64,000 nt of DNA from Dehalococcoidia bacterium. GTDB lineage: Bacteria > Chloroflexota > Dehalococcoidia > Plut-88900. Of this stretch, positions 1 through 64,000 are shown one piece after another. Within the stretch, counting starts at the first letter, position 1. Each line of letters opens with the position of its first letter. The translations under genes and the position numbers were made by a program. Under the pieces are notes generated by a model. The model made no database searches. It was not told the DNA's origin and saw only the letters and a program-made list of their open reading frames with translations. The stretch is taken from the NCBI GenBank assembly GCA_965197585.1, contig OZ240215.1, forward strand, positions 3,072,001 to 3,136,000. Reading direction: 5' to 3'.

Positions 1-16
1 GGACCTGTTCGAAGAG

Positions 17-1318
17 ATGATGAAGGGCTCGACGGAGACGGGGGCGGCCGGAAAGACCTGGTTCACCATGACGCCGGAAGAGCGTAAGGAGAACTGGCAT
101 CCGGCGACGCCCTGGTGGTTTGCACCCACGTCCAACGTTCTGGACCGGGCCACGGCCACCGTGCCGAAAATCCTGAACGAGCGCATGGACGAACTGGGAA
201 TGGACTATGCGGTCCTGTATACCACGCTGGGTCTCGGGTTTGACCGTATCCAGGGTTTCGAGCAGAGGCTTATCGTGTGCCGGGCTATGAACGCCTGCGC
301 GGCGGACCTTTACCAGCCCTATTCGCACCGCATGACGCCCGCGGCGGTGATACCGATGGACACGCCGGAGATCGCCATCCGGGAGATGGAGTACGCGGTA
401 AACGATCTTGGGCTGAAGACGATAATGCTGCCTGGGCGCGTGAATCGGCCCATCCCCAAACACCTGCAGGAGCACCCGGAAGCCGAGGACGTAGCCCGCT
501 ACATCGACGTGATCGGCTTAGACAGCGAGTACGACTACGATCCCTTCTGGGCCAGGTGCCAGGAGATGGGCATAACGCCCGCCTCCCACGGCAGCGACTT
601 CTTCTGGGGAGCGGTTTCCACTTCCAAGTACATGTTCAATCACCTGAGCGCCTTCGCCCACGGCCACGACACCTTTGCCAAGGCCCTGTTCATGGGTGGG
701 GTGACCAAGCGGTTCCCGGGCCTGAACTTCATCTTCCTTGAGGGAGGAGTCGCCTGGGCGTGCAACCTGTACTCGGACATAATAGGTCACTGGGAGAAGC
801 GCAATGCCCGGGTCATAGGCAGGCTCGACCCCCGACATCTCGACCAGGAGATGATACTGGACCTCGTGCGGGAATACGGCGAGGAAATCATACAGTCGAA
901 GATCGATGAGATCCGGGAGATGTACGCCACCCCCGACCCTCACCCCGCAGAGCTGGACGACTGGTCTAACGTACCCATGGAGAACATCGAGGAGATGATG
1001 GACCTGTTCGTGGAGCCGTTCTACTTCGGGTGCGAGGCGGATGACCCGATGAACGCCTGGGCCTTCAACTCCAAGGTGAACCCGCTGGGCGCAAGACTGA
1101 AGGCAGTCTTTAGCTCGGATATCGGGCACTGGGACGTGCCGGACATGCGTGAGGTCGTGGAGGAGGCGTACGAGCTGGTGGAGCATGAGCTTATCAACGA
1201 AGACGACTTCCGGGACTTCATGTTTACCAACACTGTCAACCTCTACGGCAAGGTCAACCCCCAGTTCTTCGACGGCACGGCTGTGGAAGCAGAGGCCAGG
1301 GAGCTGCTGGGCCGGTAA
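17..1318 (+). CDS. Amidohydrolase_2 family protein (probably 5'-truncated by window edge)
   Basis: FLEGGVAW, GCEADD and SSDIGHWD motifs; paralog of the next gene but lacks its N-terminal IDSDGH metal motif, which would lie upstream of the window. Confidence 0.85.
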   Translation: MMKGSTETGAAGKTWFTMTPEERKENWHPATPWWFAPTSNVLDRATATVPKILNERMDELGMDYAVLYTTLGLGFDRIQGFEQRLIVCRAMNACAADLYQPYSHRMTPAAVIPMDTPEIAIREMEYAVNDLGLKTIMLPGRVNRPIPKHLQEHPEAEDVARYIDVIGLDSEYDYDPFWARCQEMGITPASHGSDFFWGAVSTSKYMFNHLSAFAHGHDTFAKALFMGGVTKRFPGLNFIFLEGGVAWACNLYSDIIGHWEKRNARVIGRLDPRHLDQEMILDLVREYGEEIIQSKIDEIREMYATPDPHPAELDDWSNVPMENIEEMMDLFVEPFYFGCEADDPMNAWAFNSKVNPLGARLKAVFSSDIGHWDVPDMREVVEEAYELVEHELINEDDFRDFMFTNTVNLYGKVNPQFFDGTAVEAEARELLGR

Positions 1319-1345
1319 GCACACGATTCCCGATTGGAGAGAGAA

Positions 1346-2788
1346 ATGATCAGCGCAACGCCATCCAGGTCCCAGGAAATCAGGCGCAAGCTCGGGCACC
1401 CGATTATCGATTCGGACGGGCACACCCTTGAGCTAAGCCCCATCCTGCTCGACTTTGTCGAGAAGATAGGCGGAGGTGATATCAAGAAGCGCTACGAGGA
1501 GGCGTTCCGAGAGGCGTTTAACCGGCGATGGTTCACCATGTCGGCTGAGCAACGGCGCAACGAGTTCGCCACGGCCCCCGCCTGGTGGGTCATGCCCACC
1601 GAGAACAGCCTGGACCGGGCCACTGCCTCCCTGCCTCGACTACTCAACGGGCGGCTCGACGAGCTTGGCATCGACTACGCTGTTCTGTATCCCACACGCA
1701 GCCTTCTGCTCGACCGGATTCGCGATCCCGAGGTGAGGCGGGTCGGGAGCCGAGCTGTGAACGCCTACCACGCCGAGCTATACGGCAGCTACTCCAAGAG
1801 GATGACCACGGCGGCGGCCATTCCCATGCACACGCCGGAAGTCGCCATAGAAGAGCTGGAATACGCCGTCAACGAGCTGGGTATGAAGGTGGCCATGATC
1901 GAGGGCCGGTCCCTGCGTCCCCTCGCCAAGGCCGCCGACGCCCCGGAGCACCTGGCTTACGTCAACGCCCGCATGGACCTGATCGGCATGGACAGCGACT
2001 ACGACTACGACCCGTTCTGGGCCAAGTGCCTGGAGCTTAACGTAGCGCCCGCCTCCCATGCGGCCAACTTGGGCTGGGGCACCCGCTCCACGTCCAACTA
2101 CATGTACAACCACATGGCCACCTTCGCCCTCGCACACGAGCCCGTCGCGAAGGCGCTGTTCATGGGCGGCGTCACCAAGCGGTTCCCGGGCCTGAACATC
2201 GCCTTCCTGGAGGGGGGCGTCGGGTGGGCGTGCCGTCTCTATGCGGACATGGTGGGGCACTGGGTAAAGCGCAACGGCGTCGACATCCACAAGCTCGACC
2301 CCCGGCACCTGGACGTCGACTCGCTGATGAGCATGATTGAGGAGAGCGGCGAGCCCTCGCAGAAGGCTCGGCTCAAGGAGATACGGGACCACTACCTGGC
2401 CGGAGAAACTGCCCCCGAGGAGCTGGACGACTGGTCGGACGTGCCGATGGAGCGGGCCGAGGAGATGCTGGACCTGTTCATAAAGCCCTTCTACTACGGC
2501 TGCGAGGCGGATGATCCCATGAACGCCCACGCCTTCAACTCGAAGGTGAACCCGATGGGAGCGAGGCTGAAGGCGGTGTTTAGCTCGGACATCGGGCACT
2601 GGGACGTGCCGGACATGCGGGAAGTGGTGGAGGAAGCCTACGAGATGGTCGAAGACGAGCTGATAACGGCAGAGGACTTCCGGGACTTCACCTTCACCAA
2701 TGCCGTCCACCTCTACGCGGACATGAACCCGAACTTCTTCAAAGGCACGGTGGTGGAGTCGGCGGCGGGGGAGGAGCTGGGGGGCTAG
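1346..2788 (+). CDS. Amidohydrolase_2 family protein
   Basis: IIDSDGH, FLEGGVGW, SSDIGHWD motifs; ATG at 1346 after GGAGAG. Confidence 0.88.
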   Translation: MISATPSRSQEIRRKLGHPIIDSDGHTLELSPILLDFVEKIGGGDIKKRYEEAFREAFNRRWFTMSAEQRRNEFATAPAWWVMPTENSLDRATASLPRLLNGRLDELGIDYAVLYPTRSLLLDRIRDPEVRRVGSRAVNAYHAELYGSYSKRMTTAAAIPMHTPEVAIEELEYAVNELGMKVAMIEGRSLRPLAKAADAPEHLAYVNARMDLIGMDSDYDYDPFWAKCLELNVAPASHAANLGWGTRSTSNYMYNHMATFALAHEPVAKALFMGGVTKRFPGLNIAFLEGGVGWACRLYADMVGHWVKRNGVDIHKLDPRHLDVDSLMSMIEESGEPSQKARLKEIRDHYLAGETAPEELDDWSDVPMERAEEMLDLFIKPFYYGCEADDPMNAHAFNSKVNPMGARLKAVFSSDIGHWDVPDMREVVEEAYEMVEDELITAEDFRDFTFTNAVHLYADMNPNFFKGTVVESAAGEELGG

Positions 2789-2839
2789 GGCAAGGGCGAC
2801 CTCTGATGAGCCTGGCGCACCTTTATCGCGCCGCGCCCT

Positions 2840-2857
2840 GTCACGCTATAATGTGAC
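2840..2857 (+). promoter_or_regulatory. -10 box TATAAT embedded in inverted repeat GTCAC-N8-GTGAC (possible operator)
   Basis: gtcacgcTATAATgtgac directly upstream of an AGGAGG RBS. Confidence 0.55.
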
Positions 2858-2879
2858 GTCGTTACGCTAGGAGGAGTTC

Positions 2880-3032
2880 TTGAACAAAATTGAGGCACAC
2901 AAACTGGACGAAAAGGTACAATTAAACGGAAAACTTGGTACCGCGCTACATGAATTGTTCAAGCCACTCGGGGGAGTGGATCTGGAAATTCCGCCTAGGG
3001 AGCCGATGCCCGAGCCGCCGAAGTTTGACTAA
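2880..3032 (+). CDS. 50-aa FitA/StbC-like antitoxin C-terminal fragment
   Basis: AGGAGG RBS then TTG start; LGTALHELFKPLGGVDLEIPPREPMPEPPKFD resembles FitA-type antitoxin tails; not in ORF track. Confidence 0.6.
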   Translation: MNKIEAHKLDEKVQLNGKLGTALHELFKPLGGVDLEIPPREPMPEPPKFD

Positions 3033-3040
3033 CCCTACGG

Positions 3041-3095
3041 ATGTTGATCCTAATACAAATGCAATTGCCGATTCGAGGCGAGTCACGCCGCATAT
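3041..3095 (+). pseudogene. Frameshifted stub of PIN/VapC toxin N-terminus
   Basis: ATG TTG ATC CTA -AT ACA AAT GCA ATT reads MLIL(D)TNAI, like the PIN start MIILDTNVI. Confidence 0.4.
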
Positions 3096-3139
3096 CGGAA
3101 AAGATTGCAGAATTCCGGTGTCGCCTCGGTAGCTAACCC

Positions 3140-5521
3140 ATGAAAGTATCTCTCAAATGGCTCAGGGACTATGTGCCCGTGTCCCTTGAGCCGAAGGAAT
3201 TGGCCCATAAGCTGACGATGGCAGGTCTGGAGGTTGGAGACGTGGAGGAGGTGGGGCAGGCGTGGGAAGGGGTGTCCGTCGGGAGGGTGAGCGAGGTTAA
3301 CAAGCACCCGAACGCCGACCGGCTGAGCCTGTGTATTGTCGACATCCCCGGCGAGACCCATGAGGTGGTCTGCGGTGCCCCGAACGTTGCCGCGGGACAG
3401 AACATCGCCTTTGCCAAGGTCGGGGCGCAGTTGTTCGACGGCCATTCGGGGAAATCGGTCAAGCTGAAGGCGGCGAAGATCCGGGGCGTGGTTTCCAACG
3501 GCATGATCTGTTCCGAGAAAGAGCTAGGGATGTCCGAAGAGCACGAGGGTATCCTGGTATTGCCGGAGGATGCACCGCCAGGAATGCCGCTCTTCGAATA
3601 TCTCGGTGACAGCATCCTGGAACTGGAACTCACGCCTAACCGCCCCGACTGCCTGTCGATGCTCGGGGTTGCGCAGGAGGTTGCGGCCCTTACCGGCGAG
3701 CAGATTACGACCCCGAATGTGGCCTATGAGGAAGAGGCGAGGGCGGCGGTTGACCTGGCGTCGGTGGAGATAGCGGACCCGGACCTGTGCTCCCGGTACA
3801 CGGCCAGCATTGTTACAGGTTTGAAGGTCGGGCCTTCGCCGGTGTGGATGCAGGAACGGCTGAAGGCATGTGGCATGAGGCCCATCAACAACGTGGTCGA
3901 CATCACGAACTACGTGATGATGGAGTACGGCCAACCCCTCCACGCCTTCGACTACGACAAGATCAAAGATCACAAGATAATCGTGAGGCGGGCGAGGGCC
4001 GGGGAGCGGCTGCTTACCCTGGACGGTGAGCTTCGTACCCTGGACCCGGAAATGCAGGTCATTTCTGACCCGGACGGCCCCATCGGCTTGGCCGGGGTGA
4101 TGGGTGGGGGAGACAGCGAGGTTACGGAAGGCACGACGGAGCTGCTCTTGGAGTCGGCCAACTTCGATAACGTAAATATCAGGAGAACGTCGACGCGGCT
4201 GAGACTGCGGAGCGAGGCGTCGTTGCGGTTCGACAAGGGCCTGAGCCCCGAGCTGCCTCCAAGGGGCTTGCGCCGGGCAACGCAATTGCTGGCCGAGCTG
4301 GCTGGGGGCACGGTCGCCAAAGGCATCATCGACGTCTACCCCGGGGCGAAGGAGAGTGCCCCACTTCACATCACCGAGGCGCGGATTAAGCAGGTCCTCG
4401 GCATCCCGATTGGGCTAGAGACGGTTCGGGGGGTGCTGGAGTCGCTGGGGTTCGGGTGTGAGGATGCGGGAGAGGGGACGTTGAAGGTCGACGCGCCGTA
4501 CTGGCGCACCGACATTGGCATCGAGGACGACCTGGTGGAAGAGGTAGCCCGAATCCGGGGCTACGACGACATTCCCACAACGCCGCTATCGGGCCGGATA
4601 CCGCCCAACGAACCCGACGATGCCCGGAGCCTAAGGGATAGGGTGAAGGATGTGTTGGTCGGGTCCGGGATGCAAGAGGTGGTGAATTACTCGCTGTCGG
4701 ACGTGAAGGGGTTGGAGAACGCTGGCCTTTCGCACCTGGCGCAGATGAAGCCGTTGAAGGTGGCGAACCCGCTCCGTGTCGAGCAGGAGTACCTGCGCCT
4801 CAGCTTGAGGCCGGGGCTGCTGGCCAACGTGGAGCACAACAAGAAGTATCATCACGGGCCCCTGCTCATGTTCGAGGCGGGCAAGGTGTACATCCCAAGG
4901 GATAGGGAACTGCCGGAAGAGCAGGAGGTATTGGCGGGAGTCGTGACCGGAGACCCAGACGACCCGATGGATGGATTCCTCCGAGCAAAGGGAGTGCTGG
5001 AGATGATGCTCGGCAGGCTGGGGGTGGAGACGCAGTTCGAAAGGGGCGAGGGAGAAGGGTTGCATCCGGGACGCGTCGTGCAGGTCTCGGCGCGGGGGGA
5101 GCGGTTGGCGGTGTTGGGGGAGGTGCATCCACAGGTGGTAGAGGCGTTCGACATAGATGGGGCGTCGGTGCACGTGTTTGAAGTCGACATGGACCGGCTC
5201 CTGGCACATCTCCCTGCAACCAAGAGATACAGGCCCGTGTCCCGCTACCCGGGTGCGCTTAGAGACCTGGCCCTGATCGTGGACGCGGATACACCTTCGA
5301 CAGCGGTGCAGGAAGTGATCGAGTCGTTCCCGCTGGTAACCTCGGTGGAGCTGTTCGACGTGTACACGGGGGACCAGGTAGCGGAGGACAAGAAATCGCT
5401 GGCATTCCGGGTGCTGTACCAGTCGCCGAGCAGGACGTTGGGGGAGCATGAAGTGAACATGGTGCAGGCGCAGTTACTGGAGAAGCTGGGTCGGGAGACC
5501 GGGGCGGCATTAAGAGGGTAG
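3140..5521 (+). CDS. pheT: Phenylalanine--tRNA ligase beta subunit
   Basis: MKVSLKWL start, HPNADRL, TPNRPDCLS, RPINNVVDITNY, FDX-ACB C-terminus. Confidence 0.97.
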   Translation: MKVSLKWLRDYVPVSLEPKELAHKLTMAGLEVGDVEEVGQAWEGVSVGRVSEVNKHPNADRLSLCIVDIPGETHEVVCGAPNVAAGQNIAFAKVGAQLFDGHSGKSVKLKAAKIRGVVSNGMICSEKELGMSEEHEGILVLPEDAPPGMPLFEYLGDSILELELTPNRPDCLSMLGVAQEVAALTGEQITTPNVAYEEEARAAVDLASVEIADPDLCSRYTASIVTGLKVGPSPVWMQERLKACGMRPINNVVDITNYVMMEYGQPLHAFDYDKIKDHKIIVRRARAGERLLTLDGELRTLDPEMQVISDPDGPIGLAGVMGGGDSEVTEGTTELLLESANFDNVNIRRTSTRLRLRSEASLRFDKGLSPELPPRGLRRATQLLAELAGGTVAKGIIDVYPGAKESAPLHITEARIKQVLGIPIGLETVRGVLESLGFGCEDAGEGTLKVDAPYWRTDIGIEDDLVEEVARIRGYDDIPTTPLSGRIPPNEPDDARSLRDRVKDVLVGSGMQEVVNYSLSDVKGLENAGLSHLAQMKPLKVANPLRVEQEYLRLSLRPGLLANVEHNKKYHHGPLLMFEAGKVYIPRDRELPEEQEVLAGVVTGDPDDPMDGFLRAKGVLEMMLGRLGVETQFERGEGEGLHPGRVVQVSARGERLAVLGEVHPQVVEAFDIDGASVHVFEVDMDRLLAHLPATKRYRPVSRYPGALRDLALIVDADTPSTAVQEVIESFPLVTSVELFDVYTGDQVAEDKKSLAFRVLYQSPSRTLGEHEVNMVQAQLLEKLGRETGAALRG

Positions 5522-5531
5522 GGGAAATTCA

Positions 5532-5566
5532 CCCTCACCCTAGCTCCCTCCCATCAAGGGAGAGGG
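5532..5566. repeat. REP-like intergenic palindromic element
   Basis: ccctcaccctagctccctcccatcaagggagaggg hairpin; related copy at 39699-39733. Confidence 0.5.
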
Positions 5567-5587
5567 AATAGAAGGCGAGATATTGGC

Positions 5588-6673
5588 ATGAAATTCGGCT
5601 ATTTCAATCAGCTTCAGATGCCCAAACCGTGGCCCGAGAACGCCGAGGTCCAACTGTACAAGGACGCTATGGCAGAGGCGGTGCTGGCTGAGGAGGTGGG
5701 GTTCGAGTACTACTGGCAGACGGAGCACCACTTCTACCCGGAGATAGGCCACAGCTCGGCGCCCGAGTTGTTCTTGGCGGCCCTGGCGCAGCACACGTCG
5801 AAGATTCGGCTGGGGCTTGGGGTGGTGGTGCTGCCGTGCAATCACCCGTTCCGAGTAGTGGAGTACGTATCGACGCTGGATATCCTATCGGGAGGACGCG
5901 TCGAGATGGGCACGGGGAGAGGGGCGTCGGTCTACCACTCCGAGGCCTTCGGCTACGACGCAGAGGGCGCAAAGGAGCTTTGGGACGAGTCGATACAGAT
6001 CATAGCCTCTATGTTCGTCGACGACCCGTTCCCCGGTTGGAAGGGTGTGCACTACGATCTGCCCCAACGTGACCTGGTCCCCAAGCCCGTGCAGAAGCCC
6101 CACCCTCCAATGTGGCTGGCGGCGACTCAGCCTGCGACATTCGCCAAGGCGGCGCGGATGGGTCTCGGGATCCTGGGGTTCAGCGCCATAGAGCCGGAGA
6201 AGATGATACCGGCAATCAGGGCCTACCAGGACGCGATGCCCGAGTGTAAGCCCGTCGGAGGGTTTGCCAACCACAAGATCGCAGCCTTTGCCATCAGTAA
6301 CGTGGACGGAGACTACGCGGTTGGCCGGGACAAGGCGTGTGCTGCGGCCCGGTGGTACTTCGGCGACAACGACGTACCGCTCCAGAAACTCCGCTTCGGC
6401 AGTCACGGGGGCAAGTACTACAAAGAGGCCGCGGGCGGCAAAAGGCAGGGCGTACTGGAGTCGGTGCTGAACCGGAGCAACGACCAGCTAATCGAGGACG
6501 GGATCGTGATAGGCGGGGACTTGGACTCGACGTGCCGGGGAGTCGAGAAGTGGATGGGGCTCGGGGTTGATCAGCTACTGCTAATGGTGCAGGCGGGTGA
6601 GACGAGCCACGAGGACACGATGCGCGCCCTGGACATGTTCGGCAATAAGGTTCTGCCGAGGTTTCGGGACTAA
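5588..6673 (+). CDS. LLM class flavin-dependent oxidoreductase
   Basis: WQTEHHF, PELFLAALA, SGGRVEMGTGRG, PKPVQKPHPP. Confidence 0.92.
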   Translation: MKFGYFNQLQMPKPWPENAEVQLYKDAMAEAVLAEEVGFEYYWQTEHHFYPEIGHSSAPELFLAALAQHTSKIRLGLGVVVLPCNHPFRVVEYVSTLDILSGGRVEMGTGRGASVYHSEAFGYDAEGAKELWDESIQIIASMFVDDPFPGWKGVHYDLPQRDLVPKPVQKPHPPMWLAATQPATFAKAARMGLGILGFSAIEPEKMIPAIRAYQDAMPECKPVGGFANHKIAAFAISNVDGDYAVGRDKACAAARWYFGDNDVPLQKLRFGSHGGKYYKEAAGGKRQGVLESVLNRSNDQLIEDGIVIGGDLDSTCRGVEKWMGLGVDQLLLMVQAGETSHEDTMRALDMFGNKVLPRFRD

Positions 6674-6697
6674 GCTATTACCGCCTGATAATTTGCT

Positions 6698-8071
6698 CTA
6701 GGACGCCACCGCCGCCAGCAGAGTCTCCGCCGCCTTCTGGGCCCGCTGGTAGACCACCTCTTCGTCGATCATGGTGTGGCGGCCGTTCTTTATCACTATG
6801 CGGCCGTCGACCAATACCGTGTCTACGTTTCGGGTGAGGCTGTACAGGGTGATGTCGCGCTCGACGTGGTGGACGGGGAAGTTCCAGGGATCGGAGAGAG
6901 AGCGGATGACGATGTCGGCCTTCTTGCCGGGCTCGATGCTGCCGACCATGGTGTCGGCCTTCAGGGCACGGGCCCCGTTTATTGTCTGTATCTTCAGGAG
7001 GTCGTCCGGGTAGAGGACTTGTCGCTCTTCACGGGCGATGTTGTAGGCGAGCAGGGTGTTCTGCCCGAATACCCAGGTCTTGTTCACATCCATCCCGAAC
7101 CCTACGTTGAGGCTCCGGTGGTAGAGCTCCGGGATGCGGTTGGGAATGCCCTTGCGTACACCGTAATAGAAGGAGTTGCCCGGGACCCAGGCGATGGTCA
7201 GCCCCGAGTCCAGGATGGGTTGCATTTCGGGGTCACGGATGACGTTGCTGTGGACGAACAGGCACTTGGAGTCCAGGATGCCCTTCTCGGCCCAGTGGAG
7301 GTAGGCGTGCCGACCATCCCGTTCGGAGTCTCCCTCCGACATGGACTGATGGGAGTTGAAGGTGACGTCGTTTTCGTCGGCGCAGGCTTTGCCGGCCTCC
7401 ATTAGCTCATCGGTCTGGGTGCCGCTGCCGTAGACGGCTACGTGGCCCCTGACCAGGGTGTCGGGGTCGCTATTGCGCTTGAGCTCTCCCCCGAGGAGCG
7501 ACAGCGACCTCTTGGTGTCGAAAGGGGCGCGGTTTATGGCCATGTGCCCCTCGCCGCCGACGTCCCAGAGCCACGGGTCCCCGACCCAGGCCCTGATGCC
7601 GAGGGCGTTGCAGGCCTCGGCGACGGCGTCGGTGCTGTGGACGGTTCCGGGCTCAACGAAAGAGGTGAACCCGTTGCGCAGCATATCCAGGCCGCTGAGC
7701 ATGGCGCTGGCGTATTCTTCCTCGTCCCCAAGGGCGTTGAAGAAGCGCTGATAGCGGCTGGCAATCCACTGTCCGGCTCCCGCGGAGGAGGCGACGCCGT
7801 CCTCCAGCAGCTTGCTGGGCAGGTGGCCCGAGACGTGGTAGTGGAGGTCTATGTAGCCGGGATGTACCGCCCCGCCCCGGGCGTCGAGGGTGCGCAAGGG
7901 TCTGTATTTGGAGACGACTTCGGCCTCGGGGCCCACGGCGACGATCTCGCGGCCCCGGATGGCTATTGCGCTGTCGGGGAACTTGGAGTTGTCGGCGTCC
8001 ATGGTGATGACATAGCCGCCGCGGATGAGCAGGTCACATCTCTCGGGGGTGTTTTCGTTGAGGCCTGGCAT
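6698..8071 (-). CDS. Amidohydrolase (MtaD/SsnA deaminase-like)
   Basis: PGYIDLHYH, GSIEPGKKADIV, VDTVLVDGR. Confidence 0.88.
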   Translation of the reverse strand: MPGLNENTPERCDLLIRGGYVITMDADNSKFPDSAIAIRGREIVAVGPEAEVVSKYRPLRTLDARGGAVHPGYIDLHYHVSGHLPSKLLEDGVASSAGAGQWIASRYQRFFNALGDEEEYASAMLSGLDMLRNGFTSFVEPGTVHSTDAVAEACNALGIRAWVGDPWLWDVGGEGHMAINRAPFDTKRSLSLLGGELKRNSDPDTLVRGHVAVYGSGTQTDELMEAGKACADENDVTFNSHQSMSEGDSERDGRHAYLHWAEKGILDSKCLFVHSNVIRDPEMQPILDSGLTIAWVPGNSFYYGVRKGIPNRIPELYHRSLNVGFGMDVNKTWVFGQNTLLAYNIAREERQVLYPDDLLKIQTINGARALKADTMVGSIEPGKKADIVIRSLSDPWNFPVHHVERDITLYSLTRNVDTVLVDGRIVIKNGRHTMIDEEVVYQRAQKAAETLLAAVAS

Positions 8072-8075
8072 GGTT

Positions 8076-8540
8076 TCAGCCGTCCTTAGCTAAGTTGTTT
8101 CTCTCCACGGCAAGGAGCTTGTTAAGCCGACGCTGGTGCCGCTCCTCTCCCGAGAATTGCGCCCCGAGAAAGGCCGTCACCACTTCCCGCGCCAGCTCTC
8201 CACCTATGATCCTCGCGCCAAGACACAGCACGTTCATGTCGTCGTGCTCCACGCCCTGGTGCGCCGAGTAGGTGTCGTGGCACATGCAGGCCCGCACGCC
8301 CCGAACCTTGTTGGAGGTGACGCACGCTCCGACGCCGCTTCCGCAGACCATGATCCCTCTCGTGACCTCTCCCTCCGCTACGGCGCGGGCCACGGCTTCC
8401 GCGTAGTCCGGGTAGTCGTCTCCCGGGTGGAAGTCATGGGCGCCTAAGTCGAGCAACTCGTGGCCCTGAGCCTCGAGCCAGGGCTTTAACTCTTCCTTCA
8501 GGGGCAAGCCGGCGTGGTCGGCGCCTATGGATATTCGCAC
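8076..8540 (-). CDS. rpiB: Ribose-5-phosphate isomerase B
   Basis: GADHAG, DYPD, CGSGVG, RHQRR. Confidence 0.95.
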   Translation of the reverse strand: MRISIGADHAGLPLKEELKPWLEAQGHELLDLGAHDFHPGDDYPDYAEAVARAVAEGEVTRGIMVCGSGVGACVTSNKVRGVRACMCHDTYSAHQGVEHDDMNVLCLGARIIGGELAREVVTAFLGAQFSGEERHQRRLNKLLAVERNNLAKDG

Positions 8541-8610
8541 AGTCTCGATTCCTTGTTGTAGTGGTTCGCCTCTTGTCTGGGAAAGTATATCGAGACTGGG
8601 AGATGCGGGT

Positions 8611-9591
8611 CTACACCGCGGTCAGCTCGAACCCGGCGGCGTGCATTTGGCACATGTTACCGTGCTCCGACACGTACCTGTACGCCGAGGTCGCCGCAAT
8701 GACCCCCTGGGCCGTCGAGGTGATGGTCTGCTTCAGTTCCCCGGTGGCGTCGGTCACGTCACCCGCGGCGAACACGCCCGACACCGTGGTCTCCATCATC
8801 TTGGAGACCATGATCTCGCCCTGGGAGTTGGTCATCACTCCCAAGTGTCTGGCTAGCTGGTTTCTCGGGTCTGCGCCGATCTCGATGAACAGGCCGTCTA
8901 CGTCTATCTCCTCTGCGCCGTCATAGGGCTGGTCCAAGGCCAGCCGCTCCAGTTTCTCGTCACCCAGCAGCCCCGTGACGTTGGTGCCGGCCAGCTGGAC
9001 TACGTTCTCGGCTCTCTCCAGCATCGCAAGGTTCACGGGCTCGGGGCGGGTGAGCTTGTCCTTGCGGTATATCAGGTACACCCGAGAAGCGTACTTGTCC
9101 AGCAGCACCGTTCCTTTGATCGCCGCGTCTCCTGCCCCGACCACCGCCACGGCCTGGTCTCGGTATAGGGGTGCGTCGCAGGTCGAGCAGTAGGAGACGC
9201 CCTTCCCCAGCAGGTCCGACTCGTTGGAAAGGCCCAGCTTGCGGCGCTCTCGGCCCACTGCAAGGATGACCGCCGTGCTCTGGTATTGGCCCTCGTAGGC
9301 GGTGGAGATAAAGCAGTTGCCGTCGTTTTGAATCTCCTTGACCTCGTCGGTAACTATCTCGACTTCGAGGTTCTCGACCTGCTTCTTCATCGCCAGCATC
9401 AGGTCGAACCCGTCAATGTGCGAGTAGCCGGGGTAATTTTCGATGATGCTGCCCGTGGCGGTCTCTCCTCCGAACTCGTCACCGATGACGAGGGTCTTCA
9501 TCTGGTATCGCGCCGAGTACAGCGCTGCCCCAAAAGCCGAGGCTCCCTGCCCGATAATCACTACGTCGTAAAGGTTTTTGTTATTGACCAT
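8611..9591 (-). CDS. trxB: Thioredoxin reductase-like FAD/NAD(P) disulfide oxidoreductase
   Basis: IENYPG, GKGVSYCSTCD, GVFAAGDV. Confidence 0.85.
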   Translation of the reverse strand: MVNNKNLYDVVIIGQGASAFGAALYSARYQMKTLVIGDEFGGETATGSIIENYPGYSHIDGFDLMLAMKKQVENLEVEIVTDEVKEIQNDGNCFISTAYEGQYQSTAVILAVGRERRKLGLSNESDLLGKGVSYCSTCDAPLYRDQAVAVVGAGDAAIKGTVLLDKYASRVYLIYRKDKLTRPEPVNLAMLERAENVVQLAGTNVTGLLGDEKLERLALDQPYDGAEEIDVDGLFIEIGADPRNQLARHLGVMTNSQGEIMVSKMMETTVSGVFAAGDVTDATGELKQTITSTAQGVIAATSAYRYVSEHGNMCQMHAAGFELTAV

Positions 9592-9685
9592 GATTTTTGC
9601 TCCCGGATGTGAGTCTTTGCTTAAGAAGGGACCGGATAGCCCTTAATACAAATGATAACTCACCGGGTGTCGGAGGGAGGGGGCA

Positions 9686-9802
9686 TTGATTGGGAAAGAT
9701 TAATAGATGAATGTTAATTGATTGAAGAATGATTGGAAGTTGATTAAAGATGATTGAAGGTTGATTGAACAATGATTGGACTCATAGCTAGTTTGATTGA
9801 AT
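9686..9802. repeat. AT-rich array of helically phased (T)GATT direct repeats, 10-11 bp period
   Basis: GATT at 9688, 9698, 9709 (GAAT), 9720, 9731, 9742, 9752, 9763, 9774, 9795. Confidence 0.85.
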
Positions 9803-9927
9803 GACGCCTGCAAGGGGCACGGAAGTTTTCGCGTGGTGCAGGTGGGCAAGGCGAATGGGGTTGAAAGTGGGTGGCCATAGGAGATTGACAGATTTGACGT
9901 GGCGGGTCGAGGGCTTGGAGATAGTAT

Positions 9928-9941
9928 AGAACTAATGTTTG
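9928..9941. promoter_or_regulatory. Possible LexA (GAAC-N4-GTTC type) box
   Basis: AGAAC-TAAT-GTTTG next to -10-like TAGTAT; one mismatch to the core. Confidence 0.35.
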
Positions 9942-10063
9942 TGTCGCGTCAAGGGGGTTGGCCCAGGGGGGATGGATTCACGCTCCGCCAAAGGCGGACT
10001 TTCAGCACTGCGCACCTACAGCCCGACTACTCGGGAATGACGGAGAGGGTGGGGTGGAAGGGA

Positions 10064-10618
10064 TCAGGCGGGTGGGAAGATGGGTGCCAAGTCGAGGGCG
10101 AGGCTGGGGAGGGTGGGGGAGGATAGGGAGTCGGTGGCGCGATAGTTGCCGACTTCCCGGAAGTCCTTATCCTGTAATGACATCACGGATACGGCACGGG
10201 CATCGGGGTCAACCAGCCAATACTCGCCAACGCTGTGTTCTGCGTAGATGCGCCGCTTCAATTCCCGGTCCATGTTGGCCGAGGATGGGGATATTATTTC
10301 TATCACGAGTGCGGGCGCGCCCTGAATGTTGCTGGCGGTGATTATGGACTTTTGCCTGTTAGAGACGAATAGGAGATCGGGTTGCAGGACGTTGGTGGAG
10401 GACAGGACTACGTCGAATGGAGAGTATATGACATCTCCAAGGCGTCTCTCCTCCACAAATGTGTTTAAGAAAGAGAACAAGCGTCCCGAGATCTTTTGGT
10501 GGGCAAAGTTGGGGCTAGGTACCATTATCAGTTCTCCGCGGAGGAGTTCCCACCGCTCGTCGTCGGGGGTTTTGAGGTAGTCGTCGTAGGTTAGGGTTGT
10601 GGGTCGGGTTTCAACCAT
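10064..10618 (-). CDS. Uma2 family (DUF820) PD-(D/E)XK endonuclease-like protein
   Basis: LTYDDY, QPDLLFV, GAPALVIEIISPS, EYWLVDP. Confidence 0.93.
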   Translation of the reverse strand: MVETRPTTLTYDDYLKTPDDERWELLRGELIMVPSPNFAHQKISGRLFSFLNTFVEERRLGDVIYSPFDVVLSSTNVLQPDLLFVSNRQKSIITASNIQGAPALVIEIISPSSANMDRELKRRIYAEHSVGEYWLVDPDARAVSVMSLQDKDFREVGNYRATDSLSSPTLPSLALDLAPIFPPA

Positions 10619-10639
10619 TGGAGAGGGAGCCTGTCGGGG

Positions 10640-11719
10640 CTAGGCGGTTTCGATTTGGAGGTCGTCAGGTGAGTAGCCGAATTTGGCTAATAGTTCATGG
10701 CACACCTTGATGCAACGATTAGCTTTCATTTTAGTTTCTACATAGTAGCCTGAGCTGCCCACGAGTTTCGGTGTTCTCATGCCTTGTGGATTATGGCTAA
10801 AATAAGTGAGCCAGCGTAACTTGACTTCATGCGCCTTGTGAAATTCAGTGGGATGAAGCTGATAAATCTGTTCGGCTAAAGTTGGTAAGAGGGTATTCCA
10901 CTTCCTATCTTTGATCTGGTGAGTCTGTCCTCTGAAAGTAAAACGCAAAGGCCTTGTGCTTGTGTAGTCTACATTGCTCTTGAATCGTTCCGGTGACATT
11001 TGAGACCGAGAGGCAATTGGAACGGGTGAAGGCGTCAATGGAGCTAATCCGGGCTTAGGTAATCGGCCTAAGAAACGCTTTATCTGGTCTTGATCAGCTG
11101 GCCAGCCATACAACTCCTCAACCTTTTTGCCCAACAAATCGACAAGACGCTCATCAGGGTAGGTAAGCATGTCAGCCCATGCTTTAGGTAGGGCTTCTTC
11201 TGTTTTCTTCTCTATCTGCGAGATGTTGAGATAGGCTTCCGCATATCTGACTGCCTCTCCAGAGCTAACGTTGTCTCGGGACAGGCAACGTGTCAGCAGG
11301 ACCACTGCTGGTACCATATCGTGAATCCGTAGGTTGATGGTGCGGAACCGTCTTTCCTCCCAGCCGCCTTCCCGCAAGGGCAGATAAAACCACCAGTCCA
11401 GCCCGTTGGTGAGAACTGCCAAAGACACTCCCTGTCTGAATGAATAATTAAGAAGTTGTTCCTGGTGCATGCTCAGGTCTTCGCTGGGCCGTTTTGCCTC
11501 TAGGAACACTTTATCTTTCCCATCAAGACGAAGGGAATAATCAACTTTGCCGCCTCCCACTGAATGTTCGGGCTTAACCGCTTTAATATCAAACGTGTTC
11601 CAATCCAAGATATTAAGGATACGCAGTATGATGCCTTGCTTGACAGAGGCTTCGTCCAGAGTCGGAATTGACTTGTCGGAGCGCACACGTTCTATTTCGG
11701 CTGTGAGGCGATCCAGCAT
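10640..11719 (-). CDS. HsdR N-terminal-type restriction endonuclease domain fused to a SeqA-like C-terminal domain
   Basis: VDYSL..FLEAKR, QEQLLNY, LTNGLDWWFY; Pro-rich linker; C-terminal YFS..RTPK..GYYVET; lower GC. Confidence 0.7.
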   Translation of the reverse strand: MLDRLTAEIERVRSDKSIPTLDEASVKQGIILRILNILDWNTFDIKAVKPEHSVGGGKVDYSLRLDGKDKVFLEAKRPSEDLSMHQEQLLNYSFRQGVSLAVLTNGLDWWFYLPLREGGWEERRFRTINLRIHDMVPAVVLLTRCLSRDNVSSGEAVRYAEAYLNISQIEKKTEEALPKAWADMLTYPDERLVDLLGKKVEELYGWPADQDQIKRFLGRLPKPGLAPLTPSPVPIASRSQMSPERFKSNVDYTSTRPLRFTFRGQTHQIKDRKWNTLLPTLAEQIYQLHPTEFHKAHEVKLRWLTYFSHNPQGMRTPKLVGSSGYYVETKMKANRCIKVCHELLAKFGYSPDDLQIETA

Positions 11720-11929
11720 AATGGCCCCTCTAAAACGTCATGGCAAATACAGACTGGGATGGGGCAAGTATACCCTATGCCTGAGGGATGAATTCTGGTA
11801 AGCGTTTACGCGCCGCTACGTTATGTTCTTGCGTGTAAGCATCCAAATTACCTCCTAATGCTATACTCACCCTGCCACAGAGAGTAATCAACCGTGACCC
11901 ACCTCGCAGACGAAAAGGGCCAAGAGCCC

Positions 11930-12106
11930 ATGAATGCAGACAATGCTGGTGCTCTGGCCGCGCTGCGCAGGGCATCTATAAAGGCCCGGCGACGCGCGCT
12001 GGAGGTTAGTGGATCCGTCTTGATTCGTAAGAATGGGAAAATTGTATACGAATCGGACCCGGCCGTACTTTTCCCGGATGGAATGGACGACGAGCCAACT
12101 TCCTAG
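11930..12106 (+). CDS. Small basic hypothetical protein (resembles small partners of zeta-toxin-like kinases)
   Basis: ALAALRRASIKARRRALEVSGSVLIRKNGKIV; upstream extended -10 TGCTATACT near 11859. Confidence 0.5.
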   Translation: MNADNAGALAALRRASIKARRRALEVSGSVLIRKNGKIVYESDPAVLFPDGMDDEPTS

Positions 12107-12135
12107 GACTAGGGCCCGCCTACAAGGAGCTTACC

Positions 12136-13341
12136 ATGAGCCTGGTACTCAAAAACGTAAACATAATCGACGCCACCACCCCCGAGATTCGAACCGAGCG
12201 AAACGTCCTGGTGGTGGATGGGGTTATCCAGCAGGTGACCGCCGGCCCGGCTCCCGACGCCGACCAGGTTGTCGATCTCGATGGGGCGTACCTGCTGCCG
12301 GGCCTGTGGGACGTACACACCCACCTGAACAAGGGCACCTATGGCCACGAAGCCGTCGAGGAAGATGCACTCGACCTCATTCCCCGGGTCTTGGCATATG
12401 CCCGGAACAGTATGGATGCCCTAAACATGGGTGTCACCTCCCTGCGGACCGTCGGGGTGCAGGAGTGGGCCGACGTCGCGCTCAGGAATGCTTTCTCCGC
12501 CGGACAGTTCAAGGGGCCTCGGCTCTTCTGCGGCGGTCACGCCCTGAATACCACGGCCGGGCACATGGCTGACGTGGACACGCCTATCGACGGGCCGGTC
12601 GCTTTCATTCACGCTGTGCGTAACGAGATCATGCACTACGTGAACCACATTAAGCTGGTTACTACAGGCGGGATCATGGGCTCGGGGCACGACGTGATGA
12701 CGAACATAATGATGCTCCGTGGTGAGATGGAGGCTGCGCTCGCCATAGCCAAGCAGCGGGGCATCCCCGCCGCCGTCCACGCCACCGTCCCCGAGGCCAT
12801 AAAGTGGGCCGTTAACGCCAGGTGCCGATCCATTGAGCACGGCTACGTCATGGACGAGGAAGCGGCCAAAATGATGGCCGACACCGGTACCTACTACGTT
12901 CCCACCCTTGCCCTGAGCCACCTGACCCCCGAGCAGGCCGGTTCCGATGCCGCCGCTGCATACTGCCAGCACCATCCCCTTCCCGACGAGTTCCGGGAGC
13001 GGGCCAACTTCTTTGCCCCCACACACGACGAGTCTTTCCGAATGGCGCTGGATGCGGGGGTGAAGATAGCCAGCGGCTCGGACCAGGGGCCTCCGGGCGA
13101 GGCTGCCCTTATGGAGCTGGAAATGCTATCGAAGGTGGGACTCGGGCCTTACGGTGCGATAGTGGCGGCCACCCAGACCTCGGCGGAAGTCTGTGGAGTG
13201 GGTGACAAGTTAGGCACCATCGAGCCCGGGAAATTCGCCGACTTCATAGCCATCGAGACCAATCCCCTGGAAAATATCGAGAACCTCCGCCGGCTCCAGC
13301 TTGTGGTCGCTCGCGGCGAGGTGGCGGTAGACAAACGGTAA
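12136..13341 (+). CDS. Amidohydrolase (Xaa-Pro dipeptidase-like)
   Basis: PGLWDVHTH, IKLVTTGG, SIEHG, GTIEPGKFAD; AAGGAG RBS. Confidence 0.9.
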   Translation: MSLVLKNVNIIDATTPEIRTERNVLVVDGVIQQVTAGPAPDADQVVDLDGAYLLPGLWDVHTHLNKGTYGHEAVEEDALDLIPRVLAYARNSMDALNMGVTSLRTVGVQEWADVALRNAFSAGQFKGPRLFCGGHALNTTAGHMADVDTPIDGPVAFIHAVRNEIMHYVNHIKLVTTGGIMGSGHDVMTNIMMLRGEMEAALAIAKQRGIPAAVHATVPEAIKWAVNARCRSIEHGYVMDEEAAKMMADTGTYYVPTLALSHLTPEQAGSDAAAAYCQHHPLPDEFRERANFFAPTHDESFRMALDAGVKIASGSDQGPPGEAALMELEMLSKVGLGPYGAIVAATQTSAEVCGVGDKLGTIEPGKFADFIAIETNPLENIENLRRLQLVVARGEVAVDKR

Positions 13342-13392
13342 ACTCCAACCCGCGCACACCCACTCTTCACGAGGCCGGGTCTATGGTGGCCC

Positions 13393-13575
13393 TTAGCCCA
13401 GTTCGTTTTTGACCTGTTCCAGGGAGGTAAAACGTCCTGCGCGCACATCCTTTATGCTTTGACGGAGTGCGGTCATCAAGTCGGGGTCACCCATGATGTC
13501 CATGGTCTCCGTTATGGACTCGAAGAGGTCCCAGGACATCATGGCCATCCAGTGATCAAAGTGTGGGGTAGTCAT
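13393..13575 (-). CDS. Phd/YefM antitoxin C-terminal fragment (orphan)
   Basis: MSWDLFESITETMDIMGDPDLMTALRQSIKDVRAGR..LEQVKNELG resembles a Phd tail; no N-terminal DNA-binding part, no toxin adjacent. Confidence 0.6.
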   Translation of the reverse strand: MTTPHFDHWMAMMSWDLFESITETMDIMGDPDLMTALRQSIKDVRAGRFTSLEQVKNELG

Positions 13576-13625
13576 TTATCTCGTTCTCCGACGGTATTGT
13601 AAAGCATATGATGCTTTCCTAACCA

Positions 13626-15137
13626 TCACTGGCGAGTCCTCACCAAGGATTTGTTCCCAATAGCAACTCCCCTGCGGGCCGAGCCGTGGAGGGCGGACAG
13701 GACAATCGATACCAGGAGCAGACTGCCAGCGATGAGGTAGGTCAGGTTGAGGCCCGAGACGAAGGCGCTGTTGATTGCCGGTGACGCTTCGCCGGTAGTG
13801 AGCGGGAGCTTCGGTTCGTGGCCGTGGGAAGCCATTATGATAGTCACTATGGTCGTGCCTACAGCGATGCCGGTGATGTTGGCGGAAGTGCGGATGACGT
13901 TGAGCAGGGCCGCCACTATTCCGAACTTGGACGGGTCCTGATAGCTCATGATGGCCGTGCCGTTCGAGGCATTGAAGAACCCTGCGCCTATGCCGGCCAG
14001 CACAAGGCACATGAGCACGTAGCCCGGGGAGGAGTCGGGGGAAAGCTGAGACAGGGAGAAAAGGGCGGAGGCTTCGAAGCTCTGTCCAATGGTGGCGGTT
14101 ATACGGCTGCCAAAGCGGTCCGACAGGTAGCCGCTGAAAGGACCTATTACCCCCATGCATAGGGCGCCGGGGGCCAGCAGCAGCCCGACCCGGTCCGGCG
14201 AGTAGCCCATGACGTTGATGATGTAGAAGGGCATGAGGAATGCCACGGAGGAGGTTGCCAGGAAATTGAGCGTCCGGGCCGAGACCGCCATGGCCATGAC
14301 CTTGCTTCTGAAGAGACTGAGGTCGAGCATCGGGTAGGCGGCCTTCAACTGCCACCAGATAAAGGCCGCGAACAGCACACCCGCCGCCGCAAAGCTGATA
14401 AGGATGGGAGTCGAGCTCCAACCGAATCGGTGCCCGTTGCTCATGGCCATTAGGAAGCCGACAAATGCCCCTGCGGACAGGGCTGCGCCTCGCCAGTCAA
14501 AGGTGCGCAACCCGGACGCGCCCCCGGCTCCGGAGACCATCGGCTTGAAGGTCAGGAGGGCAAGGCCAATGGCAAGCAATCCCACCGGAACGTTAGCCAG
14601 GAATACGGCCCTCCAACTCAACCAGTGGACGAGGAAGCCGCCGATTATGGGCCCCGACGTGAGCCCCGATCCTATGATGGCTGTGTAGAGACCTATGGAC
14701 TTGCCGCGCTCGCTATCCGGGAAATTGGAAGCGATGATGGCCATTCCGTTGCCCTGGATGCCGGCGACGCCAATTCCCTGTATCACTTTGCCCAGTACTA
14801 TTATCGGGAAGATAGTCGCCGTGCCTGCAATGGCCGCACCGATGATGTTGATGCTCAAGCCAACCAGAAAAACGTTCTTGCGCCCGATGATGTCGGCGAG
14901 GCGGCCGACGGGCATGAACATGATCGCTGTGGTTAGGACGTAGGCGAGGAGGGTCCACTGGACGGTTGGTATGTCGAGGCCAAACTGGTCGGAGATGAAG
15001 GGCAGGGCGATGTTAATGCCGGTCTGGTCCACCACGGTGAAGTAGGTGCCTAGGGCAACCGCAGCGTATACCCACCACTTGTAATGAGGACTTTCGACTA
15101 CGGCTCGAGCCGGGCCGGGGAGGGCTAGCGAGGGCAT
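13626..15137 (-). CDS. MFS transporter, DHA2 (14-TM) family
   Basis: GRLADIIGRK, GPIIGGFL, WRAVFLANVPVG, PMLDLSLF. Confidence 0.92.
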   Translation of the reverse strand: MPSLALPGPARAVVESPHYKWWVYAAVALGTYFTVVDQTGINIALPFISDQFGLDIPTVQWTLLAYVLTTAIMFMPVGRLADIIGRKNVFLVGLSINIIGAAIAGTATIFPIIVLGKVIQGIGVAGIQGNGMAIIASNFPDSERGKSIGLYTAIIGSGLTSGPIIGGFLVHWLSWRAVFLANVPVGLLAIGLALLTFKPMVSGAGGASGLRTFDWRGAALSAGAFVGFLMAMSNGHRFGWSSTPILISFAAAGVLFAAFIWWQLKAAYPMLDLSLFRSKVMAMAVSARTLNFLATSSVAFLMPFYIINVMGYSPDRVGLLLAPGALCMGVIGPFSGYLSDRFGSRITATIGQSFEASALFSLSQLSPDSSPGYVLMCLVLAGIGAGFFNASNGTAIMSYQDPSKFGIVAALLNVIRTSANITGIAVGTTIVTIIMASHGHEPKLPLTTGEASPAINSAFVSGLNLTYLIAGSLLLVSIVLSALHGSARRGVAIGNKSLVRTRQ

Positions 15138-15149
15138 GCCGGGTGCGGG

Positions 15150-15383
15150 CTAGGCATTGCCAGGTTGGGGCCCGCTTTCCTCGGGTTCAGGAGGGTCAGT
15201 GTTGGGTTCCGGGGCCAGGGGCATCATCACGGCGAGGAACAGGTAGAGAATGACAGAGAATCCCGCCATCAGCAGGAAGACCAGGAATATGGTTCGAACG
15301 GTGTCTGGATTGGTGCCGAAATACTCGCCGAGCCCCCCGGCGACACCCCAGATTTTGTGGTTTGTTCGGCTTCTGTAGAGCAT
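15150..15383 (-). CDS. PspC domain protein
   Basis: LYRSRTNHKIWGVAGGLGEYFG followed by a TM helix; start set at ATG 15383. Confidence 0.85.
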   Translation of the reverse strand: MLYRSRTNHKIWGVAGGLGEYFGTNPDTVRTIFLVFLLMAGFSVILYLFLAVMMPLAPEPNTDPPEPEESGPQPGNA

Positions 15384-15399
15384 ATTCCCTACGGTCTGC

Positions 15400-16149
15400 T
15401 CAAGAGTGAGGGATTTCTTCGCTCTGCCGGGGCTCGATCTTGGATGCGCCGGAGGTCTGGATGTCTCCCAGCCCCGGGTCTCCATCGTATATGAGCACGG
15501 AAGCGCCGCTGAGCTCGGCGTTCTCTATGGAGCCCCGCACGTTTACGGCGGCTTGGCTTGCGCCATTGAGTACCACCGAGGCGCGGTCGATAGAGAAGTG
15601 CCGGAGTTCCAGGACACTGGCGCCCGATGCGCGGACCAATAGGTTGTCAGCAGAACCGGCGAGTGTGAGCTTGCTCGCGCCGTTGATGCGGAGGTCGGCC
15701 TCCCGGGCCTCGACGTACCCTTCCAGGACGCTGGCTCCCGACAGGCTGATGCTGAGATTGTTGGCGGATGCGAAACCTTCCAGGGTGGCGCGGCTTGCAC
15801 CTGTGAGCATGACGCCCAGCAACTCGGGCATGGTGATTCGGGCTCTGAGGGTCACGTCGCTGTAATCGCCGGCCTCAAGACCGATGCGGAGGGTATCTCC
15901 CTCCTTCTCAACCTCGACCAAGTTGATCACGTTGTCGTCTGCGGAGAGAGAAACGCTGAACTGGGGCGACTCCTTGATCTCGACGTGAAATGCGTTGCCG
16001 ATGTTGACTCTCGCGAATCCTTCCAGGGGCTTGATTTGCGAAATGACATTGCCTGAGCCCGGCACCGCGGGCCTGCCTGCCTGCTTCCGCGACACCAGGA
16101 CGATCATGACTACAAGGATAATAATGACCGCGATTATTACGAGTCCCAA
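15400..16149 (-). CDS. Membrane-anchored head GIN (DUF2807) domain protein
   Basis: N-terminal TM; repeated SGAS/NGAS beta-helix motifs. Confidence 0.85.
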   Translation of the reverse strand: MGLVIIAVIIILVVMIVLVSRKQAGRPAVPGSGNVISQIKPLEGFARVNIGNAFHVEIKESPQFSVSLSADDNVINLVEVEKEGDTLRIGLEAGDYSDVTLRARITMPELLGVMLTGASRATLEGFASANNLSISLSGASVLEGYVEAREADLRINGASKLTLAGSADNLLVRASGASVLELRHFSIDRASVVLNGASQAAVNVRGSIENAELSGASVLIYDGDPGLGDIQTSGASKIEPRQSEEIPHS

Positions 16150-16203
16150 GTCGTTCTCTCTTCCTTGAGGAGGGTGGGGAGTGCGGGAGCGTGGAGGTCC
16201 ATG

Positions 16204-17169
16204 CTAGCCGGCCTCCGGCCCTGACTGCCTGACCAACTTTTGCAGGCTGCGCATCTCCCTGGGGTTTTCAGAGTGCCTGGCGACCATTGTCCAGGATACC
16301 TCTGCGACATAAACGTCCCCGCGGGAGTCGACGGTGATGCCGTGGGCAGCGAGGAACTGTCCGGGGCCCTCTCCCTGTGTGGGCATTCCCAGGCGGGCCA
16401 AAAGCTTGCCATCGACGGTGTAGACGCTGACCCGGTTGCCGACGTTCGGTGCATCGGCGAAATAGGAGTCTCCGCAGAGCTCGGCAATGTAAAGGTTGCC
16501 GTCGGGGCCGAGGGCCATGCCCGCGGGTTTCCAGATGTTCTGCCAGATGTGCTGCAGCTTGCCCTTTGTATCGAAAATCTGGACGCGGTTGCACTCCCGG
16601 TCGCCGACTATAACGTTGTCGTTGTTGTCTACGAGGATAGTGTGGGGGATGACGAACTCACCGGGGTCGATGCCCGGGCCTCCCCATGAGAATAGGTGGC
16701 GTCCATCGGGGCTGTATTTGTGGACGCGGGAGTTGCCGTAGCCGTCGGAGATGAACAGGTCTCCGTTCTTGGGCGAAACGGCCACTTTGGTGGGTTCGTT
16801 AAAGGCGTGGCCGCTCCAGCGGGTGGAAGGCTCGTGGGGTACGCCGATGGTGGATACGACGCGTCCGTCGAGGGTGCAGCGGCGTACGCTGTGGTCCTTC
16901 TGGTCGGCCAGGTACATGGTGTCGTTGGGGGCGTAGGTGATGCCGTGGGCGGTGGTGAATACGCCCTCTCCCCAAGACCCGACAAAAGAGCCGTCGGCTT
17001 CGAAAACTATAACGGGGTGTTCCCCGCGGTTGAAGACGTAGACGCGGTCGTTGGAGTCTACGGCGACGTCGGCGCATTCCTTGAAAGACCAGCCGTCGGG
17101 AAGCTGCGCCCAGCCCTCTTGGGGCGCATACGTGAACTCTCCGCTGCCTAGGGAAACCGATGTGGACAT
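16204..17169 (-). CDS. NHL-repeat protein, peptidyl-alpha-hydroxyglycine alpha-amidating lyase family
   Basis: DRVYVFNRGEHP, SDGYGNSRVHKY, DRECNRVQIF. Confidence 0.88.
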   Translation of the reverse strand: MSTSVSLGSGEFTYAPQEGWAQLPDGWSFKECADVAVDSNDRVYVFNRGEHPVIVFEADGSFVGSWGEGVFTTAHGITYAPNDTMYLADQKDHSVRRCTLDGRVVSTIGVPHEPSTRWSGHAFNEPTKVAVSPKNGDLFISDGYGNSRVHKYSPDGRHLFSWGGPGIDPGEFVIPHTILVDNNDNVIVGDRECNRVQIFDTKGKLQHIWQNIWKPAGMALGPDGNLYIAELCGDSYFADAPNVGNRVSVYTVDGKLLARLGMPTQGEGPGQFLAAHGITVDSRGDVYVAEVSWTMVARHSENPREMRSLQKLVRQSGPEAG

Positions 17170-17214
17170 TTAGCACCCCCTGCCCCTGGGTCGGGGCGTA
17201 ATTACCGGCTCATC

Positions 17215-18459
17215 CTAAGGAGGGTCAGGGTGTAAGTCAATCGGGGTGCGCTTTCCGAAGGCTGAAAGAAGGAGCGCCGAGATGCTGAGACTCAGGCTCC
17301 CGAAGGAGATTATGAACAGGGCGTACCGGAGATCCTGGGTGGCATCGGCGATGACGCCGACCACCAGGGGCCCGAGAAAACCGCCAACCCACAAGAGGGT
17401 AAACATCACCGACACGGCGACGGTGAGCTCCCGGGGGCGGATGTTCGGGAGCTCGTAAAGCTCGGTCACCATCAGTGGGAAGTAGCAGAAGCCGATGCCG
17501 TTGATGAAGCCGAGGAGAAGGAGCAAGGCGGGGGAGTCGGTATACAACAAGCCGACAAAGGACCCCCAAGTGAGAAAGCCGCACACGAAGAGCACCATTG
17601 AAGGATGTTTGACCAGGGACGGGATGATGGAGACGGCGAGCTTGCCGGGGGTGCTGGCAATGGAGACCATGCCAATCACGATACCGCTGAAGGTGAGAGA
17701 GATGGCAAAGACGTCCTGCGTGAATGTGGGCCAGAAGGTGGTGAACCCGATCCGAGCGGCGATGGCGCCACCGGTGCCGAACCCCATTAACCAGGGCTCC
17801 CTGTACTTGAACAGGGCCGTCAGCGGAGTCCCGACCTGGGACTGGATGCCGGCCCGATACTCGGGCGTGTAGCGGTCCTTGCCAAGGACCAGCCAGACAA
17901 GGGCTGCGGCGAAGATGATGGCGGCCCAGACATAGAGGGTTAGCCGCCAATCCGCCAGGATGCCCAGGACGATGGGGATTACGATGAACCCGACCCCGCT
18001 CATGCTATCGATAACGCTGAAGACTATCCCGTTGGCCAGGGGAATACGTCGGCGGGAAACCCACTGAAGCAGTACTAGGGTCCTGGGCACTTTGCAGACG
18101 ACGTAGGCAAAGCCAAGGAGGAGCCGCATGGCCAGAAAGATGATGAAGTTCGGGGACCAGCCGTTGAGGACGGTAAAGAGGGCTGAAGCGATAAAGGCGA
18201 TGCTGGCCACGCGCCAGGGCCGGTAGCGAGAGAGCCACGCGTTGGCAGGAATTTCGAAGACGAGGTTGCCGACTACCACCGCGGAAGAGAGGAGACCCTG
18301 CTGAGTACCGCTCAGGTCCATCTCGTCCGATATGGAGGGGAGGAGAAGACCGATAGTCAGGGCAGCAATGTCGACGAGAGAATAGTTGGCGAGGAACGTG
18401 CCGATGACCACCCAGGCGTAGGTGGGAGAGTCGGTGGGCCTGCGGAGGAGACGCATCAT
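17215..18459 (-). CDS. MFS transporter
   Basis: About 12 hydrophobic segments; paralog of 18479-19708. Confidence 0.85.
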   Translation of the reverse strand: MMRLLRRPTDSPTYAWVVIGTFLANYSLVDIAALTIGLLLPSISDEMDLSGTQQGLLSSAVVVGNLVFEIPANAWLSRYRPWRVASIAFIASALFTVLNGWSPNFIIFLAMRLLLGFAYVVCKVPRTLVLLQWVSRRRIPLANGIVFSVIDSMSGVGFIVIPIVLGILADWRLTLYVWAAIIFAAALVWLVLGKDRYTPEYRAGIQSQVGTPLTALFKYREPWLMGFGTGGAIAARIGFTTFWPTFTQDVFAISLTFSGIVIGMVSIASTPGKLAVSIIPSLVKHPSMVLFVCGFLTWGSFVGLLYTDSPALLLLLGFINGIGFCYFPLMVTELYELPNIRPRELTVAVSVMFTLLWVGGFLGPLVVGVIADATQDLRYALFIISFGSLSLSISALLLSAFGKRTPIDLHPDPP

Positions 18460-18478
18460 GGGCAAAACCTTGATGCAC

Positions 18479-19708
18479 TCACGGGACCACAGGTGTGAGC
18501 TCATCGTCCGGACGCCGCCCGATTAAAGCCAGGATCACGCCGGAGGTGGAGAGGGTCAAAGGGCCGAAGGCGGCGACCAGCAGCCCCGTGCCGAGATCGT
18601 CGAATATGTCTCCTATAGTTCCTGTGATCAACGGGCCTAGAGCCGAACCGGCCCACAGGCAGCTGAAGTAGACGGCCACCGCTACCGCCACTTCCCGCTC
18701 CTTGATGCCGGGGAGCCGGTAGATCACGGTAAGCATCGCGGGGATGAAGCACATCGCCATTCCGTTGATGATGCCCGAAAGAAACTGAAGGGGCGCGGTC
18801 CCGCTAAACAGCATGCCGAAAGAGCTGGCGGACATTACCAGGCCGCACGCCACGAGAAGGTAAGGTGTGCGGGCGGCGATGGCGGAGGAGAGGGTCACTC
18901 CCAGGATCATCGGGCCCTTGATCATGCTGGCGATGCCCAGGATGAGGCCTACGGTGACAAGGGCCGTCCCGTATGTATCGTCCAGGTAGGTAGGCCAGAA
19001 AGTGGCGTAGGCGGACCGAGCCCCGGTGATGCCCGCCACCCCGGCCCCGAGTATCCAAGGCTCCTTGTAGCGAAATATGACCATCAGGGGGGTGCCGGCT
19101 GCCACGCTGGTGGGCTGGGGCAGCTCGGCGCTCGAGCGGTCCCGGCCCCATAAGAACCATAGGGCTGCGCCGACACCACAGACTATTGCCCAGATGTAGA
19201 GAGTTTCTCGCCAATCCCCGACCAGCCAGAGTATGGCGGGAACCACGATGAATCCGACGCCGATGACCGTTTCCAGGATGCTGAATAGGACGCCGTTGGC
19301 CATACCGATTTGGCGGCTCGGAATCCAGTGGATGACGAGTATGGTGCGGGATGCCTGGGTGCTTAGGTAGGTCATTCCTAGGCTCACCCGGGCTATGAAG
19401 AGAATGGCAAGGGTCGGGGCAATCCCGTTGAAGCCGACAAAGATGGCCGCGGCGGAAAAGGACACGACGGAGGAGCGCCAGGGGCGGAAGCGGGAGAAGA
19501 GCCAGTTGGAGGGCACCTCGAAGATGAGGTTGCTGAACATGACAGAGGCACTGAGCCAGCCCTGCTCGGTGAGGGAGAGGTCGAGTTCGTCGGACATCTG
19601 CGGAAGCAGGAAGCCTATAGTCTCGATGGCGATGACGACCATGGAGTAGTTAAAGGCGAACATGCCCAGTAGGGTCCAGCCGTAATGTTGACCCCTTGGC
19701 GAAAACAT
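18479..19708 (-). CDS. MFS transporter
   Basis: About 12 TM segments; TGtTAAGCT-N7-ATG leaderless-type start. Confidence 0.85.
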   Translation of the reverse strand: MFSPRGQHYGWTLLGMFAFNYSMVVIAIETIGFLLPQMSDELDLSLTEQGWLSASVMFSNLIFEVPSNWLFSRFRPWRSSVVSFSAAAIFVGFNGIAPTLAILFIARVSLGMTYLSTQASRTILVIHWIPSRQIGMANGVLFSILETVIGVGFIVVPAILWLVGDWRETLYIWAIVCGVGAALWFLWGRDRSSAELPQPTSVAAGTPLMVIFRYKEPWILGAGVAGITGARSAYATFWPTYLDDTYGTALVTVGLILGIASMIKGPMILGVTLSSAIAARTPYLLVACGLVMSASSFGMLFSGTAPLQFLSGIINGMAMCFIPAMLTVIYRLPGIKEREVAVAVAVYFSCLWAGSALGPLITGTIGDIFDDLGTGLLVAAFGPLTLSTSGVILALIGRRPDDELTPVVP

Positions 19709-19782
19709 GGCGCCTAGCTTAACACGGTAGGTTGAAACTAGGGATGTAGTAGAATGGCGGGGAAACGCTGGAGGGGGTGGGC

Positions 19783-20898
19783 ATGTCTAAGAACGGCTTC
19801 CGCATAATCGACTCCGATATGCACGTCATGGAGCCGACCGACCTTTGGGAGCGCTACATCGACCCCGCGTACTCCGACCGATCTCCCAAGTCAGTCCCTC
19901 GCCACCGCGGTGACCTCGTGATGCGGGTCGAGGGTCGAGAGATGGCCGCCGAGGCCCAGTGGGAGATAGAGTTGGCGGACGACCCAAACTGGCTCGCCAG
20001 CTACGCCGACGGTCTTGCCAATGGCTGGGACGGCCCTTCCCAGCGAAGAGCAATGGACAGCGAGGGCCTGGATTTGGCCATCCTCTATCCAAGCCGCGGG
20101 CTCTACGCCCTGGCCGTTGACGGGATGGACCCGGCGCTGGCATCGGCCATTGCCGTGGCCTACAACGATTGGCTATTCGACTTCTGCGCCGCGGACCGCG
20201 CCCGGATGCTCGGGGCGGGGATGGTCTCTCCCTTCGACGTGGGAAGTGCAGTTGAAGAAGCTCGGCGCTCGGTCATGGAGATGGGCTTCAAGGCCGTGTT
20301 CATGCGGCCGAACGTGGTCAACGGGCGCAACTGGTACGACACCTGCTACGATCCCCTTTGGGCCGAGATCGAAGACCTGAACGTCCCCTTAGGCTTCCAT
20401 GAAGGGTCGGATGCCGGTGTCCCACAGACAGGCGATCAATTCCTCGCCGATAGCTGGTTGATGCACCACACTTGCACCCACCCGATGGAGATGATGCTGG
20501 CCCTCGTGAGCATGGTGGGGGGCGGGGTTTTGGCACGGTTCCCTAAACTGCGAGTCGGGTTCCTTGAGGGCAACTGCTCGTGGACGCCCTGGATGCTGTG
20601 GCGTCTGGATGAGCACTACGAGCTTGTCGGCAGGCACGAGTCCCCGGAACTCACGCTGGAACCGACGGAGTACTTCCTGCGGCAGTGCTGGGTCTCGGTG
20701 GAGGCGGACGAAGAGCCGGCCCGCTTCATCGAAGGGTCGGGGCTGGAGGGGAACGTGGTATTCTCAACCGACTATCCACACAAGGATTCCAAGTATCCCA
20801 AGGCCGTGGAAGCGTTTCTCGGGACTGGCTTTTCTGAGGAGACCAAGTGCCGGATATTGTGGGACAATTGTGTGCGGATGTACGGGTTGGGGATCTAG
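19783..20898 (+). CDS. Amidohydrolase_2 family protein
   Basis: IIDSDMHVME, FLEGNCSW, FSTDYPH. Confidence 0.9.
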   Translation: MSKNGFRIIDSDMHVMEPTDLWERYIDPAYSDRSPKSVPRHRGDLVMRVEGREMAAEAQWEIELADDPNWLASYADGLANGWDGPSQRRAMDSEGLDLAILYPSRGLYALAVDGMDPALASAIAVAYNDWLFDFCAADRARMLGAGMVSPFDVGSAVEEARRSVMEMGFKAVFMRPNVVNGRNWYDTCYDPLWAEIEDLNVPLGFHEGSDAGVPQTGDQFLADSWLMHHTCTHPMEMMLALVSMVGGGVLARFPKLRVGFLEGNCSWTPWMLWRLDEHYELVGRHESPELTLEPTEYFLRQCWVSVEADEEPARFIEGSGLEGNVVFSTDYPHKDSKYPKAVEAFLGTGFSEETKCRILWDNCVRMYGLGI

Positions 20899-20937
20899 AC
20901 GGGGATTGGCACAGGCAGGTAACGGAAGGAGCGCACC

Positions 20938-21750
20938 GTGGGTGAGCTTGATGGCAAAGTAGCGATAGTTACCGGCGCGGGCAGGTTGCGGGGTATAGGC
21001 AGAGCGGCCGCGGTGGCCCTGGCAGAGTTGGGCGCCGACGTAGTGCCCACCGGCACGGGCCGAGACCCCTCCCGCTACCCCGAAGCCGAGAAGGCCGTGG
21101 GGTGGAAGGATATCGAGAGCACGGCGGAGCAGGTACGCGCCCTAGGGCGTCGGGCCCTCCCGCTGGTTGTGGACGTGGCCAATGCCGACGACGTGGCGGA
21201 GATGGTCGAGAAAACCGTCAAGGAGCTGGGCCGCGTCGACATCCTGATTAACAACGCTGCCTTCGCCCGCGGCCCGGACCGTGTCCCGACCATCGAACTG
21301 GACGACGATATCTTCCAGAAGGTTGTCGATATTAAGATCCGAGGCACCTATCTCTGTACCAAGGCCGTTGCCAAAGTGCTGATTGCTCAGGGACAGGGAG
21401 GTAAGGTCGTCAACGTGGCATCGGTGGCGGGGAAGTCGGGTTCGGAGGACACGCTAGCCTACTGCGCGGCCAACTTCGCCCAGGTAGGGATGACCCAGAC
21501 CCTCGCCAGGGAGCTGGGTCAATTCAATGTCAACGTCAACTGCGTCTGTCCCGGCTGGGTGGACACCTCACGGCTGGACCACCTGAAGGTCGGGGACTGG
21601 TTGGACAGGATGGCAATGGAAACCCCTATCCGCAGGAACGGCTCCGACGAAGAGGTGGGAGAGTTCGTGGCCTACCTGTGCACGAAAGCCTCCTCCTGGA
21701 TTCACGGTCAGTCCATAAACATGGACGGCGGCGGATTTATGATGCACTAG
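20938..21750 (+). CDS. SDR family oxidoreductase
   Basis: VTGAGRLRGIG, LINNAA, YCAAN (YxxxK Lys replaced by Asn). Confidence 0.9.
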   Translation: MGELDGKVAIVTGAGRLRGIGRAAAVALAELGADVVPTGTGRDPSRYPEAEKAVGWKDIESTAEQVRALGRRALPLVVDVANADDVAEMVEKTVKELGRVDILINNAAFARGPDRVPTIELDDDIFQKVVDIKIRGTYLCTKAVAKVLIAQGQGGKVVNVASVAGKSGSEDTLAYCAANFAQVGMTQTLARELGQFNVNVNCVCPGWVDTSRLDHLKVGDWLDRMAMETPIRRNGSDEEVGEFVAYLCTKASSWIHGQSINMDGGGFMMH

Positions 21751-23765
21751 GAGCCGGCAGGCTCCATCTCCAGAAGCACAGCGCCCTTAGTCACCTGCAT
21801 TCCGGCCTCGCAGGAGATTTTGGCTACGACGCCGTCGTAGGGAGCGGTGATCAGGTGCTCCATCTTCATGGCCTCAAGAACAATGAGAGTCTGGCGCGCC
21901 GTGACCTCATCACCTTCCTGCACCCGGACCTTTGCAACGACGCCGGGAAGCGGCGCTTTTATCCCGGTCTCGGATCCGGGACCCGCGGCCAGACCCCCGG
22001 CCTGTCCCGTGTAGACTTGGCCTGATCTGCTCAGCAGGTAGTCGGAGTTGGCGTAGTGGACCAGGAGGCCACCCTCAGTGGGGGCGACTTCTACGGCCCA
22101 GGTTTCGTCTTCGATATTGGCTTGCGTGCCGCCCCCGGGGGAGGGAGATAGAGCCAGTTCGAAGTCGTGGTCGGGGGTATGAACGGCCCAGGCCGTCGAG
22201 CCGGGCTTATTGGTAACCGTCGCAGAGACACCGTTTCCAGCATGGGTGAAGGTATAGGACATGTCGAGCCGCCCCATCCGCCAGGGCCCGGGCCTTCTCC
22301 AAATGTCACCGGCTTCCGGTACCTCTTCCCCCGACTCATAACCGGCCAGCCCTGAGGAGACAAGCTCGTGGGCTATGGCGGAAGCGAGGGCCTGGACGGG
22401 AAGCTCATCTGAAGGGATAAGAACGGGTTCGATCTGCCGGCCGACGTACTCAGTGTCTATGGCCCCCGCATTGAAGTCAGGGTCTCCAGCGATGACGCGA
22501 AGCATCTGCAGGTTGGTCGGGACACCGGAGACGACATAGGCGTCGAGGGTCTCGCTTAGGCGGCGTATGGCCTGGCCCCGGTCCTCTCCGTATACGGCGA
22601 TCTTGGCAAGTAGGGAGTCGTAGAAAACGGGCACCTCAAAACCCTGGTACACACCGACATCGTGGCGTACCCAGGGCAGAGATGGCGGCGAGAAGCGGAG
22701 CAAGGGGCCCGCGCCGGGCAGGTAGCCCGCTCCGGGATCTTCGGCGTAAACCCGGGCCTCGATGGCGTGTCCCCGCGAATGAACGGCGGACTTGTCGATG
22801 GGCAAGTGCTCTCCCGCGGCGGCGAGCAGCTGCAGCCGAACGAGGTCCAAGCCCGTGACCCACTCAGTAACCGGGTGCTCGACCTGGAGCCGGGGGTTTA
22901 CCTCAAGGAAGTAGAAATTGCCGTCGGCATCAAGCAGGAACTCGACGGTGCCGGCGTTGGTGTAGTTCACGGCGGAAGCCAGGGCGAGCGCGGAGCTTTC
23001 CAGACCTTCTCGGATCTCGGGGGTGACGGCAACCGAAGGAGTCTCTTCGATAACCTTCTGGAAGCGTCGCTGGACGGAGCACTCCCGCTCCCCGAGACTC
23101 AGCAGATTGCCGTGGGAATCGCCGATGATCTGCACCTCGATGTGCCGAGGCCGGACGATATGCTTTTCGAGGATTACGGTGTCGTTCCCGAAAGAGGAGA
23201 TGGCCTCCCGTCGGGCGCCCTCCATGGCCTCCGTAAGCTCGCCGGCCTCCGAGACGGTGCGCATTCCCCGCCCCCCACCCCCGAAAGCGGCCTTAATGAG
23301 GACGGGATAGCCGATCTCCCCGGCCTTTTGCTCTATGGCTTCGAGGTCGAGCCCCTCCATGTAGAAGCCGGGCACCACTGGTACACCGGCTTGCTGGGCA
23401 CGCTTCTTGGCCTCCGATTTGTCTCCCAGGAGGCGCAGGATATGTGGTGAAGGGCCGATGAACACTATACCGGCGGCGGCGCAGGCCTCGGCGAAATTGG
23501 CGTTTTCGGAGAGGAAGCCGTAGCCGGGATGAATGGCCTGCGCCCCGACGCTGAGTGCCGCGGAGACCACGGCATCGATATTCAGGTAGCTGGCGGTGGC
23601 GGGCCCGGGGCCGACGCGCACGGCCTCGTCGGCGAAGCGGACATGCAGGGCGTCCTTGTCGGCATCGGAGTAGATGGCGACTGTGGATATTCCCATGTCG
23701 CGGCAGGTGCGCATCACCCGAACGGCGATCTCGCCCCGGTTGGCTATGAGGACTTTGTCAAACAT
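21747..23765 (-). CDS. Acyl-CoA (methylcrotonyl-CoA-like) carboxylase alpha subunit: biotin carboxylase plus BCCP
   Basis: LIANRGEIA, HPGYGFLSEN, RLQVEHPVTE, EAMKME. Confidence 0.93.
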   Translation of the reverse strand: MFDKVLIANRGEIAVRVMRTCRDMGISTVAIYSDADKDALHVRFADEAVRVGPGPATASYLNIDAVVSAALSVGAQAIHPGYGFLSENANFAEACAAAGIVFIGPSPHILRLLGDKSEAKKRAQQAGVPVVPGFYMEGLDLEAIEQKAGEIGYPVLIKAAFGGGGRGMRTVSEAGELTEAMEGARREAISSFGNDTVILEKHIVRPRHIEVQIIGDSHGNLLSLGERECSVQRRFQKVIEETPSVAVTPEIREGLESSALALASAVNYTNAGTVEFLLDADGNFYFLEVNPRLQVEHPVTEWVTGLDLVRLQLLAAAGEHLPIDKSAVHSRGHAIEARVYAEDPGAGYLPGAGPLLRFSPPSLPWVRHDVGVYQGFEVPVFYDSLLAKIAVYGEDRGQAIRRLSETLDAYVVSGVPTNLQMLRVIAGDPDFNAGAIDTEYVGRQIEPVLIPSDELPVQALASAIAHELVSSGLAGYESGEEVPEAGDIWRRPGPWRMGRLDMSYTFTHAGNGVSATVTNKPGSTAWAVHTPDHDFELALSPSPGGGTQANIEDETWAVEVAPTEGGLLVHYANSDYLLSRSGQVYTGQAGGLAAGPGSETGIKAPLPGVVAKVRVQEGDEVTARQTLIVLEAMKMEHLITAPYDGVVAKISCEAGMQVTKGAVLLEMEPAGS

Positions 23766-23787
23766 GAGAGTTACTTTCGGGTTGGGG

Positions 23788-25422
23788 TCACATTCTGAAG
23801 ACGCCGAAGCGCGTTTCGGGAACGGGAGCGTTGAGAGCGGCTGAGATGCCGAGGGCCAGGACCATGCGGGTGTCGACGGGGTCTATGATGCCGTCGTCCC
23901 AGAGGCGGGCGGTGGAGTAGTAGGGGCTGCCCTCAGCCTCGTAGCGTTCCAGGATGGGAGCCTTGAACTCGTCCTGCGCCTGCTGGGTCATGGACTCGCC
24001 CTTGACCTTCAGGTTGTCGACGCGAAGGGTAAGAAGGACGTTGGCCGCCTCCCGACCCCCCATCACGGAGATGCGGGCGTTGGGCCACATCCATAGCTGC
24101 CGGGAGTTGTAGGCCCGGCCGCACATGCCGAAGTTTCCCGCCCCAAAGGACCCCCCGAATATCAGGGTGAACTTGGGGACCTGGGCATTGGATACGGCCA
24201 TGACCAGCTTCGCCCCGTCTTTTGCCAGGCCCCGGTTTTCGTACTCCTTGCCTACCATGAAACCAGTGATGTTTTGCATGAACAGCAGAGGCACCTTGCG
24301 CTGGCAGCAGAGCTCCACGAAGTGAGCGCCCTTCAGAGATGACTCGGAGAAGAGGATGCCGTTGTTGGCGACTATGCCTATGGGGTAGCCCATGACTCGC
24401 CCAAAGCCGCAGACAAGGGATTCGCCGTAGAGAGCCTTGAACTCCTGGAACTCGGAGCCATCGACCAGGCGGGCGATGATCTCACGGGTGTCGATGAAGG
24501 TCCGGAGGTCCTTGGGGAGAAGGCCGTAAAGCTCCTGGGGATCGTAGGCGGGTGGGCGGGGTGGGGTGAGCTCCCAGGGAAGCTCCTTCTTAACGGGGAT
24601 GCCGGATACGATTTCCCGGGTGATGGCGATGGCCTCTTCGTCGTTGGCGGCGTAGTGGTCGGAGACGCCCGAGATCCGGGTGTGGACGTCGGCCCCGCCA
24701 AGTTCCTCGACGGTGACTTCTTCGCCCGTGGCAGCCTTCACGAGGGCCGGCCCGCCGATAAATATGGATCCCGTGCCCTTCACGATAATCGACTCGTCGG
24801 CGATTGCGGGAACGTAGGCGCCGCCGGCTGTGCAGAAGCCCATAACCACGGCAATCTGCGCGATGCCCTGGGAGGACATTACCGATTCGTTGTAGAAGAC
24901 ACGGCCAAAGTGTTCCTTGTCGGGGAACACATCGGCCTGCAGGGGAAGAAATGCGCCTGCGGAATCGACCATGTAGATACAGGGGAGCCGGTTTTGCTGG
25001 GCTATCTCCTGGGCCCTAAGGTGCTTTTTGACGGTGAGGGGATAGTAGGCGCCGGCCTTAACGGTGGCGTCGTTGGCCATGATCATGCACTCGCGGCCAC
25101 TGACCATGCCGATGCCCGTGACTATGCCCGCGGAATGGGCCTGTCCGTCGTACATCTCCCAGGCGGCCAGGGGGCTGAACTCGAGGAAGGGACTGTCGTG
25201 ATCGACAAGCTTTTCGATGCGCTCGCGGGCGGTCATCTTGCCTCGGGCCCTATGGCGGGCGACGGAGGCCGCGGGACCGCCCTTCTTTACGACCTCCAGC
25301 CGTTCCCTCAGCTGCTCCAGCAGGCCGATCTGGTGGGCCCGGTTCTCCTGGAATGCCGGATCCTTGGTGTCGACGTAGCTGCGGATGACGTTGAATTTTC
25401 TTTCGCCTGCTGCAATAACCAA
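23788..25422 (-). CDS. Methylcrotonyl-CoA carboxylase beta (carboxyltransferase) subunit
   Basis: [42 protein letters not shown]-terminus. Confidence 0.93.
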
Positions 25423-25580
25423 GATATTTCTCCTTTTACAAAGCAGACCCTCGGAGCGTTAAACCCAAGGCCTGCCGGGGAAATGTTAAGGATGTGCCGG
25501 ATGAAGTGTCAAGCCGGGGGTAGGCAGTGGAGCATGTGCTATCCTGTTTTCAGCTTGTCAGTGCGGTGAGGAGGCAGCCC

Positions 25581-27107
25581 ATGACTTCATCCTTAGTCCA
25601 CGGAAGATATCTCATTACCCGTGCCTCGGGGCACGAGACCGGGGTGTTGCAAGGCGGTGCGATATATCAACGGGATGGAGTGATTGAGGAGGTCGGGGCC
25701 TTTCAGGAACTTAGCCAAACGCACCCGGACGCCCAGGTCTTGGGCGGGGATGATTTCCTGGTGATGCCCGGCCTGATCAATGCGCACCATCACGGCAAGG
25801 GGGTCAGCCCCCTGATGAAGGGCAGCCTGGACGACCATCTGGAATACTGGATGGCCGACTCCTGGGGCCGCAAGTCTGTCGACATGTACCTGGACACGCT
25901 GTACGCATGTATGAAGATGCTGCGGTCCGGCGTGACGACGGTTATGTTCAACCTGAGCCCTGGGGCTGTGGCGGAGACACCGGAGGACTGCGAAAAGGCT
26001 CTCACCGCCTTCGCCGACGCTGGGATGAGGGTCAACTTCTCGGTGTACGTGGAGAGCCAATACCGCATCATCGCCGAGGACGAGTCGGTGTTTCTGAGCC
26101 GTTTGCCAGCCGACCTCGCTGCTCGGGCCAAGGAGGTCCTGGACGACGAGCACATCAGTGACGACGACTACATAGCCCTCTCCGAGTCCCTCCACGCCAG
26201 ACACCACGACGGGGAGTTCGTGCGGGTCATGCTCTCGCCGGCGAACGCTCATTGGTGCTCGGATGCGCTTCTGGAGAGGATGAGAGCGACGGCCACGGGA
26301 CTGGGCACGGGGCTGCACATTCACCTGGTTGAAAGCGTCTACGAGAAGCTCATCGGGCTGAAGTTATATGGAAAGACGGCACTGGCGCACCTGGACGACC
26401 TGGGATTCCTCGGGCCCGACGTGTCGTTGGCCCACGCAGTCTGGTTGACCGGGGAGGATTTGGACCTCGTCAAGGAGCGGGGCGTGCACGTCTGCACAAA
26501 CCCGAGCTCCAACCTGAGATTAAGGACGGGCATCGCGCCGGTGGCGGAGATGGCGGCCCGTGGCCTTAACCTGGCACTCGGCACGGACAGCACATCTATA
26601 AACGAGGATGAGGACTTCATCCAGGAGATGCGTCTGGCTCACCGTTTGCACCGGAACCCCGGAGTTAACTCCCCAACCCTAACCGCCGAGAAGATCGTCA
26701 GTATGGCCACGGTTGGCGGGGCCCGGGCCACAATGTTCGATGATATCGGCGCCTTGGAGCCTGGCAAGAAGGCCGACTTGATAACGATAAACCTGAACAA
26801 TGTCACCGAGCCCTACCTTGACCCGGAGGCCCCGATAGTCGACGCCCTGATCTACAGAGCGAAGGGGTCGGACGTGGACACGGTGATGATCGACGGCCGG
26901 GTGATGGTGGAGGGGGCCCGGATCATCAGCGTCGACGAGCAGCGCATGATGCAGAGCCTGAAGGGTGAACTGGCCAGGCCCTTATCGGAAGAGGCCCGTT
27001 CTCGGCGCCGCACCGCCGAGGAGCTGAAGCCCTATATCAAACACTTCTACGAGGCTTGGGAACCGGGGCAGGACAAACCGTTCTATGTTTATAACAATGC
27101 GGAATAG
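25581..27107 (+). CDS. Amidohydrolase (deaminase-like)
   Basis: PGLINAHHH, HIHLVE, NPSSNLRL, LGTD; GAGGAGG RBS before ATG 25581. Confidence 0.88.
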   Translation: MTSSLVHGRYLITRASGHETGVLQGGAIYQRDGVIEEVGAFQELSQTHPDAQVLGGDDFLVMPGLINAHHHGKGVSPLMKGSLDDHLEYWMADSWGRKSVDMYLDTLYACMKMLRSGVTTVMFNLSPGAVAETPEDCEKALTAFADAGMRVNFSVYVESQYRIIAEDESVFLSRLPADLAARAKEVLDDEHISDDDYIALSESLHARHHDGEFVRVMLSPANAHWCSDALLERMRATATGLGTGLHIHLVESVYEKLIGLKLYGKTALAHLDDLGFLGPDVSLAHAVWLTGEDLDLVKERGVHVCTNPSSNLRLRTGIAPVAEMAARGLNLALGTDSTSINEDEDFIQEMRLAHRLHRNPGVNSPTLTAEKIVSMATVGGARATMFDDIGALEPGKKADLITINLNNVTEPYLDPEAPIVDALIYRAKGSDVDTVMIDGRVMVEGARIISVDEQRMMQSLKGELARPLSEEARSRRRTAEELKPYIKHFYEAWEPGQDKPFYVYNNAE

Positions 27108-27130
27108 GAGCTCGGCTTAGGGAAAACACC

Positions 27131-28345
27131 ATGCCAGGCGTCCTTGAAGGAATAAAAGTACTGGACATTGCGTCCATGTGGGCGGTGCCGCTCATCGGGG
27201 CGTACCTGGCCGACCAGGGCGCGTATGTCATCAAGGTCGAGCCCCCGTGGGGCGACCAGGCCCGATTCACCTTCAGCAGTCCTCCCCTCCCCAATGGCGA
27301 GAGCCGGTCATGGCCGGTGGTGGGCCGCGGGAAGAAGGGCATAGCCGTCGACATCTCCAAGCCGGAGGGTAAAGAGATTGTATATGCTCTCGTCGAACGG
27401 TCGGATGTCCTTATAACGAACTTCCGCCCTCCCGTGGCCCGACGCCTGGGCTACGACTACGAGAACCTGCGGGCGGTTAACAAGAGGCTGGTGTACGCGA
27501 GGGTCGGAGCATACGGCGAACGTGGCCCCTATGCTGAGAAACGGGGCTATGACCGGATTTTCCAGGCGCTTTCGGGGATGATGCGGCGGTCGGGGCCGGA
27601 GGGAATACCGAGGAATGCGGGCATTTGGGCGGCGGACATGTCGGCGCCCTGGGCGATGTGCTACGGCATAGCGTTGGCGCTGATGCACCGGGAGAAGACG
27701 GGGGAAGGACAGGAAGTCAGCACGTCGTTACTCCACATGTCGATGGCGATGCAGGCAATGGATTTAATGAGAGCCGACTCGGAGGTGGAGTTGGGTGGCG
27801 AGTCGGGGGAGGACTACGCCAACCAGCCCCTCTATCTACCATACGAGTGCTCCGACGGGGAATGGGTGAACATAGTGGTCATCAGCGACAAGGAGTTCCG
27901 CGGCCTCTGCAAAGCATTGGAGATAACGCACGTTCTGGATGACTCCCGGTTCTCGACACCCCTTGGCCGGATAAAGAACGGCGGCGTACTGTTCCAAGTG
28001 CTGGCCGGTGTGTTCTCGACACGCCCGATGAAGGAGTGGCTACAAGTGCTAGAGGCGCACGATGTTCCGTGCGCCCCGGTTCTCGGCGCGAGTGATGTCT
28101 TCGACAGCCCGCAGGTCGAGGCCAACGGGTTTATGGCGGAAGTGGAGTATCCGGGAGTAGGTGGGACGCAGATGATCGACACCCCCGTCCGACTGAGTGG
28201 GAAGCCGGGCAGTGTGGGGGACAGAGCCCCGATGCTGGGAGAGCATACAGAGCAGGTGCTAAGAAGCCTGGGCTATTCGGAGGAGAGGATTGGGGAGCTG
28301 AAGGGGGGTGGTGTGGTGTCTCGAGGGAAGAGTCCGAATGTGTAG
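27131..28345 (+). CDS. CaiB/BaiF family III CoA-transferase
   Basis: LEGIKVLD, VIKVEPP, NFRP, GYD..QALSG, APMLGEHT. Confidence 0.93.
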   Translation: MPGVLEGIKVLDIASMWAVPLIGAYLADQGAYVIKVEPPWGDQARFTFSSPPLPNGESRSWPVVGRGKKGIAVDISKPEGKEIVYALVERSDVLITNFRPPVARRLGYDYENLRAVNKRLVYARVGAYGERGPYAEKRGYDRIFQALSGMMRRSGPEGIPRNAGIWAADMSAPWAMCYGIALALMHREKTGEGQEVSTSLLHMSMAMQAMDLMRADSEVELGGESGEDYANQPLYLPYECSDGEWVNIVVISDKEFRGLCKALEITHVLDDSRFSTPLGRIKNGGVLFQVLAGVFSTRPMKEWLQVLEAHDVPCAPVLGASDVFDSPQVEANGFMAEVEYPGVGGTQMIDTPVRLSGKPGSVGDRAPMLGEHTEQVLRSLGYSEERIGELKGGGVVSRGKSPNV

Positions 28346-28374
28346 TTGAATAGACTAGTCTGACCAGTTATAAT
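28346..28374 (+). promoter_or_regulatory. Sigma70 promoter TTGAAT-N17-TATAAT with palindrome AGACTAGTCT; leaderless start
   Basis: Motifs read directly; ATG 7 nt after the -10 box. Confidence 0.7.
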
Positions 28375-28381
28375 TACAACT

Positions 28382-28654
28382 ATGGGTATCATATACACAA
28401 CTTACGAAGCCAAGGCCCGGTTTTCTGAAGTAATGCGCCAGGTGCGGGAAGGAAAGACGGTAACAGTGTCGTACCGCGGTGAGCCGGTGGCCGAAATCCG
28501 GCCTCTAGAGACGCGTAAACAAACCCAAGAGGAGAGAGACCGGGAGCTGGAGCGTCGCGGAGTACTGGTGGGCCCACGCCAGAAAAGGGTTCCGTTCAAG
28601 GGCGGAGAATACATCCCGGGGGCATTGGAGCGGTTCCTAGCTGAAAGGGACTGA
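28382..28654 (+). CDS. Phd/YefM family antitoxin
   Basis: YEAKARFSEVMRQV..GEPVAEIRP. Confidence 0.9.
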   Translation: MGIIYTTYEAKARFSEVMRQVREGKTVTVSYRGEPVAEIRPLETRKQTQEERDRELERRGVLVGPRQKRVPFKGGEYIPGALERFLAERD

Positions 28655-29034
28655 TGACTACTGCCTATGTAGACTCTTCGGTTATTGTTGCGGTCGCATT
28701 TGGGGAAGCTGGTCAGGCTGACTCTGAGCGACACATGGAGCAGTTCTCCGATCTTCGGTCATCTAATCTACTCGAGGCCGAGGTCCGCGCGGCGTATCTT
28801 AGAACGGGAAGAAGATATGATGCCCAGATCCTGTCAGGCATCAGATGGGTTATACCTGACCGTCCTCTAACCCTCGAAATTTCAAAGGTATTGGAAGCGG
28901 GTTACGTTCGGGGTGCAGACTTGTGGCATCTGGCCACAGCGCTTCACATAGCGGCGGACCCCCAAGTAGTGACGTTCATCACGTTGGACGCGCAACAGAG
29001 ACGGGTAGCTAGGGCTCTCAGGTTCCGTGCGTAG
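28654..29034 (+). CDS. PIN domain (VapC) toxin
   Basis: AYVDSS, RGADLWHLATAL, FITLD; TGATG coupling to the antitoxin. Confidence 0.88.
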   Translation: MTTAYVDSSVIVAVAFGEAGQADSERHMEQFSDLRSSNLLEAEVRAAYLRTGRRYDAQILSGIRWVIPDRPLTLEISKVLEAGYVRGADLWHLATALHIAADPQVVTFITLDAQQRRVARALRFRA

Positions 29035-29037
29035 GGG

Positions 29038-29697
29038 TCAGCAAGTCTGGCCCTTCACCGTCCGCGCAATATACGCACACCCGAGCATGTAGTCCTGACG
29101 CTCCAGCCGAGGCACGACCTTTTCCATCTCGTCATAGGGTTGGCCCTTAGCGAAGACCCTTTTCATCGATCCCCTCACCCCGACCCATCGCCACGTCCTG
29201 AACCGCACCTGGAAATAGAGGTTGAATAGTGGGCCCAAGAGCCCCTTGGCGTGCTTCACTCCACCGTTGACAAGCCGACCTCCGGGCGCCAATGCGTCGA
29301 TAACACGGGTGATGGCGGGTGGGGAGATGAGGATCTCCGGGACGAAGAAAGCGAGTACAGCGTCCAAAGAACCAGGTACTTTGACTGTCTGTGCGTCGCC
29401 CTGGATGAGGGTCACGTTCTCCCAGCCATTCCGCTCGACCTTCTCCTGTGCTATCTCAAGCATTTCAGGGCTGAGCTCCACCCCGATAATCCTTCCCTGG
29501 GGCCCGACACCCTGCTGAAGCATATCGAAGCTGAGGCCTGTGCCGCAGCCGAGATCGAGAACGGACTCGCCGGGCTTGAGGTCCAGGCGTCGGATGGCGT
29601 GGTGGCGGATGCGATCCGAAAAACGCTTCCCCTTGTCGTATTCGGCGGCGTGGCGTCTGTAGCGGTCTTTCTGGGCTTGGGCGTCGTAGGTGTGCAT
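29038..29697 (-). CDS. Class I SAM-dependent methyltransferase
   Basis: VLDLGCGTG; leaderless-type start TATAAT-N7-ATG. Confidence 0.88.
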   Translation of the reverse strand: MHTYDAQAQKDRYRRHAAEYDKGKRFSDRIRHHAIRRLDLKPGESVLDLGCGTGLSFDMLQQGVGPQGRIIGVELSPEMLEIAQEKVERNGWENVTLIQGDAQTVKVPGSLDAVLAFFVPEILISPPAITRVIDALAPGGRLVNGGVKHAKGLLGPLFNLYFQVRFRTWRWVGVRGSMKRVFAKGQPYDEMEKVVPRLERQDYMLGCAYIARTVKGQTC

Positions 29698-29745
29698 ATG
29701 GGAGATTATACGTTGCCCCAAAGGCGGGACGCTGGGGGGGTCCGG

Positions 29746-30435
29746 CTATGCGCTCGACTGGGGCGGTGCGTGGTGAGGAGGTTGGTTCTCCCTAGTTGCC
29801 CGTGCCACGTAGGCGCAGCCAAACATATAGTCCCAGCGCTCAAGGTTGGGGGCGGCGGCTTCCAGGACGGCATACGGCTGGCCTCTGCCGAGCATCCTGT
29901 GGATGACGCGCCTTACGCCCACCCAGCGCCAAGTCCTGAACCTCGCCTGGAAATAGAAATTGAACAGCGGACCCAGGGGGCCGCGGGCGTGCCTCACGCC
30001 GGATGCTATGAGTCTGCCGCCGGGAGAAAGCGAGCCCAGGGCTCGGCGAACGGCGGCGGGCGAATTGAGGATCTCGGGAACGAAGAAGGCCAGTGCCGCA
30101 TCGAGGGGGCCGGGGATGTCAACGGCGTTGGCATCGCCCTCGATGAGGGTCACGTTGCTCCAGCCGTTGAGCTCGACCCTCCGGCGGGCCATCTCGAGCA
30201 TCTCGGGGCTGAATTCCACGCCGATGATGCGTCCCTGCGGGCCCACGTCCCGATGAAGCCGTTCAAAGCTGATGCCGGTGCCGCAGCCGAGATCGAGCAC
30301 TGATTCGCCGGGCTTCAGATCCAGGTGTTCGAAGGAGGCGGCGCGGACCCGGTCGAGGAAACTCATGGCGTTATCGTAGTCGGCGGCGAGGCGTCGGTAG
30401 CGGTCCTTGACCGTCTCGGTGTCTCGGGTGTTCAT
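29746..30435 (-). CDS. Class I SAM-dependent methyltransferase (tandem paralog)
   Basis: VLDLGCGTG; similar to neighbour throughout; TATAAT-N7-ATG. Confidence 0.88.
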   Translation of the reverse strand: MNTRDTETVKDRYRRLAADYDNAMSFLDRVRAASFEHLDLKPGESVLDLGCGTGISFERLHRDVGPQGRIIGVEFSPEMLEMARRRVELNGWSNVTLIEGDANAVDIPGPLDAALAFFVPEILNSPAAVRRALGSLSPGGRLIASGVRHARGPLGPLFNFYFQARFRTWRWVGVRRVIHRMLGRGQPYAVLEAAAPNLERWDYMFGCAYVARATRENQPPHHAPPQSSA

Positions 30436-30707
30436 GGGGGGGATTATACGCTGATAGGCTATACCGATATCGACATACAAAAGGGTTTGTGCTAGAGTCC
30501 GCCTTGCGACAGACACCGAGCGCTGCCAGTGCTTAGGTGCATGCATGGGCTTCTCCCATGCCCCCTTGTGACCCTAGTGTTGGCAACGGTGTCTGTCGCA
30601 GGAGCCCTGCCCGTTGCAAGGGGGCACCTTGTTGGAATTCTGCGTTTCTGACAGGCCACTCCCTTTAGCGGGCCAGACAATAATCTGTCGTGTAAAGGCG
30701 GCCTGCC

Positions 30708-32095
30708 ATGCACCGTTCCAGAACCTCCCTACGTTTTGCTGTTAAGCTTCTGCTTGGAGCCACACTTCTTATTGCCATTCTGGCACTGGTTATCGGGTGT
30801 ACTTCCTCAGCCCCTGAGATGGCAGAGACTGACCCCATCCCTCCCCAGATCGAGGTCACCACGCAACCAACGGACACCTCTCGGCCTACTCCTACACCAC
30901 GTCCTACATCGACACCGCGTCCCACACCAACCCCCGTCCCTACGCCTACACCACGCGCATGGCCGTTCGCGGATTCGGATGGAGAATGGGTAATTGACAC
31001 TGAAATCGATGCACTAACTGGCGAGGAGAAAATACTTGCTTGGCTCCGACCAAGGGGCCACACAACATCAAGCAATGGGGCCTTGATCGTTCGATGCGGC
31101 TATGATGAAGGAGAGGACGCTGAAGCGATAGTCGGATTCGACGATGAATTGGAGGGGAGTGTTTTTCTAGAAGTTCAATATCGTTTCGATGATGGCGACA
31201 TTGAAACCGAGAGGTGGGTTATCTCCACTAATAATCGCGGGCTTTTTGCCCGATCTCCGGTCGAATTCATTTGGCGCGTGATGCACGCACAAGAACTAGC
31301 AATAAGGGAAGAGACTGGTCAAACGCTGGTCTTTGATGTTAGCGGTTTGGCCAATGTTCTTTACCCGCATCGTGAGAAGTGCAATTGGATTGACCCGTGG
31401 TCACGCCCCACATCCAGATCTGTCCCTACGCCTACATCGGAGAACCGAGTAGCAACAAGTGGAGCGTGCTCTCCAGTTGATTTCTCCGAGATTAACGAAC
31501 TTCTGAGGTTCTATGCGAGAGGGTAGCGTGTATAGAGGCGGATGGAAGGCAGGGCTCTGGATTTGTAGTTAGGAACACCGATTCAGGCGAGGGCTTCTTA
31601 TTGACTAATGCCCATGTGGTGGGAGTTGACCCCACTAACGTGTCGGTGCATTTGGAAAATGTCGTTTACAGTGGGGAGGTGCTAAGAACCAGTGAAGAGC
31701 GAGACTTGGCGATGTTGCGTATCTGCTGTGGCAACTTCGTTGTGTTAAAGCGGGAAAATAGAGGTGTGCAATTTGGTGAGTGGGTAGGGGCTTTAGGATT
31801 TCCAAATGGGAAGTTTGCATATTCTTCAGGGCAAGCAAGGACAATAGTTTATGGTTCATTTAACACGTATTTGGAGCATACTGCCGACGTACAGCCGGGA
31901 GGAAGTGGTGGGCCGCTGTTGGCATACCCGTTGGAGGCTATATCGAGAGCCAGGGAAGGCGAAGATTTGAGTTTAGAAGAAGGGGAGATTTTGGCCGTGT
32001 TAGGGGTCACTTCAGCTAAATCTACGGAGTACGATTACACCACGTATACTCTCTTTCAATCGGACGTCAGACAATTTGTAGGTGGCGACTGGTAA
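30708..32095 (+). pseudogene. Lipoprotein: Pro/Thr linker, VasI/EvfG-like domain, trypsin-like protease; split by a 1-nt frameshift near 31522
   Basis: Lipobox-like LVIG-C, PT repeats; the -1 frame continues VACIEADGRQGSGF..TNAHV..DLAML..PGGSGGPL. Confidence 0.7.
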
Positions 32096-32147
32096 AATTA
32101 TGGACGATCAGCTTGATGACTTAAGCATAGAAAGACTGAGGTGAACT

Positions 32148-32384
32148 ATGAGTCCAGAGGTAACCGCGCAGCGAATGTGTGAAGTGCTAAGACTTATAGA
32201 CGAGGCATTGGGGTGCAGCCACTCGGTCGCAGAGCATGAGCGTAAGTGGTGTATGGATAGGAAGCTCGTGAAGGAGCTTGAGGGAGAGAATGGGCCTATA
32301 CTCACATTGACGAATGATGGGATGCGGATGCTTGACCATTGGAGTCGCATCAACAGCGGTAAGAAGGATGATCAGGAGGAATAG
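32148..32384 (+). CDS. Small hypothetical protein
   Basis: GAGGTG RBS, 78-aa ORF. Confidence 0.5.
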   Translation: MSPEVTAQRMCEVLRLIDEALGCSHSVAEHERKWCMDRKLVKELEGENGPILTLTNDGMRMLDHWSRINSGKKDDQEE

Positions 32385-32450
32385 GTGACTTCACACTATG
32401 ACAGTTAAGAAGGGCCCAGAATTTCAAAATCCCACTCTCAAAGAGAACCG

Positions 32451-32612
32451 ATGAGAGAGATTAGCGAGGAGACATCCTTCACCCTGGAGTCGGCTTACGA
32501 CTCCGTGAAGCCGTCACAAAGACCAGAGCCATTCGATGAGATCACTCGAACAGCCAAGGACGAAAAGGCTGAACGGACCGCACGTGAGCCAAGGGACCAT
32601 GTCGATTCCTAG
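32451..32612 (+). CDS. 53-aa AbrB/VapB-like antitoxin remnant lacking the AbrB domain
   Basis: MREISEETSFTLESAYDSVKPSQRPEPFDEITRTAKDEKAERT; overlapped by a PIN-like stub RFLDGNV. Confidence 0.45.
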   Translation: MREISEETSFTLESAYDSVKPSQRPEPFDEITRTAKDEKAERTAREPRDHVDS

Positions 32613-32638
32613 ACGGGAATGTAAACTTACCTAAACGT

Positions 32639-32671
32639 AAGGCCCCCGACCTCTGAGGTCGGGGGCCTTTT
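32639..32671. terminator. Rho-independent terminator hairpin
   Basis: aaggcccccgacctc-t-gaggtcgggggcctttt. Confidence 0.8.
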
Positions 32672-32678
32672 CCTTTCT

Positions 32679-32717
32679 TGGTAACGGGGGTTGATTCAAA
32701 CCAGCCCCTTCGGGTTT
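32679..32717 (-). repeat. Degenerate copy of tRNA-fMet 3' half (att-like)
   Basis: tggtaacgggggttgattcaaaccagccccttcgggttt versus tRNA tggtagcgggggttggattcgaaccaacgaccttcgggtta. Confidence 0.75.
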
Positions 32718-32807
32718 AGAGACTCATATAACTGATTCTAATGGCTGATTTGTTGTGCAACTATCACTCATGGATTTGATGTTGATTTCAATTGACACGA
32801 TGCCTTA

Positions 32808-33227
32808 TCAGAGGACATGAGATAGCCACACCCACAATGCTCCGCCCACTATCAGAGAAGTGGAGATTCCTACCGCTGCCACCTCTTGGTGGGTTGCACG
32901 ACTACGAGGTAGTTTCTTGTGCCAAGAGCCATAAAGGTTGTAATGACCGGCGAATACAAAAGGATATGCAGCAAATACTAGTATCGCTGTCCCTAAGAGT
33001 CTGGCAACGGTATTGGTTGAAATGGAGCTCGCAAGGGGTACGATGAACACTCCCAAAACCAACAATAGGAAAGATATCCCTACGAAAGCATCAGATAACG
33101 TCAGCCAAGTTACATATTGTTTTTCCATAGAAATTTCGCGTTTGATCCTCCAGACAAAGGCGCTGACTTGAAACCCAGCCAACACAGCTGCAACAGTCCA
33201 TAGTTGCGGCAGTTCTATCAATTCCAT
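32808..33227 (-). CDS. Hypothetical 4-TM membrane protein
   Basis: AAGGAG RBS, four hydrophobic segments, low GC. Confidence 0.75.
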   Translation of the reverse strand: MELIELPQLWTVAAVLAGFQVSAFVWRIKREISMEKQYVTWLTLSDAFVGISFLLLVLGVFIVPLASSISTNTVARLLGTAILVFAAYPFVFAGHYNLYGSWHKKLPRSRATHQEVAAVGISTSLIVGGALWVWLSHVL

Positions 33228-33308
33228 TACTTCTCCTTAGGACACTACTCAGAGCATCAGCTTTCGCAATCCTATCGAACCAAATCGAAGATTGCAAACC
33301 GAGGTTCC

Positions 33309-33346
33309 AAAAAGGAAAGACCCCCGAGCAATCGGGGGCCTTTTTC
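33309..33346 (-). terminator. Terminator of the 23S-tRNA transcript
   Basis: cccccga-gcaa-tcggggg hairpin flanked by A and T tracts. Confidence 0.75.
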
Positions 33347-33352
33347 TGTCTT

Positions 33353-33427
33353 TGGTAGCGGGGGTTGGATTCGAACCAACGACCTTCGGGTTATGAGCCC
33401 GACGAGCTGCCACTGCTCCACCCCGCG
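33353..33427 (-). tRNA. tRNA-fMet (CAT), initiator
   Basis: CGCGGGG..GGGCTCATAACCC..GTTCGAAT..CCCCGCTACCA; C1:A72 mismatch, three G-C pairs in anticodon stem, encoded CCA. Confidence 0.97.
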
Positions 33428-33502
33428 TCGTAAGCGGTGGGTATGAGCCCGAACCGCGGTGTTGAATAGAGAATTAGAACGTTCTGCACGTGTCATAATG
33501 CA

Positions 33503-36636
<3,134 letters not shown>

Positions 36637-36652
36637 TACATTAAGACCCGGA

Positions 36653-36687
36653 CAGAACGTTCTTCTCTATTCAGTTTTTAATGTGCT
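36653..36687 (-). other. 5' arm of the 23S processing stem and boxA-like leader
   Basis: cagaacgttcttctctattc is the near-complement of 33464-33486; minus strand reads GCACATTAAAAACTGAATAG. Confidence 0.75.
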
Positions 36688-36824
36688 CCTCAGACAAACA
36701 AGCGGCCCGATGTTCCTCAAGCCGCTCTAGAGTACTCATCAAGTTGTTATTGATTGTCAGTACGTCAATTGGGTGTTGGCCGGACCTACCCGGCTATACC
36801 TGTTCCTTCCGAGGTGTAACGGAA

Positions 36825-36853
36825 AGTATATGTTCATGATTTGGCGGTGTCAA
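36825..36853 (-). promoter_or_regulatory. Sigma70 promoter of the 23S gene, TTGACA-N17-TATACT
   Basis: Near-consensus motifs about 190 nt upstream of the 23S 5' end. Confidence 0.85.
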
Positions 36854-37251
36854 GACTCCGGGATACACCCAGTACTGATAGAAGGGCGGCTCGGGTCCCG
36901 GGTGTGCAGGGTTTCAGGCTTAAAACTCGCTTAAATAACCCTTGTAAACGTGGTGTGGTGGGACTATCGTTGCTCGCGCTTAAGATGGTCATGAAGGTAA
37001 GCAGATGACAGAGACAGGAGCCCGAAAACGTTCTTGAACATAGGTGAGACTGGAAACGGGATCACCCTCACTCCCCTCGGCGAGTCCTCGGCTCTCCTCA
37101 GCGAGCCTATGGCTCTGGCCCTCTCGCGCCTCGACGCTTCTACGACCCATCGAGGGAGAGGGGTCAGAACGTCCTCCCAGCCCTCGGGGCCCGAGGAGCC
37201 TGAAGGTCTCATCGGCAGAGGCAATAGCGGACCGGAGAAAGGCTGACCGGA

Positions 37252-38646
37252 ATGCCGGTGGGAGAGCTGGCCGCTCTGCTGTCCGCCCTCATCTTTTCGA
37301 TGACGGCGGTGGTCGACAAGTTGATGACCCGGAGGTTCAGGCCCCTGCCCCTGTCCTCGCTTTCGGCCGCGGGTGGCGCTCTGTTCGCCCTGTTGCTGAT
37401 GTTCGTCACGGGGGAGGCGTCCAAGCTGCCCGACACCCCGGTGGCCTATCTGGCATTGGCCGTAGCCGGGTCCGTCCTGGGGCTGTGCATCGGGATGCCG
37501 CTTTACTTCCGGTTTCTGGCGTCGGTGGACGTGAGCAAAGTCACCCCTCTTACCAGCGGGTTGCAGACCCTTCTGGCAGTGCTGATTGGCTTCACTCTGC
37601 TGGGAGAAGACTCGTCTCTGATTGGGTTGGCCGGCATTGCGGCAATAGTGATAGGGATGTATTCCCTTACCTTCTCCCAGAGGCGTCAAGTGGAAGCCTC
37701 CCAGGCCCGATTCCTGGGGCCGAAGGGGATGCTCTTCATGCTATTTATAGTATCCACGTTTGTCGGGAGTACAGCCCTGCAGAAGATTGCCGTGGACGAG
37801 GTGGGTTCGGTGATAGCGAATGCCGTGAGGCTGGCCCCGGTGGTATTGTTGCTCTCAATGATGGCAACCTACAACATGGACTTTCTCCTTGGCAGCGACA
37901 CCCGGGTCCCGAGCAGGTCGCCCAAAAGCCTGGCGGCGCGTCGACGCAGAAGGGCACAGCAACGTCCTGCCCCTATGAGTCACCTGTTCCGTATGCCCCG
38001 GCTGCTCCACGTTCCCTACTGGGCCCGACGCCGGGCCCCGCGTCAGCCTGCAATGCGCCGAATTCCAGCCCGCATCAGGCCGCCCGTCTACTGGGATCAG
38101 CTGGATAAGCTAGGGGCGAACATCCGGGAGATTGGAGGCGCCTTCGAGCAGGTGGAGAGGCGCAGAGGGAGAGGGGGTCTGCGGTACAGGGTAGATCTGC
38201 CCGGGTCCTACGCTCCCGAGGCCACCCTGACCGCGATGCCCGAGGTCGCGGCGGCCCGCTGGACTGGACATTGGGCGGGGCTGCACCGTGTCGAGATTGC
38301 CCTGCACCCCCCCGACGAACAGGTGCGTGTTGGGTTGGGGCCGATGTTCGGAGGTGGGGGGCCCCTCATCGGTGCCGCGAGGGTTAGGGTTGTGAGACTC
38401 GGGGGGAGGAGCTACCTGCCGCTCCTGTTCCCGGTTATCAACGGTGCCCTATCGATGGGAGTTGCAAGTCTTCTGATGCTGGTAGCCCTTGACCGGGTTG
38501 GACTTGCGGTAACGTCGACATTGATGAGCACCCAGCTGCTATGGATCATTCTGCTGTCGTCGCTGTTGTTGAGGGAAAGGCTGGGCTGGAAGACCATAAT
38601 GGGTATAGCGGCGACCGCCGTTGGCGTAGTGCTGGTAGTGCTGTGA
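37252..38646 (+). CDS. DMT/EamA transporter with a large Arg-rich insertion
   Basis: Two EamA repeats (..LLGED, ..LLRERLGW) interrupted by about 180 hydrophilic residues. Confidence 0.8.
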   Translation: MPVGELAALLSALIFSMTAVVDKLMTRRFRPLPLSSLSAAGGALFALLLMFVTGEASKLPDTPVAYLALAVAGSVLGLCIGMPLYFRFLASVDVSKVTPLTSGLQTLLAVLIGFTLLGEDSSLIGLAGIAAIVIGMYSLTFSQRRQVEASQARFLGPKGMLFMLFIVSTFVGSTALQKIAVDEVGSVIANAVRLAPVVLLLSMMATYNMDFLLGSDTRVPSRSPKSLAARRRRRAQQRPAPMSHLFRMPRLLHVPYWARRRAPRQPAMRRIPARIRPPVYWDQLDKLGANIREIGGAFEQVERRRGRGGLRYRVDLPGSYAPEATLTAMPEVAAARWTGHWAGLHRVEIALHPPDEQVRVGLGPMFGGGGPLIGAARVRVVRLGGRSYLPLLFPVINGALSMGVASLLMLVALDRVGLAVTSTLMSTQLLWIILLSSLLLRERLGWKTIMGIAATAVGVVLVVL

Positions 38647-38668
38647 GGGTCTCGGGAGGGGTTGGCGT

Positions 38669-39685
38669 TTGGGACTAGGTGAAATTATGGCTCTGCTGGC
38701 CGCGGCGACCGTTGCCTGCAGCAGTGTGCTGAACAAGTACCTAACCCGACGCATGCCTGTAGTGTCGCTGAACGCGACGCGAACCATGGGAGCAGCAACG
38801 TTCCTGGTCATCCTGTTCTTCGCCTCCGGTGCCCCTGCTGGCCTGCCCTCCGTCGACTACGGAGGATTGGGTCTCATAGTGGTGGGAGGGTTGGTGACCA
38901 CCCTTATCGGGGACACGCTGTTCCTCAAATTCCTGCGCACCGTGGACGTAGCGAAAACAAGCACGATGGCGCAGGCGGTGAATACTCTGCTAATGGTGGG
39001 GGCCGGCGCCCTGCTGCTGGACGAAGATGTTACTCTGCTGACCCTGTTGGGTACGGGGTTCGTAGTCGGCGGGATATACCTGCTGGGCCAGACAGGCTCG
39101 TCCCCGGTGGATCCGGCGAAGGACCTCCTGAAACCCCGTAAGTTTTTGACCCTCGTGTTCATCGTATCTCTATGGGTGTTGGGGGTAGGGCTTATGCGCG
39201 AAGGACTGAGGGACGTCGACGCGGTGACCGGAAACGCGGCGAGGATGGTTGTCATTGCTGCATTCCTGGTTACGGCACTCGGGATGCAGCAGGGGCAGAA
39301 ATTGACGGCGGAAGTGTCCGGGCACAGGCGGGAGCGGCGAATCGCCCAACCCAACGTCGCCTATCACCCCACCCCCGAGACCCATCACCCTCGCCCGGCA
39401 GGGTCCGGCGTGCATACACGGGGCCTGCGCCCCAGGGGCCCGAGGCTCAATCGAGTGAACGTGGGGTTGGGGATCCTTTCGGGGAGCCTGAGCCTTGGCC
39501 TCGGCACGACATTCATGTTCGTGGCACTCAAGGAGGCTGGAGCGGCGGTGACCATGGTGATCTTCAACGTCCAGCTGCTGATACTGGCACCTCTTTCGAT
39601 GATCGTGCTCCGGGAGAGGTTGAACTGGAGGGCGGGCCTGGGTATCGTCGTGACTATGGTTGGTATCATAATCGTGATACTGTGA
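38669..39685 (+). CDS. DMT/EamA transporter
   Basis: Two EamA repeats, VLRERLNW; about 55-aa Arg/Pro insertion at the same site. Confidence 0.85.
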   Translation: MGLGEIMALLAAATVACSSVLNKYLTRRMPVVSLNATRTMGAATFLVILFFASGAPAGLPSVDYGGLGLIVVGGLVTTLIGDTLFLKFLRTVDVAKTSTMAQAVNTLLMVGAGALLLDEDVTLLTLLGTGFVVGGIYLLGQTGSSPVDPAKDLLKPRKFLTLVFIVSLWVLGVGLMREGLRDVDAVTGNAARMVVIAAFLVTALGMQQGQKLTAEVSGHRRERRIAQPNVAYHPTPETHHPRPAGSGVHTRGLRPRGPRLNRVNVGLGILSGSLSLGLGTTFMFVALKEAGAAVTMVIFNVQLLILAPLSMIVLRERLNWRAGLGIVVTMVGIIIVIL

Positions 39686-39698
39686 AGAGGACGGAACA

Positions 39699-39733
39699 CC
39701 TCTACCCCACCCTCCTCCCACCGAAGGGAGAGA
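39699..39733. repeat. Degenerate REP-like element
   Basis: cctctaccccaccctcctcccaccgaagggagaga resembles 5532-5566. Confidence 0.4.
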
Positions 39734-39746
39734 CACTTTCCAATCG

Positions 39747-40040
39747 ATGAAGACAGGCGTTTGTCTTATACGGCTCCGGCTGCCGGAAAACGGGTCCCTG
39801 AAGGGGAAGAGGCGGATTATCAAGTCTCTGATGGCGCGGGCGCAGAACAAGTTCAACATCTCCATAGCCGAGGTGGACGACCAGGAACGATGGCAGTCCG
39901 CTACAATCGGGTTCAGCTTCGTGGGCAACGACGCCGCATTCGTCAACGACGTCCTGTACCGGGTCCTGAGCTTCATCGAGGCTATAAGTCACGATGCCGA
40001 GGTGCTGGACTACCAGACGGAGCTGCTGGAGGTGTTCTAG
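39747..40040 (+). CDS. DUF503 (YlxP) family protein
   Basis: SLKGKRRIIKSL..KFNISIAEVDDQERWQ. Confidence 0.9.
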   Translation: MKTGVCLIRLRLPENGSLKGKRRIIKSLMARAQNKFNISIAEVDDQERWQSATIGFSFVGNDAAFVNDVLYRVLSFIEAISHDAEVLDYQTELLEVF

Positions 40041-40057
40041 CCCTCCGGCCCCGGTGA

Positions 40058-42352
40058 TTGCAGTTGGACACCTCTGACGTACTATCAACAATCAAAAGGC
40101 ACCCCGACTACGATGGGCAGATAGTCCACGTAGAGGCTATTCTACACAGGGAAGGCTCCTATAGCGGGGCCAGGGTCAAGTTCAAGCCCGCGCTGGAGCG
40201 AGCACTTTCGGTGTTGAACTTGGGGACCCTCTTCTCCCACCAGGCCCGAGCCCTGGGCGCACTGTCCGAGGGCGCCAACGTCATGGTCGCTACACCCGCG
40301 GCCAGTGGCAAGAGCCTTATCTATAACGCCGCCGTTGTGAATCACATCCTGGAGGACCGGGCGACGGCCGCGCTGTATCTGTTCCCGACCAAGGCCCTGG
40401 CCCAGGACCAGTGGCGGGCGCTAAACGATCTGCTGCAGGCCGACCGTGGACTTGGCAAGATCACGGTCAGCACCTTCGACGGGGACACGCCCACCGAGGA
40501 ACGAGGGCGGATCAGGAGGTCGGCACAGATAGTGCTCACCAACCCGGACATGCTCCACTTCGGGATGCTGCCCAATCACAAGAACTGGAACCGGATGCTG
40601 AGTCGGCTCAAATATGTCATTCTCGACGAGGCGCACGTGTACAGGGGGGTGTTCGGGTCTCACGTGGCCAACATACTGCGGCGGCTGCGGAGGGTGTGTC
40701 GGCTGTACGGGTCTTCACCGCAATTCATATTGTGCTCGGCGACGATTGCGAACCCAAAAGAGCACGCCGAGGCGCTAGTCGGAAGGGATTTCGAGGTCGT
40801 CTCGGAAGACGGATCACCGAGCGGCAACAAGACGTTCACGTTCTGGAACCCGCCTATTATCGACGAAGCCCGCAGCGCACGCCGCAGCACTACTACCGAA
40901 GCCACCTTCCTGTTCACCCGTCTCGTAGCTCGGGGGATCAGGACCTTGGCCTTCGCCCGGACCAGGCGTGTAGCGGAGCTTATCTACATGTACGCCAAGG
41001 AGAATTTCGATAGGACATTGCCGGAGCTTGGGCAGCGGATAAGCCCCTACCGGGCGGGGTATCTCGCAGAGGACCGGCGGCGCATTGAGCGGGGCCTGAT
41101 AGACGGCGAGCTTCTCGGGGTCTGTACCACAAATGCCTTGGAGCTGGGCGTGGACATCGGGGATCTGGACGCCACGATCCTGACGGGATATCCGGGCACC
41201 ATCGCCAGCGCATGGCAGCAGGCGGGGCGGAGCGGGCGTCGAGGCGAAGGTTCGCTGACTGTGATGATCGGCCAGGCTAATCCGCTTGACCAGTATTTCA
41301 TGCGCAACCCATCAGACTTCTTCGACAAGGCGCACGAGCACGCGCTCGTGGCGCCGTCGAACCCGTACATACTGGAACCTCACCTTCTGTGTGCCGCCTA
41401 CGAATGGCCGTTGTCCCCGTCGGACGTGGAGCTTTTCGGGGAGGGGGTGAAGGAGAATATGCGTCGGCTGGAAAAAGAAGGATCGTTGAAGCAGGTCAAG
41501 GGGAGATTGCATTTAACGCCGGAGATAGACTATCCGACGGAAGCGGTGAACATTCGCTCCGCATCCAGGCGCAACTACCAGGTGGTGCTGGAGGGGTCGG
41601 GCCGGGTGATCGAGACGGTGGACGAAGGCACGGCGTTTTCTCAGGCTCATCCGGGTGCGGTTTACCTCCACCAGGGGGAATCGTTTCTGGTGACGGAGCT
41701 GGACATTGATGCCGCACTGGTCTTTGTCAGGCCGACCGACGTTGACTACTACACTCAGACCAACCACGTTACCGATCTCCGCATTGTGCAGGTGGAAGAG
41801 GAGAAACGATCTGCAGGGGTGGCTGTGTATCGGGGCTGGGTGGAGGTGTCCAACACCATATGGGGATACAAGAAAAAGAAGAGGATAACGGAAGAGTTCC
41901 TAGGCGAGGAGATCCTTGACCTACCGTCCCAGACCTATCACACGCAGGCCCTGTGGTTCGACATCCCGATATGGGCCCAAGACCGGATAATGAGAGACCA
42001 CGTCGACTTCCCAGGGGGGCTGCACGCAGCGGAGCACGCCGCTATCGGACTGCTGCCCATGTTTGCCATGTGTGACCGCGCGGACATCGGCGGCCTATCG
42101 ACACCCATGCACATGGACACGGGTAAGCCGCAGATATTCATCTACGACGGGCATCCGGGCGGGGTGGGGATAACTGAGAAGGGGTTCGAGCTAATACGTG
42201 AGCTCTGGAGGACCACCCTCGATGCCCTGGAAGGGTGCCCGTGCAAATACGGGTGCCCGAGTTGCATACAATCGCCGAAGTGCGGCAACAACAACGAGCC
42301 CCTGGACAAGACCGCGGCTCGGTACATTCTAGAGGCTCTGCTGGCAGAATGA
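40058..42352 (+). CDS. DEAH helicase with DUF1998 Zn domain (MrfA/Hrq1-like)
   Basis: ASGKSL, TNPDML, LDEAH, QQAGRSGR, CPCKYGCPSC. Confidence 0.93.
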   Translation: MQLDTSDVLSTIKRHPDYDGQIVHVEAILHREGSYSGARVKFKPALERALSVLNLGTLFSHQARALGALSEGANVMVATPAASGKSLIYNAAVVNHILEDRATAALYLFPTKALAQDQWRALNDLLQADRGLGKITVSTFDGDTPTEERGRIRRSAQIVLTNPDMLHFGMLPNHKNWNRMLSRLKYVILDEAHVYRGVFGSHVANILRRLRRVCRLYGSSPQFILCSATIANPKEHAEALVGRDFEVVSEDGSPSGNKTFTFWNPPIIDEARSARRSTTTEATFLFTRLVARGIRTLAFARTRRVAELIYMYAKENFDRTLPELGQRISPYRAGYLAEDRRRIERGLIDGELLGVCTTNALELGVDIGDLDATILTGYPGTIASAWQQAGRSGRRGEGSLTVMIGQANPLDQYFMRNPSDFFDKAHEHALVAPSNPYILEPHLLCAAYEWPLSPSDVELFGEGVKENMRRLEKEGSLKQVKGRLHLTPEIDYPTEAVNIRSASRRNYQVVLEGSGRVIETVDEGTAFSQAHPGAVYLHQGESFLVTELDIDAALVFVRPTDVDYYTQTNHVTDLRIVQVEEEKRSAGVAVYRGWVEVSNTIWGYKKKKRITEEFLGEEILDLPSQTYHTQALWFDIPIWAQDRIMRDHVDFPGGLHAAEHAAIGLLPMFAMCDRADIGGLSTPMHMDTGKPQIFIYDGHPGGVGITEKGFELIRELWRTTLDALEGCPCKYGCPSCIQSPKCGNNNEPLDKTAARYILEALLAE

Positions 42353-42355
42353 GAC

Positions 42356-43120
42356 ATGAGGGTTAGAGTCCTGGGAGCGCACCAGCTGGAGACCCGGGAC
42401 ACGAGGCTCACGTCGTTCCTAATAGACGGTGTCCTGGCCGTAGACGCGGGTAGTCTTACATCTGGTTTGACCTTGGAGGAACAGGAGTCGGTGGAGGCGA
42501 TTCTGATTACCCACCATCACTTCGATCACTGTCGTGACCTGCTCACCTTCGGCCTGAACACCCGTGGGTCGACTACGGACGTGTACGCTTGTCCCGAGGT
42601 GCTGGATAGCCTTTCAACCAACCTCGTGAACGGCTCCATTTACCCCGACCACACCCGCACCCCCGCCAACGCCCCTTCCTTCCGCTTTAACCCCATTGAA
42701 CCGGGACTTGAGAATGCCGTGGGAGACTATTCTGTTTTGCCGTTCCGAGTCCCCCACGGCCCCCCGACGTACGGGTTTCAGGTGACGAGCCCTGACGCCC
42801 GGCGATTCTTCTACAGCGGGGACACGGGCCCCGGCTTCTCGGAAGAGTGGGATGCGGTCTCGCCTGACGTATGTTTCATTGAGACGTCGTACCCGGACCG
42901 GATGGAAGCTGAGGCCCGGGCTCGGAACCATTTAACCCCTGGGCTCCTGGCCGGCGAGCTTAGGAAAATCGAGGAAAGCAACGGCGGACTCCCGACAGTG
43001 TGGGCGGTCCACTTGAACCCCCGGTATGAGACGGAGATCAGAGAGGACCTCGTGACAGCATCTCAAGGGTTGGGCATTAAGATAGAGGCGGCGTACGAAG
43101 ACTTGGAGCTGGAGGTCTAA
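42356..43120 (+). CDS. MBL-fold hydrolase (class II cAMP phosphodiesterase-like)
   Basis: AVDAGSL, THHHFDH, YSGDTGP. Confidence 0.85.
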   Translation: MRVRVLGAHQLETRDTRLTSFLIDGVLAVDAGSLTSGLTLEEQESVEAILITHHHFDHCRDLLTFGLNTRGSTTDVYACPEVLDSLSTNLVNGSIYPDHTRTPANAPSFRFNPIEPGLENAVGDYSVLPFRVPHGPPTYGFQVTSPDARRFFYSGDTGPGFSEEWDAVSPDVCFIETSYPDRMEAEARARNHLTPGLLAGELRKIEESNGGLPTVWAVHLNPRYETEIREDLVTASQGLGIKIEAAYEDLELEV

Positions 43121-44257
43121 ATGACTGAAAGGCGCGGAGCTTTCATTTATCGGGACTCCATGTCGCGGCACGTGCTGCGGGAGGACCACGTCTTCAAACC
43201 GGTCCGCCTGCGCTATACCTACGAGCTCCTGGAGGAGTGCGGGGCCTTCCAGGTGGAGAACGGTAGACTCGTCGACCCGCGTCACGCCAGTGAGGATGAG
43301 GTGCAGACGTTTCATACCCCCGACTACGTGGCCACGGTCAAGGCCTTCGGGGACGGCCGAATGCTGGTCGACCCGGGCCGCTACAACTTCAGCCAGTACG
43401 GGGACAACCCGACCTATCCGGGAATGTTCGATGCCGGTACGTTGGTGGTCGGGGGCTCCCTGTTGGCGGCCGACATGATTCTGGATGGAGAGGTGGACGC
43501 CGCCTTCAACCCCGGAGGAGGGCTGCACCACGCGGCTGCGGGAAACACATCCGGGTTCTGCGTGTTCAACGACGCTGTTGTCGCCATCAAGCGTATGGTT
43601 GATCAGGGCATGAAAGTGGCCTACGTGGACATCGACGTTCACCACGGGGACGGAGTGCAGACTGCCTTCTACGACACCGACGCTGTGCTGACCATCTCGG
43701 TCCACGAGTCTGGGAGGTTCATATTTCCCGGCACCGGGTACCCCAACGAGACAGGAACCGGGGCCGGGACCGGCTACGCCGTGAACCTGCCCCTCGCCCC
43801 CTACACCGACGATGAAATCTATCTGGACGCCTTCGGGCAGATAGTCCCGCCCCTGGTACGCGCCTTCGATCCGGATGTGCTTGTAACCCAGCTGGGAATC
43901 GACACCTACCACTCGGACATACTGGGACACCTGCTGATCAGCACGCAGGGTTTCACCAAGGCAGTGGAGACTCTGGCCGGTCTCGCCGGACAGCCGGGGC
44001 GGTGGTTGGCCCTCGGGGGAGGGGGGTATGATGTGGAGGCCGTGGCCCGGTGCTGGGCACTAGCCTACGGGGTCATGCTGGGCCGGGAATGGCCGGAGCA
44101 AACACCGGATTCTTACAGAGAGAGATCAGGAATTGAGACACTGAGAGATGCGTCGGGGCCCAGGTTGGAAGAAGGGGACAGGGAGAAGATACGGGAGTTC
44201 GTCCGCCGCAGTGTGGAGGAGGTCAAAAAAGAGGTGTTCGGGTATCATCGGGTCTAA
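43121..44257 (+). CDS. acuC: Acetoin utilization protein AcuC / class I deacetylase
   Basis: GGLHHA, SGFCVFND, DIDVHHGDG, GGGGY. Confidence 0.88.
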   Translation: MTERRGAFIYRDSMSRHVLREDHVFKPVRLRYTYELLEECGAFQVENGRLVDPRHASEDEVQTFHTPDYVATVKAFGDGRMLVDPGRYNFSQYGDNPTYPGMFDAGTLVVGGSLLAADMILDGEVDAAFNPGGGLHHAAAGNTSGFCVFNDAVVAIKRMVDQGMKVAYVDIDVHHGDGVQTAFYDTDAVLTISVHESGRFIFPGTGYPNETGTGAGTGYAVNLPLAPYTDDEIYLDAFGQIVPPLVRAFDPDVLVTQLGIDTYHSDILGHLLISTQGFTKAVETLAGLAGQPGRWLALGGGGYDVEAVARCWALAYGVMLGREWPEQTPDSYRERSGIETLRDASGPRLEEGDREKIREFVRRSVEEVKKEVFGYHRV

Positions 44258-44406
44258 AATTCAGAGCAACATCCTGCCTGCGCATATCTATTCCGGGAGG
44301 CGGATGGGAGGTCTGTACCGTGAGGGTGAAAGTGTTTCGCATCTCTACAGAGTAGTTATACAAAGGTCACATCTGGCCAGAGGGAACTTTTGAAGGAACG
44401 GAATAT

Positions 44407-45330
44407 TTGATGACAGAAGTGAAGTTCGGCCCGCTCTACAGCCGCATACACGAGTTGGTCGGCGTGAAGGAATTTGCCGATACGACGGTGCAGATGGGCT
44501 TCGACTCCATCTGGATCCCCGACACCATGATCACCCGCGAGCACGCCCTGGACTGCTTCCCGACCCTCGGGGCCTTCGTGGAGCATACCCAGGATATTAT
44601 GCTCGGCACGTGCGTGGTGGTCGTGCCGCACAGACATCCCGCTATCCTGGCCAAGGAGGTGGCGACGCTCGACTACCTGTCCGGAGGCCGGATCATCTTT
44701 GGCGTCGGCGCAGGCCCGACTGCCACCCGCGCATTTGAAGCCGCGGGTGTTGACTCCCGCCAGCGGGGAGCCCGCACCGACGAGGCCCTGCAGATTATGG
44801 CTGGCCTCTGGTCGGACGAGTCGTTCAGCCACAAGGGGAGATTCTACGAGTTCGAGGACATGTACATGGAACCAAAGCCCGTGCAGAGACCAGGACCCCC
44901 CATCTGGGTGGGTGGTCACTCGGAAGGGGCGCTTAGACGAACGGGACGCTTTGGGGATGGGTTCATGCCGGCCGTATGCAGCCCTGCGGTGTACCATCGG
45001 GCGATGATGAAGATAGAACGCTACGCGGAAGAGTTCGGCCGGGACCCCGGGTCCGTGACGCGGGCAATGCACCTCTATTTCAGAGTCGCGGAGAGCGAGG
45101 CTGAGGCATCGGCGCTTGCCTCGGAGGACATGAGCAACCGCACCGGACGCTCAATGCAAGTGCTGCCTCATCAGGCGGCCATCGGGACGGTCGACGACTG
45201 CCTGAGGGCCGTGGAGCGGTTCATCTCGTGCGGCATCGAGCACTTCGCATTCAACCCGGTGTGCAAAAGGCCGGATTACATGAGCCAAATCGAGATATTC
45301 GCCACGAAGATAATGCCCCGGTTCAAGTAG
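44407..45330 (+). CDS. LLM class flavin-dependent oxidoreductase
   Basis: PAILAKEVATLDYLSGGR, PKPVQRPGPPIWVGG. Confidence 0.92.
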   Translation: MMTEVKFGPLYSRIHELVGVKEFADTTVQMGFDSIWIPDTMITREHALDCFPTLGAFVEHTQDIMLGTCVVVVPHRHPAILAKEVATLDYLSGGRIIFGVGAGPTATRAFEAAGVDSRQRGARTDEALQIMAGLWSDESFSHKGRFYEFEDMYMEPKPVQRPGPPIWVGGHSEGALRRTGRFGDGFMPAVCSPAVYHRAMMKIERYAEEFGRDPGSVTRAMHLYFRVAESEAEASALASEDMSNRTGRSMQVLPHQAAIGTVDDCLRAVERFISCGIEHFAFNPVCKRPDYMSQIEIFATKIMPRFK

Positions 45331-45359
45331 CCAGGGTGAAAGAGTTACAGGAGACGTAA

Positions 45360-46292
45360 ATGCCCGACCCCAAGTTCGGTGTAATCTACAGCAGACTGCA
45401 TCCCGTGGTCCCGATACCCGGGTTCGCCCATGCCATTGAGGACGCGGGCTATGACTCCCTCTGGGTCACCGAGGGCCTGGTCAACGAGATGCCGGCCCTC
45501 GACATCATGCTGGCTTTGGGCGCATTTGTGCAGCATACGAAGCGGCTGACGGTTGGGACGTGCGTCGTGCTCGCGCCGTTGAGGAACCCGGCCATATTGG
45601 CCAAGGAGACTGCGACCTTGGACTTTCTTTCCGAGGGCCGAGTTGTGCTGGGCGTGGGGGTCGGCGGCTCTTCAAACTCCCGGATGGATGCGTTCTCGGT
45701 GTGCGGCGTCGACCCCCGGGAACGGGGAGCTCGCGCCGACGAGACGCTGGAAATTATGACCAAGCTGTGGTCGGGGAAACCCGTGAGCCATAGCGGAAGA
45801 TTTCATTCGTTCGAAGGGATCGAGATGGGCCCGATTCCCGTGCAGAAGCCGCACCCCCCGCTGTGGGCGGGCGGCGAGGCTGAAGGCGTATTGCGTCGGG
45901 CGGCGAGATGGTGCCAGGGGTTTGTGCCTAGCAACCCGGGTGTGCAGGAATACGTCCGGCTGTGGGACCGTATAGAAGGCTACGCCGACAAGTACGGGAC
46001 TGACACCTCCAGGATAACGAAGGCGGTGCACCTATATTTCGCTATGGGCGAGAGCCGGGAGATCGCTCGGGACACGGTGAGGACAACCCTTGCCAAGCGC
46101 TACGGCTTTGAACCGCACCTGCCCGACCCCCGGGCTATCCTGGTCGGAACGCCCGACGACTGCGTCCAGACCATTGAAGACCACATGAAGGTTGGGGTAA
46201 CCCACTTCGTGCTGAACGCAGCCCGCCCCCTGACAGAAGTCAAAGCAGACTACGAAAAGTTCGCCGAAACGGTGCTGCCTCGGTTCAGATGA
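45360..46292 (+). CDS. LLM class flavin-dependent oxidoreductase
   Basis: PAILAKETATLDFLSEGR, PVQKPHPPLWAGG. Confidence 0.92.
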   Translation: MPDPKFGVIYSRLHPVVPIPGFAHAIEDAGYDSLWVTEGLVNEMPALDIMLALGAFVQHTKRLTVGTCVVLAPLRNPAILAKETATLDFLSEGRVVLGVGVGGSSNSRMDAFSVCGVDPRERGARADETLEIMTKLWSGKPVSHSGRFHSFEGIEMGPIPVQKPHPPLWAGGEAEGVLRRAARWCQGFVPSNPGVQEYVRLWDRIEGYADKYGTDTSRITKAVHLYFAMGESREIARDTVRTTLAKRYGFEPHLPDPRAILVGTPDDCVQTIEDHMKVGVTHFVLNAARPLTEVKADYEKFAETVLPRFR

Positions 46293-46307
46293 GGCTGGGT
46301 CGGGACC

Positions 46308-48779
46308 CTATTTCTCCGTCGTGAGCCAGAGGCGCGTGCCATCGGTCTCTATCTGGATAGCCCCGACCTCCGACGTAATCAGAATACGTTCCGCCGAAAC
46401 ACGCTGAGCTAGCGTGGCGAGGGTCTCGGGGTGGGGATGCCCGTACTGGTTGTCGAGTCCCGCGGAGATCAGGACCAGTTGAGGGTCGACGGCGGCTATG
46501 AACTCGGGTGTGGAGGAAGATCGGCTGCCGTGGTGCGGTGCGATCATCACGTTGCTGGATAGAAGGGCCCCCTGCCTCACGAGATAGCTTTCGGCAAAGG
46601 CCTCGATGTCCCCCGTGAGCAGGAAGCTGACGTCCCCGTACTCCAGTCTGAGCACCACCGAGTTATTGTTGGCATCCGCGCTCGTCCCGGTTAACGGGCG
46701 CGGCGGAGGGTGCAGGACCTGAAGCCCCATGTCCTCCCCGAGCAGCACCCGAGTCCCGACGTGCGCCTCCAGCGGTGAGATTCCTTTCCGCGCCAGTAGT
46801 GCCGTCCAGGAGAGAAAGTCGGCTTCGTTTCCTGCAGTAGTGCAGCCTGCCCCGCATTGGATGACGTGATCGACGTCGTACCTTTCCAGGAGGCCCATCA
46901 GCCCCGAGAGATGGTCAGAGTCGGGGTGGGTGAGGACTACGAGGTCAACCGAACGCTGCCAGTGTGGCAAACGTTGGCCCAGTTCGAGTACCAGGGTATC
47001 CGGGTTCGGGCCGCCGTCTACCAGCACGGTGAGACGGTCGGGGCCCTGGATGAGTATCGACTCACCCTGGCCTACGTCGAGGACGGTAACACTTAGCCTC
47101 TCGGGGGCCTGGACCGCAGCCACGGATAAGACGCCGATAGTAAGGATGACGACAAGGGCGAGGAAGACAGTGCGCTTTCGAAGGAAAAGGGCCGAGAGGC
47201 CTGGTTTGGCGGTGGCGCGCAGTGTCGGGAATTCGGGCAGCTCGGATTGGACCAGGGCGCGAGGACACATCCTCCGCGCCCACCATAGGAATAAGAGTAA
47301 TGTGGCATAGTAGAACAACATGGCATAGAGGGCGGCGGGCCCGACGTCGACCTTCAACCCCGGCACCCAGGCGAACGCCCGGATAACCCCGGTCATCCAC
47401 GAAAGCCACGGCCAGGTTCCCCAAGCCAGGACCTGTCCTGCAGTCTCCGAGAATATACCTGCAACTGCCACTGCGAGAGAGGAGATAAGGACAAAGGGCA
47501 GGACGGGCAGGACAGGGACGGTGGCCGGCAGACCAACGGGCGAAAGGAACTGGAAGTTGAAGCCGATGATGGGGAAGGTGGCGAGGATGACGGCTAGGGA
47601 GATGGCCGAGGCTTCGACTAAGAACTTCACAACGCCTCCAGCCACACCCTCGGGCTCCCAGCATCGGGCCACGAGCCTCAGGCCCCCGGCCCGGAACCAC
47701 GGGCCTAGCAGAAGCAGACCGGCCATAGCCACGAAGCTGAGTTGGAAGGACACCTCTTCGAGCAGGTCGGGATCAACCGTGACCATTAACGCCGCGGCCG
47801 CAGAGAGTGCAGTCATGCCACTTCGCTGGCGGCCCAACAATATGGCCCACAGGTAGAGGCTTGCCATAATAGCCGCTCGGATCACCGGCGGCGAGAAGCC
47901 TGTGAGCACGGCGTAGACCCAGACGAAAAGCAGGGGTATGACGATGTAGATCTGTCCCCTCCTGCCCAGCAGAGCGGCACTTCCTAGACTAACCAACCCC
48001 ACCAGAATGCCCACATGCAGCCCCGATATGGCTATCAGGTGAGTGGTGCCGGTCTTGGCAAAGTCCTCCCTGAGCTCCGAGGGGAGGCCGTCCCGTATGC
48101 CGAGCAGAAGTGCCTGGGCCAGAGAGGCCCTGGGCTCCGGCAGAGACCTACCAAGGGACGCCGCCATCTCCTTCCTTACTCGGTAGACCCACCCGAGGGC
48201 ACGCACACCGCCTCCATCGCTGGCCAACTCGACCTCCGGGTGGAGCATGAGGTAGTGGATCCCCTCGCGGGCGAGACGTTCCCGCCAGTCGAATTCCTCT
48301 AACACAGGTGGTCGTTCGATGCTTCCCTTCAGAACCAGGGTGTCGCCGTAACGGAAGAAGGGAGGGCTTCGCTCTTCGATCATTGGGATGGAGGGTTTGG
48401 CCCTGACCAGCAGCAGACCGGAAGTTTCCACCCAGCCTCCGTCGGCGCGGTAACGTTGTACTGAGAAGCGGAACTGGGTGAGGGCGCCTCGTGACTCCGG
48501 GTAGTCGTCGACGACACCGGAAACCACGATGGCGGAGGAATCAGCGAGGCCCTGGAGTTGCTCGGGAGGCCCGGAGATTGGCACTATCGCGCCCCGGCCT
48601 ATGCCTATAAGCAGCGCAACGAGCAGGAACAAATAGATGATTCTTGGCTGTGTTCTGAGGAGAAGGCCCGCAATCAGGACGAGACCCGCGGATATTAAGA
48701 AAGGCCAGGGCAGCAGGTCAAGCGCCGACCCGGCGAGTATGCCCACAACCAGGGCCCCGCTGATGTAGACGAGGGTCAT
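46308..48779 (-). CDS. comEC: DNA uptake channel ComEC/Rec2
   Basis: HLIAISGLH, SFQLSF, LDVGQG, THPDSDH, PHHGS, YGHPH. Confidence 0.96.
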   Translation of the reverse strand: MTLVYISGALVVGILAGSALDLLPWPFLISAGLVLIAGLLLRTQPRIIYLFLLVALLIGIGRGAIVPISGPPEQLQGLADSSAIVVSGVVDDYPESRGALTQFRFSVQRYRADGGWVETSGLLLVRAKPSIPMIEERSPPFFRYGDTLVLKGSIERPPVLEEFDWRERLAREGIHYLMLHPEVELASDGGGVRALGWVYRVRKEMAASLGRSLPEPRASLAQALLLGIRDGLPSELREDFAKTGTTHLIAISGLHVGILVGLVSLGSAALLGRRGQIYIVIPLLFVWVYAVLTGFSPPVIRAAIMASLYLWAILLGRQRSGMTALSAAAALMVTVDPDLLEEVSFQLSFVAMAGLLLLGPWFRAGGLRLVARCWEPEGVAGGVVKFLVEASAISLAVILATFPIIGFNFQFLSPVGLPATVPVLPVLPFVLISSLAVAVAGIFSETAGQVLAWGTWPWLSWMTGVIRAFAWVPGLKVDVGPAALYAMLFYYATLLLFLWWARRMCPRALVQSELPEFPTLRATAKPGLSALFLRKRTVFLALVVILTIGVLSVAAVQAPERLSVTVLDVGQGESILIQGPDRLTVLVDGGPNPDTLVLELGQRLPHWQRSVDLVVLTHPDSDHLSGLMGLLERYDVDHVIQCGAGCTTAGNEADFLSWTALLARKGISPLEAHVGTRVLLGEDMGLQVLHPPPRPLTGTSADANNNSVVLRLEYGDVSFLLTGDIEAFAESYLVRQGALLSSNVMIAPHHGSRSSSTPEFIAAVDPQLVLISAGLDNQYGHPHPETLATLAQRVSAERILITSEVGAIQIETDGTRLWLTTEK

Positions 48780-48807
48780 GGGCAGCCCGGTTCCGGCATG
48801 CGGAGGC

Positions 48808-49374
48808 TTATTGCACCCTGATCAGGTGCTGGATCGACTCGAACGTCTTCTCCCCAATGCCCGACACCTCAAGGATGTCCTCGATGCGGGTGAAGGGCCC
48901 CTGACTCTCCCGATGGTCGATGATGGCCTCAGCCCTCCCGGGCCCAATTCCCGGCAGGGTCTGGAGTTCCTCTGAAGAGGCGGCGTTCAAGTCGACGAGG
49001 GTGCCAGGGATGTCACCTGGCGGGCTGGTATCTGACGGGGTGTTGCCGGGTACGCGGAGAACGCGAATGTGCTCCTGGTCGGAGATGATGAGTGCGCCAT
49101 TGATGCTGGCCTGGTCGGCGTTTTCGGTGAAGCCGCCCGCGGCCTCTATCGCGTGGAGAAGCCGGTTATGGCCCGGGGGAAGGGTGTGGAGACCGGGATC
49201 GACGACCTCGCCGGTGACATATACAACAATCCCGGAACTGGATCCCGGGGAGGGTAGAACAATCTCTACCGAGCCGGTGTCACGGCATGCAAGCGGCACC
49301 GAAAGAAGAGCTAGGATTAAAGGGATGAGGAGAAGGCGCAGTTTGGCACTCTTTGCGGGGGAAAGTGGCTCCAA
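48808..49374 (-). CDS. comEA: ComEA DNA-binding protein
   Basis: SLBB domain VYVTGEV..AAGG and HhH LPGIGP..SGIGEK. Confidence 0.92.
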   Translation of the reverse strand: MEPLSPAKSAKLRLLLIPLILALLSVPLACRDTGSVEIVLPSPGSSSGIVVYVTGEVVDPGLHTLPPGHNRLLHAIEAAGGFTENADQASINGALIISDQEHIRVLRVPGNTPSDTSPPGDIPGTLVDLNAASSEELQTLPGIGPGRAEAIIDHRESQGPFTRIEDILEVSGIGEKTFESIQHLIRVQ

Positions 49375-49388
49375 TATATGGTTAGGAC

Positions 49389-49402
49389 TTGATATATGTC
49401 AA
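49389..49402. promoter_or_regulatory. CRP/FNR-like palindrome TTGAT-N4-GTCAA
   Basis: ttgatatatgtcaa in the AT-rich comEA/moaA divergent region; includes a minus-strand TTGACA. Confidence 0.4.
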
Positions 49403-49549
49403 ATATGTGTTACACAAGTGCGCTAACTCCATTACCTGAAGACTCCTTGCGGCGTATTGAATTGCTACGTTAGCTGTCCAATTTGTACAGCCTCGTGGGT
49501 CGGGGGTAGAATGGGGATTGGGGAGGGGTGGCATAGCCATTTCCGGCGC

Positions 49550-50590
49550 ATGAGTAGAGAAACTTCCACACAACAGGCAGACGGGATTCTCGACCTCTTC
49601 GGGAGGCCATTGCGAGATCTGCGTATCTCGGTCACCGACAGGTGTAACTTCAGGTGTACCTTCTGCATGCCCGCGGAGATTTTCGGCGAGCGATACCGGT
49701 TCCTCCCGAAAGACGACATCCTCACCTTCGAAGAGATCAGCCGCGTGGCCCGACTCTTCGTCGGCTTGGGTGTCCGCAAGATTCGCCTCACGGGTGGCGA
49801 GCCCCTCCTCCGGGATCAGCTCGAAGTCCTGGTTGCCCAGTTGGCTTCGATAGAAGGATTGGAAGACTTGGCCCTGACCACCAACGGTTTCCTGCTGGCC
49901 AAAAAGGCCCAGCAACTCCGGGACGCGGGCCTGAAACGGGTCACGGTTAGCCTGCACACCCTGGACGACGATATCTTTGGACAGATGAATGGCCGAGGGT
50001 TCGGGACCGGAAGGGTGCTGGAAGGCATCCGTGCCGCCGAGGAAGCGGGCCTCGCGCCCATCAAGGTCAACGTTGTCGTACAGAAGGGGGTCAACGAGCA
50101 CACGATTGTCGACCTCACGAGGCGCGTCAAAGACATGGGCCACATCCTCCGCTTCATCGAGTTCATGGACGTGGGCAACCTGAACCAGTGGCGCTCCGAC
50201 CAGGTGGTGACCGCCCAGGAAATTATCGGGATGATCGACCGGGAGATGTCCCTGGAGCCCGTGGACAAGAGTTACCGGGGCGAGGTGGCGGACCGCTACA
50301 GGTACGCCGACGGCAAGGGCGAGATCGGGGTCATATCCTCGGTGAGCAACCCGTTCTGTGGAGACTGCACCCGGTCCCGCATCTCGGCGGAGGGTAAGGT
50401 GTACACCTGCCTGTTTGCCTCGAAGGGCGACGATTTACGTGGCCCCCTACGGGCCGGAGCTAGTGACGCCGACCTCACGGATATCATTAAAGGTATCTGG
50501 GGCCGTAGAGCGGATCGGTACTCGGAGGATCGGGCCTCGTTGTCCGGGAGCTGGGCCAAAAAGGTGGAGATGTACCACATAGGCGGCTAG
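49550..50590 (+). CDS. moaA: GTP 3',8-cyclase MoaA
   Basis: LRISVTDRCNFRCTFC, FCGDCTRSR, MYHIGG C-terminus; start set at ATG 49550. Confidence 0.96.
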   Translation: MSRETSTQQADGILDLFGRPLRDLRISVTDRCNFRCTFCMPAEIFGERYRFLPKDDILTFEEISRVARLFVGLGVRKIRLTGGEPLLRDQLEVLVAQLASIEGLEDLALTTNGFLLAKKAQQLRDAGLKRVTVSLHTLDDDIFGQMNGRGFGTGRVLEGIRAAEEAGLAPIKVNVVVQKGVNEHTIVDLTRRVKDMGHILRFIEFMDVGNLNQWRSDQVVTAQEIIGMIDREMSLEPVDKSYRGEVADRYRYADGKGEIGVISSVSNPFCGDCTRSRISAEGKVYTCLFASKGDDLRGPLRAGASDADLTDIIKGIWGRRADRYSEDRASLSGSWAKKVEMYHIGG

Positions 50591-50627
50591 CTCGCCTTAT
50601 CTGACTGCCCGAAGGGAGTATTCGAAA

Positions 50628-51104
50628 ATGCCCAACTACTGGATGATCGTTAGCTCGGCGGAGAACTTCGAGATTTCTCGGGAGCTTGGATTCCTTGTGC
50701 AAGGGGTCAAGAGCCGGCACCGGAAGAAGGCGGAGAGGATGGAGCCCGGGGACCGGGTGCTCTACTACCTGACGGGAGTGCAGCAGTTCGGTGGCACGGC
50801 GACCATAACTTCTCCGTACTACGAAGACCACGCCCCCATCTGGAACAGCAAGAAGAAGGGCGAGGAGTACCCCTTCCGGTTCGGCATCAAGCCTGAGCTG
50901 ATCCTCGAGCCGGGAACGTACGTGGACGCTAAGGCCATAGTACCGCACCTGGAATACGTGAAGAGATGGCCTCCGCAGCACTGGCACCTGGCCTTTCAGG
51001 GCAATGTCCACCTGTTCTCCGAAGAGGACTTCTCCTTCATAGAGGGCGAGATCAGCAAACGAATGCCGGAGCGCGAGACCTCAGAGTCCGCGGCACAGGG
51101 ATAG
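50628..51104 (+). CDS. EVE domain protein
   Basis: NYWMIVSSAENF, MEPGDRVLYYLTG, YPFR, LAFQG. Confidence 0.85.
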   Translation: MPNYWMIVSSAENFEISRELGFLVQGVKSRHRKKAERMEPGDRVLYYLTGVQQFGGTATITSPYYEDHAPIWNSKKKGEEYPFRFGIKPELILEPGTYVDAKAIVPHLEYVKRWPPQHWHLAFQGNVHLFSEEDFSFIEGEISKRMPERETSESAAQG

Positions 51105-51107
51105 CTT

Positions 51108-51800
51108 ATGCCCGACTCCGGTCCTCGAGACCTGCCCCTCTTCCCGCTCAACGTGGTGCTATACCCCGGCATGTCCCTGCCGCTCCGAGTATTCGAAGAG
51201 CGATACAAGCAGATGATGAACAGGTGCCTGGAAGGTGACATGACATTCGGGGTAGTGCTGATCAAGTCCGGGAAGGAAGTGGGGGGAGGCGCCGTGCCCT
51301 TTGAGATAGGGACAGTTGCCAGAATCATGGATGTGGTCCCGCAGGGTGGTGGCCGGATGCTCGTGAGCGCAGTCGGAGAAGAGGTATTCCGCATCGTAGA
51401 CATCCAACAGATAACGCCGTACATGGTTGGAAGCATCGAGGTGCTGGAGAGGACGGAGGAGTCGGCGCCCGAGGAGCTGACCACGCGGGTGGTGGGCCAT
51501 TTCAAGACCTACAGGTCGCTGTTGGCCTCGCTGCGAGGCATGGGAGAAGGTACGGTTGACCTGGATGAAGACCCGGAGAGACTGTCCTACACCGTTGCGG
51601 CGGAGCTGATGACCGGGACGCGGGAAAAGCAGGGTCTTCTGGAGACCTCGTCCGCTACAGTGCGGCTGGAGGAAGAGCTAAAGCTCCTTCAGTCCACCAA
51701 CCTGAGCCTGGAGCTCTTCTTGTCGGAGAGAAGGAAGAAAGAGGCTCGAGGCAGCCGCAAGGACGACTCCTCAGAACGCCCCCGATTCTCTCTGAACTGA
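51108..51800 (+). CDS. LON peptidase N-terminal substrate-binding domain protein
   Basis: LPLFPLNVVLYPGMSLPLRVFEERY. Confidence 0.9.
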   Translation: MPDSGPRDLPLFPLNVVLYPGMSLPLRVFEERYKQMMNRCLEGDMTFGVVLIKSGKEVGGGAVPFEIGTVARIMDVVPQGGGRMLVSAVGEEVFRIVDIQQITPYMVGSIEVLERTEESAPEELTTRVVGHFKTYRSLLASLRGMGEGTVDLDEDPERLSYTVAAELMTGTREKQGLLETSSATVRLEEELKLLQSTNLSLELFLSERRKKEARGSRKDDSSERPRFSLN

Positions 51801-51829
51801 CTCACCAACCCGCCAATACTCTTAAATAA

Positions 51830-51863
51830 AAACAGGGGAGTGCGTTAGCGCACTCCCCTGTTT
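51830..51863. terminator. Bidirectional terminator
   Basis: aaacaggggagtgcg-ttag-cgcactcccctgttt perfect 15-bp stem between convergent genes. Confidence 0.9.
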
Positions 51864-51881
51864 CTGTTTTCGTAGGAAAGG

Positions 51882-53027
51882 CTAGTCGGAGGCCAGCACT
51901 AGGGTGCCGGTGGAAGAAAGGGTACCTCCCGTGCCGTTGACCAGGCAGGTCTTGGCGTCCGGCACTTGCCGGTCTCCACATTCACCCCTCAGCTGCCGGG
52001 TTGCTTCCAGGAGCAGGAACATCCCGTACATGCCTGTGTGGCAGTACGAGAGCCCGCCTCCGTTGGTGTTCATTGGGAAATCGCCGCCGGGAGCGGTGCG
52101 CTGGTTGGCGACGAAGTCGGGGCCCTCGCCCCGGCCGCAGAAGCCGAGAGACTCAAGGGTGATGAGGACGGTGTAGGTGAAGGAGTCGTAGATCATGGCA
52201 AGGTCGATGTCGGAGTGAGTGAGGCCCGCCATCGAAAGGGCCCGTGGCCCGGTCTCCCGAGCTATGGTCGAGCAGAGGTCTGCCTGCTGTCCTATGCCGT
52301 CTCCGTGGTCGTGTCCCTCCGCCGAGCCTAAAATCCAGACGGGTTTCTTCTTTGTGCTTTTGGCCGCAGCCGCGGAAGCGATTACCGTAGCGCCGCCGCC
52401 GTCGGTAACCAGGCAACAGTCGAAGAGGTGGAATGGCCATGAAATCCAGCGGGAGTCGTGGTAGTCCTCGAAGGACATCGGGTCCTGTATGAAGGCCTTG
52501 GGGTTGAGCTGCGCCCACTTCCGGGTTGCGACAGCAATCTCTGCTAAGGCGTTCCGTGTCCGCTCCTCACCGAACTCGTTCATGTATCGGGAGCAGGCTG
52601 TAGCATAGCCGTGGGGCGCTATGACGAAGCCGTAGGGGTCCTCGTACTGCGCCCCGGACATGTTGGGGTCGTCTCCTGGATAGGCCCGGGTGCTTCGGCC
52701 CGCCTCTCCGTGGACTATGACGGCCACGTCCATGAGTCCGGAGTTGATGGCGGACAAGGCGTGCTCCACGTGGATGATGAAGGAGGAGCCTCCCACGTTG
52801 GTCCCGTCCGTGTACTTGGGAGTGAAGCCCATGTACTCCGCCATGGAGTAGGGGGATGGTCCTGCGATGAACAGGCCGTCGACGTCCGAGAGTGATAGCC
52901 CTGCGTCGTCGAGAGCGTTGAACGCAGCCTCAGAGCCGAGCTGCATGCGGGACTTGTTGGCGACGCGCCCTATCTCGTCAGACTCGTCCACACCGACGAT
53001 AGCGGCTTTTCGCGAAAGGTCAGCCAT
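51882..53027 (-). CDS. Thiolase-superfamily protein (SCP-x/Ltp2-like)
   Basis: VGGSSF, DCCLVTDGGGA, IYDSFT, NTNGGGLSYCHTG. Confidence 0.9.
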   Translation of the reverse strand: MADLSRKAAIVGVDESDEIGRVANKSRMQLGSEAAFNALDDAGLSLSDVDGLFIAGPSPYSMAEYMGFTPKYTDGTNVGGSSFIIHVEHALSAINSGLMDVAVIVHGEAGRSTRAYPGDDPNMSGAQYEDPYGFVIAPHGYATACSRYMNEFGEERTRNALAEIAVATRKWAQLNPKAFIQDPMSFEDYHDSRWISWPFHLFDCCLVTDGGGATVIASAAAAKSTKKKPVWILGSAEGHDHGDGIGQQADLCSTIARETGPRALSMAGLTHSDIDLAMIYDSFTYTVLITLESLGFCGRGEGPDFVANQRTAPGGDFPMNTNGGGLSYCHTGMYGMFLLLEATRQLRGECGDRQVPDAKTCLVNGTGGTLSSTGTLVLASD

Positions 53028-53072
53028 TAAGGACCTCCTCAGTTGTGCCGGACCGGGCCCCGGAATGTAGGG

Positions 53073-53483
53073 CTAGGCAGGCTTGAACTTGGGCAGCGAG
53101 ATTTCGTCGGTTATGTCGTCGAAGACGATCTCTACGGCCATCCCTATAGAGACGTTCTCGGGAGTCGGGTCGTCGATAACGATGTTTGTAGGGATTCGTA
53201 CGCCGTCTTCAAGCTCCACGAGGGCGGCCACGTAAGGGCACACTTCGCGGAACGGGGGCGGGGACCGATGCACGATTGTGAAGGCGTATATGGAGCCCTT
53301 GCCGCTGCTCTGCGTCCAGGAAACGTCCTTGGTGTGACAGGTGGGGCAGAAGTCCCGGGGGTAGAAGTAGGCCTTGTCACAGGCATTGCACTTGCGGAAC
53401 CACAGCTCGTGGGCCTTGGCCTTCTCCCAGTAGAAGTCGGACTCTGGCTGGGGAACGGGGACGGGAAGGTTGTAGTCTGCCAT
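53073..53483 (-). CDS. Zn-ribbon/OB-fold protein (DUF35/ChsH2 family)
   Basis: CNAC..YPRDFCPTC, SSGKGSIY, LVELEDG; AGGAG RBS. Confidence 0.92.
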   Translation of the reverse strand: MADYNLPVPVPQPESDFYWEKAKAHELWFRKCNACDKAYFYPRDFCPTCHTKDVSWTQSSGKGSIYAFTIVHRSPPPFREVCPYVAALVELEDGVRIPTNIVIDDPTPENVSIGMAVEIVFDDITDEISLPKFKPA

Positions 53484-53521
53484 ATTTATTCTCCTCTTAC
53501 GAAGTAGCTCGCCTGTTCCTG

Positions 53522-54667
53522 CTAGTCGGAGGCCAGGACAATGGTGCCGGTGGAGGACAGGGTGCCGCCCGTGCCGTTGACCAGGCTGGTCTTGGCCCCC
53601 GCGACTTGCCGGTCTCCGCACTCGCCTCTAAGCTGCCGGGTGGCCTCCAGCAGGAGGAACATGCCGTACATGCCGGTGTGGCAGTAGGAAAGTCCGCCGC
53701 CGTTGGTGTTCATTGGAAAGTCGCCGCCGGGAGCAGTGCGCTGGTTGGCGACGAAGTCGGGGCCCTCGCCCCTTCCGCAGAAGCCGAGGGACTCGAGGGT
53801 GATGAGGACCGTATAGGTGAAGGAGTCGTAGATCATGGCGAGGTCGATGTCGGAGTGTTTGAGCCCCGCCATCTCCAGCGCCCGAGGCCCGGTCTCCCTG
53901 GCTATAGTCGAAGCGAGGTCATTCTGCTGCAGGATACCCTCGCCGTGGTCGTGGCCTTCGGCTGCCCCGAGGATCCAGACGGGACTCTTCTTAGTGCTCT
54001 TGGCCACCGCCGCCGAGGTGATGACCGTTGCGCCGCCGCCATCGGTGACGAGGCAGCAGTCGGGGAGGTGGAAGGGCCAGGAGATCCAGCGGGAGTCGTG
54101 GTAGTCCTGGATGGACATCGGGTCCTGCATGTATGCCTTGGGGTTGAGCTGCGCCCACTTACGGGTAGACACGGCTATCTCTGCCAGGGCGTTGCGAGTG
54201 CGCTCCTCGCCGAACTCGTGCATGTAGCGTGTGCAGGCAAGGGAGTAAGCGTGAGGTTCGATGACCAAGCCGTAGGGGTGTTCATACTGTGCGATTGGCA
54301 TGTTGGGGTCGTCCCCCGCGTAGGCCCGGGTGCTCCGCCCTGCCTCGCCGTGCACGATGAGGGCTACGTCGATAAGCCCTGCGCTGATAGCGGCAAGGGC
54401 GTGCTCCACGTAGATGACGAAAGAGGAGCCGCCGACGTTGGTGCCGTCAGTGTACTTGGGGGTGAAGCCCATGTACTCGGCCATGTTATAGGGGGACGGG
54501 CCGGCGACGAATAGCCCGTCGACATCCGAGAGAGAAAGACCGGCGTCGTCCAGGGCGTTGAATGCCGCCTCCGAGCCATGCTGGAGACGGGACTTGTTGG
54601 GTACTTTGCCTATTTCGTCGGACTCGTCCACTCCGACGATCGCGGCCATACGGGACAGATCTGCCAT
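53522..54667 (-). CDS. Thiolase-superfamily protein (SCP-x/Ltp2-like), close paralog
   Basis: Same motifs; AGGAGG RBS before ATG 54667. Confidence 0.9.
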   Translation of the reverse strand: MADLSRMAAIVGVDESDEIGKVPNKSRLQHGSEAAFNALDDAGLSLSDVDGLFVAGPSPYNMAEYMGFTPKYTDGTNVGGSSFVIYVEHALAAISAGLIDVALIVHGEAGRSTRAYAGDDPNMPIAQYEHPYGLVIEPHAYSLACTRYMHEFGEERTRNALAEIAVSTRKWAQLNPKAYMQDPMSIQDYHDSRWISWPFHLPDCCLVTDGGGATVITSAAVAKSTKKSPVWILGAAEGHDHGEGILQQNDLASTIARETGPRALEMAGLKHSDIDLAMIYDSFTYTVLITLESLGFCGRGEGPDFVANQRTAPGGDFPMNTNGGGLSYCHTGMYGMFLLLEATRQLRGECGDRQVAGAKTSLVNGTGGTLSSTGTIVLASD

Positions 54668-54768
54668 TCTTGACCTCCTGTGACTAACGGGGTGTGCCAT
54701 GACAGGGGCGCGTGTCCCCCACTCCATAGGCAGCGAAGTTGGTAGTATTCCCCCAGAAAGCGGCCCTT

Positions 54769-54797
54769 ATTCTATAGTCGGGGGGTGGGGGTGTCAA
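54769..54797 (-). promoter_or_regulatory. Sigma70 promoter TTGACA-N17-TAGAAT for the thiolase operon
   Basis: Read directly on the minus strand. Confidence 0.75.
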
Positions 54798-54886
54798 TTT
54801 GGGGGGAGAATGGGCTTCTGGACTTAGAGGGAAGGGGCCGCGTAGAATGGCCTTATAAACCTCGTTACTAGCATCAGGAGGAGACT

Positions 54887-55246
54887 ATGGCTGCACCCGA
54901 CATCACTCTGTACACAAAACGCTCCTGAACTTCCTGCAGAAGAGCGAAAGAGTTTCTTTCGCAGAAGGAGATCGACCACATAGAGAGGGATATCTTCAAG
55001 GAACCTTTGTCTCGGGAAGAGATCGAAGGCTTGCTTGAGCTCATCCCGATGGACAAGCTCTTCTCCCGCAAGAGCAGGGCAGTGAAGAAGCTGGGCCTGG
55101 ACGTCGACGCCCTCTCTGACGCCGAGAAGCTGGACCTCATGAGCCAGGAACCGGCACTGCTCAAAAGACCCATCGTCGTAGGTGGGTCAACGCCCGTATT
55201 GGGCTACGATGTGGCGGCGCTCGAAAGTGCAGTCGGCGGGAGTTGA
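54887..55246 (+). CDS. ArsC/Spx/MgsR family thioredoxin-fold selenoprotein (UxxC; TGA at 54926-54928)
   Basis: AGGAGG RBS; MAAPDITLYTKRS-U-TSCRRAKEFL continues in frame into ORF 55007-55246 ending P.LLKRPIVV. Confidence 0.88.
54944..54962 (+). promoter_or_regulatory. Candidate bacterial SECIS hairpin
   Basis: GCGAAAGA-GTT-TCTTTCGC perfect 8-bp stem; G-starting loop 23 nt after the UGA. Confidence 0.65.
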
Positions 55247-55276
55247 ATAGACAGGTAGCGCTAGACAGGACACACC

Positions 55277-56134
55277 ATGACTAACGACAACAAGCACGAC
55301 AGGCCCGACCTACTGGTCGAGACAGATTGGCTCGCCGAGCACCTGGACGATCCTAATTTAAGGATCGTGGACATGGGGCCCATCGACGCCTATAAAAGGG
55401 CCCACATCCCCGGCTCGATGGGTCTGAACCGCGACTACTTCAAGGACCCGGACAACAGAGTCCTGGTCATGGGCCCCGACCGGTTCGCCGAGGCAATGAG
55501 CGCAGTCGGCATCGGCGATGAGCACGACGTGATCGCCTACGATGATTGGGGTGGCCTCTACGCCGGCCGTCTCTGGTGGCTCCTCCGCATGCACGGCCAC
55601 GAGAAGGTGCGGGTGCTGAACGGCGGATGGAACAAGTGGATTGGCGAGGGTCGGCCCGTCGAGGCCGTGCCCCTGTCTCTGTATCACAGCGGGAAGCCCA
55701 TGACTCCCCACAGGCCTGCGTCCTTCACCGCCAACCCGGAGCCTGAATACAACTGCACCCTCGACCAGCTGAAGGATCGGCTCCACGATTCCGAATGGGT
55801 CACCCTGGACGTCCGCACCGACGACGAGTACACGGGTGCCCTGACCCGAGGCAACAAGCGCGGCGGTCACATACCGGACACCATCCACATCGAGTGGACA
55901 AAGGCTGTCACCGACGACGAGTTCAGGACTTTCCTGCCGCCAGCGGAGCTAAGGGAGCTCTACGAGTCGGCGGGGATCACTCCCGAGAAGAAGGTAGTCA
56001 CCTACTGACAGGGTGGAATACGTGCGGCGCACGTAATGTTTGCCCTCCGACTCCTCGGCTACGAGAACGTCAGCAACTACGACGGCTCAATGGGTGAGTG
56101 GGCCAACCGGGACGACACCCCTATAGTAACTTAG
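55277..56134 (+). CDS. Tandem-domain rhodanese/sulfurtransferase (SseA/TST-like) selenoprotein (TGA at 56006-56008)
   Basis: HIPG, VRVLNGG, VVTY-U-QGGIRAAH, then the signature NYDGSMGEW before TAG at 56132-56134. Confidence 0.92.
56010..56046 (+). promoter_or_regulatory. Candidate bacterial SECIS hairpin
   Basis: Upper stem TACGTGC-GGC-GCACGTA (56019-56035) on lower stem AGGGTGGA/TTTGCCCT; loop 17 nt after the UGA. Confidence 0.7.
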
Positions 56135-56888
56135 GCCCGACAACGTACTTCAGGTTGGCCGTCGTATGACGGGCCACCTCCTCGACGGTTATGCCGCGCA
56201 GCTCGGCTATCTTCTCAGCGACGCGCAACAGTTGGGCCGGTTCCAACGGGTTCTTCTTTCTCCAAGGCTGGGGAAAAGAGTCGGTCTCGATGACCATGTA
56301 CTCAAGGGGCAGGGACTTGACTATCGGATGGAGGTGGTGAAGGCTGAGGAGCGTCTTCGAAAAGGAAACATAGATTCCCATGTCCATGCACTCCTCGGCG
56401 ATTCGCTGGTCGGCCACGAAGTAGTGCATTATAGCCCCGACCTCGTAGACCCGCTCCTCCTTAAGAATGCGTAGGCAGTCCCAATAGGCCTCCCGGCTGT
56501 GGAACACGACAGGCAGGCTCAGGTCCCGGGCCAGGCGCAGATGCTGGCGGAAGACGTCCTGCTGCACCTCCCTGGGCGCCTTGCTCTTGAAATAGTCCAG
56601 ACCCGGTTCGCAGATCATGAGCACCTTCTCGCTGGACTTGGCCAGACTGCGAAGCTCATCGAAGGTGGCCTCGGTGATGTTTAGGTGGGCGGCGTGGGGA
56701 TGAATGCCGACACCTGCATAGATGTCGGGATACTCCTCGGCTATCTGTACGGCGGCCCTGGAAGATTCCAGAGAGCTTCCGGCAGTGATGATCCTCCTAA
56801 CGCCAACATCCCTGGCGCGCTGCACGACCTCCGGGAGCTGAGGCCCATAGTCCTCTAAATGAGTGTGACTATCCGATAAATCGAGCAT
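56121..56888 (-). CDS. tatD: TatD family hydrolase
   Basis: DSHTHL, GIHPH, EPGLDY, HSREA, IETDS. Confidence 0.9.
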   Translation of the reverse strand: MLDLSDSHTHLEDYGPQLPEVVQRARDVGVRRIITAGSSLESSRAAVQIAEEYPDIYAGVGIHPHAAHLNITEATFDELRSLAKSSEKVLMICEPGLDYFKSKAPREVQQDVFRQHLRLARDLSLPVVFHSREAYWDCLRILKEERVYEVGAIMHYFVADQRIAEECMDMGIYVSFSKTLLSLHHLHPIVKSLPLEYMVIETDSFPQPWRKKNPLEPAQLLRVAEKIAELRGITVEEVARHTTANLKYVVGPKLL

Positions 56889-57069
56889 CCGGGACCTCTC
56901 TTCCAAAGTTATCGATGGATCCTGTTAGTATGAGCGCAGAGGCGTGGGACAACGTTAAGCTTTCTGAAAAATGAGCGGTCATATCTGCTTAGGCATTCGA
57001 GAAGGTACGCAAGCGCGGGTGTCCGAATCTTCTGTCCTGCCTTGTCAGCAACTGTATATGTCAGGTAGC

Positions 57070-58149
57070 TCAGTCTACTTGCCAGAGAGATTTGAGACGT
57101 TCAACCGTGAAATGCCACTTTGCGCTTCGTGGCTGGGCCACAGTGTTCTGGTTTCCAAAGAAGCCCCGTTCCTTGACCGCCTCTTGAAAATCTACTGTCT
57201 TAATCCACTTAACACCCACGAAATGTTCAGCGCGTTCTTCATCGAAGGCGTTTGGCGCCTCAACATCGAATTCGGTGATGGGGGTGAGAGAGCCTTTGCA
57301 ATCAATATTGAATTGGTCATAGCGCACGGCTGATGCGACAACAATGCCAACGCCTACATATCCTTTCCCAGGGATGGATACCCATATTCGGTCGTCAGGT
57401 TGAAGCATTCTCAGAGTTTTTACATACCATTCTCCCCCTCCACCGCTGACGAACCCATACTTCTTTGCATCATTCCATCTTCGGCTGTCTCCTTCTCCAA
57501 AAGAAACATAGAATTCACCATTCCATTCTCCTTTCAAGAGCGGGCGGGAAGATGCTTCAGCAGAAAGGACAAACGGGTCATTCAGCCAAGTTCGCGTTAG
57601 ATATCGACGGCCTTCATCCTGAAACGCACGAAATAGTACGACATTGATATCAACGCCGTACTCTTCTTGCAGATACAAAACTATTCGCTCAGTGGACAGG
57701 TCAAGTTCCTCAGCAACGATAAGCAGTCGATGAGAGGAATTGATCTCATCGGGAATACTATTGAATCTTTCTTGAAGGGCATCATTGATTCCCGTTAGAG
57801 TAACGGCCTTGAGAAAGCGACGTTGGTAGTCAATGAAAATATTAGCAATCTCCTCGGATGTCATGCGGCGTATGCAAGAACCGTAATCGAGGGTTTGTGC
57901 TACCACTTCCCTTGGCGTACGGGCGCGCTTCAACTCAATTACTACTAAGTTGCCTTCAGCATCAATTGCCAGGATGTCAATGCGGCCCCCAACTGTAGAG
58001 ACCTCCCGACCGATTATCATGAGGCTGGGATCAATTATAGAGAGATCTGAGGCTATTATTTCTTGGAGTCGTTGTTCATAGTCCATCCCGCTGAGGGATA
58101 TCGGATTGAGGTCCTCGTCAATTCGCCAAATCCCCACCTCTATTGACAT
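57070..58149 (-). CDS. NucS/DUF91-type PD-(D/E)XK endonuclease with C-terminal EVE/PUA-like domain
   Basis: GRIDILAID..VVIELKR..AQTLDY; C-terminal W..GFVSGG..DRIWV..GYVGVG; low GC. Confidence 0.8.
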   Translation of the reverse strand: MSIEVGIWRIDEDLNPISLSGMDYEQRLQEIIASDLSIIDPSLMIIGREVSTVGGRIDILAIDAEGNLVVIELKRARTPREVVAQTLDYGSCIRRMTSEEIANIFIDYQRRFLKAVTLTGINDALQERFNSIPDEINSSHRLLIVAEELDLSTERIVLYLQEEYGVDINVVLFRAFQDEGRRYLTRTWLNDPFVLSAEASSRPLLKGEWNGEFYVSFGEGDSRRWNDAKKYGFVSGGGGEWYVKTLRMLQPDDRIWVSIPGKGYVGVGIVVASAVRYDQFNIDCKGSLTPITEFDVEAPNAFDEERAEHFVGVKWIKTVDFQEAVKERGFFGNQNTVAQPRSAKWHFTVERLKSLWQVD

Positions 58150-58315
58150 CTTATCCTACCTTCCTATCCTCAATGGTGAGTCGAACATATCGCCTATCAC
58201 AATGACGAATGCATTTGATTGTATCGCCACAAGGTGAGATCTGAATATTCCTCGTTCTCAAGCCTATTGGCTAAGTGTAGAGGAACTTATGACGTAGATA
58301 GTGGTGCTGAGAAAA

Positions 58316-58948
58316 TTAGCGTTGGCCTTCAACTATCTCCGCAATCTCCCTAGCTGCAGTGCGAGGATCGGGCGCTCCCAGAATTGAGCGTATGACGGCA
58401 ACGCCGTCCGCCCCAGCGCTCATCACCTCTCCCGCATTGGAGGCATTGATCCCGCCGATGGCGTAGATGTGCGTATGTACCCGAGCCTTGACTTCCTCTA
58501 TCAACCCGGGCCCCGAGGGCGGGCGGCCGGGATGCGAGGCAGTGCCGTAGATTGTCCCGACCATTAGATAGTCGACGCCATCGTTCTCGGCTGCCACAGC
58601 CTCCTCAACACTGTGCACAGACCTGCCGACCAACAGCCTCTCTCCACCAAGTTTCTTCACGACACAGGCTGGTAGAGAGTTGGAGGGAAGGTGAATGCCG
58701 TCTGCATCGACGGCGAGGGCCACGTCAACTCGGTCGTTGATGATGAGCAGTGCCTTGCCCTGTGTGACGATGCGCAGCCTCGTCGCAATCTGGTACAAAT
58801 CACCTGAGGACATGGTCTTCTCCCTGACTTGCACCATCCCCACCCCACCCGACACCGCCTCCGCCACTACTTCCTCTAAGCGGGCGTGTAGGGGTACGGA
58901 GGAATCAGTGACAAGGCAAAGGCCGGGAAGTTGCGGGGAACTAGCCAT
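58316..58948 (-). CDS. thiE: Thiamine-phosphate synthase
   Basis: QVREK, INDRVDVA, GRSVH, TASH, AIGGI; start overlaps the thyX stop. Confidence 0.92.
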   Translation of the reverse strand: MASSPQLPGLCLVTDSSVPLHARLEEVVAEAVSGGVGMVQVREKTMSSGDLYQIATRLRIVTQGKALLIINDRVDVALAVDADGIHLPSNSLPACVVKKLGGERLLVGRSVHSVEEAVAAENDGVDYLMVGTIYGTASHPGRPPSGPGLIEEVKARVHTHIYAIGGINASNAGEVMSAGADGVAVIRSILGAPDPRTAAREIAEIVEGQR

Positions 58949-59654
58949 GGGCCCTTGCGGGCTTGAGGAAAAACTCGTCAAAAGCCTCGAATGCCAGGGG
59001 AGCGACGCGTTGGGCAATCTTTTCGATTGCCAGGGCGTAGGCGCGGATCTCGGGCTGCGCCCCTTCTCCCAACCGTAGCTCCAGGAAGTTCATAAGGGCG
59101 CGGAAGTTGAGAGTCCAGTAAAACTCCGTGTAGTAGGCTGTTCCCAGCACGCCCCGGAACACCTCCCTCGTGCGCTTGCGATGCTCCTTGAAGGGCTTGG
59201 CTTTCTCCAGCATGCGCTCATAGAACTTGTGCTCGCTGTGCATCATCTCCTCATATTCCTTCAGGTCATCGTCGTCGAAGATGCCGGGAAGGTCCTCAAG
59301 GGATGGGACATAGAACTCCTCTTTGAAGATGCGATAGCGGGCCGACCGCTCGTTGTAAGAGGCTATGCGGTGACGGAGCCATTGACGTGCGACAAATATG
59401 GGGCACTTGATAACGAACTGGAACACGACGTGCTCGAAGGGGGTGCCGTGTTTGTTCTCCATCAGGAAGAAGATAAGGTTCCGGTCGCGTTGGGGGTCCG
59501 ACTTCGCGCCGGTCGAGACACGGGCGGCGTCCAGGATCCTCTCGTCGCCGCCTATGTAGTCGAGGAGGTGAACGTAGCCTTTATCCAGGACCGGGACCTT
59601 GCAACCCCTGAGTTCGGCGTCCGGGCCGGTGACATTTTCCAACGAGGCCCCCAT
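58941..59654 (-). CDS. thyX: FAD-dependent thymidylate synthase
   Basis: HGTPFEH, RHRIASYNERSARY. Confidence 0.95.
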   Translation of the reverse strand: MGASLENVTGPDAELRGCKVPVLDKGYVHLLDYIGGDERILDAARVSTGAKSDPQRDRNLIFFLMENKHGTPFEHVVFQFVIKCPIFVARQWLRHRIASYNERSARYRIFKEEFYVPSLEDLPGIFDDDDLKEYEEMMHSEHKFYERMLEKAKPFKEHRKRTREVFRGVLGTAYYTEFYWTLNFRALMNFLELRLGEGAQPEIRAYALAIEKIAQRVAPLAFEAFDEFFLKPARAHG

Positions 59655-59683
59655 TTTCGTGATCTTAGTAGTTTGAGCGTGGC

Positions 59684-60823
59684 TCAGAGGCCCATGCCGA
59701 TAGACACCATGCGGAGCGATCTTTCGGTGGCCTCGGTGAGGAGGGGCCCGGCGTCGTGGATGGCGGCGTCAAGAGCGATCGGACCGGGCGCGATGCTCAT
59801 AACGGAAGTCACGCCCTGTTCGTAGATGGAGCGGTACTCGGGAGCGAGGTTGCCTGCGAGGGCTATGACCGGGATATTGAGCCCCTTGGCCCTGGAAGCG
59901 ACGCCCATAATAGTCTTTCCGTAAGATGACTGCCCATCGATCTGCCCCTCGCCGGTGATGACCAGGTCCGCCCCGTCAAGCTGCTCGACGAACTTGACCG
60001 CGTCCGCTACTACCTCGACACCCGCCCTGAGCTCTGTCGGGAAGAACACCTTCATGCCGTAGGCGAGCCCTCCCGCCGCTCCGGCCCCCGGATCGTCCCT
60101 CTGGTCGATGCCGAAGTCCCGACGTACCACGTCAGCGAAGTTTCCTAAAGCGGCATCCAGCTGTTCGATTATGGCGGGAGTGGCTCCCTTCTGGGGGCCA
60201 TAGATGGCCGCGGTGCCCTCCGGGCCGCATAGCGGATTGGTGACGTCGGTCGCAACTTGGAAGGTAGACTCGGTGGCCCGGGGATCGATGCCCGAGACGT
60301 CGATTTTTGCGAGCCGGGCCATGGGACCGCCCCCGAAGGGAAGCTCGGCTCCCGACTCATCCAGGAACCTCACGCCCAGGGCCTTGGCGACGCCCGCGCC
60401 GCCGTCGCAAGTGGCGCTCCCTCCGACACCAAGGATGAACTTGCGGTAGCCGTTGTCGAGGGCTCGGCGTATCAGTTCTCCTGTGCCGTAAGTTGTCGTA
60501 ATTAAAGGGTCGCGCCTGTCCATGGGGACAAGGGCCAGCCCGGAGGCGTTGGCCATCTCCACGACGGCGGTATCGGTGCTTCCCAAGACCCCCCAGAAGG
60601 CCTTGACGGGCTCGCCGAGAGGTCCCGTGACTGTGTCTTCGTGAGTGCTTCCGCCGGTGCCTCGCATTAGGACTTCAAGTGTGCCGTCCCCGCCGTCGGC
60701 CATAGCAGAGATGAGGACCTCGGCATCGGGGAAGACGCGACGGACGCCGACGACTATAGCATTGGAGACCTGGAACACCCCCAGGCTCCCCTTGAACGCC
60801 TGGGGCGCAACAACGATTTTCAT
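59684..60823 (-). CDS. glxK: Glycerate kinase
   Basis: APQAFKGSL, ADGGDGT, GGSATCDGG, YGPQKGA, TGEG. Confidence 0.92.
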   Translation of the reverse strand: MKIVVAPQAFKGSLGVFQVSNAIVVGVRRVFPDAEVLISAMADGGDGTLEVLMRGTGGSTHEDTVTGPLGEPVKAFWGVLGSTDTAVVEMANASGLALVPMDRRDPLITTTYGTGELIRRALDNGYRKFILGVGGSATCDGGAGVAKALGVRFLDESGAELPFGGGPMARLAKIDVSGIDPRATESTFQVATDVTNPLCGPEGTAAIYGPQKGATPAIIEQLDAALGNFADVVRRDFGIDQRDDPGAGAAGGLAYGMKVFFPTELRAGVEVVADAVKFVEQLDGADLVITGEGQIDGQSSYGKTIMGVASRAKGLNIPVIALAGNLAPEYRSIYEQGVTSVMSIAPGPIALDAAIHDAGPLLTEATERSLRMVSIGMGL

Positions 60824-60914
60824 GAAGCGGATTATAGTCGGTGAAGGGGTGGGGTGATAGACTGGGCCCCTGAATTCGGTTGATACGCGATGGCCGTTAA
60901 CTCTTAGAGGCTGG

Positions 60915-61421
60915 ATGAGTACAGTAGAACCGAAGACGCTAAATGCGGCTTACAACTTGGCGATCAAGGCTTTGGACTCGTCAAGTCGGGAGGCCTCTTC
61001 AATTGACACAAAACTGATTGGCACCCTTGCGGTGTCGATTATTGTTGTAGGCCTTTTGCCTATTGTTCCAGGAGAACTGGGATTGACGATTTGGCATTAC
61101 TGGCCTAATTGGTTTTTGTATCTGGGAGTAGGGGCTTTCCTGTGGGTGGGGTTCTGGGTGTATCAAGGTTTTCGAGCAAGGGACTTCTATGCCTTGGCTA
61201 CATTAAGTCCTGGCTTGCTTCGAAAATTTTACTGGGATTTCGATGCAGACACATTCAAGTTGGAGATTTACGAATGGGTACAAACAGCGTGGGATGATAA
61301 CCGTCGTCACTTGGATAGCAAGGGCACCGCGTTCATATTGGCGCTTCCCGCAGCAGCGCTTGAAATAATATTTCTGCTAGTCTGGATTTTTACCAGAGCA
61401 GCATTTCCTATTTCTTCTTAG
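60915..61421 (+). CDS. Hypothetical 3-TM membrane protein
   Basis: SIDTK followed by two TM segments and a C-terminal TM; lower GC. Confidence 0.7.
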   Translation: MSTVEPKTLNAAYNLAIKALDSSSREASSIDTKLIGTLAVSIIVVGLLPIVPGELGLTIWHYWPNWFLYLGVGAFLWVGFWVYQGFRARDFYALATLSPGLLRKFYWDFDADTFKLEIYEWVQTAWDDNRRHLDSKGTAFILALPAAALEIIFLLVWIFTRAAFPISS

Positions 61422-61599
61422 GCGGGAAGCCCTTCTGCATAGGTACGAATGGGCTGGGCGGTTTAGGGCGCGCAGACGGCTCCCTGTTTTCTCTCGGTTC
61501 TTCTGCCATGTCTTAATGATACATCAGGTGGTAGGATTATTAGAAATCTTCAGGCCCTTGCCCCCTAGGGCACGAGCCAACTTCTAGGGAACAGACGAA

Positions 61600-63042
61600 A
61601 TGATTCCGCAGAAAATAATCGAAGAGCTGATCGGGGTAGTAGGGGAGCGATACGTCCTGTACGCCCCCGAGGACCTGATTGTCTTCGAATACGACGGCTC
61701 CCAGGCAACCGGCTACCCGGAAGTCGTGGTTGTCCCCGGCTCCGCCGAGGAAGTGGCTCAAACAGTCAAAATCGCTCACCGGGAGGGAATACCCATCGTG
61801 CCCCGGGGCGCGGGCACCAGCATAAGCGGCGGCGCCCTTGCCTCGACCGGTGGAATCCTTCTGCCACTGACCCGGATGAAGAAGGTCCTGGAGGTCGATA
61901 CGGAGAACCTCGTCGCAATTGTGGAGCCTGGTCTCGTGAATGTGGACCTGAGCGCTGCCGTGAGCCAGTTCGGACTCTACTACGCCCCCGACCCTTCCAG
62001 CCAGAAGGCGTGCACCATCGGCGGAAACGTGTCTGAGAATGCGGGAGGGCCTCACTGCCTCTCCTATGGCGTGACAACCAACCACGTTTTGGGCCTTGAG
62101 GTAGTGCTGCATAACGGCGACCTGATGTGGGTCGGTGGGAAGGTGCGGGACGTGCCGGGTTACGACCTGACGGGAGCCATCGTTGGATCAGAAGGGACAT
62201 TTGTCGTGGTCACCAAGGTGATAGTCCGACTCATGCCCAAGCCCGAGTCGGTTAAGACCTTGCTGGCAGTCTACGACGACCCCATCGACGCAACGAACAC
62301 GGTCTCGGCGGTGATAGGGGCGGGCATTATACCTGCAGCCCTTGAGATGATAGATGACGTGGTAATCCGGGCCGTGGAGAAGGTGATAAAGGCAGGGTTC
62401 CCAATGGACGCCGGGGCCGTGCTTCTCATAGAGGTGGAGGGGCTGGAAGAGTCGACAAGGGAGGAAGCCTCGGCCATTGAGAAAATCTGCAAGGCCAACA
62501 AAGCTACCCTGGTGCGCGCCGCCGCCGATCCCGCCGAGCGGGAAAGGCTGTGGGCCGGTCGCAAGAGCGCCTTTGGGGCCCTGGGAAGCGTGGCCCCCAA
62601 CTATTACATAGTGGACGGAGTGGTCCCCCGCAGCAAGCTGCCGGAAGTGATGAAGAAGATAGAGGAGATATTCAGCCGTTACCAGGTCCTGGCCGGCAAC
62701 GTATTCCATGCCGGTGACGGCAACCTGCACCCGATAATCCTTTTCGACGAGCACGAGGCGGGGGTCAAGGAGAGAGTGATACAGGCGGGCGGAGAGGTGA
62801 TGAGGGCTTGCATCGACGTGGGAGGCGCGCTGACGGGCGAGCATGGCATAGGAGTAGAGAAGCAGATGTACATGCCCTGGGCGTTCACCCAGGAGGACAT
62901 GGATGCCATGAAACGCCTGCGAGCAGCCTTCAACCCTAAGGCAACCTTCAATCCTGGCAAGATCTTCCCCGACGAAGCGGCTTCGCATCAAGAGTCGGCG
63001 CTTCATAGACCCGTGCCCCAGGTCTCGGGGATGTATGTCTAG
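61600..63042 (+). CDS. glcD: FAD-linked oxidase, glycolate oxidase GlcD-like
   Basis: PRGAGT, APDPSS, GSEGT, HAGDGNLHP, GEHGIG, NPGKI. Confidence 0.88.
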   Translation: MIPQKIIEELIGVVGERYVLYAPEDLIVFEYDGSQATGYPEVVVVPGSAEEVAQTVKIAHREGIPIVPRGAGTSISGGALASTGGILLPLTRMKKVLEVDTENLVAIVEPGLVNVDLSAAVSQFGLYYAPDPSSQKACTIGGNVSENAGGPHCLSYGVTTNHVLGLEVVLHNGDLMWVGGKVRDVPGYDLTGAIVGSEGTFVVVTKVIVRLMPKPESVKTLLAVYDDPIDATNTVSAVIGAGIIPAALEMIDDVVIRAVEKVIKAGFPMDAGAVLLIEVEGLEESTREEASAIEKICKANKATLVRAAADPAERERLWAGRKSAFGALGSVAPNYYIVDGVVPRSKLPEVMKKIEEIFSRYQVLAGNVFHAGDGNLHPIILFDEHEAGVKERVIQAGGEVMRACIDVGGALTGEHGIGVEKQMYMPWAFTQEDMDAMKRLRAAFNPKATFNPGKIFPDEAASHQESALHRPVPQVSGMYV

Positions 63043-63087
63043 AGGCCATGACTTAAACTACCCAAGTATTTTGTAAGGAGAACGAAG

Positions 63088-64000
63088 ATGGGCAACTTTG
63101 AAAAGATGCAGGCCCGACTTGCGGCCGGTGAAACAGTGTTGATAGACGGCGGGATGGGATCGGAGTTCGAAAGACGAGGAATATCTAGCCCTAAAGTATG
63201 GTCGGGCGGTCCGATGATCACTCACCCTGAGGTGGTCAGGGAAGTCCACGAGGAATACATAAAAGCGGGCGCCGAAGTTATTATCACAAACTCCTTCTCC
63301 ACGGGCCGAGACATGCTGGCTGCCGGCGGGCTCGAGCACAAGGTTGCCGAGGCCAACAAGTCGGCAATCGACATGGCCGTGCAGGCCAGGAAGAACGCCG
63401 GTGCGGAGGACTCAGTTGTCGTTGCAGCCTCTGTATCTACCATGTCCCCTAAGCTGGAAGCCAGCATTCCGGTGTCCTACGAAAAAGCGTTGGAAACCTA
63501 CCGTGAACAGCTTGGCGAGCTGGCCAAGGGCGGCCCTGACGTCGCGGTCGGGGAGATGCTGATTCGGATATCGGATGCCCTGGCTGTGATCGATGTGGCT
63601 AAGGAGTTGGGGCTTCCAGTCTGGATCGGATACTCCGTGGTCCCGGTTGAAGGCGAACTGTATCTTGGAATTGAGGGCAAAAGCGGCGGAGTGTCCCTTC
63701 AGGAAGCCATGGACGCCATCAAGGACAAAGACATCGACGCTGTGTTTGTGATGCACACCGCCGTGGGCGAAACCGGGCCCGGGTTGGAGATAGTCAAGAA
63801 GAATTGGGCGGGAACGTTCGGCGCATACGCTCATTTTCCCGGCCACGGCAGCCCAAGAAGCAGGGACCACGCCCTGAACCCTGCGCAGTACCTCGAATAC
63901 GCCAGGGAGTGGCGCGGGCAAGGAGCGCGGATCATAGGTGGGTGTTGCGGTACCACCCCGGACCACATCCAGGTGCTCAAGGAATGGCTGTCCGGGTCGT
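63088..64000 (+). CDS. Homocysteine S-methyltransferase family protein (runs off window end)
   Basis: AAGGAG RBS; LIDGGMGSE, HEEYIKAGA..ITNSF, IGGCCGTTPDHI; absent from ORF track because there is no stop in the window. Confidence 0.88.
   Translation, partial: MGNFEKMQARLAAGETVLIDGGMGSEFERRGISSPKVWSGGPMITHPEVVREVHEEYIKAGAEVIITNSFSTGRDMLAAGGLEHKVAEANKSAIDMAVQARKNAGAEDSVVVAASVSTMSPKLEASIPVSYEKALETYREQLGELAKGGPDVAVGEMLIRISDALAVIDVAKELGLPVWIGYSVVPVEGELYLGIEGKSGGVSLQEAMDAIKDKDIDAVFVMHTAVGETGPGLEIVKKNWAGTFGAYAHFPGHGSPRSRDHALNPAQYLEYAREWRGQGARIIGGCCGTTPDHIQVLKEWLSGS

Follow-up and report, generated by a model that had tools for sequence, protein, structure and literature searches.

We identified two adjacent selenoprotein genes in a 64,000-nt window of a Dehalococcoidia genome (contig OZ240215.1; positions below are counted from the first nucleotide of this window unless given in Mb). 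Gene 1 encodes a small redoxin and gene 2 a two-domain rhodanese (Table 1), and comparison with relatives confirms both as genuine selenoprotein genes, in which one in-frame UGA each would be read as selenocysteine (Sec). This status follows from three observations taken together: the UGA falls at the position of a redox or catalytic cysteine, a SECIS-like hairpin is adjacent to it, and the genome encodes a complete Sec machinery. Both genes are real but mis-annotated members of selenoprotein kinds that are already known. We consider it fairly probable that they are co-transcribed and that the redoxin may serve the rhodanese, a reading that does not require an obligate, dedicated pair.

Locus layout and selenocysteine decoding

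Table 1. Features of the two-gene locus (positions in the window).
Feature	Position	Strand	Description
Promoter-like site	54819..54848	+	TGGACT, 18 nt, TAGAAT; consensus scan, putative function
Ribosome-binding site, gene 1	54876..54883	+	AGGAGGAG; read from sequence
Gene 1	54887..55246	+	119 aa; ArsC/Spx-fold UxxC selenoprotein (U14-x-x-C17)
Sec codon 14, gene 1	54926..54928	+	In-frame TGA, context TKRS-U-TSCRRA (U of U-T-S-C)
SECIS-like hairpin 1	54944..54962	+	8-bp stem GCGAAAGA/UCUUUCGC, 54944-54951 / 54955-54962; loop GUU
Gene 2	55277..56134	+	285 aa; two-domain rhodanese (sulfurtransferase) selenoprotein, Sec244
Sec codon 244, gene 2	56006..56008	+	In-frame TGA, context VVTY-U-QGGIRAA; active-site loop U-Q-G-G-I-R
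SECIS-like hairpin 2	56010..56046	+	Lower stem 56010-56017/56039-56046; upper stem 56019-56025/56029-56035; loop GGC

The layout given in the first-pass annotation (two co-oriented neighbors 30 nt apart, a shared TAGAAT −10 element near 54843, one TGA per gene at the redox or catalytic cysteine, and after each TGA a hairpin with a G-starting loop) was verified in the sequence. Gene 1 starts with the ATG at 54887 and ends with a second TGA (55244-55246), which is a true stop and is followed by no hairpin; gene 2 runs from the ATG at 55277 to a TAG stop (56132-56134). Standard gene calling had also been said to yield only fragments, and indeed the table-11 ORFs are 79 aa for gene 1 and 243 plus 32 aa for gene 2. 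Among 20 database proteins found for gene 1, 19 are pieces of 65-138 aa that cover 44-79% of the gene, and the remaining one is a full-length 119-aa Cys form with 43% identity.

The −10 hexamer occupies 54843-54848 and is preceded by TGGACT at a distance of 18 nt. Both hexamers and the ribosome-binding site (AGGAGGA) are invariant in all eight aligned genus-level genomes, and the sequence farther upstream of the promoter is unalignable in four of these same eight. No terminator-like site was found on the + strand between the two genes. The genes share this conserved promoter region, and we infer that they are co-transcribed, with one promoter serving both. RNA-library contigs extend across both genes or their junction at ~91-92% identity, which indicates that these contigs derive from relatives; RNA libraries may contain DNA, and such contigs cannot prove a single transcript.

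The machinery on which Sec decoding depends is present in the genome itself: we found tRNA-Sec (65.8 bits; anticodon tca according to ARAGORN), SelA (449.7 bits), SelB (369.6 bits) and SelD (385.4 bits, with one TGA in the selD gene itself), all four above their curated cut-offs. SelB and Sec-tRNA(Sec) would decode each in-frame UGA, with the recruiting hairpin beginning 13-18 nt past it. Across our class sample of 201 Dehalococcoidia genomes, SelB was found in 140.

The TGAs are not unique to this assembly and occur in independent assemblies. In the class sample, 52 of the 57 ArsC-like homologues carry one TGA and five carry none, and each of the best 21 of 276 rhodanese matches carries one TGA. 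The TGA column of gene 1 corresponds to the first Cys of the CxxC in Cys forms, and the Sec forms of gene 2 (TYUQGGIRAAH) align with Cys forms reading TYCQGGIRAAH; the fetched loci include four Cys homologues for gene 1 and six for gene 2. The coding sequence flanking both UGAs is conserved in relatives, which also keep the gene 1 start codon with its ribosome-binding site and, in gene 2, the 41 codons past the UGA. Four sequencing runs were compared as assembled contigs, not raw reads. Contigs of one run (X1, which may be the source sample) cover 55794-56134 with zero differences, and the gene 1 TGA is not among the listed contig pieces.

Both hairpins are stem-loops located just 3' of the UGA, with a G in the apical loop. 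Their single-sequence folding energies are unremarkable, with only a modest gain over shuffled sequences (z of -1.5 for gene 1 and -1.4 for gene 2), and support for the hairpins comes from the comparison across genomes. For hairpin 1, 91.7% of cells are paired (at most 64.6% with slid partners), and two-sided (compensatory) changes are seen at four of its eight pairs. The upper stem of hairpin 2 is 94% paired, with A-U (8) / C-G (13) covariation at one pair. Among Sec forms, the full stem is present in 21 of 25 rhodaneses and 18 of 26 ArsC-like genes, and more than four pairs form in none of the Cys forms (0/6 rhodanese, 0/4 ArsC-like). Since both hairpins sit inside coding sequence, part of their conservation reflects protein constraint; rhodanese Cys forms that encode the same IRAAH peptide are without the hairpin. 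Covariation across the compared genomes supports both putative SECIS elements.

The rhodanese and its candidate partner

Gene 2 matches PF00581 in two stretches (129 bits), and among PDB sequences the rhodanese 1UAR of Thermus thermophilus is closest to it (E 1.4e-49). In the alignments with 1UAR and 3HWI, U244 takes the place of the catalytic Cys, which sits in the loop of the C-terminal rhodanese domain. Against NF008557 (3-mercaptopyruvate sulfurtransferase equivalog, MST) gene 2 scores 134.9 bits, under the cut-off of 250, and its loop U-Q-G-G-I-R presumably differs from that of MST. The rhodanese domain, the Sec at the catalytic Cys, the U-Q-G-G motif and the G-loop SECIS hairpin are shared with the rhodanese-related selenoprotein (UxxG) as tabulated in PMC1088965 and PMC13188914, and by motif and domain gene 2 is probably a member of that published family. 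This is the Sargasso Sea family (COG2897), which appears as 'rhodanese-like form 2/4, UxxG' in the tables of a 2026 review (PMC13188914). Gene 2 is captured by no curated NCBIfam selenoprotein model, NF008557 being its best match.

In the explanation that we favor, Sec244 of the rhodanese would carry sulfane sulfur as an Se-S(H) intermediate and pass the sulfur to a thiophilic acceptor. The gene 1 product would be a small thioredoxin-like protein in which U14 and C17 cycle between selenol/thiol and an intramolecular selenenylsulfide, and such cycling would make it a selenol-thiol oxidoreductase. The rhodanese may have the redoxin as one of its acceptors or re-reductants. The two genes, each derived from its own Sec/Cys family, would have been neighbors since the ancestor of one family-level clade. 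As a working analogy we use STR1/STR2 of Arabidopsis, tandem rhodaneses with a small CxxC-type redoxin as acceptor (PMC7995614). The present case differs from STR1/STR2 in that selenium would be used by both partners, the fold of the redoxin is that of ArsC/Spx and not a classical thioredoxin or glutaredoxin fold, and the partnership is suggested by gene order in one clade only.

A stronger proposal, in line with the first-pass annotation, is a dedicated module: the Sec-rhodanese would have the UxxC redoxin as its own specific partner in a selenium-dependent sulfur/selenium relay, in which the redoxin would attack the Se-S(H) or selenenylsulfide, free sulfide or pass the sulfur on, and then be re-reduced. 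Several observations are consistent with such a dedicated relay besides the close, co-oriented arrangement behind a common conserved promoter. Genes 1 and 2 are adjacent in all 11 genomes of one family-level clade (our own genome and L087-L096), and this adjacency persists down to 55-65% protein identity. The sole Cys besides Sec244 in the read-through product of gene 2 (P0002) lies far from the active-site loop, so that an external reductant or acceptor would be needed, and PMC7995614 describes thioredoxins, glutaredoxins and glutathione as accepting sulfane sulfur from two-domain sulfurtransferases with high affinity. In the class sample, a TGA-bearing rhodanese is found in 41 of the 52 genomes with a Sec ArsC-like gene vs 23 of the 149 without. 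Among the 140 SelB-positive genomes, the 41 co-occurrences compare with ~24 expected, a count that uses the best 150 of 276 rhodanese matches and is uncorrected for phylogeny.

Other evidence argues against exclusivity. Outside the clade, no rhodanese relative was found beside any of the 36 other full-length ArsC-like loci (flanks up to 4 kb each side), and no ArsC-like gene beside any of the 20 other rhodanese loci (1.5 kb flanks), so the first-pass expectation of conserved adjacency stands for the clade (11/11) and fails at these other loci. None of the conditions named in the first-pass annotation as refuting it applies: Sec machinery is encoded, the TGAs recur in independent assemblies, and close relatives keep the adjacency. 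No gene recurs within 1.5 kb of more than two of these 20 rhodanese loci. In other Dehalococcoidales, the ArsC-like gene has neighbors (a 177-aa unknown protein, Staygreen (PF12638), DegV, heliorhodopsin) that give no clue to a redox partner, and the ArsC-like family extends to Syntrophales. Within the clade, the downstream TatD gene is also syntenic (10 of 10 relatives' loci), and the adjacency of genes 1 and 2 may therefore be plain inherited synteny. In one genome (L087, 95% identical), a 1.9-kb insertion with a 394-aa AAA_21 ATPase gene separates the two intact genes. The co-occurrence is confounded by lineage, and in a genome with at least 15 selenoprotein genes two neighboring ones are not very improbable. 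The Sec ArsC-like and rhodanese families thus appear, from their occurrence in the genomes compared, to be distributed independently across Dehalococcoidia.

With adjacency confined to one clade, the families standing alone at the other loci examined and an ATPase gene between the pair in L087, the claim of a dedicated coupled module is not borne out. A dedicated pair is possible but unlikely in our judgment; by analogy with thioredoxin/glutaredoxin and sulfurtransferases, a sulfur relay that couples redoxin and rhodanese is plausible, if unproven, and can be put forward only tentatively. Possible signs of a tighter coupling include the spacing of ~19-45 nt in 8 of the 11 clade genomes, the shared promoter and the co-occurrence in the class sample.

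The heavy investment in selenoproteins could also point, in general terms, to selenium trafficking, in which the rhodanese would bind or mobilize selenium instead of sulfur and the redoxin act as a reductase of selenite or selenotrisulfide adducts, the two together feeding SelD. Rhodaneses can carry selenium in vitro, and P0002 has a weak match to NF040901 (ExtH, a rhodanese of selenite/tellurite operons), at 43.8 bits far below the cut-off of 200. The pair (3.127 Mb) is distant from selD (3.357 Mb), selA (0.392 Mb), selB (1.695 Mb) and tRNA-Sec (3.199 Mb), and the ArsC-like Sec gene is found in only 52 genomes of the class sample, compared with 140 for SelB. We regard a role in selenium supply as improbable.

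The count of at least 15 selenoprotein genes in this genome includes family-supported cases only. A crude whole-genome TGA screen returned 51 candidates, of which L170, L171, L178, L183 and L186 have no family match; the screen missed gene 1 and SelD because their N-terminal pieces are short.

Gene 1 among ArsC-family and Spx proteins

Gene 1 belongs to the ArsC superfamily (PF03960, 63.8 bits vs gathering cut-off 24), and its best NCBIfam match is TIGR01617 (Spx/MgsR), at 88.9 bits vs a cut-off of 75.05. It scores below every cut-off of the narrower Spx models NF002459, NF009885 and NF009210, and below that of TIGR00014 (glutaredoxin-dependent arsenate reductase; 40.1 bits, cut-off 106). The arsenate reductase-like selenoprotein of published tables (COG1393, UxxC) is mapped to NF041106 in PMC13188914, and gene 1 resembles it in the ArsC fold, the N-terminal U-x-x-C and a length of ~110-120 aa (PMC9312934, PMC13188914). 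Gene 1 and eight relatives nevertheless differ from it in reaching at most 32-44 bits on NF041106 (ArsC family (seleno)protein; cut-off 85): gene 1 (P0001) has 32.5 bits, seven of the relatives have 34-44 bits, and one (L079) is without a listed match. TIGR01617 is the best model for all nine, and six of them exceed its cut-off. Since NF041106 is missed and TIGR01617 is best, the gene 1 group would be a sister group without a curated model of its own. Among curated models this UxxC group, which spans Dehalococcoidia and Syntrophales, is nearest to Spx/MgsR.

Spx is also the nearest PDB sequence (E 1.2e-19). The structure model of gene 1 (pLDDT 86) aligns to Bacillus subtilis Spx (1Z3E, 3GFK, 6GHB) with TM-scores of 0.84-0.85, 36% identity in the fold alignment and an rmsd of 1.6 A. 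The redox pair occupies the same positions (U14xxC17 vs C10xxC13), U14-T-S-C17 falling onto C-T-S-C of Spx with Sec in place of the first Cys; an RPI motif is common to both proteins, and basic residues of gene 1 align with Spx R60 and K62, the roles of which are treated in PMC2801614. These similarities allow the reading that gene 1 is an RNA-polymerase-binding redox switch in which Sec replaces Cys10 of Bacillus Spx, and which would detect persulfide or oxidative stress and in turn regulate the rhodanese downstream of it or a broader regulon. A two-residue gap, however, falls at 'dg' of '...tedgtde...' (D51-G52, counted from chain numbering), leaving gene 1 without a counterpart of Gly52, a residue that Spx needs to bind the RNA polymerase alpha C-terminal domain (PMC2801614). 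Gene 1 also lacks the C-terminal tail (119 aa vs 131-132 aa in the Spx chains), and it comes from a non-Firmicute lineage, whereas Spx is described as conserved among Gram-positive bacteria (PMC2801614). Other ArsC-family structures are nearly as close, with YffB at TM-scores of 0.83-0.86, and as every one of them reaches at least 0.72, the fold search cannot separate Spx from the rest of the family.

It is therefore very improbable that gene 1 acts as a Spx-type regulator, and we give equally little credence to its being the first Sec-based Spx-type switch, RNA-polymerase-binding or otherwise regulatory, co-transcribed with a Sec-rhodanese. If this were true, the U14-C17 selenenylsulfide would sense persulfide or oxidant far more sensitively than a dithiol, and the Sec-rhodanese would be controlled by the gene 1 product or would charge it.

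The reading of the TGAs as sequencing errors or inactivating mutations in pseudogenes draws on nothing more than the bare presence of stop codons and is effectively refuted by conservation: the same TGA column, flanked by conserved protein on either side, recurs in dozens of independent assemblies, the hairpins covary, the Sec machinery is complete, and the X1 contigs, possibly from the source sample, agree fully over 55794-56134.

Known selenoproteins and missed gene models

The two selenoprotein kinds are not new. As the first-pass annotation had noted, Sec forms of ArsC-like proteins (UxxC) and rhodaneses (UxxG) have been reported before and stand in published tables (PMC13188914, PMC9312934, PMC1088965), and Dehalococcoidia are recorded as selenoprotein-rich in PMC13326102. 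The lists of BSepDB (PMC13326102) and of the 2026 review may already include these exact proteins. We found no description of the pairing in the literature covered, mostly at the level of titles and the beginnings of abstracts.

Two selenoprotein genes lying close together have a precedent in GrdA/GrdB, the selenoproteins A and B of glycine/sarcosine/betaine reductase, whose genes also occur in this genome (at ~2.154 and 2.156 Mb). Unlike the ArsC-like/rhodanese pair, GrdA and GrdB belong, as subunits, to a single characterized enzyme complex, and we know of no biochemical link of that type for the pair described here. With SelB in 140 of 201 genomes and both kinds already tabulated, the use of Sec by these two genes is expected rather than surprising to a specialist.

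For annotation, the finding means that two real genes are represented by fragments only, in this genome as well as in its relatives. Because no curated NCBIfam selenoprotein model captures either gene, automated pipelines keep missing them in Dehalococcoidia and Syntrophales, and the remedy would be two dedicated models, one covering the UxxC group that resembles Spx/MgsR and the other the UxxG rhodanese with two domains. For sulfur metabolism, a catalytic Sec in a rhodanese would imply an Se-S sulfane intermediate of uncharacterized chemistry, and the clade-specific putative operon supplies a natural candidate acceptor for this Sec-rhodanese.

Gene structure and predicted selenocysteine decoding

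The first-pass annotation described two adjacent co-oriented genes, each with one in-frame TGA, which standard gene calling reduces to fragments. This description is right in all details checked, since the coordinates and peptides, the TGAs, the products of translation table 11 and the database fragments agree. Gene 1 (an ArsC/Spx-fold UxxC protein) and gene 2 (a two-domain rhodanese) are separated by 30 nt. Under table 11, gene 1 yields only a 79-aa piece and gene 2 two pieces (243 and 32 aa). Database entries are likewise pieces: 19 of the 20 matches to gene 1 in a collection of 5.8 billion proteins are 65–138 aa long (44–79% coverage), and the sole full-length match is a Cys form (43% identity) named 'arsenate reductase family protein'.

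Features of the gene pair and its surroundings (window positions unless marked G000:C1, the single contig of the genome)
Feature	Position	Strand	Details
Gene 1	ATG 54887 to TGA 55244-55246	+	read-through 119 aa
Gene 1 in-frame TGA, codon 14	54926-54928	+	...TKRS-U-TSC...
Gene 1 hairpin, 3' of UGA	stem 54944-54951 / 54955-54962	+	8 bp, loop GUU
Gene 2	ATG 55277 to TAG 56132-56134	+	read-through 285 aa
Gene 2 in-frame TGA, codon 244	56006-56008	+	...VVTY-U-QGGIRAA...
Gene 2 hairpin, 3' of UGA	upper stem 56019-56025 / 56029-56035	+	7 bp, loop GGC, above lower stem
TatD-family gene	56121-56906	-	converges on gene 2, 3' ends overlap by 14 nt
Near-consensus promoter-like site	54769-54797	-	TTGACA-17-TAGAAT, 11/12; points away from gene 1
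Thiolase-like gene	53522-54727		faced by the 54769-54797 site
ChsH2-type OB/zinc-ribbon gene	53073-53621		also faced by the 54769-54797 site
23S rRNA gene and tRNA-Met gene	33353-36636	-
Family-supported TGA genes	G000:C1 ~102970, 112801, 648356, 1081975, 1523511, 1537403, 2154038, 2156008
Family-supported TGA genes, continued	G000:C1 ~2199001/2199097, 2525822, 2836126, 2931949

The genome (one contig, 3.43 Mb, of which the window covers 3072001-3136000) was searched for the Sec machinery, and all four components were found: tRNA-Sec (65.8 bits; reported by ARAGORN as tRNA-SeC with anticodon tca), SelA (449.7 bits), SelB (369.6 bits) and SelD (385.4 bits), the SelD gene itself carrying one TGA. 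In a class sample of 201 Dehalococcoidia genomes, the best 21 rhodanese matches contain exactly one TGA each, as do 52 of 57 ArsC-like matches (the other five contain none). TGA/Cys pairs in relatives fall in the same column for both genes: in translations of the fetched loci the TGA column is constant, and the Cys forms read CxxC (gene 1) and TYCQGGIRAAH (gene 2) there. The gene 1 alignment (24 sequences) keeps Y9, U/C14, C17, R34, E45, R94 and P95 throughout. Judged from gene structure and Sec-decoding signals, both genes are genuine, and reading their TGAs as Sec is well founded.

The hairpin with a G-starting apical loop noticed after each TGA is backed by pairing and covariation among homologues (24 per gene); the single-sequence folds are unremarkable (z -1.5 for gene 1, -1.4 for gene 2). 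For the gene 1 stem, 91.7% of the cells are paired as compared to 34–65% with the 3' partners slid, 4 of the 8 pairs show substitutions in both partners, and none of 500 shuffles reached the covariation score. Pairing in the gene 2 upper stem reaches 94%, and one of its pairs occurs as either C-G (13) or A-U (8). The full stem forms in 18/26 (gene 1) and 21/25 (gene 2) Sec forms and was found in none of the Cys forms, which reach at most 3 of 8 pairs (gene 1, n=4) and 4 of 7 (gene 2, n=6). Since the Cys forms lack the stem, even rhodaneses sharing the identical IRAAH peptide, the predicted hairpins belong with the UGA rather than with the protein sequence.

The AKEFLSQK peptide after UxxC (54944-54962) hardly differs between the Sec forms of Dehalococcoidia and those of Smithella/Syntrophales (loci L097-L126 from other genomes), and 17 of the 20 homologues inspected have U. 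This stretch is also where the gene 1 SECIS stem lies, and therefore it seems that either the RNA element freezes the peptide or the gene moved between phyla.

Classification of the two proteins

Gene 1 matches PF03960 (63.8 bits), and its best NCBIfam model is TIGR01617 (Spx/MgsR; 88.9 bits, cut-off 75.05). It scores below the cut-offs of the arsenate reductase equivalog (40.1 vs 106 bits) and the curated 'ArsC family (seleno)protein' model NF041106 (32.5 vs 85 bits). TIGR01617 is also the best match for all eight relatives scored (from Dehalococcoidia, Smithella, a cyanobacterial MAG and Pyrinomonadaceae), seven of which reach 34–44 bits with NF041106, the other having no listed match. Among solved structures, Spx proteins are nearest in sequence (E 1.2e-19), and the AlphaFold model (pLDDT 86.1) superposes on Spx with a TM-score of 0.84–0.85, other ArsC-family structures being nearly equal. 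We set aside an Spx-type regulator because, compared with B. subtilis Spx, gene 1 has a two-residue gap at 'dg' of '...tedgtde...' (D51-G52, counted from chain numbering), a site whose G52 Spx reportedly cannot do without when it binds the alpha C-terminal domain of RNA polymerase (PMC2801614), and lacks the C-terminal tail (119 vs 131–132 aa). Gene 1 is therefore filed as a predicted ArsC/Spx-fold selenol-thiol oxidoreductase.

Gene 2 encodes a tandem of rhodanese domains (PF00581, 129 bits), and its nearest matches are the Thermus thermophilus rhodanese 1UAR (E 1.4e-49) and mycobacterial thiosulfate sulfurtransferases, with U244 aligned to their catalytic Cys; it falls below the 3-mercaptopyruvate sulfurtransferase equivalog cut-off (134.9 vs 250 bits). 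Contig depth rises about tenfold or more in all four runs at 56069-56115, over the conserved C-terminal rhodanese motif (NYDGSMGEWAN region). Because many loose ends there come from rhodaneses of other organisms, this rise is a cross-mapping effect, not expression.

Conservation of the gene pair

The shared TAGAAT -10 proposed upstream of both genes is conserved: neither the putative promoter, TGGACT-18-TAGAAT, nor the ribosome-binding site varies among 8/8 genus genomes, with differing upstream context, and no terminator-like site was found between the genes on the + strand. Conservation of gene order, also looked for in relatives, holds in one family-level clade but not elsewhere. The two genes are neighbours in all 11 clade genomes (this one and L087-L096), with gaps of ~19–45 nt in eight, ~270 and ~545 nt in two, and an insertion in L087. 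Beyond the clade, no rhodanese relative lies within up to 4 kb on either side of 36 full-length ArsC-like loci, and no ArsC-like gene lies within 1.5 kb of 20 other rhodanese loci, where no neighbour recurs in more than two. Judging from gene order, the predicted operon is a clade-specific arrangement. In L087 (95% identical gene 1), ~1.9 kb (L087:4358-6235) separate the two intact genes and carry a 394-aa AAA_21/AbiEii-like ATPase gene (L087:4422-5606).

A looser or accidental neighbourhood is fairly probable. The adjacency may be inherited synteny, since the convergent downstream TatD gene is kept as well (10/10 clade relatives' loci). Chance placement of two selenoprotein genes side by side is not very improbable either, because the genome holds at least 15, counting SelD, gene 1 and gene 2. 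We consider an obligate, dedicated pairing unlikely. Across the class sample, a TGA-bearing rhodanese occurs in 41 of 52 genomes with a Sec ArsC-like gene vs 23 of 149 without; with SelB in 140/201 genomes, ~24 co-occurrences are expected vs the 41 observed, a count that ignores kinship and rests on 150 of 276 rhodanese matches.

In six other Dehalococcoidales loci (L100, L103, L112, L125, L128, L130), the Sec ArsC-like gene sits within a conserved co-oriented block, with a 177-aa protein without Pfam match upstream, a Staygreen-family protein (PF12638) downstream, and DegV and heliorhodopsin genes nearby.

A crude codon-usage screen of the genome gave 51 candidate in-frame TGAs. Those with family support are three UGSC-family proteins (one scanned, two via shared GDUGSC context), two peroxiredoxin-like proteins, an FtrB double-selenoprotein, and one protein each of the DsbA-like, thioredoxin-NHL, SelW-like, GrdA, GrdB-family and further GRDB-like kinds. 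The presence of GrdA and GrdB suggests that this Dehalococcoidia genome encodes a reductase of the glycine/sarcosine/betaine type. A short-chain dehydrogenase (PF13561, G000:C1 ~219843) and a CoA-transferase (PF01144, ~923030), each with an in-frame TGA flanked on either side by good coding signal, are candidates only (Sec, error or pseudogene). Stop usage among ORFs of at least 350 codons (stop-to-stop, including some shadow ORFs) is TAG 777, TGA 452 and TAA 354, at 59% G+C.

Proposed chemistry and relation to known selenoproteins

Beyond gene structure and decoding signals, we infer the chemistry of the pair, which had been read as a coupled selenium-dependent sulfur/selenium-transfer module. 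A donor would load Sec244 with sulfane sulfur to form a Se-S(H) intermediate, from which the sulfur would move on to a thiophilic acceptor. The UxxC redoxin could fill this acceptor role or could re-reduce the rhodanese; it would finish with an intramolecular selenenylsulfide, which cellular reducing systems would then reduce again. Such transfer would mirror the role of thioredoxins and glutaredoxins, which are reported to accept sulfane sulfur from two-domain sulfurtransferases with high affinity (PMC7995614).

Both kinds of protein appear in selenoprotein lists: 'arsenate reductase' (COG1393, UXXS) and 'rhodanese-related sulfurtransferase' (COG2897) in a 2005 Sargasso Sea study (PMC1088965), and 'arsenate reductase-like protein' (COG1393 / NF041106, UxxC) and five rhodanese forms, two with UxxG, in 2022 and 2026 reviews (PMC9312934, PMC13188914). 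Going by the review entries, gene 2 fits the UxxG rhodanese kind (PMC13188914), and gene 1 can be placed with the UxxC ArsC-like kind in a broad sense, outside its curated model NF041106. The ArsC-like/rhodanese pairing was not found described in the parts of the literature searched; selenoprotein database lists may already include both proteins. BSepDB reports Dehalococcoidia MAGs with 46–49 selenoproteins (PMC13326102). The two genes are new, mis-annotated representatives of established kinds of selenoprotein, and they come from a lineage that commonly uses Sec.
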